Shown: positions 1 through 64,000 of the stretch, one piece after another | Layout: each line of letters opens with the position of its first letter | Position numbering within the stretch: the first letter of the stretch is position 1 | Origin: Schmidtea polychroa | Lineage: Eukaryota | Assembly: GCA_044892525.1 (NCBI GenBank) | Contig: CM097885.1 | Coordinates: 33,668,001-33,732,000, forward strand | Length of the DNA: 64,000 nt | Direction: 5' to 3' | Notes under the pieces: model-generated | Database searches by the model: none | The model's input: the letters and a program-made list of their open reading frames with translations, nothing else | What the model was told of the DNA's origin: nothing | Made by a program: the position numbers and the translations under genes

Positions 1-144
1 ATCATAAAATTAAAATTAATTTTTAAAATGAAATATTTAATCACTTTTAAATGTATTATTCTTTTTTCAATATTTTATTATATAAAAACATAAAAATTAT
101 ACTTGAATATTTATTTATTATAATTAAATTATACATTTATTTAA

Positions 145-223
145 AAACTTGACTATGAATCAGTAAAGATATCGATGTTTTTTTGGATATTCAAGAATTT
201 TCGGCACTGTCTTTTTCAAGTGA
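145..223 (-). repeat. Degenerate family B pLTR/hammerhead unit
   Basis: Similar to 3050-3136 and 42431-42510; stem II mismatched (GAC/GCC). Another partial copy lies at ~20393-20455. Confidence 0.6.
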
Positions 224-283
224 TTTTTTTATACATTTTTTTTATATTATTGTTTTTTTTATATTATTGTTATTAAATTTAAT

Positions 284-304
284 AATATTATTATTATAAT
301 TATA

Positions 305-385
<81 letters not shown>
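284..385. repeat. (TTA)n microsatellite
   Basis: Direct inspection. Confidence 0.95.
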
Positions 386-387
<2 letters not shown>

Positions 388-829
388 AAAATAATTTTAA
401 AAATGTAAAAACTCTTTCCACAAAACTGGCTGTAATTTTAAAAATTAATAATTTTAATAATTGGATCATTTTCAAGATAATCAGAGCCAAATTCTTATAA
501 ATTTCTACAAAAAAAAATTAATAATTTCTACTTAAATTATAATTATGATGATTTTTGAAATATAAGATCGAATCAAAATTTTAAAAGATAATTGTTTCAT
601 TTACTAAAATCATTTCGCGTTGAATTTATCAAAAAAAATTGTTTCAAAAATCTACATAAGAAAATTATAAACAAATATTTCATGAAGATAAAGTATATTA
701 TTTTTTTTGTATAAATATAAAATAAATGAAAAAACCAAATAATACATATAATAACGAATATGGTAATAATCAAATAATAAAACGTATAAAGTGAAATAGA
801 AAAATAAAACTTATTTTATTTAAATAAAA

Positions 830-1515
830 ACATAAACTTCCGAAAGCACCTTAAAATAGTTTTAAAAAAACATGGCGACTATAATTACATATCTAAAAAA
901 TTAAATTAAAAGTAAAATTACAAAGTAACTCAAAACAAATAAAGAAATTTATAGAAAGCTTAAACCGAAATGTTTATTATTCGTGACAGAGGATATTAAA
1001 AATATGGATACAAAATGACCAATTTTATCATAAAAAGCTATGTCACTCTGGACTCATAAAAGTTTATAAATATGTATCGAATAATTGTTCTATGAAAAGT
1101 ATGAGAAAAATGATACAAGGTGTGATTCAAGTTTGTAAAAATTGGCAAAAACGAAAAGCTCCAACAACTCAAACAAAATAGAAAATATACAAAATACCAG
1201 AAACAATATATATTGATTTTTGTGGGCCACTAAGCAAAACACAATATGGAATGAAGTTTATTTTTGGCATTATTGATAGATTGAGCAAGAATGTTTCGCT
1301 ACATGCAGTAAAATCACAAGATAAGAATACAGTTACTTCAATTTTGAAAAAAGGCTGCAAATTAAAATACAAATAACAAGGAGGATGATTAATATTTTGG
1401 GCCTGCGGAAGTCATCAAACAAGTTCACAATAGAAGTAATGATCTGCAATTAGAAAATGGGAAACAAATTAAAGGTAACATTGAATAGTTAATGCATTTT
1501 AAACGAGGGGATATA
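830..1515 (+). mobile_element. Decayed gypsy integrase remnant
   Basis: HKKLCH..CDS/C, IYIDFCGPL, GIIDRLSK; purine tract GAGGGGGA at ~1505. Confidence 0.7.
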
Positions 1516-1844
1516 CGTATATATTTAAAAAATTAAATATTAACTTAAAGATTAATTATATAAATTATTTTTAAAATAGTATTTTAAAATTAATATTTTA
1601 AATGTATATTTTAAAATGTTAAATGTTTATAAAAATAAAATAATAAATTTAGTATGTTGATGTGAATGAAATGTATGAAGATTGAAATATGTCATTCTGA
1701 AAATATCAATATTTGACAATAGAAAAACTCAAATATATTGTGTTTTAATAGTACGTTGCATTATCCAATACTATCAGGATTCTTCTCTTTTCTTTTAAAA
1801 GCTTCTCATTGAACTTGGTACACCATATTTAAACTAAAATTATT

Positions 1845-1998
1845 TTTTACGAAAGGTGGTCTTAACGAGAGGGGTGGTCCTATTATGGAGGGTTATTTGT
1901 CCCAGTAAACTACTGTGTAAATTTGGTTCCGAAGAAAAAGAGGTCTTAACTAGAGGTGGTCTCTTTAGGGAGGTGGTCTTAAGTAGAGGTTTTACTGT
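1845..1998. mobile_element. Tc1/pogo-type terminal fragment
   Basis: Repeated GAGGTGGTC(T)T units ending ..AGAGGTTTTACTG-TA. Confidence 0.55.
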
Positions 1999-2880
1999 AT
2001 TGTAAAAAGATTGCGTTTTAGTTGAAATAAATTATTGGAAGATTATTTTATGGATATGATAAATACAAAACTCAGGGTAACTAATAGCGTCCAAGAAAAG
2101 CAAAACGGCATCCAAAAAACTAGATGGCAATTTGAAAAATAAAGTTAATTAAAAAGATATGTGACATTAAGAGAAATTAAAGAAATAAAAAATAACCAAT
2201 AATAAAATATTAAAAAAGTGAAATTAAATGGTTAAACAGTACCACGATGCATAGGCCGATGAAAGTGGATTGGTTGGGAAAACCAATGCAAATACGAGAT
2301 TATAAACACTGGGTACTTAGACACAAGAATAAATTTTTAACTAACCCTGCACACCTTTGAGTTTACCCTGACTGAATTTATGATAAATAAATACGTTGTA
2401 CGTTGAGTCAACGTTGTTGACTTATTAAAATTCTCAATAATAATTTTCTTTTTTCTTAACACGTTAAAATACTAGGTAGGATCGAGGTAGATGAATCAAG
2501 TTAAGGAACAAATTTAGATAATTGATAATAAAACATTAGGATTATTCCGATATGTTTATTTAGTTGATTTTTGTCCTAGTGGCACCTAGAGTTAAAATAA
2601 TCGTACTTTGAATGGTAAAAGTAAAAGATTGCTTGCCCAATGTCTGCAATATATGTAATGTTCATTAAGATGTTTTAAATGCTTTGTTGTTAGTATATTA
2701 ATTTTTGTAGTGTCTGGGACCCTAAAAGCGCTTTCATATTAATACTTCTAAATGTGCACGTTTCGACGAACACCAACAAAAGATCCAAATTCACAAGGCA
2801 TCAATTAGACGGAGCACAAGGAATGTGGTTTATCCACACACAAGTACAAAGATTATACCAACGAATAGAACACTTAACTA

Positions 2881-3046
<166 letters not shown>

Positions 3047-3103
3047 TATTAAAAAGAGAGTTTGAAGACTATAAATCAGTAATATATCGATGTTTGTTGA
3101 TAC

Positions 3104-3136
3104 TCACGAATTTTCGGCACTGCCTTTTTCAAGTGA
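3104..3136 (-). ncRNA. Minimal hammerhead motif, U3-A8 variant (family B)
   Basis: TCAC-TTGAAAA-A-GGC(agt)GCC-GAAA-AT-TC-GTGA; 4-bp stem I, AATT palindromic stem III. Confidence 0.65.
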
Positions 3137-3237
3137 ATTTAATAATAATAATTTTGTGTTGTGTTTAAAATATAGTTTTTGTTTTGTTTTTTGAAATATT
3201 ATGGATGTTATTAATTCAAGAAAGCAAGCATCTAATA

Positions 3238-3269
<32 letters not shown>

Positions 3270-3457
3270 TTAAATAAACACGGTAAAGATTTTATTAATA
3301 AAAATCGCCATTTGTACATCTTTTTCGCTATATATTTCGATAGCATCACTATCATCAGGTTACCTACATTCACGACGGATGAATAACTATACTATATTGA
3401 TAAAATAGTAGTATAGTTATCAATATAGTATAGTTATTCATCCGTCGTGAATGTAGG

Positions 3458-3498
3458 TAACCTGATGATGATAGTGATCCTATCGAAATATATAGCGA
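3458..3498 (+). ncRNA. Minimal hammerhead ribozyme motif (family A, Penelope pLTR)
   Basis: CTGATGA-T-GATAG(tgatc)CTATC-GAAA-TATA-TA; stem II 5 bp, palindromic stem III, weak stem I. Confidence 0.65.
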
Positions 3499-3522
3499 AA
3501 AAGATGTACGAATGGCGATTAA

Positions 3523-3723
<201 letters not shown>

Positions 3724-4062
3724 ATATTATTAAATATTAGATGCTTGCTTTCTTGAATTAATAACATCCATAATATTTCAAAATAAAACAAAAACTATAT
3801 TTTAAACACAACACAAAATCTCTCTTATTTAAACAATCTCTGTTTTTACCTTTGAGGATATTTCGCACGCATGAGTTAATAATTGAATAGGAAATATTCG
3901 TACACAAGTAATCAATAAATATTTTATATTTAAATTTTCAATCATTCTTAAATATATTTAATTTATTATTTTAATTTATAATTTTATTATCTACTTTTAT
4001 TTTATTATTTAAATCTATTTAAAACTGGAAATTAAATACTAATTCTATTTAATTAGTTTTAC

Positions 4063-4273
<211 letters not shown>

Positions 4274-4616
4274 GTGAAATCTAATTTACGGAGTTCACCA
4301 GATGTCGAATTATTAGATGAAATTAATTGTGTATTTAATTAATTATTAGTATTTATAATGAAGTCAGAAGTTAAAAAATAATTTATTTATGAACAATTCT
4401 TGAATTTTTTTTTTATTTAATTATTCAAAGGATAGAAATTAAGATATTATTACCAACAATGTTTAAAAGAAAGTTTTATTTAATTATTTTTAATTAAATT
4501 AATTAATCATTAACTCTTTAATAATTAAAGAAATTAAATAAACACCTTTGTTGAAAATTTAATTAACTGCAAGAATATCTGAGTTTTAATAACTGAAACT
4601 TTACAAATAAACTAAC

Positions 4617-21238
<16,622 letters not shown>

Positions 21239-24200
21239 GGTAAATGTAATTTGAAATTAGAAATTTTATTAAAACGATAATTTTCTCAAGTATGATATAA
21301 TTTTAATTTGAGCATTTCAAAATTTTAATTGAATGCTGCTAGGATACCAATATTTTAAACAATTTATTTTAAAATTTTGAATTAATATTAAAGTTTTATC
21401 CACATATCAAATTTATAATTTGTTGAATATAAAAATTAAATATTAATTTTTTGATTTAATAAAATGAAATTATTTGATATGACTTAAATAATGTTTTTGG
21501 AAGAATTCTCGTAATGAAAAAATATTTTTCAAAAATTGGACATTTGGTAATGTTGGGTTTTGGTTTACTTTACTATATCTTTTTTACCCACAATTCTGCG
21601 TGACTCATCCGGCTCAATCAGTCTACTGATCTCCACCAATCATTAATTACGGCGCTTAACAATTAAAGACAAATTTGATCTTAAAAACTTATTGTGTTTG
21701 CCATTTCTTAGTTGGATGTCTTCTAAATGGGATTCCGATAATTCTCTTTTGTTCACTTTTTCTATTTAGTAAGATCCTATATAATTTTTAGAAGGAACAT
21801 TATTATTACTGTCTTATTAACAGTGAAGCTAATGACTCATGGTGAGGCACGTAGTAGATTATCACTAGACTCCCAAGCCAAACATCCACCCCAAACTTGA
21901 AACATCATTGAAATGAAATTACCTTAGTGTCAAATAAAAAAATAGTAGTAGGAAATAAAAGATATTCATGCAAACAAATAAAATCTTTTTTAATCTTTTT
22001 CTGAATGTATGAGTGCGAATTTGAGGTGACCCTTATGCGATGATGAGAATTGATTTCAGGAGAATGTTGTATTTGCTAATTTTAATAATTTCAGTAGTAC
22101 GTTCGGCTAACGACCGATAACAACAACGGGCACCAATAGACAAGTCAAATGGACACGCTTCCGGATAGATGTGTTGGGCTGATGGTCAAATAAATAATAA
22201 TAATCAGATTAATAACTAAATAAGAATTAGGGGAGAGAATTAGCCCAGAGAAAGATAAACTAGAAAGAAATAGCAGAAAATTAATAAAAAATACAAAACA
22301 ATTACCTAAGATAATAGAAAATATTAAATAATAAAAAGAGATAGCACGGAAAATGAAAATAAAGATATTAAACCCAAAATAGTAATAATAATTAAGAAAA
22401 TTGGAAAAACGCGATAAAATTACTCAAAAATCAACTAAGAATTGAAAAATTAATTAATAATAAAATCGTTAAAAATAATGAAGAAATAATAAGAAAAGAA
22501 TAAAAAAGAGAAAAAATAAATAAAAATAAAATATTACAACCGCACTGGATTCTGATTGGATAGAATCCAGTATATAAGAGAATTAAGCGGCTAGTTCTTT
22601 CAGTTTTATAAAATTTATTTCAGGTAGGATAATGACTAAGTTTTTCCATTTTTATAAAATTTATTTCAGATTTGTGACCATCAGCCTAATTTAGCTATTC
22701 ACTTCAATTCATTGACTCAAAAGAATCCAGGATAATGTAAGCTTCTATTTATTAGCTGTATTTAGTATAATATTTATTTTTTCACTTATGCATTTGAACG
22801 TTAAATTTTAGTAAAAGTAATAATGCCTAATTAAAAATTAAATTTTAAATTTTCATTTTCTATTCTTTCGACAGTATATATTAATTATAAATATAAGTTT
22901 TTCGGTTAAACGTTTGAATCCGAGTTAGAGATTTATTGTGATTGATTGGTTTATGATTATGGGAATCGATTTTCAATTTTATGCCAGAATTTCATCCTAT
23001 GTGTCATGATTTATGCCGTTAGGGCAATATGATTTGGAATGATGCCATCGTGAGGACTACTTTGGAATGAACAATCCACGGTTTTTATATTTTGATTGGA
23101 TGATAAATGTAGTATAATAAATTATTTGATTTACAAGATTTTCTATTGAAATCGATTGAGGGAATATGCATCCGATGAATACGAGTCAATGATTATATGG
23201 ATAGGGTTTGAGGAGATGTATTGTCAGCCGAGACGTAGCCAGAAAGGAGGAGATGATAGGTAATGAAAGCGTCGAAGTACTTTTCGAATGAAATAATTGG
23301 ACTTGCGATGGAGTAGGCTAGATTTTGGTCAACATTTTCAGAGACAGATTTTGTAGTTCGTAATTATGAGGCATTTTTCTGAATTTGTTACCGTTATGAA
23401 TATAAAAATTTTATTTATTATTGTTTACTTAATATATTGGGGATTGATTAGCTAGGAGGACGTCCGGAACTGTCGATGCTTGCATTGATAGGGCACAGAT
23501 CGTCTTGCTGGATGATTGATCCTGGTGGTAGAAGGAGTAGAGGAGTGAAGTATAATATGTGGGAAACACAATTTGATTCTCCAGCTCGGTGACGGAAATG
23601 ATCTTATCCATGTCTTCTACTCCACATCTTAAAATAAGAGTAAAATTGGAATGAAATGTCGAGAGGCTTACTTTCAGATCTATACTTGACAAAATTTCGT
23701 TCCATTGCAACGAATTAATCGTCAATTTCGACCTTCAAAACATCCGATTTTCTCCAAAAATTGCACTTTAACGGGTTTCAATGCCAACTAGTAGGCAAAC
23801 TTCACTGTCTGATTTTCTACACTTCTAATCCTAAATTCTGTACACTGTTTATACGAACTGTCAGGAAATATCTTATCATTTGATCAGTCACATCATAACG
23901 AAATCTGACATCGCACAGTAAACTGCAGTAAGAATCATGTCGTAATCTAAATAGCCAGTAATTGAAGGTAAATATTGGAAAATGCCCTGATAAACATCCA
24001 CATATCTAATAGATCACCGCCGATGAATAAACATCTACACGTACAGTAGGTTTGATGATAATTTCTAATTATCCACAACACGATGGTAGGAATCAAAACC
24101 CCGACAGATAACATAACACCCGCATGTGATGATTTGACAAAAGACAAGTGTTCGATAGAAATCAGTAGTTGAATGTAATAATAGAGTCATAGCAAAGCTG

Positions 24201-25007
24201 CAGACACACTCTCTCGGACTAGCATACACACATCCTCGGGTAAATCGAATCTTGAAAAGTTTCTCCGACACACCTCTACAGCTACGAGTGTTAAGTGAAA
24301 AGCGGCAGAAATAAATAAATCTGGTTATCTCATCAATTCGAGTGACACAGGCGATAAGTTCTCTTCTATTAAAAATCTTTAATTCGGTCGGGTAAATAAT
24401 AAAAGCGGGCGACACCCTGCCATTACTTCGTCATAATTCTGTATCGATCTGGAATAAAATCGAAAGAGCCAGCGAAATTATAAACCCTTCAATAACTTTC
24501 TAATTATCATCCACTCAAGCAAAAAACTAATTCTTAATACCTTCTGTCGTTTTCTTCATGTTAGCTAACCAAGTGCGGAAACATATATTAATTTTTCTCG
24601 TTAAAGTAAATGATGTGGAAATTTTAATTACAAGTTTTCCCACAAAGCAAATAATCCACGATTAACATTAAAGTTTACTAAGTTTACCACTACTCATGAA
24701 CAGTAATATAAAGTCTACGTAATCAAATCCGAAAACCAATGATCAAATTTCTGTAATAGGATAGGAGGAAAGCCCATTTTTCAGTGTTGCATGATAGAAA
24801 CCCTACCCAACCCCTTCTAAAAATGCGGACAAATTTATCAATTTTTCATAATATGGATCACGCCGAATGAAGTATGATGAGTACGAGGATTCGCTCTTTA
24901 CTAGAGATTTGGGGGGGGGGGGGGTGGTGAAACCTTGCGGAACCTATTTTTTCGTGACGAGGTATTTTAATTATTTCATATAATTTCAATAAAATTTTCG
25001 ATACCAA

Positions 25008-25742
25008 ATGTCAGAACCAAACCTTCCTCCAACCGGCCCGAGACCGTGCTTCTCATGCGCCGACAAAAATGTTCTACTGAGAAAATCGGCCGAGTATATA
25101 GGGTCGTTAAAACGCAAGATCGACACCTTAGAGGGTACCTGGTTCACTCCAGCCAGTATGAAGGAGGCCCAGATGAAGATACTTCGGGTCGAACATTGTC
25201 GAGATAGTTTGCTGCAAGAGAGTCTGAGTCGGAGACTCACTATCAAAGCGCAATCGACCGCTCTACATCGCGTTTATTCCGAAGTCGAGTTAAAAGCGCG
25301 CATAACGGAATATCCAATCTCAGACAAGGGAAATCTTTTCCCCATACACCATGACTTGATTCATCAGGAGCCAGTTCAACCTTCTTGTTGCAGCGCTCAT
25401 GGCCCAACCATCGCGCTTCCAATCATGACAGACATCTTAAAGACAACCATGCCAGTAGCTGTGCAGCCAGTCATAAATCCGACAGATCCCACGACTTCTC
25501 AGTCAGCCGTTCCACCAGTACCTGGTAAGCAGAAGAGGAAGAAGCGGCTAACACAGGCCGAAAAGACAAAAAAACGTCGAGAGGAAATCGCGGCCCTCGA
25601 AGCGACCTTATTCGCGGCCACTCAGGCGAAGGGAGTATCTCCTACTGTTACCATCGTACCGGTCGAAATTGTACCGGTCGCCGTCTCTCAGCCATCTCTC
25701 GACCCTGCTTTGGAAGCGTTGTTGGCGGAGGGGGAGAAGTGA
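25008..25742 (+). CDS. Orphan 244-aa intronless ORF in GC-richer island (CxxC, coiled-coil-like segment, basic NLS-like patch)
   Basis: Uninterrupted ORF, GC far above flanks, with CFSC and KQKRKKR..KTKKRR. No family recognised. Confidence 0.5.
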   Translation: MSEPNLPPTGPRPCFSCADKNVLLRKSAEYIGSLKRKIDTLEGTWFTPASMKEAQMKILRVEHCRDSLLQESLSRRLTIKAQSTALHRVYSEVELKARITEYPISDKGNLFPIHHDLIHQEPVQPSCCSAHGPTIALPIMTDILKTTMPVAVQPVINPTDPTTSQSAVPPVPGKQKRKKRLTQAEKTKKRREEIAALEATLFAATQAKGVSPTVTIVPVEIVPVAVSQPSLDPALEALLAEGEK

Positions 25743-28013
25743 CGTTCGATAATCTGACAGGACCACCTCTCTATAAATCCTTCCCCAGAAAATCGAATGC
25801 TTTTTATAATAACGTTAAGGAACTATTCTGCATGGTGTATTTGGCTGCAAATTTATTGCGTATTTCTCTTCTTTCTTATTTGTGTGAGCTACATGTAGTA
25901 TGAAATCGATTGTAATGTAATTAAATGTCTGACTTTGTCTCGTTACTCGTTGAATTATTGATATTTCACTATAAAGACTTCAGTACAACTGCGTAGACAA
26001 ATTGGAAGACTTCACTTGGACCAGAGGCAGATTACTGAATGATGTAATTCCTTCCATGGCATTTCAGGACCCGCACCGCGAACACTGTGAGGAGTAGTTT
26101 TAGTGATAGAGCTCACCTGCTCACAGGTTCCAACCTCGGTGTACAGCACCAACATGACTCGTTGTCATGGGTACACAGGAGGGAATATTCTAACAAATCG
26201 TTTTGGGCGTCTGGGGTCAATGAATCAAATTTCAATGGCAACCCCTAGTTGCGCCAGTCGACGAAAAACCTGCCCAGGTGCCCAACAGATGTGTGAAATC
26301 ATCGACATCGAGTGAAGGTCCTGGGTCAGAATTTACAGCACCGATGGAAAACTCCAAGATCGATCTGATGTAGAGACGAAATGAGATCGATCGCCACTCA
26401 CAACGTGATAGTGCCAGTAAGCCAACATCCGAGGTGCAACCCGTACGAACAAACTAGGCGGACGGACAACACTTGAATTAAATCGTTTTCATCTTTTTTT
26501 ATTACATCTTGTTTTTATTTCATTGCCTTTTGGCCAGTTTGGTTTTGTTGCTTTATTATCGGTTAGCGCGTTGATAATTTGCTTGTTGTGCCCAACCTCG
26601 TTGTTGTTTATATGCCTAACTGGGAAAAGATCAATGACATCATTGATTATGTCATTAAATTAACCTATTTAAGTTCAGCATAAATAAACTATTAGCAATA
26701 TTCGAATTACGGAACATTTACACTGACTCACTACATTTAAGATTAGATTCAATAATCTACACGGAATCAGGCGAACTTAACCCGAATAACAACGGAACTA
26801 TACGTACAATATATCTGTGTGGAATGATTAAAATTACCATATCGTGAGTTGAAGACTATTGGTTTAACCCAGAGACCTTGAAAGAGTACAAATGAGAATA
26901 CTACAATTTCAAGAGCAGGCCACTAACTATAAAATTCGCCATATTCGGCAGTTGGAGACAGAACACTATCAAGTATGGAACAGCAGAGAAATCTCGTGCT
27001 AATCGCTTTCAATAAAGTGAATCGAACTTTCTCCGGATGACAGAACAAGTCAACGGATCCAGATTCCACCAACAGCGTGTGTCCCATGAAGGAAAAAGTG
27101 ATGCAAGATTGGACGGCAAGAACGGTTACACCGGAAACCTCACGAGGAGGCCCGTATTGCGGGGCATTTGCCGAAACAAATAGAGAAACTAAACCTTGAT
27201 GGGATCGTGGAGGTACGACCCGAGAGAATCAGTGGGCATGATTTTGTATATAAAAAATAATAAATGTCATTAAAGCAATGTTTTGGTGATTTTATTCCGA
27301 CAAAGATTAGGTTTAAGGCGAGATCATAAGAAAAATCAGGTCCAGACCTTCTATCGATACATCATTGACCCATTAAAGCGTTTGACAATTATAGTACATC
27401 GGGATGCTCTGATTTTTGCAAACACTTAACTATTCAGTAAATTACCAACGTTGAAGAATAAACGGGTATTGAGTGGCAGACAACGATTGTCTCATGTGTT
27501 ACGCTGGAAACAGCTAGAACGGCCAAAATGTTGATTATGTGTAACCCTGCCCCACATAAACTGAAAAAATATTACATGTTAGTTATTTGTAAAATATAAA
27601 ATAGTACACATTTTTATCGAATAAATTTATTAAATCAAATAAAGGAATTGAAATTATGATGCTTTTTCCCAAATATTATGATGACTTTAAGATTATTTAG
27701 TACCATTTGAGTCACTGTCTCTCAATCAGAACGCTCATTTTGCTCGTAATCAAAAACGTGCCATGATCAACAATGGTACAAGAAAGTTTGAATGATTAAG
27801 GATTAAGAGCACTTGGAAAGACTTCTTTGGGTTTATTCTTGTTTTGCACTACTTAAAAATCACAGAGCTCCTCTTGATATTTTATAATTTCTTGTTTACA
27901 TTTTACATTTTTATAATACTTTATATATAAATAATAAGTTGGGGAGATGTGGGAAACTTGATCCTTTAAGGAGACTTGATCTTCATTTCATATTTCGCGC
28001 TATTTAATTAGTA

Positions 28014-28795
28014 GGTAGTTATGTGCACTCCAGATCCAGATACCCCCCTCTTTTTTAAAATTTTTAAAAAGACCCCCCTATTTTTTTAATTTTAATTTTT
28101 GTTTTAATGGTCGATTACGAAATAATTTTAATTTGTTTAAATCGTTGATTATATGATAATATTTTTTTGGTTTTAATTATCGATTAAGTAATAATTTTAC
28201 AGTTTGATATTACTCATATGCAATAAGGATGCAATATCAATGCATGATTTTGATTGGTTGGTATGTGCTTAACCTCTATGACTTGTATTTATTGTATAAT
28301 ATTAATTTGTACATCTATTACACTAAGGTCTATGTGTTACTTGTTGATTCTAAATAATTTACTATCCTTACTCGATTTATTGATAACTATTTTTTTAACT
28401 AAAACATGTTGGTTTGTAAATATTTCAATAAAGATAAATGAATGAAAGAGAAAGATGTATAAGTGTTTAAAAAGATGTGTAAATTCAAAAATGGTGTACT
28501 AAAAATGAAATTTCAGAATTTTGATTAAATCATAGTCTCATTTAATAGAGAATTAAATTTCAAGTATATTGACTTTAAAAAGTCTTATAAAAAATCAAAA
28601 TTTATGGCGTAATCAATGATTCAAATAAAATTAAAATTATTACATAATCGATAATTAAAACAAAAATTAAAGTTTAAAAAAAATAGGGGGAGGGGTGTTT
28701 TAAGAATTTTTTTTAAAAGTACGGGGGGTCTTTTTAAAAAAAATTTTAAAAAGAGGGGGGGGGGTTATCTGGATCTGGAGTGCACATAACTACCT
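28014..28795. mobile_element. Non-autonomous element with long (~140 bp) TIRs
   Basis: GGTAGTTATGTGCACTCCAGATCCAGATA.. inverted at both ends, flanked by TA; appears nested in an older element ~27950-29050 (GAGACTTGATC repeats). Confidence 0.8.
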
Positions 28796-29908
28796 ACTTT
28801 CATTATTTATGATTATTTTTCGTATGAATGCTCTGTTGACATACCCAACGTGGAAATAGACCAAATATCAAAGAGCTGTTTATGACAAACATTGTGTTTA
28901 GGTTAATTTTAATATCCACGTGCTGTTGACTTGATTTTTTGGTAAGTGAACTTTTTTATTATACAACATAATAATAAACATTTATGGCTTACCTGTTAGA
29001 CTTGATCCCTGTGGGTCAAGTCTTGTTAAGAGGGATCAAGTCTCCTCGATTTTTTATTCTTGTGCAACTACTTGCCGTTAGTAATTTTATTATTTTTATT
29101 TTAATTATTTTGGTTTTACTTTTGTTTTACTTGGTTTGTTATTAAGATATTTTAAATTTTATTCTTGTATTTTTTATGCTTTGTGAGTCATCTCAGTTAC
29201 CTCGTTACTTGTCGGATTAAAACAAGAAAAGATTAACGAAACAGAAAAATTGATTTCTAGCCCAACACAACACTAACATATTTTATATTATCAGTATCAC
29301 AATAAATGCAAATTTATTATTATTTAACAGCAACGCAACTAGACTAAATGGTTTCTCATAAACGTTAGAAAATTGGGTATATATAATTATTAATCTCAAT
29401 CAACAAAAAGCTAAAAACTAATAACATAAGATATTTTTGCCGTTTTGCACAGCGGAGCTGGGAGTAAAATTTACTATTTACTGTTCATTTGTTAACTTAT
29501 ATCATACAGACAAAATGCACGAATAAAAACCCATCGAAAAATCTATAACTGTAAAACCATCAATCAAAAAAGTAAAATTGTAAAAGAAAAGCTCAAAAAA
29601 CGAAACTCTTACTACTAGATATTAACTTAGCGTTTTCAAATGTCGTCATTTTTTTTCTAAACTTTAAACCGGGAAGAATGAGTTGAAAAATAGCAATCCC
29701 TGAAAACCGGGACGACTGGAAACACTTATTGTATAAACACTATCAATTTATCGGTTTCTTAGTAAAAGAAATTATTAAAAAATATCATTATGAAAATTGT
29801 TTTAATTATAAAATTAGAATACATTATTTCAAATAAATTTAAGGAGTAATATTTATTTGTTCACTTGAAAACAAATAATTGAGACAAAATTAAAAAATAA
29901 TAATAAAC

Positions 29909-30079
<171 letters not shown>

Positions 30080-30568
30080 AGTGCTTCTGATTGAAAGATT
30101 TATATAAACTGATTTAATAGTAAAGTTTGAGTGCCTTCATTATACCTGTAAAATTCAGTTAAGGCTAGTTTAAGCCCGCAAATTTTAGAGACCATTCATG
30201 TTTTGCCATGCGATGCAAAAAAACATACAAAGAGTAATAAAAATACAGTTAAAAGTATGATTAATGCGTCTTGTGAAAACATGAGTGAGATACATTTTAC
30301 AGCCATGGATGAACATGAAGATAGCATGAAATATGTTTCGACTCGCATGACTTATTTTCTATTAATACAAATTACTCTACTGTTTAAAGTCATAATTTGT
30401 AGAAAATGTTTCTAAATACTCCAATAAACATCAATTATTGTGAAAACACTGAAAATCATTTGTGCAGACCATACGAAGAATATCCCAATGTTAAAGACAA
30501 AATTGAAATAAACCAAGTAAGAATATAATAAATAAGACTAATTTGTCATTGATAATGATATTCAGGAA

Positions 30569-31210
30569 ATGAAAGAATTTAAAAATTTAACAAAAAGATT
30601 AGAGAAAAATTCCAACCATATTAAAATTCCCATGAATGCTTTTATGGTTTGGGCAAAAGTTAACCGAAAACTCATGGCTACCCAATATCCGAATTTCTCA
30701 AATTTAGAAATCAGTAAATTACTTGGGAAAAAATGGAATGAAATGTCTGCAGAAGAGCGGACTCCATTTATCAATGAAGCCAAACAGCTTCGAATTGAGC
30801 ATTTGAATCAGTATCCAGAATTTAGATATCAACCTCGAAGACGACAAAAGAAATCGAAAAAATCTAAACCAATCAAAACCGATACGGTTTCTCCAACCAA
30901 TCAATGTTCGGCTGATTTTCACAATTTTGAAAATTTGAATTTACAGAAAATACCAAAATTCAATTATGCCGATTTGAATAATTTCGAGGTGAAAAACATC
31001 TACGACTTCCAGCCGGCCTCAATGAATTATAATTCTGAGATCAATTTATTTAATGATTATTTCGATCAATCCGTTGATTCGGTTTTCCAACCAATCGACA
31101 GCAATCTCCCATCCGTCAGTTCATTGATCTACAACAGTCATCCGTATACTTTCAATTATGATAAATCATTGGCGCCATTTAATTACATAGAAAATGAATT
31201 GTTTTTGTAG
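30569..31210 (+). CDS. Sox-family HMG-box transcription factor (divergent; YQPRRR end resembles SoxE)
   Basis: HIKIPMNAFMVWAK..NLEISKLLGKKW..ERTPFINEAKQLRIEH..YPEFRYQPRRR; AATAAA at ~31228. Upstream exons cannot be excluded. Confidence 0.93.
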   Translation: MKEFKNLTKRLEKNSNHIKIPMNAFMVWAKVNRKLMATQYPNFSNLEISKLLGKKWNEMSAEERTPFINEAKQLRIEHLNQYPEFRYQPRRRQKKSKKSKPIKTDTVSPTNQCSADFHNFENLNLQKIPKFNYADLNNFEVKNIYDFQPASMNYNSEINLFNDYFDQSVDSVFQPIDSNLPSVSSLIYNSHPYTFNYDKSLAPFNYIENELFL

Positions 31211-31537
31211 TTTGATTTTTCTATTTAATAAATACTTATTTCCATTACAAGGATTTTTATATATTTTATGAATTTTGGGTTAAATTTGGTGTCTGGTCAT
31301 CAAAGAGTTTATAACGATAACAAAAATGATAACTTTTCATAAAAATTTACTCAATTCTTAAGCGCTAATTGTAAGTACTAAATTTATTATCTTAAAATAT
31401 ACTACTTCTAAGTTGACAGTAGATAGTTTTTTAAAATAAATCGTGTTTTCCAAGACCGGACCCAAGTAAAAATATTTTAACTCTCAATCGTTTTTGTATT
31501 ACTTTAATTTAATTTACATTTAGAAGCAATGAAGCAG

Positions 31538-31790
31538 ACTTCTTCAGGCTAAGAATCGTATAAACCACAACTAAATGAAAATAAGAGTATTCAAACAAAT
31601 TAACAACTAATAATCGTAATCAAACTGTAATAAAAAGATATTTTAATAAAATTTTGATTAAAATATCTTTTTAATACAGTTTACGATTATTAGTTGTTAA
31701 TTTGTTTGAATATTCTTATTTTCATTTAGTTGTGGTTAATACGATTCTTAGTCTGAAAAAAGACTGTTAAGGGGTCGAAATATATAGCAA
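31538..31790. repeat. ~230-bp palindrome with hammerhead-like motif (family C)
   Basis: Arms 31538-31648 / 31655-31765; CTGAAAA..GAC(n)GTC-GAAA-TATA-TA-GC at 31753-31788; the inverted arm has CTGAAGA. Confidence 0.75.
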
Positions 31791-32161
31791 TGTTATATTT
31801 TAATATACTTAGTTTTCAATTATATAAACTTTGCCTTCGTTCTTTGATTATTTATAAATTTAATAATTACAAAAATTGATTAACAAGTACATTGCTAGTA
31901 TTGGCTACAAATACAACTGTGAAATTACCCTTAATGATGGATATCTAAAAGGAGACTGATAAGTAAATTTCAGATGCTAATTTGGAAATTAGGTCAAGTC
32001 CATTTTTTGTATTAACAAAATATTTAAAGATTTACGTTTCATTTAAAATTTTTGATAAGTTTACCATCAACTTTTGTGTGTTTTACCGTTATAAGCAATG
32101 CGTATTTATTATCTAATAATGTTTATTAAAGATATTTGGAGAAAATAAAGTTTGCTATACC

Positions 32162-32646
32162 CTGTGCCGGATTTACATATGGGCTAAGCGGACTTCAGCC
32201 CAGGGCCTCGTAATCTAGGTGGGCCTCCTTCCTCCGACTACTTGTATGCACTTCAAAATTGTTTATAGTAAAGAACTGTAAATCATTTGTAATAATAAAA
32301 ATCAGGAATAAAAACAATTTGTAAGTAGTCTACAAATCTAAATTATGTAATCAGTGGCGTAACTACACTGTCTGAGGCAGTGAGGCCCCTGGCAATAGGT
32401 TATGAATTTTCTATATAAATGTCTTATTTTCGGTATTATTAAAGGTTATAAATTTATTAACAATCTTTTTATCAGTTCTAAAATTTTAACTTTGTACGTA
32501 CAGTACATTAATTGCATATACTATCATTTATTAAATTATTAAGTAAAAAGAGTTCACAATTTCGTTCCTCATGATAAGATTTTATTAATTAGGGGCCTCC
32601 CAAGTTGTCCTAACCCAGGGCCTCCAGTTGGCTTAATCCGGCACTG
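32162..32646. mobile_element. hAT MITE
   Basis: TIR C(T/A)GTGCCGGATT; perfect 8-bp TSD GCTATACC. Confidence 0.9.
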
Positions 32647-35600
32647 GCTATACCCAAGTGAACTTGCATCAAGTTTTAAATAAACGGCTTATTGTTTATT
32701 TCATTTGGATTAGTGCAATATTCTTGAAAATTAAAGAATTTGGGTGTGAGGTTTTTATAAAATATTATCATTAAAAATTTCAATAAATCTTGTGAAAAAT
32801 ATGAGCATATGAGATTTAGGTAACAGATTGATAGTCATAGCTTCTTTGTGTAGCTATAAAATTTTTACTTCTTTTACTTTTGTTTACAGTCAGACAAACT
32901 TTTGATCAATTATAGCGATATTTTTCAGAAAATCGTTTATAGGTTGATAGTTTTTAAAGACATTTTAAAGATATGGTTGCCATAAAAGTGAGATTCACGT
33001 TTTCCTCAAAAATATTGCTCTTGTGCAGTATTGTTATTATTGCATAAGCATGAATGAGACAAGGCAGAATTAATGCTTGGTAGATCAATCTGAAATTTAT
33101 CATTCAGTCTTTGACAGGTTACCTCATTTATCATTCAAAACCAATTCATAAAATGAATACAAAAAGCGCATTGTATCGAATTCTTCTTTGCCAATCTAGA
33201 TCAGTTGAAAGACGATGTTACCACGTAGAAAATAATGAAAATATGCCTCAAAAACTTAATTGAATATTAAAGTTGAAGAACAAATAAATTATGACAAGAA
33301 AGTAAAATAGTTGTTAGGTATATAATCAACAGCAATGGCAATCTTCAATTTGGGCTATTGGTTATGATTCCGAGAAATAATACCAATGTTATATATAATA
33401 TATACCATGTTATATAATACCAATATAATTGTTTTAATAAAAAATACCAGAGAGAACTTTACAAACGGAAATTGAGAGATAAAATAAAAATTTCATTTTA
33501 TAATTTTGTTGAAATTAACTTTGAAATAATTTTTCACATAAAATTTATTTCTTAATTATAAAATTTAATTAATTTAAACAAAGAAATTAATGAAAAGAAT
33601 GATTTGAAATAAATTCAAATATCTAACAAATAACCATTAGAAAAGGTTATGAAAAATATATATTGGCTTTTTCCTTTTATATTTTCTTTCGTGAATTTTC
33701 CAAGGTGAAACTCACGTTTCAATCGTTCGTTTAAAAATGGTAAATTATTAAATATTCATAATCAAATTAATTTTTAAAAACTTCTTTTAATATGCTCACT
33801 GAAATTGTTATAGAATGCGAAATTCAATTTCAATTAAAAATAACAAAGAAAAAACAAATATAAACAAAAAATTCTTATGTTCTGGATTTTTAGTAGTAAT
33901 ACAAAAATCAAGTGTAGTTTTTTTTTTGAAAAAGAAAAGAAATCTGTAAACAACAAAAAATTAAAATTTGATTATTCTAATTTATGATTATGAATTCATA
34001 ATTGGTAAATAATTGACACAAGAATTAGTAATTTTAACTTTGTTTAAAGCTATTTCTTTGATTTTAATAGTGAAGATGATTAAAACTAAATGAATTTTTT
34101 AATTTTCGTTTTTTGTTTAAGAAAAAACAAAAAAAAATTTAAATATTGAGAAATTATGGTTCTCGTTCGTTTGTTCTAACGCATGCAGTCAATTCAACTT
34201 CTCTCAATTCGTTAGAACATCGTTTGAGAAAATAGAAACCTTTGCTAATTCAGTGTGTTTATTTTTTGCAAACGTAAAATGAATTTCATTACTTTAAAAG
34301 TGGCCGGAAATTATTTTGTTTAAATCAATTGAAAGCATTTCTTAATTTTAAATGTCGAAAATTTTTTTAATTTCCTTCTTCAAAGATGTTACATTTTTCA
34401 CCTTTGCATATGATTTTCAAAAAACCGGTTTATCTAGATTAATTTCAATATGAAATATTTTGCAATAAAATTTAATCAATTTTGAAATTTTTTCTCTCGA
34501 ACTATTTAAATGTTATCAATTTGGATTTTTATTAAAATTCTATTGGTTTATTTACATTTTAATTATTTTTTAATTAAATTTCATCGTTAGTTTCATATTT
34601 CAATTTATCAATAGTATGATCATTTTTAGTTTTTTATGATTTTTATTTATTTAATAATTTTAGTATTTAATGAAAATTAAATGAATTTATTTTATGATTT
34701 TAAATATACCTAAATTTAATAAATTTAATGATTAAAAAATATGAAACATAATTTTAATTAATTATGGGAGTTTTTCCTCAATTTATTATTAACGTGACTT
34801 AGTTAAACTTTAATAAAATCTAATAAATTTGAAAACAAACACACGAAAAATTCTATATTTTTAACAAATCAACTTCCTAATATTTAAAACAAAATTTCAA
34901 AATTCGAAAATTAGTCCAAAAAAGCCAACATTTCACCAATTCCGAAAAGTGAACAAAAAAATGAAGGACTTTACTCATTAATTTATTAATAGTTCAAATT
35001 TAAAATTAAAATAATTTTAATTAAACTAAAACGATATTAACTTATAAAACAACACTATGAAATGAACAATTAACATTAATAGCATTCAAGATCAATGAAA
35101 ATTAAAAAACTGTATAATTCTTGCAAGTATATATAATTTTAATATTATTTTAAAACTATAAAAATGAAATACCGCTTAATTCAATATAATTTGAAATTTT
35201 AACTTTATGCACTAATTTATCAATATGACTTTAAGATTTTCACAAATCCCATTTATAATTGACATTTTCCCTAAATTATATTTGATTACTAATTAACTAA
35301 TTAACTAATTACAACTTATTATGTTCAAATTTTATTCGAAACACTTAATAAAGTAAATAATTACTCTTCTTGAGTATTTAATTTAATGAATTGTCAAATA
35401 GTTCACAAAAGCTTACAAAATTAAAATTAACAAATACTAATAATTATTTAAAAATCAAACTTGAGAAAAATATTTTTATAATTATAATTTAAATAATAAA
35501 CAATTTTTTTAATTGGTAATAAAGATAAAGTGATTATTTTTGGTAGCAGCATTTATTAAATGTTATACAAGTAAATAATAATATAAGCCTTTTGCTGCAA

Positions 35601-35807
35601 AGTATATATTGAATGAAATGAAATATACTAGAGTATAAAAAGTTAATTTCTTGGAATCTAACAGTTTCAATTTTTAAATGCTTTCTGATCATTTTTCTTT
35701 TCATTTTCTCACTTCCTTATTGGTTAAAATAAATCAAAATAAAACTTTTTTCAAAAATTCGACATTAAATTCACTGTAAAATTCAAAATAAAAGAATATA
35801 AAAATAC

Positions 35808-35899
<92 letters not shown>
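35808..35899. repeat. (AAT)n microsatellite
   Basis: Direct inspection. Confidence 0.97.
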
Positions 35900-35901
<2 letters not shown>

Positions 35902-36924
35902 CTTTTGGCATTACCAAAAGAAAATCAACTAGGTTTCATATTATACATATAAATTATATGATATAGTATATGTTACTATTAAATAACATCCAATTAATCT
36001 GGTTACACTCTTTTTAAATTCAATCTGTTATAAGCATAAAAATATATACACTTGCGAATGTATACTATTTTAGTGTCATCAGCAAAAAAATTGCAAAGAA
36101 AATTGTGATGTAATTATAATGGGATATTTGATTTTCCTAACCTTTACCCTATATTATGTAATGCCTGCATGTGTGATTTATTATTTTTGATTGTCTGGGT
36201 CCTCAAGTTATGTCACTGATTTTTATTTCCCAAAAGCTATTGCTGATTGTGTTGGTGTCGACACACCGGGTACTATAAATAGTACCACAATTTCTTAAAT
36301 AAAGTTTTTGGAATTTATCAATTATTCTTATTCTTTACAAAAATTACACGCATTATTAAGTTATTTTTGCATAGGTTTATTGTCAACCCGTATAAAATCA
36401 CGTAAGTGTAACGTACAAATTTTTCAGATTTTAGCCGATTCAATTTGGAAATGTTGTAAAATGAATTCAATTTACAATTAAAATATAAACCGAGTAAATA
36501 CAATACCGCTCACTAAAATGAGGAGAACATCATGAATAAACGTAATGCAAGTGAGGATCGTTGTCTCTCTTAAATTATTGACTATATATAAAGAACTTCA
36601 AATGCCTGAGTAAAATGAACAACTTAACCAGTATCACAGTTGAAACTGGTACCACACAGAAATATAAACTAAATCTTGGAAGTTCGGATACTTAAGGATT
36701 TTCAATCAGAAATAGATTTTACTGACTTTCTAAGTAATCAGACTTTTAGAAATTGAGTGTTCTATCCAGAGCTACGGAGTTGGAGTCAGCATCGGAGTTC
36801 AGAAGAAATTCTTGACAGTGGACTGGAAGTCGCCAAAGATTTAATGACTCATACTCCAATTCAAGATTCCAATAAAATAAAAAATCACTTTAGTATGATT
36901 ATCTACACATAATTTAATTAATTA

Positions 36925-38149
36925 CGTGATGCTCTCAATATATAGTGAGACTGGCAAGTCATATAGAGTTTATTTCTAAAAATAATTTTCATTTTCATCG
37001 ACAAATTTTTTTCAAGGTGTAAGCAGATTTTGGAAGGTTATTTTAAAGCAACTCTGAGACTTTTTGCCTATAAAATGCTTCAGGTCATCTTTCAAATCCT
37101 CTTTTGTGCGAAATGCTGGACTCATAGTCATTTTTTGAGATGATTAAACAAGTAGAAGTCCTATAAAACCAAATTCGGACTGTATGGAGGATGGAAAAGC
37201 ACGTTAAGTTCACAACTCTTAATTGTATCTATTGAAACTGCATTTATGTGAAAAAGAGTGTTATTCTATAAGCAATAGAACCCACACATCCTGCTTTTTC
37301 TTCGGAGCTTACTTGTTTCTTGCCCAAGTTTGGAGTAAAAAGAGCTGTTAATTTGAACGCCACTTCTGCAAAACCAGGAAAATAATGCCATTGACATCCC
37401 AAAACACAGTCAACATAAGTGCCTTTCAGTGACTTGTTGATGACCTCATCTTCTTAGAACAGACATATCCCAAACAGTTTCTACTGTTCACATTCCAGTT
37501 TAGACTGTGGAACATAAAGTGAAAGCGGCGTCTCATAAGTGGTAATAATATTATCCAAAAAACACTCTCCAACATCGTTCAAAATCTGCAGGTTCTCTTC
37601 GCAGCGCTACATATATCGATTTTGCATTTGAGCAGTAAAAAACATATTACTAAGCTAGAGTCCAATTCTTTTATGCCACTTTCATTGAATAATACATAAA
37701 TAGTGACTTTACTCGCATTCAGGCGCATTGTTAACTTTCTGGTTGTAATTTTCCTTTCAGTCTGATAAATGTTTCTCACATTATCCATTATTTTTACTTT
37801 AATTTCACAAATCCTTCCCGGCTTTTCTTCATCATAGACTAATGTTCTGCCACTCTGGAAGAAACTGTACCAACGGTAAATTGTTGCTTTTGATGGGCAC
37901 TCACCTCCATAAATAGCACTCAGCTATGTATTGACATCTTCTCCGCTCTTGTATTTCATAAAGATAAACTAATGACACTGCGATGTAGACATTTTAAAAT
38001 AATTGCTAAAATTTCTTAATTAACTATTAACTGGTTAAAATAAATATCATTATATTTATCCATATACACAACTGAATATATATTTACTGTTTGGTTTATA
38101 TCATTTATTTGCTTCTATAAGGGTCTCACTACTTATTAAGTCCACCGCG
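36925..38149 (-). mobile_element. mariner transposon, decayed
   Basis: HPPYSPNL..DFYLF, MLTVFWD; degenerate ~28-bp TIRs ending TAGTGAGAC; TA TSD. Confidence 0.85.
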
Positions 38150-39889
38150 TAATTAATGGTTTAATTAATTCTACTCTTAATTTAAATTATTTAAGTTTTA
38201 CATGCTATAAGTTTGAATTGTTTCACTTCTAAATTTATTTGCAATTCACAACAAGTAAAATAATTTGGTAGTACATAATTGTGTGGAATATAGAAATTTA
38301 AAATAATTACAATATTACAAAATAACAATAATATGGCTTTTGTTTGTTTGATGTGGGCCCATATGTTGGAAGTACCTGCCATTTTTGAATCATAGTAGCT
38401 CAGAATTTTCCCACAATAATGAAAAGTTAAACTTCAAAATATATTTGGATAAATTGGAACTTCCAAGGATGAAGTGGAGACGTTTAAATGAAGAAACGGA
38501 ACCAACAAATCGATTAAATAAAATTGAAAAATATGACCACTTATCAAAATTGAATGTGATGAAGCCATCACTATTTACCATGCGACTAGATCTGCGACGG
38601 AAATGCCTCCAACACATGTAAGTAGGGAACGATTATTTTCAGCCTTGAAAATAATTAGTATGAATTTACGGTCATCTTTAAATATGGTACAATTTATAAA
38701 ATCATTTTAAATAACTTAAATAAATAATCGTATATCAGGGCTCACTAAATATTTCTCATAGTAATATATTGTTGTAGATAATAAAAATGTCAGATAATAA
38801 AATTATTGATTAATTTAACAATTAAAATTTACAAAAAACAAATAATAATGTATTTCATAAAATAGCATTGTAACATTTGGAATTGGATACATTTATTCAC
38901 AATTATTGCGAGGTAACTTAATGTCTGGTCCTTCCCTGGGAATTCTTGTTGTTCGCATGTTTGAGATTTCATGTAAATAGTTAACCCTAAATTCTCCCAA
39001 CACATTTCTTTCTTCTTCAGTTAAATTAATTATTTGCAGTGTAAAGCTGTCCTCAAATAAGTTGGCATAAGAATTATGTGTGACCAATAGCCCCACAGGG
39101 AGGACAAAATATCTTGTGGGATAAACTCGGACTATATATAATAATACTAATAGCAATGTTGTAGATATATTATTAACTTAATGATTATTTATATATTATT
39201 AAATTAATAAATATTTTTATTATCTACAACAAATATATATAAAAACTATTTTCTTGATTTATTAAAATACAATTTTTGTTGTGTTAATAACTTCGCAGAG
39301 ATCTCATTGACAGTCTCCAGCTAATCTTTCTTGTGAAATACCAAACTGTGATTTTATTTAAATAATTTTAATCTTGAAAATTATATTTAGTTAATTTTAA
39401 CTTCAGTTACAGAACCGCCATCGGGTTTTCTTGAAAGTTTAGCACAGTATTGCAAAGGCAAAGTAATGATATTTTTCCAACAGTTTTCCCATATAACAAT
39501 CAAATTAAAACCTAATTTATTTTTGTCGGTTTTTGACCTTATTTTAGCGCATCCTTTGGTTACCATATTGAACTAGTCTTGGGGCCTTTAAAATAAAGTA
39601 ACCCGTGCGAATTATGATTATAAAGGTTTGTAAGTTTACTTCTTTCAAAGTGAAAACTCACAAAATTATTGACACAAATATTTTTATTAAGCTACGTGGG
39701 AGAGATTCTTCGCTTTATACTTGATCTTCAGTTGTTCCTTTTAATTAAAAAATTAAATTTTAATTATAATAATAACATCAACTACTATATTATGTACAAG
39801 GATCCGTATTCAAAGCTCAGAATTCGACGAATAACGATACATATTTATTAAAAATATAATATTATTAGCAATAGATTAACTTTCTTGTT

Positions 39890-40631
39890 TTAGTCTATTT
39901 TCAAATTGAAGAGTCCTTTATTATTATTTACAATATCTTGTGGACTTTCGAAATGATTCAAAGGAGGATTTGTTAGAAGATCCTCCAAGCGGCATGGTTG
40001 AAAATCTCCATATAAAGAATAAAAATATTGGTTCCACATATTGAAGAAATAACCAAAATATAACTCTTCATTTGCAGATTCTGTTTGATTTGGGTGTTTT
40101 GAACTACTCGATTCGAGTTTGACTAAAGTAATTCTTAAAAAAATATTCAATAAAAATGTAAATAAACTTACCCGAGGATTTATGATTTAAAATACTGTCA
40201 ACAGACCAACAATGAGATTTCTTATTATTTTCTTTGTCGTTTGATTTAGAATCAACAGTTTTGCAAGTATTATTTCTTTTATCGCTTCCTTGGAAAATGT
40301 GTCTCTTAACTTTATGCTTTTTCAAAAAATATTTATTACACAATGTTTTTAAGCATATTTCACACATTACTCGATTTTTCAAGAAAGATTTGGATTTTAA
40401 TTTATCCGTTTTTGTCGCATCAATATGTTTAAACAAATTCTTTCTGCTTAAAAATTCATTGATATTATTTGTTTTATTCCAATGCATTTTAATTTTATGT
40501 TTATAATTGTAATATTTGTTGCAGAAAAATTTTTGGCACAATTTGCAATAACTCTCAGCATTTTTTTTAATTTTTGTATTTTCGGAACTTTTTTTAGTGA
40601 TGATTGAATTTATATTGATATCCATTCTCAA
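39890..40631 (-). CDS. Two-finger C2H2 zinc-finger protein, 2 exons
   Basis: CKLCQKFFCNKYYNYKHKIKMH and CEICLKTLCNKYFLKKHKVKRH; a 49-nt GT-AG intron at 40123-40171 joins ORF 40104..40631 in frame to ORF 39890..40150 (..HKSS|VKLESS..). The start codon is uncertain. Confidence 0.75.
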
Positions 40632-42042
40632 ATTTGACTTGAAATTTAATTTTTATAAATATTAATTGAAAATATCCAATTGGGTTTGAGAATGAAATTT
40701 TAACCAATTAACCAAGAGAAATTATTATCCAACCAATAAAAATTAAGAAATCAATTTTATTACAACTCACTAATTTATAAAATATAGACGAAAAACTTTT
40801 ATTAATTTGATACATTTATTTCATATCCTTATTTTCATTAAAATATAATTAAAGTAATTTAATATTGTTTTGAAAAGACAATTTAAATTCTTTTGAGATT
40901 TTCACAATTATTTTTATGTACAATTCAGCCTTAATTCTTTCAGAAGATATGATGCCATACATAGTTTTAAGTCATTCATATTAACTTCGCTGGCGTTGCA
41001 TGGATGTGGAACGCAAAACTAATTAACCCGCTTTCAGTCATCCGAATCACTCACACATAAAAGTTGTGTTTACAGCGCTAAAAGTTCATTTTTTTAAATA
41101 TGACAGCTTCTTATAAATATATAATTTTTAGAATAATAAGTTGTTTCATTTCCCAGAGTATCTAGTGTCTTAAGTCAATAAATTATGTTTGAGGTTTTTT
41201 CGGAAAAAGAATGAACTTAAAAACGATTAAAACCGTGAGATTTCTCATATAAAGAATTTATAATACAAATTAAGTTTTTGTGGTTTGACTTTTTAGGCAT
41301 TAAATTTCTAAGGGTAGTATGCTGTGATTCCTTAACACAGAATGGAAAATACCACCCACGCACCTAAAATATACCACCTAGTATTTCCCCTGGTATCCTC
41401 CCCCAATGAAATCTTTTTGACCCCTATTTTTTTTCTTTTTGATTTCTGTGCGTATTTTAAAGATTTATAACTCATTTGATTTGTAACAACTTCCTCTACT
41501 AACCATTTACAAAATTAAAAAAATTTAATTAATTAATTAAAATATCTATTAAAAAATGCAACTAATTTTTATTCTTATAAACTTCCGTCGCAGATTTCAA
41601 AAATTTTAAGCTCATTCGATTCGAAAAAATCTCTTCTACAAATTAATACTATTGTTTTACCAGAAAGGAATCTTTGATAATTTCTCACAAACTTGATTAA
41701 AATAAATATTTTTAACTCGTTCGAGTCGTAACAATTTCCTATACAAATTGATAGTAACAAATTATAAACTTCAACAAAATAAAAAAAAATATATTACTCA
41801 ACACATTCAAAACCTATTCATTATCAAAATAATTATTCGAATTTATCCAAATCAAATATACATAACTTATTTTAAATAGAAACTTTCTAAATTTTTATAT
41901 TCTGATGAATTATGTAAGATAACAAGTAAAATAACAATAAGTATGAAAATTTATAATTGCATACATTGTGTACTAATTTTATTAATCACGTTATAATAAC
42001 ATATAAGATAATAACAAATTTCAAAACACAAAATAGTTTATA

Positions 42043-42870
42043 ACAGTGCATCGCAACCTTTTCTCATCTACGACACACTAAAACTCTTCCTAGAATTTTG
42101 CGGTACACCAAAAACTAAATTATATAGATATTTAATTCAAACAAAAATATTACAATGACTTTTATTTCAAAGAAAAATACAAATATAACATCTACAAATA
42201 TAACGCTATCTTAAACATTATTATAAAATAATAATTAATGTGATTTCTGCGCTTGTTTTAATGAACACAAATGTTTAATATTCGGCTCGATTTTCGACAG
42301 CGCTACCCGAAGTTCTTCATCAAGATCCACTTTTTATAAAAATATTATTATAAGAACTTTTATTTCTTCCAATTTCACCATTGATTATTTTTATCATTGA
42401 ATTAAAAAGAGTTTGAAGACTCTCTTGAAATCCACTTGAAAAAGGCAGTGCCGAAAATTCGTGATATATACATCGATATATTACTTATTTATAGTCTTCA
42501 AACTCTCTTTTTTATTATAAAAATATATTTATAACATACATTAATGTAAAATTTGACCTTGATGCTTTTTGCATATCTTCTTAATATCGTGTATTTGAAA
42601 AATATACTCTTAACTCATTCTCAATTGAGCTAAATTTTTGTCTCTATTGTTCTTAATATTTATAAATGTAGAAATCCTGACTCGCACAAATAGGATGTTG
42701 AAAGTTGTAACAAAATTTTAGATTTCTTTTCACTGATATTTGGATATTCCTGTTCAATAAATATCCAAAAAGAATCGAAGAGAATTCCTGAATACTTTAG
42801 TCTCAATGTGCTGTCATTATTGATTTATATTAATTCTTCTTCGGTAAGATTTAAATGAATTTTATTTTTT
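42043..42870 (-). mobile_element. hAT (Buster/Charlie-type) transposase C-terminal remnant
   Basis: STSYLCESGF and ELRVALSKIEPNIKHLC..QAQKSH*; CAGTG..CAACC terminus; interrupted by the family B unit. Confidence 0.75.
42433..42463 (+). ncRNA. Minimal hammerhead motif, U3-A8 variant (family B)
   Basis: CAC-TTGAAAA-A-GGC(agt)GCC-GAAA-ATTC-GTG within a repeat at ~42404-42515. Confidence 0.65.
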
Positions 42871-43406
42871 TAAAAGGTCATTTATTTACTTAATTATTTC
42901 AATAAATGAAATATTACTTACAAAACCTGTATTATCTTTGGAACCAGCTATTTTTTATGTAATTAATTTTAAGCAAAGAAACTAACACAAAAAAAATACA
43001 TAAAACTGTGAAAAATAAAAAAAATTCAATTGGGCGTTATGGGTGTGAAATTATGGTAGTAGAAAGTATTAATAATTTCAAATTTTATTAATTATAACAA
43101 ATTAATTCTTCAATTAATTACTATAAAAGAAAATTCTATAGATATTTGCAATTTATTTTAATTTATAATGTTTTCTAAATCCGTTTTACTGACACTTTGT
43201 GAACATTAATAACAATATTAGACTAGTTTTGTCACAAGATTAAATGCATTTGACATTTATCGTTAAATAAATTAAACTATATTTTAAATTAATATAATTA
43301 CAATATTTTAAATAAAAGATCTAAAATTTGCATTATATTTAAGGAACCGTTAAAATAATCAATTCATAAAATAAATTCAGTAAAAATAGTCTTGTAATTA
43401 TAAGTA

Positions 43407-44127
43407 TCAGTGGTACATCCAGGGATAAAGTTCTGATCCTAAAAGACATTGAAAAAATTTCCAATAAACCCTTTTTATAACTGATTATAAAAACACCAAT
43501 TTTACGTGTTTTGAAAAATGTGCCTTCGGGGGGGATGTGGTAATCGTAAAGAATTTCCACCAATGAAGTCACTTTATAATAACAATCCACATGATCCATA
43601 TAAACCTCACCGGAAAATTTACCAAAAACTGCCTACAAAATAAAACTCACCACATGTAAAGAAATAATTTTTGAATCATTTTATATTGAAAAAATTAATT
43701 GAGTGAAATGTTTTAAGAATTTTTCCGATGAAACTTGTAACATTTCTAACTCGGATATAACAGTAAAGTTTGTGAATGATTCTTAAAGTTTGTTTTTGTA
43801 ATAGAAACTTCAAGATTACATTTTTACATAGTTACAGGGCTGTTTTGACTTGTTATATTTTGATGAGGTACCACTTATTTTGGAAAATTATATTTGTAGA
43901 TGAGCACAAATAAAATAAAATATTTTATCATTAGCCTTTGTCATTTGTTGTTACATGTGCCCCTACTAAATCCATTAAACCGTTCATCGACCTATCGTTG
44001 ATTTTTTATTATCTTTCGATCATAATGATGAGTGAAACAAAGGTTTTACTTTATTATCCTGTCATAAATATCAAAAAGTTGATTTTGTAATAATTTTATT
44101 TTCTGGAAAAATACACGAATCGCATTG
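43407..44127 (-). CDS. Candidate small multi-exon gene of unknown function (5' end unresolved)
   Basis: Phase-compatible GT-AG exons 44050-44127, 43955-43991, 43506-43632, 43407-43438 give ..NAIRVFFQKIKLLQNQLFDIYDRIIKSMNGLMDLVGAHAVFGKFSGEVYMDHVDCYYKVTSLVEILYDYHIPPEGTFFKTRSELYPWMYH*. No family recognised. Confidence 0.35.
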
Positions 44128-44639
44128 CTATTTGTAATTAAGTTGCCTTTCTTATTCATCAAGAACCAGAAGATTTATAAAAGGTTGATTTGAACACCAT
44201 CTTGGTGAATCTTTTGTTTTCCATAATAATTTTTTTAAAAGGTGTGTTGTGAGAAAATATTATAATACCTAATACATCTTTTACATGAAACAGGTATTAT
44301 TCGTTCCAATAACCCATTATGTGTATAGTAATGGACTATTATCAAAATTTATTTCAACGCGATAGAAAAACCACCAAACAACCTGCCAGTTCAACAAGCA
44401 AATTCGGTTACGCCATCCAATTTGAAAGAGGTAAATGATAGTTTTATCTTTTATTACCATCAAAATTTAATTTTAATATAAGGAATTGTTACATTGTTAA
44501 TCATTTTAAGTACTTGCATTCATCATACAGAATTTAGGAACAATGTCGTTATTTATCTTGTAAAATGTTTAAATTAAAATTAAACCTCAAAAAATTAGGA
44601 ATGCCCTCAGTTCACACCATTCGACTCGAAGATAATCAC

Positions 44640-45220
44640 CTTTACTGTAATACTTTTTCAGTTAAAGTTGATATATCTAACTTATATTTTAAAAGTATTT
44701 CATTTTTAATTGATACTGAGTAAACCTTATCTAACTTGTCACTCATTCCCTTTCCTAACTCATCATGTTATGAACTTAAAGTATTTGCTTCGAATAGTTC
44801 TGTTGTAAGAACATATTCTCAAATTTGATCTTAACCTTACAATGTCATATTTAGTCAGTTCATAGTATTGTTCTTTACTTTTCTTTATTTGCTCATTATT
44901 TCTTTAATTACTTCAGATTAAATGTTGATTACTTAAAATTAAGAAATTACTAATTTCTCCAGCATTTAATCAAGTTTTAACAGTGAATTCGACGAATATG
45001 CCGTATGTAATAGCTTCATCATTTCTAAACGAACTTTTCACATCCATCCTATCAACGCATCCAGTTATAAGCAAGAACTCAAACAAACCAAGTAATGTTC
45101 TTGTAACATCTGGTAGTACGCTCTTAAGAAAACGCCGCCGAGAATTAGCTCAAGATCGCCCAATAGCAGCAGAAAAGGAATTTTCTAAGTTAGAGGAACA
45201 GTGTTGTAATGCACTGTAAT
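44640..45220 (+). mobile_element. Decayed gypsy protease/RT remnant
   Basis: FLIDT-like codons at ~44703; RRRELAQDR..AEKEFSKLEEQ resembles the gypsy RT N-terminus. Confidence 0.5.
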
Positions 45221-45504
45221 CCACTGGCAATTTTAAATATCGCTAGGTAGCTTTATAATAAGAATTTGTACTCATTTATCATTTACAATTAATGGGAGTT
45301 GTTATTTCGTTATATAAAATACCCATGTAATACTGGGATTTTATTCTAAATAAACTTTATTTTCAACTTAGCTTGAGATTCCACAGTGATTTATGAATTT
45401 TTCAAAAAAAACTAATGAGATTTATTACATTTTCAGGTTCGAGACATTTCCAAAAATTCCAATAATGACTATTTTAAACCTCAAACCACAACAGCCCATA
45501 TTAA

Positions 45505-46007
45505 CCCTTTCAATACTGTAGAGACATATTGTCCGAGAGAATTTCTAATAATTACTAAAATGCTTTGGAATCTGAGATTTTAGTACTGTACGGCCATAGA
45601 CTGGTAAAAAAGTCCAAACTTGTCTGTTTTGTTGCTGTTTCTTTTCTATAAAATTTTGTCAGTCTAGATGTTGCTAACAAACAGTAGACACGTGTCACGC
45701 TTATTACTAACTGTGTTTTTATGTGCTGTGCTCGAAATTGCCAAGTTTTTACAATTTTACTTATTTAATGTGCAGTAAGTTTTTTATTTCCAAAAATAAA
45801 AATGGGTCTTATGTGTACCAAATGTGTTAATTATTATATTAGATATTATGTCCCATCAGTATTGAATAACTTATATATACAAATTTTCGTTTTAAAAATG
45901 GATAATCCTGTGTCAGATCATTTATTTAACTATTTGTTGTTCCCGTCAAACGAAATTAGCTATAAATATTACATGAATTATTAAAATAAAAAAATCGTAT
46001 TGAAAGG
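45505..46007. mobile_element. piggyBac-like MITE
   Basis: TTAA-CCCTTTCAATAC ... GTATTGAAAGGA-TAA. Confidence 0.55.
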
Positions 46008-46988
46008 ATAATAAAAATCACATTTTAATGTAACAAATCATTAAAAGGTCAAATAATTTTGTTCGCCTGAGATAAAGAATCAGTAAGCTTATTAGACGAA
46101 ATTATAACACACATTATTTTCTCATAATTTAGTAAATTGGTCTAACATTTTTGAATTTTCTCGAAACTTTTCTAGCTTGAGTTTGACGCCCTCTAAAAGC
46201 TCTACCACTTCGGTTACACTTGTATTGATCTGTCACCAATAATACATTAATTAACAACAAATATATACTTTCGCCCATCACTGACCGACTGAGTAACACT
46301 ATTATGAATTTATCATGACCAAGCGCTACAAGTAAAGTGAATGTGTATATTTAATCGAATCCATGGGAAGAAAGGTTAGTCAATGACAAAATGCCATTTA
46401 CACCCAATATTGTTTTGCAAGAGGCTCTTCATTAAATGTAAGTTCGGCGACTTAGCGATTAGTTAATCATAAAAACAATGGAGACAAAAGAAATTGGACA
46501 CGACACCTTCTACGGTAACACATGAATACAGAGGATTTTCACGTCATTAGCAGTCCACATGGTTCATCTTATGTTGGCAACCACCACTATATAGGAGTAC
46601 CAACGTTGCTTGTGATGACTGTTTAGCAGTCAATAAAAGTTATTTCCCAACACGTAAACCACTAAGAAATTAATATTTATAATATTTATAATATTTTATA
46701 ATTTACGTAAAATTTAGAATAAATACTTAATGATTGCGAATAACCCTGTAAAATAGCTTACCGTTTCCTTGCTCAATATATATTACCCATAAATTTCTAT
46801 ATCACAATTATTTTGCAGTTTCATCACTTGACTTGACAGGTGAATAATCCACATTCTAAATCCGTTTCCTAAATTTCAGCAACATTGCAGAAACCATAAT
46901 CGAAAATCGATAAAATGTTGAGGTAAAGATTATTTCACAAAAAATTCAGGAGACAATATATATATATATAAATATAAAACACACGGTA

Positions 46989-49900
46989 TCATTGGGGATT
47001 CATGATGATCTGCTCGATTGTATCATCCTTTTCCGTTAACCATAGCATATCCGACACAGTCTGTTCTACCTCTAAATCGGTGTGCCTTTCTGACATCTAT
47101 TAAAATTGCTTAATCAAAAAACAAATTTCCCCATGAAATTTTCTCTACCGGCATCCAATTTTCCACATCAGTCGGAGGGAAGGTGAAATTGGGACCGAAA
47201 TTCACCGTGACTGAGGCCGGCTTATAAATCGATATTGCAGGATAATATGCACCGTCAAATATATCGGTAAAGGCTGGTCCACATGAAACTCCATTTTTGT
47301 AGAAAATAATCTTTTATGTGTAATTTGCAAATAATAGAAAATCAATAATAACATCGATTTTAACTCACTTTACTGTTTTCTATTGATTTCAATTCTTTTT
47401 CCGCTTTAGATGCTTCCTCTTTCTCTTCATAATAATAACTATTTTTGAATTTAATAAGAGGCTAAAAGATAATTATATCCTTAAATGTGTTTTTTCCTCT
47501 CAATAAAAAATCAATAATGCAATTTTTAATTGTGCTAATTGTTGAAAAAAAGAAATAATCGATATTTAAAAAATATACCGATACAAGAAATTGTTTTAAG
47601 AAAAAATAATCTCACTCGTTCTTTAAACGATTCCGGTAGTTTACCAAATAATGTCTGTGTAAGATTTTGCTTCGATACTCGTTTGATATTGGGAGCATTT
47701 GCCTGGAACATGCATCCAAGAACATCACCTTTCTTATAGCCATTATTCATGTAGTGTTTTCCTTTCGATTGGTGAAAAGCAGTTCCGAATCGTGATCGAC
47801 ATGCATAACTGAATTTATCAAATCCACACGGTGCTTGTAAATTACCTATTGGTTGAAATTTTCAAAAAAAATGAAAAACAAAAATTATTTTTTTGAAATA
47901 TGATTTCCATGAGAAAAAATTTAATACTCAAAATGAAAGTCCGGTAAACTTTCGTCTGTTAATGGGGCCATAAAATTATACCCATAAGCTTTTGCCTAAC
48001 AGACCACATAAGACTTAATCTAATCAACTCTCCATAGTTCACAATCTTCATTTTTTTAGATTTTTGTTTTAATGAAATGATATTCGATGTCGGCTAAAAA
48101 TAAATCGATTATATACTGAAGGTCAAATCTAAAAATCTAAAAACCCTTGCAATTTATTTCTATTAGAAAATGAGATACGAAACTGGAATAAAGTTTGCAG
48201 TTACGAGGAAATTTAACGGCTTCGCAATGTGGGTATCAATTTGTGCAACTATATGGTAAAAAAGAATAAAAGGAAGATTACATGTTAGCACTCGATGATT
48301 GTAGTTTTAACCTTCCTCTACCTAAAACCTCTCATGATACACGAATTACTAAAATGGGGCCATATTTGACCTCAATCGTTTTTTTTGTTTTTAAACATGT
48401 CATTAAGGTTCCTAAACCAAAAGAAATGATTAAAAATTATACTCGGGGACTTTAAAACTTTACTTTCAAATATTCATGTACTAAAATTTATATTTAAGAA
48501 AGGAAAAACAAAATGTAATAGAAAGTAAATTAATGGCTACAAATAATTAAGCATTACAGTTCGAACAAGTTGTTACATTGGATTCTGTATGTTCAGGGCA
48601 AATGTATGCAGAACATAACGAACATATTTGGTGTCTTTCAACCTTGGCCTGAATGAATAGCGATTTGTTTTCCCTTTTCCTGAATTAGCGGGTAGTAGTA
48701 AATAAGTAGTAAAATAAATCAGGTATCACATTGGAACTTTTTGTCAATGTTGTAAACATAATTTCAGGAAGGAAATAATAAATTTGCATAAATTTAATTT
48801 GTAGTTTAGGAATTATTGCAAAATTTCATACTCTTGGGCCATTTCTGACCCCATTTTAGGTCCAGGAAGGTTAGTGGCTCAACTAGTGAAATAATTGGTC
48901 TAAAATATAAGAGACAGTAACAGGAAATAGCATTATGCTCTGGATGATGGCAACAGAAAAAAATCTAAATTCATATGAATATGTTCGCTTTCTTAAAGGA
49001 TAAAGTTGTTCACAAACATTGGAAAATCATATCTGATTTGGTTTACGATGAAAATAAAGAAGATTTGATGAGAAAGCACGAAGAATTCAAATATGACCTA
49101 AGTTCAACAAGATGTACAGTGAACATTTTGTATAATTGTTGATGTGTTCAAAATAATTTTGTCGTTGTTTGTGAAATTAAATATTACCAATTATTGATCT
49201 GATTCTAAAGCATGTCTTTTTTAATAATTATAACGAGCTCCAGGCAGTAAAACCCTATTGAATACCACTTTAAAGCGACACAAATAATTCAATATTACTG
49301 TTTTGGAGGATTTACCAGTTTGTACCGCCCGGTTTCCATTTGTAGTGGTGATAACAGTGGGATTTAAAATTTAACTTAAACTTAGGTTTAGTTAATGACG
49401 ATTGCTCTCGTGCATTCATTTTTCTATATTTTCTATGATATGTTTAGTGTAAAAAACTTGAAAATTTGTTTATCTATGTTAAAAAGATAAAATTATTGTA
49501 GTTCCTATTCAACAAAATAAAAAAATTTGGTCTTAGTTGTTTATATTGACCGTAATGCTTTGCGAATTTGAATATGTTAATGAAAATGACGAAAAGTCTG
49601 AAAGGGAAGCAGAATGTTTTGAAAAGATGGAATCGGAAATTATATTTCAAAATGATAATGCACAAAATATCGATGTTTAGAACGTAATATTAATCTTCAA
49701 GTTCATGGAGGATTTCAAAAACATAAAATGCATAAGTATTCTGTTGTTATTTATGAATGCGCGGTCTATGACTGTCAAAGGCGGTTCTCTCCACGTAAAA
49801 GTTATGAAAAACATTCAGAAAGTTCAAGATCTCAATTTCGTAAATCGATATATCTATACGATGAATCTATATTCAAATTTTCAAAATATGTAAATGTAGA

Positions 49901-52900
49901 ACAGGCATCAACAGTTGCAAGATATATTAACGGAAGCAACCCAAAATTCGTATCTAAAAACAATCGAATAAAGAATTCTAATGGTATTAAAAACAGTATA
50001 GATAATGTGATATTAATTAATCCTAAACTCGTTCCTGAATTGAATCTCTCAATGCTTCATGTTCGATTGAATTAAATTACTGACGATTTATGATCCCGCT
50101 GGATATTTCAAATATTCACTGATTGGCTATTTCGTTACGTTATCTTCACAGTCCTTTATGGATAAACATTGTTCAAACGTTGTATCTGCAAATTCACTTG
50201 AAGTTGAAGGAAAATATAATCTATTAACAATCGCCGATGATAATGATGAACAAGGATTCTTGACAAATTCCCAAGCTAGATTCTATTTGGAAGAAAGATC
50301 AACATGTTACAGAGAAAGGGGATCTAGTGAAAAAATAAGACAATAGTATCACCAAAATGTGGTAGCAGAGCTTATAACAACCCTTCGGGAAGAATTGCCC
50401 TTTAAAATACAACTTGGAATTCACAACCACTTGATTACTGTACTGGTTTCAATGATTGGTAGATTCGATATAGTTGCTTTCTTAGCTTTAACTTGAATTT
50501 TTTTTAAATCGTTTCTCCAGTAACTTCCTAATTCACCTTGGGATTCGTTTTAATCCTGTTTTCTTTTTTCTTTACAAATTGTTTCTTTTTATAGTCTGCA
50601 ATCTAATGGCACTTACTGATATTAACTTTCGTCCAGGTTCTCTATTCTTTATGTCATCTCCAGTTACTTTATTATCTCTCACAGCTAAGTTTTAAAGGAA
50701 ATATTACAAAAAATTCTTAATTGCTCACAGGAAATCGGTTTAATGAAAATTTAATTTATATTTATGTTTAATTTATTATGTTAATTTATTATAATGTTTA
50801 ATATTTTGTTAATGATTATTACTATATCAATAGAATTATTAATTATTAAGTCAATAATTTAATTTATTTAATATTGGTATTGATAAATAAATCAATATGA
50901 TCAATTCCTACCAAGAGATTGAGACCAACCAATTCTCGCATGTGAATTATCTGGCTGCTCGACAATTTTAGCTTCGAAATACCAACAGCCTCGAGAAACT
51001 GGCTGAGTAGCTCGAATCATACAATACCCTTTATCACCGGTAACCAACAACTGGCTATCTGATAACTTTAGTTGGTGAGCTTTATAAGCGTTAAGCGAGG
51101 TGAAATGGAAAAAGAAATGATTTAACCTCTATCATTTGTAGCTAACGCAATTTGCTGACTAATCGTTACCCGGTAAAAAAATCCTGGAATGATTCGGCCA
51201 GCTGTAGCTTCACATTCTTCCCAAAGTTGTCTACCTTTAGCATGAGGATCAGATTCCACATAAATATATCTAATACATTTGGAATTATCTCAGATAATGA
51301 AATTTGAATTAGAAGATTAGATAAATAATTATTCTTAAAAATAAAGAGACAGAAATGATTCGTGGAATATTTTCATCGAAATTATTTTTCGGACTATAAA
51401 TCAATATTTAGCACAAAATATTGATATATAGGGTGATTAATAAGTCTCCATCTTTGTCATTGTTAATGTTCTGCTTCGATTAATGTTATTCGTGGCGTAA
51501 GAAAAGAGACAAAATCCATAAATTGAGTCTAGTTATGTAGAGTCATCTTTTCTGGTCATTGGATAATTACGGTGATTATCACTCACATTTTCTCGTTATA
51601 ACTCTTTTGCGTGTGGATTAAGTAACAAAAATTCTCTCTTCTAATGGCTTCGCGTGAACCTGAAATTTCGATGCAAGAAAATATGTATTTCTGGCTAGTG
51701 TAGCCATTATTGCGGCTTTAGCAATTCGGGAATTGGAAGCAAGATACAAGTGGAAAGCACCAGGTCGAACAACAGTTCAATACAGCTAGACAATCAGATG
51801 AGAATCTCAAGAATGAAGGGATTCACTATGTCTTAGAACCAGGGATTCAGAGCGGTGGTTAAAAACGCTCCGCTCCATTATAAAAAAATCTCTCTGGATT
51901 TAACAAAAAAAACTAAAATTTTATATTAAAATTAAAAAACATAAATATAGATTTTTTAATCATTCTATAAAATTATTATTTAGCTTGATCAGCAAAATAT
52001 CTTGAAGTCTTTCTTCACTCAGGCGACAACGAAGGTGCGAAATAATGATAATGATAAACTTACTTACCCAAGAATATTATTATTTAAAAAGACAAACATT
52101 AAATAATTAAAAATATTAATAAAAATATTCAAATTATAATCAGCTGTTATTTGACACGTCAACACAAACTTAGATCCCAACATGCAAACCTAAGTAACAA
52201 AACTTACACTAATTTTCCTAAACCGACACTACATTCGTTTTCGAATAGGAATTTTAAAATAATGGAGCGGAGCCGAACCGCACTGCTCCGAATCCCTGCT
52301 TAGAATACTACAAAACTACAAGCCAGAGACGAACGGCCTCGGATATTGGAACATCCCAATAAATCCGTTCATAGAATCTTGAGAAAAGAAAATATTCGTC
52401 CGCGTTATGAAATGTGCTTACGAGAAGGACGCAATATTGAACATCGTGTATAATGTTACTTTGTGTGGTATTTGTATTCTGATAATTCGTATAAATAAAT
52501 AGATACTCTTTTCTTCAATTTAAAGTGTTTTAATCCTTTACAAACAGAGACAGAGACTTATGAATCACCCTGTATATTAAAAAGTAAAATAAGCATCCAG
52601 GGCGTGGTAGTCAAGCAAGTTCCAAGTAAAAGAGACCATATTTTTTGATTTATTTTAATTTCTGACTTTTTTTGAATTTAGTGATATTATACATGATGAA
52701 ATTAAATACAAATTCGAATAGTATAAACCAAAATATCCAGGCTTATTATATTATCAGTGGTGGAAATTCTGAAATTCGGATTCCCGTAGAATATTTATTT
52801 CATATATCATATTAATAAAAAATTTAAATTATATAAAAACAAAACTAAAACTTAACAGACCTTAAATAGTAAAATATTTCCTCCTTGATTTCATATTTGC

Positions 52901-55900
52901 ATTTCCATTTTTCAGCTGCTTCAAAGGTCTTTATCAATGTTATTACGCAAATAAGTTTTTATTATTTTCAGTTTTGAAAAAGAGCGTGAAGCTGATACAG
53001 CAGTAACACGGTAATATGAGAAACAATTAGAATGTTGTGAAATTCTTGCAGATATAGTTGACAATTTTATTATTAAAATGTCAGCGAATTTCGCGTAAGG
53101 ATGATATTTCTGATATTTCATCGTGCAGCATTGATTTAAATCATAACTATTTGAAGCAGAAATTCTTATGATATGTTTACAATATATTTTATCTGCAGAA
53201 ATTATGATAGCACGTTCCACTTCATTAACATTAATTTATTTGGATAGATCCAGGAAAACAATAGTGTCACTTCTTTTATTCTTATAAACCTATTTTCGAG
53301 TTGGTTGATTACAACGTTCAAAACTTTTTTAATGATATTTTTATATTTGTGGTTTCATTAGAGCATTTCAGCGTATTGTATAATTTTTTTAATAATAATT
53401 TTGGACTAGTTTCGCCACTGTATATAATATTATATTTTAATTCGAATAATAATAAATTGAAGAATATTGAATTGAATATTATTTGATTTATAATATTGAA
53501 TCGAATAATAGAATTCAATAATATTGAATTGAATATTATTGTATTTAATATCATTGAATTGAATAATGAATTGAAAAATATTGAATTGAATAATAATATT
53601 AAATTTAATATTGGATTTAATATTGAATGTAATAATTTATCAATTCTTAATACTGTGTCATAGAAATCCGTAAATTATTATATAAGTGGAAAAATTCATT
53701 TAAGTTCAATTTATTATAATATAAGAATAAAACATATTTACATTATTAACCAAAATATTCTATTAAAATATTCAGACTTTATAATAATAATTACTAATCT
53801 AATAATTACAGTAAACCCCGCAATTACGACCTAATTGGTTACTGAAAAGAAGTCGTAATGTGAGCAGTCGTAAAGAGAGGTTTTATTTCCCATTGACCAA
53901 ATGTTATAAATGGTTAATTCGTCGTAGGTCTTGAATTTTGCTTATCTATTTGAATTTTCGCCTATCTTTAACAAAATAATTTCATGCAATTATATGCGAA
54001 CTAAAGGTCAATTCATTAATAAAGGAAGCTAACATTTGCTGCAGACAAATATATTATGAAAAAATACCATCAGTTCAAAAAACATTAGATTGTTATTTTA
54101 AGAAGACTGCAGCTATTCTTGGGGCTGCTCAACCTGTATGTGCCAGCCAATCAATGGAGGTTGATAATAAAGAGGTGATAGAAGATTTTACAATTGAAAA
54201 TGATGTAGTTGCAATCGACGATGAACCCATTGAATCACACCTTTCTCAATCACACGAAAAGTATCTTTTGTACTCAAATACGCAATTGTACCAAATTTAA
54301 TTAAATAAAATTGTAGTTTAAATTTTTTTTATGAAAGAAATATTGTTTGTATTTTAAATATTATTCACTTATTAATAAATATTAAAAATAAACAAAATAC
54401 TTAATAATATTCGGTAGTATTGTGATTGAAAACATGAATGCCTAGTATTTTGTTACAAAATTAGTCATTATACTTTCATTGAAGTTAGGGCCTAACTATT
54501 GTAGGCTGGGGGAATATGTGGCTAGGCTAGTGGTAATTGTGAGTCATGGTCGTGATTGGCCTCAGAAAACGAGGTCGTAGATCGGGCGGTCGTAAGGCGA
54601 GGGTCTACTGTATATTGAATTTAATAATATTGATATATAATGTTAAATTTAATATTGAATGTAATAATTTATCGATTTTTAATACTGTGTGATAGAAATC
54701 CATAAATAATTATAAGGAAAAAAATCAATTTAAGTTCAACTTGTTAAATTGACTATTAATTAAATTTTAAAATTAATATCTGATTCAATCCTATGAATTA
54801 AATTTGTGAGTTTATAAACAATTCGGGTTACAAATCACATACCGATAACTATCCTTATTAAAAGGATGATCGACAGGGTAATTGAATTGAGTAAGTTTAA
54901 CTTTAGTTTCTTCAATTCCGCGTTTTGGTTTACCAGTATTAGTAACCATTTCTCCTACTCTCGTTGCAGACGGAGCGGAAGAACCCGTAGTTATTGTTGC
55001 ATTATTATTAGTGGCCTTCCGTTTTCGGTTATTAGCATGCCAGCCTCCTGATTGAGGAAGAATTCCTCCACCAGTTGTTACCTTAGTTTTCAGTTGACTG
55101 GCAAGAATTCGAAATTGATCATAACCTGGTTTCATTTGATATAAATTCTAAATAAATTGCATCCTATTCATTCAACCCCATTATCATTATTATAATATTT
55201 AATTACACATAATTGCAAATAAATTTGAAACATCCGACACTGAAGGAAATTACTAGACAAACAAACCAGTCTCGAATTATAAAAAAATATAATTGATTAT
55301 ATAATATTCGTCAAAATCTATACGATTTAAAAATAATAAAAACTCAAATTAGAGACAAAAGATACAAACTTCAATTAATGATAATTAAAGTACATGAATT
55401 TATTTTTGAGAACTTTTTTTAATGAGAAATTCATTAACCATAAGTTAAATCGAATAACTAAAATATATTCCCAGGTTCAATAAAATTTATATAATTTAGA
55501 AGTTTATGAAAATTTTTAGATTAATTCACTTTTTTACGAAACTCCGCGGATGTTGCAATCATTTCCTCAAAACCCTCTCTAATGAACTGATAAAAGTACT
55601 ATAGGAACACAAGTTAGAAATTTTGGTACTTGTTCATTATCGGGATCCCCAGTAAAAAAAATAATAAACTTTGAAAATAACTTACGACATGTTGAGTGTG
55701 ACCAGTACACTTGTGAGCAATACCCAAAGGGGGACAAAATATTTTGTATATATCTCGAGTATACCTTTTGTTTGATACACATATTATAAAGTTTGAAAAA
55801 TTCGAAGGTTTTAAATTTAATGGATTTTATTGAACGACGATTCATTCAAAATGTAATTTAGAAGTCGTTTTAAGTCAGACCCTCGAAGGTTTATGGTGGG

Positions 55901-58900
55901 TCAATAACCTTCAAAGGGTTAAAACCTACGAATTTTTGCTGAATTTATATTTTCTTTAAAAGTCAATGTAGAAAACGTATAAAAATCAGAAATGCAATTT
56001 TGAATATCTTTGATTAGTGTTTTTAAAAGTGTCTCAATGAATGCGGTTGTGCTGAGATGAGATTACGTGCTTATATATGTCCAGTGATCTAATTTCTTCT
56101 GCCCTCCTATAATATAAAGTTTCTATTTACCTTAGTCATTGAATACGCACCTTTTTTATATTAGATAATTTACTTATATCACTTAACTCAAGGTTTCCCA
56201 AACTACATTAAATAAATGGGAGAAATGAGCTAAATTTCATAATTGAATAAAAAATACCTATTCTAGACCGAAAATCTTCAATCAATAAAAACTGCGAAAA
56301 ACGCCTATTTTAATTATTTTTATTGGGCATATTTGAAATTTTTATTGTTATCTTTGATTGTTTCATGTTTATTTCATTTCGGTCATAATCTGTGGCGTAA
56401 AGGTTTCTTTAAATATTTCATCTGGATACCGTGATTATAAAAATCTACGAATGATGTTGCTTTATTTATTTTTAACGGAATCGGGTTCAGCGTACTGATT
56501 TTGCAATATAATTAAATATTTAGGGCATTCTAGATAGTAATTGTCGAGAAAAATTTAGATTAATAATTAATTTAGTCAATAAATAGTCGCACAATAAGAA
56601 TGATTTCCATATTGAACGCAGCAAGAATATGTCAGTGGCAACAGCACTCATTAGTAATGCAACGACCGATGGTTCAAATCTCATTTCGAGTACTTTTTTT
56701 CAAATTTTTTTTTAAACAAAATATTCATTTGCTACTTATAAAAATTTTTAGGTAAATTGGTCAACGAGATATCTTAGAAATTTAAAACTAAAAACATTTT
56801 TACTTAGGCAATCATTGTACATTAGATAATTTAATTAATTTAACGTTACATATTTAACGCTTTTGCTAATAACTTTTACAATATAAATTGAAACAAATTA
56901 AATTAGATATCAATAAATAGATAATTAAATTTACTATATATATTATATCGAATTTTTTTAAATGAAATAATGGTGATTTATTCTAGAAAATTGATGTGGC
57001 TACACAGCTTTCAACCGTTTGATTGATAATAGTCTAGAACTAATTACACGAATGGTCAACTATTGAAGTCTATATGGAAATATAAAGAAGTCGATTTGAA
57101 ATTCAAAGATTTGCCTTACAACCTCGGAAAATTCGAAATAGAGTTGAATTATTCGTATAAACAGGCGGTAGATAAAAATTAGGAAGTTGTAGAGAAATAT
57201 AAGTTTCTAATCAAGTTATGTACGCTTTCAGACTTTGGTGTCAACATATGAAACTATTCCATTCGATAATTTCCTGTGAGCAATAACTAATAAACATTAA
57301 TATCTAACATTCCTTACAAATGGTTTATATGTGAAATTAGAGTAATATTTTTTAATTACATAGCCCTGTGAGCTTTAAAAGCTCATGAACTTAATATTTC
57401 TAACATATTTTCATCAATCTCTGGAATCTATAGAAGATTTACTAATACGTGGATAACTATTTAAAGAATATAAATAAAGCTAATTAAGTAACAAATGAAA
57501 CAATGATAATATAAATGTCCATAGCATAAAATTTTCATTTAAATGTAAATTAGCATATAATCAATTAAAATCAATAAATATTTATTTAAATTTAAATGTA
57601 GAAATATTGAATCAAATCTGATTTTGAAATATAAATAACAGTTCTAAAAGAATTACTTATCCAAATACATGAAGTATACATTGTTCGGAAGGGAAAAGTT
57701 GATTTTCAAATAACATTAGAATAAAAAGAGATCGATGCCGATAAAAAGTAATAATAAATTTATAATAATTATATTATCTTTATTAATTCGATCTAATTAT
57801 AAAAAATAAGTTACCGTATTTTTCAGACACACGATGACATCATCTCCGATTATATGATGTTTGAATATATCGTTGCTTATCTATAAATATACAAATATAT
57901 ATATTTGGAAACACGTGAATGAGCATAGTTAACTATTGTCTTAATGAGTTGTTTTTTATGTTAACTACCTAGTGGGGTATAACTCCAACTCGAGTACAAA
58001 GAAGCGAAGATTAGTAAAGCCGTTTATTTTGAAAGTGAAGAAATTCTACTTTTTGTTATAGTGAGATATGTGAAGACTTGCACTTTTCAATCAATTTTAA
58101 AATATAGATAAACTCTAGCAGCCAACTTTTGTGTTCCTTGTAGTTAAAGAAAATGTAAATTACTTATCTAATAATGTTTATAAAAGATGTGTGAAAAAAA
58201 TAGAAAGTTTGTTATATTCATTTGGTTTCGAAATAAGTTCGATATACACCAGGTATCAACAAAATAACGTCGTTTAGAACATCCATGGCCAACCGGTGGC
58301 CCGCGAATCGTTTTGATGTGACACGGACACAATTTTAAACATCAAATCAATAATTGTCTTTTTTAGAATTCATATTCGAATTAAGCATGTTTTTAATTTA
58401 AAAAATTGATTCTAAGTTTACTTGAATCGTAAAAACGAGTTATATTTATTTAAATGAATTTATTGTGGCCCGTGATAGTATTTTTCCGAAATTTTGGCCC
58501 TTCGATTGATTTGGGTTGGCCACCACTTGTTTAGAACATAGGTAAAAGTTCGCTTTTGCATTAATTTATATTTGCTTGAAGATAATGAAGATTTATATTG
58601 TAATGTTTGTAACATAAACTGAAATATTTCCTGGTTTTTACGAACAGACTATTGCTATGAAACTGGCATTTGAATAACATTTAGTAGAGATATCCAAGGC
58701 TCTTATGGCACTATAAATGGAGTTATTTGAGTTGGAGGAAGTTAGTATCATCAAATATCTTTTTGATTCTATCAAGGGTTGCATTGAAATGTGAAAAAAA
58801 TTCAGTTGAATATCAATTCCTACTATGGGAAACATGTCATTTTCTGTCATGTTTTGGAACTTACTGGTGCGTGCCAACAAATTTAAGAATGCAAATTGCA

Positions 58901-59298
58901 GATATTCATTTAAAGAATCAGTAATGACTGCGCGTTACGAATTTTGTTCCAGATATTTCGAATATATATATATATATTCGAAATATCTGGAACAAATATA
59001 TAAAGACGTAGGTATGGGTCATTTGCCCCCCCCCAATAAATTATTGATTTCCAAATATAAATTAGGGATTAGATGTTTTAATAACCTAATTAATTTCTAT
59101 CAAAAGAGTATTGATTGTATCCAAAAACTCTTGAATATGAGTTTAAGCTGTGGTACAAAAAATTTGAAATCACACTGGCAACTGCTGTAGATATAGATTA
59201 GCAATTTGCCGGTATCAACTTGTACAGCAGGGCGTTCTTTTTCATCACTTAAATACCTGAAAAAAGCTAAACGGTTTGGCCTAGTTATATATTCATCA

Positions 59299-59360
<62 letters not shown>

Positions 59361-60511
59361 GATTAATAAGTCTCCATCTTTGTCATTGTTAATGTTCTGC
59401 TTCGATTAATGTTATTCGTGGCGTAAGAAAAGAGACAAAATCCATAAATTGAGTCTAGTTATGTAGAGTCATCTTTTCTGGTCATTGGATAATTACGGTG
59501 ATTATCACTCACATTTTCTCGTTATAACTCTTTTGCATGTAAATCAAGTAACAAAAATGCGCTCTTCTAATAGCTTCGCGTGAACCTGAAATTTTGATGC
59601 AAGAAAATATGTATTTCTGGCTAGTGTAGTCATTATTTTCGATAGTGCGACTTGAGCAATTCGGGAATAGGAAGCAGATACAAGTGGAAAGCACCAGGTC
59701 GAACAACAGTTCAATACAGCTAGACAATCAGATGAGAATCTCAAGAATGAAGGGATTCACTATGTCTTAGAATACTACGAAACCACAAGCCAGAGACGAA
59801 CGGCCTCGGCTATTGGAACATCCCAATAAATCCGTTCACAGAATCATTAGAAAAGAAAATATAAAACATTTAATATTCGCATAATCTAATTTACAAAAAT
59901 TATTTTAATATATTTCTAATAATGTTGTAGTTAAGACAAGAATTTTTTTATCGAATAAAATATTACCAATGTTTTGTGTATACTGGGATTTAGAGCTGCA
60001 AACGTTTTTTTCGGTTGAGTAGTCAGAGCCTCCCAATTCTCTTCTAAAAACGGTATGATATCTTTTTCTTTGGAAAAATAGACTTTTCCATTATTGATAA
60101 ACATTAAATTTGCTAGTGCTGTTTGACACATACTAGCAAAATTACTTTGTTTTCTAGAAAAAACTTCTTCACAACTTTCATTACATTTTTTGCACATGAA
60201 ATGATATGCAATCATAAAAGGAATAGCCTTGCTAATTATTTATTAAAATTATTCAATATGAGATTTTATTACCCTATTGTAAAACCTATACAGTGTTTGT
60301 GAAACCATTTATTACAATTGCTGCATTGAAAATCTGGAATACTAAAGTCTCTTTGGGTGTTGCTAAAAATATGTTAAACGAGATATTTTAAAGCCAATAT
60401 TAATAACCAGTAACATTGAGGAATAGTAGGCTTTTCAATGACAATTCTTTCAGTTAACAATTTGGAAATTTTTTCGGGATCTAAATCATTCACACGAATG
60501 TTATCAATCAT
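46989..60511 (-). CDS. ASH2L: Set1/MLL (COMPASS) subunit ASH2 / ASH2L
   Basis: Exons 60408-60511, 60273-60362, 59967-60231, 57815-57880, 54843-55147, 51127-51269, 50912-51079, 47616-47845, 47369-47461, 47149-47310, 46989-47096 are phase-consistent. They give a PHD-like finger (CYC..QCSNCNKWFH..CKKC), a winged helix (KEKDIIPFLEENWEAL), YPVDHPFNKDSYRY, a SPRY domain (GDKGYCMIRA, WYFE, ARIGWSQ, NLQAPCGFDKFSY, VNFGP) and a DPY30-binding tail (VEQTVSDMLWLTE). Confidence 0.95.
48311..48870 (-). mobile_element. Internally deleted piggyBac
   Basis: TTAA-CCTTCCT..CCTAAAA / TTTTAGG..AGGAAGG-TTAG; internal Cys-rich C-terminus CSLCSAYICPEH..CSNC. Confidence 0.75.
48900..50460 (+). mobile_element. Unclassified decayed DNA-transposon-like coding remnants in ASH2 intron
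   Basis: Broken ORFs including a C-x4-C-x12-H motif (49728-50075); superfamily not determinable. Confidence 0.3.
51429..52572 (+). mobile_element. Non-autonomous Tc1/mariner element (copy 1)
   Basis: TIR AGGGTGATT(A/C)ATAAGTCTC, TA flanks; near-identical partial copy at 59355-59862. Confidence 0.85.
51840..52298. mobile_element. hAT MITE nested in Tc1/mariner copy
   Basis: TIR CAGGGATTC, 8-bp TSD CTTAGAAC/CTTAGAAT; empty site present at ~59766. Confidence 0.9.
52598..53330 (-). mobile_element. hAT transposase remnant
   Basis: VTAVSASRSFSKLKIIKTYLRN, the hAT dimerisation motif. Confidence 0.7.
53809..54610. mobile_element. pogo/Tigger-like non-autonomous element
   Basis: TA-CAGTAAACCCCGCAATTACGACC / GGTCGTAAGGCGAGGGTCTACTG-TA. 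Confidence 0.8.
58280..58529. mobile_element. hAT/Charlie-like MITE
   Basis: TGGCCAACC / GGTTGGCCA termini, GTGGCCC subterminal motifs, flanking direct repeat GTTTAGAA. Confidence 0.7.
58640..59300 (+). mobile_element. hAT transposase remnant
   Basis: LPVSTCTAGRSFSSLKYLK. Confidence 0.6.
59303..59356. repeat. (TA)n microsatellite
   Basis: Direct inspection. Confidence 0.97.
59355..59862 (+). mobile_element. Non-autonomous Tc1/mariner element (copy 2, truncated) abutting (TA)n
   Basis: High identity to 51429-51839 plus 52299-52395. Confidence 0.85.
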
Positions 60512-60929
60512 TTCAATGCAAATGCAAAATATAGTATTCAAAAAACTTTTCAAAATTGCACAAAATTCAGACAAATTTAAACAACGAAAAATTCTTAATA
60601 TAAATTAAATTATGTTAATTGTAAACAATATGAACTAAAATATCATATACAAAGTTTCAGAATTATATTGAAAAAATCACTTATTTATTTCATTTAATAA
60701 AATAAAGTATAGTTTTATTTTAAATTTATGAAATTAACTTATTATATGAATTTATTATTTGGCAATTATATTCTGTGAGTTCATAAAGAAAATTTGGACA
60801 ATTCAGTTACATAAATTATTATCCATTTCATTGGATCAAAGAAAAATTTACTGTACCAATCGGTTTTATTTTTAGTTTAATTGTTTAATTGCTAAATAAA
60901 TGGTTTCATAAACGCGAATTTCCTCAAAG
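60512..60929. promoter_or_regulatory. Putative bidirectional promoter ASH2L/TRPC
   Basis: Divergent inferred start codons 418 bp apart; ATTGG (~60830) and CCAAT (~60856) boxes in opposite orientations. Confidence 0.55.
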
Positions 60930-61550
60930 ATGTGGGAAATAGAATTAGTATCTAAACAATTGGATAGTTTACGATCTTTGATCGCTGGTAAGAATAAGAA
61001 ATGCACAATAGTTGGTCAAAAACTGCAGTCAGAAAGTGGATTAGTGTTTTCAACACATTTAAAAGACAAGGAGTACATTTACTTAAATGCTGTTGAATTT
61101 GGTGAATATGAAATGGTTCAAAAGATGGTTGAGGATCCTGAAATAAATGTCAACTGTGTTGATTATATGGGGCGAAGCGCTATATTATTAGCAATGAAAA
61201 GCGATAACATGGAAATGATTGAATTACTTTTGGATAAATTGGAATATTGCCTTATTGAAGATGCATTATTAAATGCTATAAGTAACGAAAAAATCAACCT
61301 AGTAAAATTGATAATTGATCACCAAACATTCATCAGAGCAGAAAAGTCACATCAAAGACAACGTTTAAGAATGCAAAATGCAAAAAAGTCTTACCGAAGT
61401 CAATTTTCATCAGATATAACGCCTGTAATGTTAGCTGCTCAAACGAATAATCACGAAATAATTCAATTGCTATTGGACAGAGGTCATGCGCTAGACATGC
61501 CGCATGATATCGGATGCATGTGCCCGCACTGTGAGAAATTAAAAAATGAG
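60930..61550 (+). CDS. TRPC: TRPC (canonical TRP channel) first coding exon: ankyrin repeats plus TRP_2 zinc motif
   Basis: YLNAVEFG, INVNCVDYMGRSAI, DALLNAI, SQFSSDITPVMLAAQTNNHEIIQLLL, PHDIGCMCPHC; donor GAG|gttggt at 61550/61551. Confidence 0.92.
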
Positions 61551-63419
61551 GTTGGTAGAAAGAAATTTCTTAATTTAATATTCCAAATATTAGCATGTTT
61601 TGAAATTTAAAAATTATGAGTATAATGAATAATTAAATAAAATTATTTAATTACGAAACTTTTTTAATTAGTTTATTTTTTAATTATTATTACTGAAAAT
61701 CATCAAATAAATTTAACATTTTGTGTTTAATATAATTAAGATAATTCTGTGGAATTATAAAATTTATTATTTTAAAAATTATTATTATTTTTAATTAATT
61801 TTATATTTATTTTTCATTTTTATGACAATAACATAATTTTATTTAACTTAAATTTAAAGTTTTTGAAATTTTTTATATTTTAATGAAGTATCCACTTTAT
61901 CATTAAAATTAGTAATTATTTATAATTTTATTTCCAGTTTTCTTTGATTCATACTTATCTAAATTTAAATGTTATTAAAAAATTATTATTTGTTATAATT
62001 AAAATAATTCATTTCGTTCTTCATTTCTTTCAAACAATAGATCAATATTTTGTTAAATAGAAAACAAAGCATTTTTTTATAATCTGAAAGAAATAAAGAT
62101 AAACGAAATTATAATTGTAAACATATCCCATGTGAATGAGATAAAGATTTTCGTGAGTTAAATGAAACTGAAGTAATTTTTAACTAAATCTGTCGTTTTA
62201 TTTGAAGTTACAACTTTTCGGTACTAATTATCATTTTTTTCAATTATTCCTTCCTTTGAAAGACCAAGTATTTTAATCTGTATTAGACTCATAAAGGTTG
62301 TGAACTGAAACAAAATGACTTCACTAAAATCTAAATTATTTTTCCTGCTGGTTTATTTTTACATTTTCAACAATCATAAATAACATTTAAAGTTAATAAA
62401 TATTAATGGGTACTAGCTTTTTAATTTCTATTTAATAACTTGTGTATCCTTTTAATAATTTTTTAGATATATCTCTTACAAAATTATAATTTATCAGTAA
62501 AATCTTTTAATTTTTGTTCGCCTTTTATCTGTTTTCTTTTGATGTTTTATTTATTTTCATTATGGCAATAAATGGATTATTATTTAATATTTTAAAATGT
62601 GTAATTAATTCAAAAAAATAATAATTTTCGATGTAAATGTTTTGTTTTATACAAATTTATATCTATGAATATTTGGCATGTCCGATCTTTTACGATAGAC
62701 AATTTAGCAAGGTGGTTTTTCTGCGACAATTATTTTGATGTTTAGAAGACAAATATTACTGTTAGTATATTTGTATTGTCTTATAATTATATGCGTCGCT
62801 GAAATTTAATTTCGCATAATTTACTATCGCGTAAATGGAGTCACGGAAATTCATGTTGCGTAAGATCAACTAAACCGTATATTTATTTTTTTAACCAATG
62901 ACAATTGATAAAGTTAATTTAAAGCGAGCCGCAAATTTTTATACCTAATAGACGTGCCACTCTCAACCGAGATAATTATAGCCTCTCAATTGTTCGTCAA
63001 AATTTACTTACCAGTAAAAAAGAATTCAATCAAGATACATCTCTCAAATGTCACGTATATGCTGAATTAGACTTTATACGCTTGAAAATAATACGTACAT
63101 TGTTTTAACAATTTGTACAATGAAATGGATAGTTGAAGGCACAATATACCATAAAGACAATGAATATTTATATTTGAAAATGCCTACCGAAATCATTCCT
63201 TCTGGTTATAAGTTTAAGTTAAAAAATATCTTCAAACTTATTTTGTCTTACTTTTATACTATGGCACCGTGCATCCCCTTTTAATTATTATTTTACACCC
63301 TGGGTTACCCAAACACTGATGTATATATATATGTATATAAATTATTAAATAGCAAAAAATATTTGGAAACTATAGATTAGATTTTATCATAGTAGTCGTC
63401 GGTTCGTTCTTCATTGTAG

Positions 63420-64000
63420 ATTTATCAATTTGTGTGGCGGTGTAAAGTTCTGCAATATAGTGGATAAGTTATGTAAGTTTGACACTGTTCTGCATGGTTT
63501 TTCGTGTCTGATAGATTCCACCCATAGGTGACTAAGTAATATGAGCTTCGTTTTGGCACAGCATCCCAGATTGTTTCAAAACAGAGTCTCTTTGTTTTAA
63601 GTAATCCATTTGATTCATTATCTGCCTTAGAGAGATACAACAATAACAGAATAAATACAAAGTTAAGTATGGACAGACATGATATATAAAGTTGCATTTC
63701 ACATTTCATTGACGCGTGGTTAACCAGGAAAAGCCATGCATAGACCACTTGCAAAACTGGAGTTGGATTGGAGCAAATGTTTGCCCTTTGGAATTACTAT
63801 GGTTTGGAAAGAGCCCATCAATCACTTCGATGACTTCTATTTCTGTATGGTGAATGTGACAGGATTCCAAAAGTAAAAAACATCTCATCCATTAATCTTC
63901 AGCATCATCGCCATAACCTCATTCTTAAAATATTCTGATCCATTCTACACCAAATTTGTCTGCTAAATATGAAACCACAGACCAAGTTTACAAGAAACTG
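63420..64000 (-). mobile_element. Probable piggyBac transposase C-terminal remnant
   Basis: KWSMHGFSW resembles the PGBD KW..F.W motif, followed by a Cys/His-rich tail; heavily frameshifted. Confidence 0.4.

Follow-up and report, generated by a model that had tools for sequence, protein, structure and literature searches.

Minimal hammerhead ribozymes (min-HHRs) of type I are known from Penelope-like elements (PLEs), and some of them have a core in which U3 pairs with A8. Cervera and De la Pena (2014, PMC4209133) describe this core in the Cercyon elements of Schistosoma mansoni, a species from which a dedicated descriptor retrieved about 1,300 U3-A8 motifs, and one row of their Figure S3, S. 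mansoni(4), gives the core UUGAAAAA within a Penelope-like element. Natural U3-A8 pairs, active in vitro according to earlier work, had been reported by Perreault et al. (2011, PMC3088659), in whose account a helix II of two pairs and a weak helix III are common in natural hammerheads. PLE insertions are marked by an inverted copy, a tail of 30–40 bp and a preference for ATT targets (Craig, 2021, PMC8557442; Frangieh et al., 2024, PMC11167929), and this target preference is also described for the anole Poseidon element PAc (PMC11167929).

The stretch of DNA analyzed here (the window) comprises 64,000 nucleotides from the planarian Schmidtea polychroa. The initial annotation had described a min-HHR with a U3-A8 core on the minus strand at 3104-3136, a second motif on the plus strand at 42433-42463 and a degenerate one at 191-223, all lying in a repeat of about 90–110 bp. 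The letters at 3104-3136 are as claimed, the plus-strand motif was recovered and spans 42432-42464 when its unpaired first base C is included, and the degenerate motif is present with two pair-breaking changes. The repeat shared by the three is about 90–95 bp long according to nhmmer (E = 6e-30, 3e-26 and 2e-19, with a profile built from the same three copies). Overlooked in that annotation were a fourth copy without the motif (copy D) and inverted 3' pieces with a tail of about 45 nt at two loci. The features are as follows.

3104..3136, minus strand: minimal type I hammerhead motif of copy A, with U3 at 3132, A8 at 3127, the unpaired A at 3125, helix II at 3124-3116, G12 at 3115, the AAUU palindrome at 3112-3109 and C17 at 3108
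3045..3140, minus strand: whole unit of copy A, about 95 bp, continuing into an (ATT)n tract at 3045-2881
42432..42464, plus strand: motif of copy B, helix I being 3 bp long and the predicted cut lying between 42460 and 42461
42428..42515, plus strand: forward unit of copy B, its sequence common to public contigs from about 42428
42345..42421, minus strand: inverted 3' piece directly upstream of copy B, with the tail of about 45 nt that is absent in forward copies
191..223, minus strand: motif of copy C, second subfamily, likely dead
about 135-227, minus strand: unit of copy C, C/D subfamily
20401..20456, plus strand: forward piece of copy D, C-type, without the motif, starting about 4 nt past the predicted cut site
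20322..20405, minus strand: inverted 3' piece at copy D, bearing the tail

Read on the minus strand, copy A is TCAC / UUGAAAA / A / GGC-AGU-GCC / GAAA / AU / UC / GUGA. In type I numbering this gives U3 U4 G5 A6 A7 A8 A9, with the covaried U3-A8 pair, followed by one unpaired A between positions 9 and 10.1, a helix II of three pairs (GGC/GCC) that is closed by G10.1-C11.1 and encloses the 3-nt loop AGU, then G12 A13 A14 A15.1, the two-base palindrome AU at 15.2-16.2, U16.1 and C17 as the UH step, and the 3' strand of helix I. The predicted cut falls between 3108 and 3107. Helix I, for which at least 3–5 bp would be expected, has 4 bp in copy A, or 6 bp with a G-U pair (3102-3138), and 3 bp in copy B, which differs from copy A by a single base change, its first base being C. 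In copy C one change lies in helix II (10.2) and the other at 1.1, each breaking a pair, and helix I is broken. All positions of the 2014 consensus are thus matched except for the already published U3-A8 swap. The annotation of a dispersed repeat that carries a Penelope-type min-HHR with U3-A8 core accordingly agrees with the published consensus; its implication that such a core is new does not hold, since U3-A8 was already found by a dedicated search in 2014 (PMC4209133) and had been observed in natural sequences in 2011 (PMC3088659).

To gauge the chance rate, a descriptor was used that equals the published consensus with either 3-8 pair and that had been composed after the motif had been seen. 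It gave no match in 300 order-2 Markov windows and one in 600. Relaxed forms gave 7, 22 and 165 matches in 600 simulated windows, the last (0.28 per random window) being the form without the G10.1-C11.1 and palindrome requirements. Copies A and B, as members of one family, count as one event in this argument. Pattern scans of metagenomes found 0 matches with the long pattern and 6 with a shorter one; there were 14 in prokaryote genomes and none in viral contigs or phages. These 20 prokaryotic and metagenome matches to the core-plus-helix-II pattern were judged to be chance, a helix I of at least 3 bp being present in only 2 of them. Folding-energy z-scores were −1.85 for copy A, −0.47 for copy B and +1.07 for copy C, not significant alone; the predicted fold of A and B has the hammerhead outline but an unremarkable stability, and copy A's opposite strand gives a fold of the same shape. 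Because the energies are not significant and the opposite strand folds alike, the case for a hammerhead rests on the letters of the core. The Rfam covariance models returned 11 matches at E ≤ 1 and no hammerhead, missing the U3-A8 family and, equally, a canonical-core CUGAUGA family in the same window.

The repeat unit is made up of the motif (33 nt), a spacer of about 55 nt with a T run and AATAAA at its end and, in some cases, about 45 nt of tail. All four forward copies (A to D) end where the spacer does, the inverted pieces upstream of B and D bear the tail, and the copies fall into two subfamilies, A/B and C/D. The PLE arrangement of an inverted 5' copy with an optional 3' tail is seen at loci B and D and at contig joints, with a tail of about 45 nt against 30–40 bp in PLEs. 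(ATT)n tracts adjoin copies A and C, not B or D, in a window that is 27% GC throughout and contains long (ATT)n tracts. We also considered copies A and C as a pLTR pair, as they lie on one strand 2.9 kb apart, and rejected this; they belong to different subfamilies and there is no RT between them.

Contigs from two DNA-like studies, X2, which may share its source with the window, and X5, which comes from another study, were placed on 42340-42600 with copy B as the reference; this reference has lost 5 nt at 42464-42470, where depth and loose ends are distorted as a result. In total 10,028 contigs (X2) and 4,786 (X5) were placed, as expected of a very abundant family. Coverage is deep over both the tail piece and the forward unit, dropping about a thousandfold beyond 42520; summed across the motif it is roughly 20,000–35,000 times that of a flank contig, a ratio that is not a copy number. 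At the 5' edge contigs depart from the reference at 42428 and 42433 (105 and 68 in X2, 101 and 68 in X5), and the loose ends before 42428, from 105 X2 and 101 X5 contigs, are long and mutually unlike (median 99–137 letters, agreement 0.44). Such departures into long unlike sequence indicate that the family starts at a fixed point at helix I and has no fewer than about 170 separate junctions. A forward copy is joined to an inverted tail piece, whose length varies, in 14 of the 15 joints listed (37 in all), with re-entry at 42428-42436 in 8 of those 14.

Within 42433-42459 every substitution stays below 2% in all four runs. Within the motif C17 to U is the most frequent change (10.6% of depth in X2, 8.0% in X5) and is permitted by the UH rule, while G1.1 to A (6.1% in X2, 3.4% in X5) and G1.3 to A (3.1% in X2) break helix I with no change of the partner. 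Among the listed variants at 2% or more there were no compensatory two-sided stem changes, the family being too uniform. The spacer at 42476-42510 is nearly as uniform as the motif, so the youth of the family explains much of the motif's conservation. Between subfamilies, 2 events separate the 33-nt motifs, against 23 in the spacer and tail taken together, which have 82 matched bases (Fisher p 0.04, or 0.12 for the spacer alone, with few copies and hand-set borders), and this better preservation of the motif than of its flanks may be taken as a weak sign of selection. Two further contig sets, X7 (347 contigs) and X9 (12), are uninformative on transcription because their RNA nature was guessed; one X7 contig runs unspliced across the predicted cut, and runs of A or T close two single X9 contigs, which is too weak to use.

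We suggest, with high though not complete confidence, that the repeat is a PLE derivative of about 90–140 bp headed by a U3-A8 min-HHR and copied by a Penelope RT, and that its ribozyme would cut weakly after AUUC, likely as an AAUU-paired dimer or with the help of a protein. A competing account, to which we give a little less than even credence, is that the copies are not a separate non-autonomous element; they would be 5'-truncated 3' ends, comprising pLTR and tail, from an autonomous family of Penelope elements that codes elsewhere in the genome. Most min-HHRs are single motifs, probably from truncated PLEs, according to PMC4209133, and an ATG stands at the same place at the tail start in both subfamilies, as would suit a tail like that of the anole element, which lies within the 5' part of its frame (PMC11167929). 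Random truncation would, however, scatter the starts, whereas all three motif-bearing copies in the window begin within about 4 nt of helix I and the contig sequences before 42428 do not resemble one another; contig counting over-weights unique flanks, and a minority with a shared upstream part could be present. Also against truncation, the tail frames after the ATG differ between the two subfamilies, and the tail peptides gave only short low-complexity matches, and no PLE N-terminus, when compared with 150 PLE-like proteins.

No RT/GIY-YIG frame for the U3-A8 family was found near any of its four loci within the 64-kb window. The sole PLE-like coding remnant in the window spans 7325-9397 and is followed by a copy of the CUGAUGA-core hammerhead family at 9605, not by the U3-A8 family. 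The U3-A8 repeat is thus a second family, as had been proposed, distinct from the CUGAUGA family that stands beside the RT/GIY-YIG remnant; the layout of an inverted copy plus tail is common to both families. The remnant itself is a Penelope-like RT plus GIY-YIG frame, broken in several pieces (7271-9400, plus strand, with a gap at about 7672-8385), and the CUGAUGA copy lies about 200 nt past it. The CUGAUGA family occupies 3262-3530 and 9550-9660, with motifs at 9605, 3462 and 3358, and is characterized by a U insertion, a 5-bp helix II, a 6-base palindrome and a poor helix I (1–2 bp). Two of its copies form an inverted pair centered near 3410, with the tail on the inverted copy and with three core bases missing from the copy at 3358. 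On either side of this pair the same 120-bp flank occurs, in opposite orientations (3140-3260, minus strand; 3712-3820, plus strand), and copy A comes directly after.

The window also holds other mobile elements and host genes. Translations, judged by eye, point to a decayed Gypsy-like element at 10286-14338, whose direct repeats lie near 10286-10473 and 14156-14338, to a pogo/Tigger-like transposase at 18230-19075 and a mariner-like fragment at 37579-37923. An open frame of 249 codons (24993-25742, plus strand) lies in a GC-richer stretch and has no Pfam match. The host ASH2 gene (46992-60239, minus strand, about 10 exons) is 82–97% identical to ASH2 of Schmidtea mediterranea per aligned block; one of its exons is 94% identical to the S. 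mediterranea gene, the next hits being at most 70% identical (22 hits), which makes a Schmidtea-type planarian the likely host. Its introns contain two copies, 93–100% alike, of a repeat (51395-52395 and 59321-59862). An HMG-box gene at 30542-31210 (plus strand) is presumably Sox-like, and an ankyrin-repeat exon at 60912-61610 (plus strand) resembles, as we take it, the N-terminus of a TRP channel.

For the proposed PLE derivative, we infer mobilization by a Penelope RT/GIY-YIG protein. The RNA of the unit would be reverse-transcribed by the Penelope RT from either of two 3' starts, at the spacer end or the tail end, and would integrate where AT-rich DNA is nicked, in many cases together with a fold-back inverted piece. 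As most copies keep the 5' half of the ribozyme, the template would be mostly uncut RNA, as it is for the anole element (PMC11167929). Copy D, which begins about 4 nt past the predicted cut, starts as if from a cleaved template, though as a single case with a palindromic junction. Because there is no loop 3, the A15.1-U16.1 pair could form only between two copies (PMC4209133; PMC6765202, a review that also relays the min-HHR dimer result of Lunse et al.), and helix III of the dimer would consist of four A-U pairs. Nearest-neighbor energies, in a model that ignores core tertiary contacts, are −10.6 kcal/mol for the double hammerhead, −15.0 for a pair of monomers and −26.6 where an extended duplex lacking helix III forms through the near-palindromic helix II, so that the active dimer would be disfavored. 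Cleavage is expected to be weak or assisted, and the chances of a measurable cut in a stabilized construct appear to be about even.

[quoted passage not shown] Such a loss would fit the unfavorable energy of the active dimer and the half upstream of the predicted cut that the copies retain; min-HHRs, moreover, cut poorly in vitro, and the anole hammerhead needs protein, its mutants leaving insertion unaffected (PMC11167929). An inert motif would not, on the other hand, lead one to expect better preservation than in the flanks between subfamilies or a main variant that sits at the tolerant position 17, and we consider this account possible but less likely than not.

In copy A the 3' strand of helix I opens with GUGAGU precisely where the cut is predicted, with a branch-like sequence and AG 39 nt further on (3107-3069, minus strand), a donor likeness noticed after the fact. 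Only 53 of the 17,544 Gs of the window are followed by GTRAGT, a GTGAGT donor is in use in the host ASH2 gene, and PLEs have introns touching their hammerhead. Were the repeat a non-autonomous, ribozyme-headed planarian Penelope SINE whose predicted cut site also served as a splice donor, the two reactions, splicing and self-cleavage, would be in competition there, and any spliced RNA would have lost its ribozyme. We regard this as a long shot. The candidate intron of 39–42 nt compares with host introns here of 47, 52 and 58 nt and lies below the planarian short-intron peak of 45–85 (PMC13594981). The donor of the other subfamily is weaker, none of the 15 contig joints listed (of 37) is a splice joint at the predicted cut, and no report of a splice donor at a hammerhead cut site was found in the open literature.

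That the motif is a chance hammerhead look-alike in an unrelated repeat, e.g., a MITE, is very improbable: a 21-bp inverted repeat brackets copy B (42401-42421 and 42493-42515), fold z-scores are weak and the most relaxed descriptor matches often, but the full descriptor is rare by chance and the unrelated prokaryotic and metagenome matches seldom have a helix I. The MITE itself was rejected, the inverted arm being a 3' copy of variable length that is absent at A and C and has other lengths at D and at contig joints, with no fixed terminal repeat.

No report of a planarian U3-A8 Penelope hammerhead was found in the open literature, Repbase, Dfam and subscription papers lying outside the scope of the search, and Lunse et al. 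(PMC5785218) may already list this type of family. Each odd feature is already in print, namely the core swap, an additional base following A9, the AU palindrome and the 3-bp helix II. The gain is thus a probable planarian family of U3-A8 min-HHRs that Rfam misses, useful for repeat annotation and of little consequence for ribozyme biology. Its compact form and fixed 5' edge make it a test case for whether Penelope hammerheads cut in vivo, and for why copies retain the uncut ribozyme.

Like retrozymes, which are linked to PLE pLTRs, the repeat is short, non-coding and hammerhead-bearing; retrozymes form tandem arrays with mostly canonical hammerheads, whereas here dispersed single copies carry a minimal motif (Cervera and de la Pena, 2020, PMC7229834; Li et al., 2026, preprint 10.64898/2026.07.22.740005). 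A non-LTR retrozyme was rejected, as the window has no head-to-tail tandem array of the unit. PAc is similar in having a hammerhead near the element end and two RT start points for the tail; it differs in its C3-G8 core, its known protein partner and cleavage shown with protein only (Frangieh et al., 2024, PMC11167929). The hammerheads of Perreault et al. show the same 3-8 covariation, and the relevant part of that paper draws no link to Penelope (PMC3088659). With PLE min-HHRs the motif shares type I, the lack of loop 3, the unpaired base after A9, G10.1-C11.1 and the palindromic 15.2-16.2. In the alignment of PMC4209133, the C. briggsae row has a 3-bp helix II starting GGC as in copy A, the C. 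gigas row has the AU palindrome, the P. marinus row has copy A's 4-bp helix I, and several rows have a 3-nt loop II; the helix II of copy A (3 bp, 3-nt loop) is at the short end. The combination of U3-A8, a 3-bp helix II with a 3-nt loop and the AU palindrome occurs in no row of the alignment parts compared, and the Schmidtea mediterranea row has a C3-G8 core, in contrast to U3-A8 here. No linked frame was found in the window for the present family; the S. mansoni(4) min-HHR, which is PLE-linked, has the core UUGAAAAA, identical to that of copy A (PMC4209133).

Follow-up and report, generated by a model that had tools for sequence, protein, structure and literature searches.

Long terminal repeats of retroelements as a rule begin with TG and end with CA, while Helitrons start with TC, end with CTRR and lie between A and T. 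Among retroviruses, accessory genes that are LTR-borne or antisense are typified by sag of MMTV, nef and Rev of HIV, and HBZ of HTLV-1. The planarian giant gypsy element Burro has an internal region of up to 25 kb, a total length of over 30 kb and accessory ORFs, with Gag, MATH, BIR, BCL2-like, ankyrin, Env and PR-RT-RH-IN among its domains; the Ogre elements of dicot plants have LTRs of 1.9-6.5 kb and extra ORFs of unknown function (available part of PMC6431247).

The window analysed here, 64,000 nucleotides of Schmidtea polychroa contig CM097885.1, contains an island (21551-27556) that we read, at slightly less than an even chance, as an old repeat-element copy that has TG..CA ends and holds one intact gene besides two decayed ones, and likely as a solo LTR of about 5.5 kb derived from a Burro/Ogre-like giant gypsy. 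Its likeness to Burro and GYPSM1, by description only and in the available part of that account, lies in the implied multi-kb terminal repeats, the accessory ORFs, the several families and the many copies; however, none of the Burro-listed domains named above was found in the island. The LTR range given for Ogre in the same source covers the 5.5 kb of the island, and extra ORFs of unknown function are again shared, but those of Ogre are described in the internal region rather than in the LTR, and in another kingdom. No description of genes inside Burro LTRs was found in the available literature, nor was any precedent found there for an LTR that holds three genes and has several poly(A) signals in its interior. 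The retroviral accessory genes would resemble the intact gene (ORF A) as small regulatory genes lying in or against an LTR and, if the structural model holds, in combining an oligomerizing helix with a basic motif, although ORF A itself has no sequence or fold match.

The first-pass annotation had described a GC-richer island unlike its flanks, and this contrast is real, with GC steps within about 15 nt of both 21551 and 27556. GC is 0.399 over 22901-27556, the best other 4.65-kb window in the 64 kb reaching 0.308. On the left, 21551-22171 has a GC content of 0.338 versus 0.195 for the flank at 20850-21550 (Fisher P 5e-9). A fit with one change point places it best at 21537, and the TGTTGGG at 21551 lies 14 nt away. 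A two-change-point fit over 15-35 kb gives 23150 and 27560, the latter corresponding to the CCCCACA end; a single-change fit within 27000-27830 gives 27237 and not 27556, and the step at 27556 taken alone has a P of 0.01. The sharp difference in CpG content that had also been claimed did not hold, the o/e ratio being 1.06 in the island and 1.02 in the window, with no enrichment beyond GC, and a CpG-island reading was rejected.

Both junctions are bridged by contigs, X1 contigs covering 20736-22199 and 27089-27974 with no differences and X5 and X6 contigs additionally spanning the left one. Together with the change points at 21537 and 27560, these delimit a proposed single old insertion, without assigned strand, of 6006 bp, or about 5490 bp minus a nested repeat. 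The left terminus, TGTTGGG (21551-21557, plus strand), is preceded by TAA and matches the reverse complement of the right end at six of seven positions; the right terminus, CCCCACA (27550-27556, plus strand), is followed by TAA. The 7-mer TGTTGGG occurs seven times in the window with both strands counted, where 3.5 occurrences are expected, and TGTTGGG ends are also carried by other elements here (22172 and 29267). The TG..CA-like termini quoted earlier are thus present, as is the lack of a clean 4-6-bp TSD: TAA on both sides is all that is seen, with matches of 2/4 and 1/5. Since the copy is old (10-14% from the listed relatives), a TSD could be hidden by decay or by slippage in an A run. Neither a direct repeat (score 30 versus 26.6, reached by 33 of 200 shuffles) nor a long terminal inverted repeat (27 versus 26.5, reached by 90 of 200) was found between the ends, which fits a solo LTR.

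ORF A (25008-25742, plus strand) encodes 244 aa within 249 open codons, a length attained in none of 300 shuffles. In the model, a helical N-domain (aa 17-107) is followed by a low-confidence Pro/Thr linker and a basic helix (aa 172-207). The N-domain has 17 database relatives, which fall into at least two subfamilies of 35-78% identity, and 15 of these are fused to 15 different unrelated domains, as would be expected for a transposon ORF swept into gene models. Such relatives, fusions and subfamilies are what an abundant, multi-family element would be expected to give, and the domain, judged from sequence, is an unannotated and unnamed repeated family. A parallel coiled-coil homodimer is predicted for ORF A (score 0.60; best of three controls 0.00; pLDDT 80), the runs agreeing in at least 83% of contacts. 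In a microbial set, 21 of the 30 homodimers with solved structures attain the score mark, as against 0 of 23 single chains; in a eukaryote set, 17 of 29 homodimers and 0 of 30 single chains do. Because of this predicted dimer and the basic helix, ORF A would most likely regulate the element from within the nucleus by binding RNA or DNA, in a role analogous to that of Rev or HBZ.

Database searches with ORF A gave ELK (E 0.036, below cut-off) as the best hit in Pfam, no match in NCBIfam, none among the 737 candidates of a word-indexed search, and six proteins, none new, with the alignment A1 query. The best ESM Atlas score was 0.79, which is a lead only, and the family profile reached E 0.83 at best in a PDB sequence search. 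Fold searches with the model returned no viral match under E 0.001, the best being VIA (Z 7.8) among generic helical hairpins. The Pfam family REV was matched by one of ten ORF A relatives at E 0.0013, below cut-off; this match is probably compositional.

Head-to-head with ORF A lies Block D (23440-24450, minus strand), a decayed gene of about 330 codons recognized by stop depletion and broken by stops and frame changes. It can be read with three stops and up to three frame changes versus 9.0 in shuffles (0 of 60), its longest open piece (24065-24430; 121 aa) is equalled in 2 of 300 shuffles, and its plus strand is stop-rich. Among the matches listed, relatives of D show 13-14% divergence, and their alignments of 324-523 nt contain 0-1 gap letters. 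The PDB sequence search gave no match for the open piece, NCBIfam none for three open pieces, and the ESM Atlas a best score of 0.75, again a lead only. A MATH-like look of the piece, seen by eye, is unsupported; the model has a pLDDT of 39, and fold searches on it are meaningless. The spacer between D and A (24451-25007) contains 14 consecutive G (24911-24924) and, after them, TG.

Downstream of ORF A, Block B (25990-26600, plus strand) is repeated and GC-rich, has no measurable coding signal, and ends with ATTAAA (26477) and a T-rich tract; a second ORF A paralogue was rejected here, 23-29 of 40 shuffles reaching the score. Block C (26612-27270, plus strand), which ends at AATAAA (27259), is on sequence comparison likely a decayed paralogue of ORF A. 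With one frame change, 26821-26912 aligns to aa 32-62 of ORF A with a score of 60, reached by none of 300 shuffles and none of 182 real window tiles; the match is short (31 residues) and was first spotted by eye. Against a profile of ten outside relatives the match is weak (2 of 40 shuffles reach the score), HMMER alone misses it (iE 3), and at the DNA level the similarity of A and C is that of chance (149 of 300).

The first-pass annotation had seen many decayed ORFs on both strands, separated by poly(A)-signal-like spacers. Two decayed blocks (D on the minus strand, C on the plus strand) and the intact ORF A bear this out, but in three other blocks (21551-22171, 22950-23390 and 25990-26460) stop codons are not depleted on either strand. 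Of the spacers, the plus-strand signals at 26477 and 27259 are followed by GU-rich sequence, their downstream T+G content lying at the 99th and 92nd percentiles of 777 hexamers, whereas the minus-strand hexamers near 23415 lie at the 2nd and 7th and have no such follow-up. Its statement that no RT, integrase, transposase or capsid motif is recognizable was confirmed with Pfam, which gave no family in any of six frames (with X at stops) and none in 16 + 12 shorter pieces. Nor did Pfam match pPolB, integrase, ATPase, protease or capsid in any frame, a result limited by gene decay and by the lack of Pfam models for some Polinton proteins. No related loci were found among viral, metagenome and genome contigs or phages, the Rfam and tRNA scans were empty, and the ends, TG and CA, lack the Helitron signature.

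The giant solo LTR that the first-pass annotation had raised as one option is favored by the GC steps at both TG..CA ends, by the absence of an internal direct repeat and by the lack of any Pfam-recognizable transposition enzyme; against it stand the missing tie to gag-pol, the unclean TSD and the low copy number of both ends at 85% identity. Two LTRs of a giant Burro/Ogre-like gypsy would have recombined with loss of the internal gag-pol, leaving a solo LTR that itself carried accessory genes; the 520-bp nested repeat was inserted later. If the parent was encoded on the minus strand, both A and C, its likely paralogue, would be transcribed antisense to it, and the poly(A) signals of these units would not cut the genomic RNA short. 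The present copy has probably lost its mobility. Going further, and unlikely as it must be considered, a lineage of giant planarian retroelements might use 5.5-kb LTRs as gene cassettes. Each LTR would hold two genes arranged head-to-head and, in duplicate, a hitherto unnamed basic protein that forms coiled-coil dimers and is served by poly(A) signals of its own; every solo LTR would seed a stand-alone regulator gene, intact in the copy described here.

If the island is one LTR, it would be among the longest in animals, with whole genes aboard, and solo LTRs would therefore spread expressible regulator genes, beyond promoters. Through a captured domain, Burro1 is reported, second-hand, to help planarian stem cells survive (available part of PMC13465017), a reason to name other proteins borne by such elements. 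Whatever the class of the element, at least 15 public gene models are contaminated by false fusions with the ORF A domain, whose profile is a direct handle on the parent element in planarian assemblies.

A different partition of the locus, which we consider improbable, assigns the right 2.6 kb (24925-27556) to a giant retrotransposon on the plus strand, as its 3′ LTR. The G14 run would be the polypurine tract of this element, D an accessory gene lying antisense in its internal region, and the left part the truncated remainder of that region. ORF A would then lie within U3, with a TATA box and a poly(A) signal after it, on the model of MMTV sag and HIV nef. The G run is indeed directly followed by TG at 24925, and 3′ of ORF A (25771-25960, plus strand) there are a TATA-like word (25771) and ATTAAA (25920). 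These fall within a bin of very high depth (25740-26151; summed depth 23,600-28,500 in three runs) that could represent a conserved R region, and 2.6 kb agrees with the >5 kb implied for both Burro LTRs together in the available part of PMC6431247. However, depth at 24960 (101-194) is no higher than on the left side of the G run, 21551 would combine a GC step with a matching 7-mer by coincidence, and the ORF A paralogue would need to sit in U5.

About as improbable is a DNA element, non-autonomous or with an internal deletion, or a DNA-virus-like element, with short TGT..ACA ends and an integrase from elsewhere, each of its compact genes having its own promoter and poly(A) signal. The head-to-head pair, the tandem paralogue, the separate poly(A) signals and the 3-bp TAA on both sides suit such an element, and Maverick/Polinton elements likewise carry compact genes in both orientations, each with a poly(A) signal. 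The Polinton option of the earlier annotation nevertheless fails on its termini: the island lacks AG..CT ends, a long terminal inverted repeat and a 6-bp TSD, while a Maverick-type end is plainly visible 450 bp away (28010-28798). No hallmark gene was recognized with Pfam either.

Contig matches for copy number were taken at an 85% identity cut in three runs from two studies. The core of the island is a dispersed multi-copy family, overlapped by up to 21 distinct contigs, the longest of these being 86-90% identical among the matches listed, and single-copy host sequence is excluded for this part. At four listed positions (23801, 25188, 25571 and 26048) there are 9-21 distinct contigs in three runs, with 14-21 over Block B at 26048. 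A one-off endogenous viral fragment or host gene, for which a single copy or few copies are expected, was rejected in view of the multi-copy core and the 17 ORF A relatives. The end regions are near single-copy at 85%, depth being 42-55 over 21620-22031 and 39-73 over 26564-26975, compared with a depth of 30-44 for unique contigs. LTR ends are usually shared, and the nearly single-copy state of both ends speaks against a solo LTR, as does the stretch 21551-22900, which is linked to the core by composition alone.

The patchy depth and the single-copy stretches at both ends also suit a mosaic, in which the repeated core (about 22.9-26.6 kb) is flanked by unrelated older GC-richer fragments and the TG..CA ends come from different elements; we regard this as less probable than the 3′-LTR and DNA-element readings. 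The stretch is partly mosaic, since one nested, unrelated repeat is certain: an A-rich sequence of about 520 bp (22172-22691, plus strand; GC 0.229, AT skew 0.31) with a terminal inverted repeat that has decayed except for a perfect 12-bp core (22177-22188 and 22675-22686) and a summed depth of 1050-2330 in two bins versus 42-55 immediately to its left. In addition, 21551-22171 has no coding signal, and joining the flanks as a hAT gene split by the insert gives no gain (100 of 100 shuffles reach the score). Block C, however, being likely paralogous to ORF A, connects the low-copy right part with the core, and one contig of 1449 nt from X9, which may be RNA and is not counted as evidence of expression, is colinear across 23672-24195 and 24779-25036, that is, from D into A. 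The low depth at the ends is explicable because the listed relatives are merely 86-90% identical, and slightly faster-evolving parts would fall below the 85% cut. A host or domesticated gene under selection in single-copy DNA is very improbable: ORF A is intact where its neighbours are broken, but 9-20 other contigs overlap it at 25188 and 25571 in three runs, its relatives are fused to 15 unrelated domains, and, counting substitutions only, its chance of staying stop-free without selection is 0.30 at a private divergence of 5% and 0.09 at one of 10%.

The nested repeat also bears on 22172, which had been offered as a second candidate left end and is probably not one, because a separate repeat of high depth starts there. 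Termini taken from 22170 and 22172 match at 5/8 and 7/8 positions and the flanks from 22170 at 3/4, and an X1 unique contig stops at 22199, within an AAT run; these left ends were rejected, their start pairing with its own inverted partner at 22675-22691. The empty-site joint was not among the joints listed (15 of 310). The right flank of the island is hAT-like, the left flank hAT-like by eye only, and the nested repeat resembles an element at 27937-29267 (score 69, reached by 1 of 200 shuffles).

The GC-richer island at 21551-27556 is a repeated, gene-bearing element, the remnant of an old multi-copy mobile element with an unnamed protein family. The window is eukaryotic and AT-rich (GC 0.274); besides host exons it holds AAT microsatellites and the remains of transposons. 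The compositional contrast described in the first-pass annotation is real: GC is 0.399 in 22901-27556 against 0.308 in the best other 4.65-kb window, and a two-change-point fit places the changes at 23150 and 27560. A second step on the left, from 0.195 in 20850-21550 to 0.338 in 21551-22171 (P 5e-9), has its best change point at 21537. The compositional edges lie within about 15 nt of TGTTGGG (21551) and CCCCACA (27556), which form an inverted repeat matching at 6/7 positions. With both strands of the window counted, these 7-mers are found 7 times (TGTTGGG, expected 3.5) and twice (TGTGGGG, expected 1.9), so chance coincidence with a change point is unlikely, though the two termini may still come from separate elements. 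Taken alone, the GC step at 27556 has P 0.01, and a local fit within 27000-27830 places the change at 27237, not 27556. The distinct CpG content claimed for the island is explained by GC alone (observed/expected 1.06, window 1.02). As had been noted, there is no clean TSD, only TAA at each side, with matches of 2/4 and 1/5 in 4-bp and 5-bp comparisons. Longer similarity between the two ends was not found, the score being reached by 33/200 shuffles for direct and 90/200 for inverted comparison.

The alternative left end proposed at 22172 proved to be the start of an A-rich stretch (22172-22691; GC 0.229, AT skew 0.31), which is bounded by its own inverted repeat, has a depth far above that of the adjoining left sequence and is similar to another element, whose end is at 29267 (1/200 shuffles). 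We treat it as a later insertion; 22172 is therefore dropped and about 5490 bp of island remain. The related element, 27937-29267 (-), is about 535 bp long with TGTTGGG-type ends and flanks matching at 3/5, and is interrupted by a very high-copy 789-bp foldback at 28010-28798 (ends AGTAG..CTACT, flanks 5/6 matching), a miniature element bearing Maverick-type termini. Directly right of the island, 27600-27830 holds a decayed hAT transposase 3′ end (Pfam E 0.007, below the cut-off; tblastn E 0.011); the left flank is AT-rich like the right, of similar depth and hAT-like by eye. Joining the flanks gave no gain with one hAT protein as probe, and so lends no support to a hAT gene split by the island.

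The island was found in 6 of the 15 listed public sequencing runs, from two studies. Contigs of four (X1, X5, X6 and X9) were aligned to 17500-29850 at 85% likeness; the output comprises 1252 differences, 310 joints and about 41,700 pieces, of which 40, 15 and 32, respectively, are listed. X1, possibly the source sample, spans both junctions without differences (20736-22199 and 27089-27974), and the left one is also spanned in X5 and X6. Unique contigs have a depth of about 30-44. Summed depth in the three deep runs, which according to the tool is no copy number, contig counts being more direct, is 42-55 in 21620-22031, 1050-2330 in 22032-22855, 190-2040 in 22856-25739, 23,600-28,500 in 25740-26151, 960-1360 in 26152-26563, 39-96 in 26564-27387 and 150-200 in 27388-27799. 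The spike at 25740-26151 is about 20-50x its neighbouring bins, with no hairpin or simple repeat visible there. At the listed positions 23801, 25188, 25571 and 26048, a non-window letter is carried by 9-11, 9-15, 14-20 and 14-21 contigs, respectively, and accounts for nearly all depth; the copy studied here thus carries private changes and has many relatives. The longest relatives among the matches listed differ by 10-14% from the window, near the 85% cut, which would explain the loss of faster-evolving parts; one 1449-nt contig among these matches is colinear with 23672-24195 and 24779-25036. The highest depth in the aligned stretch belongs to a short palindromic repeat at 20356-20468, with a partial copy at 135-190.

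ORF A, at 25008-25742 (+), is intact and encodes 244 aa (249 open codons, 0/300 shuffles). At private divergences of 5% and 10% it would stay stop-free with probability 0.30 and 0.09, respectively, so that intactness alone is no proof of selection. An exhaustive HMMER search through 1.84 billion representatives found ten relatives (E 8e-10 to 2e-4), with seven more from a profile search; in all 17 the match is to the N-domain (identity about 32-39%), and they form at least two subfamilies (35-78% mutual identity). An additional unrelated domain, different in each, is carried by 15/17: SNF, CRAL-TRIO, GDC-P, L21, actin, S8, ABC, PTP and hAT, together with, in the added relatives, what we take from precomputed accessions to be Sedlin/Sybindin, MCM, ankyrin, LSM14, M1 peptidase and DAD. 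Each is a singleton with no label beyond MetaClust, status=active (ten by look-up, seven as listed). The simplest inference is that a GC-rich transposon ORF has been spliced by gene predictors into neighbouring genes, the fused relatives coming from one repeat-rich proteome; genuine domain capture could also have produced the fusions. In at least 15 of these public gene models (entries P0002-P0018), ordinary domains are joined to the family domain.

ORF A gave no match in fold or family searches, and 1/10 relatives matched Pfam REV, below the cut-off. AlphaFold2 (11 sequences) predicts helices at residues 17-41, 48-89 and 92-107, followed by a linker of low confidence (108-166) and then a basic helix at 172-207, with a model mean pLDDT of 66. 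An Arg-rich tract follows the linker in the relatives, and in several a PPPY motif comes after it. A parallel homodimer is predicted for residues 25-115, scoring 0.60 against 0.00 for the highest of three controls (contact agreement at least 83%, pLDDT 80), and the score mark is reached by 21/30 microbial homodimers vs 0/23 single chains and, in eukaryotes, by 17/29 vs 0/30. The model supports, rather than demonstrates, binding.

Block D, at 23440-24450, holds a decayed gene on the minus strand, with three stops when up to three frame changes are allowed, against 9.0 in shuffles (0/60), and a longest open piece of 121 aa (2/300 shuffles); the plus strand is stop-rich. The coding signal of 23672-24195 taken alone is not significant (13/60 shuffles). 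Among the matches listed, three block D relatives show 13-14% divergence and 0-1 gap letters, compared with 10-14 gap letters in 258-348 nt for three non-coding pieces, and one X5 contig has a segment within the block replaced. Family searches gave block D no assignment. In block C (26.6-27.25 kb, +), the stretch 26821-26912 aligns with residues 32-62 of ORF A through a single frame change, with a score (60) reached by 0/300 shuffles and 0/182 real tiles. We consider it only a likely paralogue, since the match was first spotted by eye and ten outside relatives agree weakly (three at 0-3/60 shuffles, seven at 10-35/60). Coding signal was not found in 21551-22171, 22950-23390 or 25990-26460; the coding-like blocks proposed on both strands thus hold for ORF A, block D and probably block C, but not for these three. 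The proposed poly(A)-signal-like spacers likewise stand in part: T+G-rich sequence follows the plus-strand hexamers at 26477 (99th percentile of 777) and 27259 (92nd), with 25920 at the 77th, but none follows the minus-strand hexamers at 23415-23419.

The likeliest class for the island is a giant solo LTR that carries genes. A solo LTR forms when the paired LTRs of a retrotransposon recombine. With no enzyme gene, many diverged copies and TG..CA ends, this is the simplest class, and the 7-bp inverted repeat and lack of an internal direct repeat fit it as well. Of the two origins first suggested, giant solo LTR and viral fragment, the multi-copy state and TG..CA ends would favour the former. 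The element's size would point to a giant parent; PMC6431247 describes Burro elements with an internal region of up to 25 kb, a total above 30 kb and accessory ORFs, and Ogre LTRs of up to 6.5 kb. That the element is the LTR of a Burro-like element has somewhat less than an even chance. The accessory genes would then be borne by the LTR itself, and were the parent element in minus orientation, ORF A and block C would be antisense units, whose poly(A) signals would spare the genomic RNA from termination, and the ORF A protein would be a basic regulator acting as a dimer. Burro LTR lengths and LTR-borne ORFs are not given in the available portions of PMC8532177, PMC11410931, PMC13524379, PMC13238120, PMC13465017 and PMC6884822, and the literature searched did not describe any Burro LTR that carries genes, a weak negative with the primary sources outside that search. 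A 2.6-kb 3′ LTR starting after the G14 run is unlikely, and a DNA element or DNA-virus-like element equally so. A mosaic, in which the TGTTGGG and CCCCACA termini could derive from separate elements, is less probable again, and a host gene is very improbable for a sequence so often repeated.

Elsewhere in the window, a decayed small gypsy-like element at 10286-14338 has similar ends (10286-10473 and 14156-14338) and, by eye, gag, protease and RNase H-like pieces. Also by eye, we recognized decayed RT and GIY-YIG-like frames (Penelope-like) at 7271-9286, a Tigger/pogo-like transposase remnant at 18230-19629, and host exons of an HMG-box (Sox-like) gene at 30152-31210 and of a TRPC-like channel containing ankyrin at 60912-61610.
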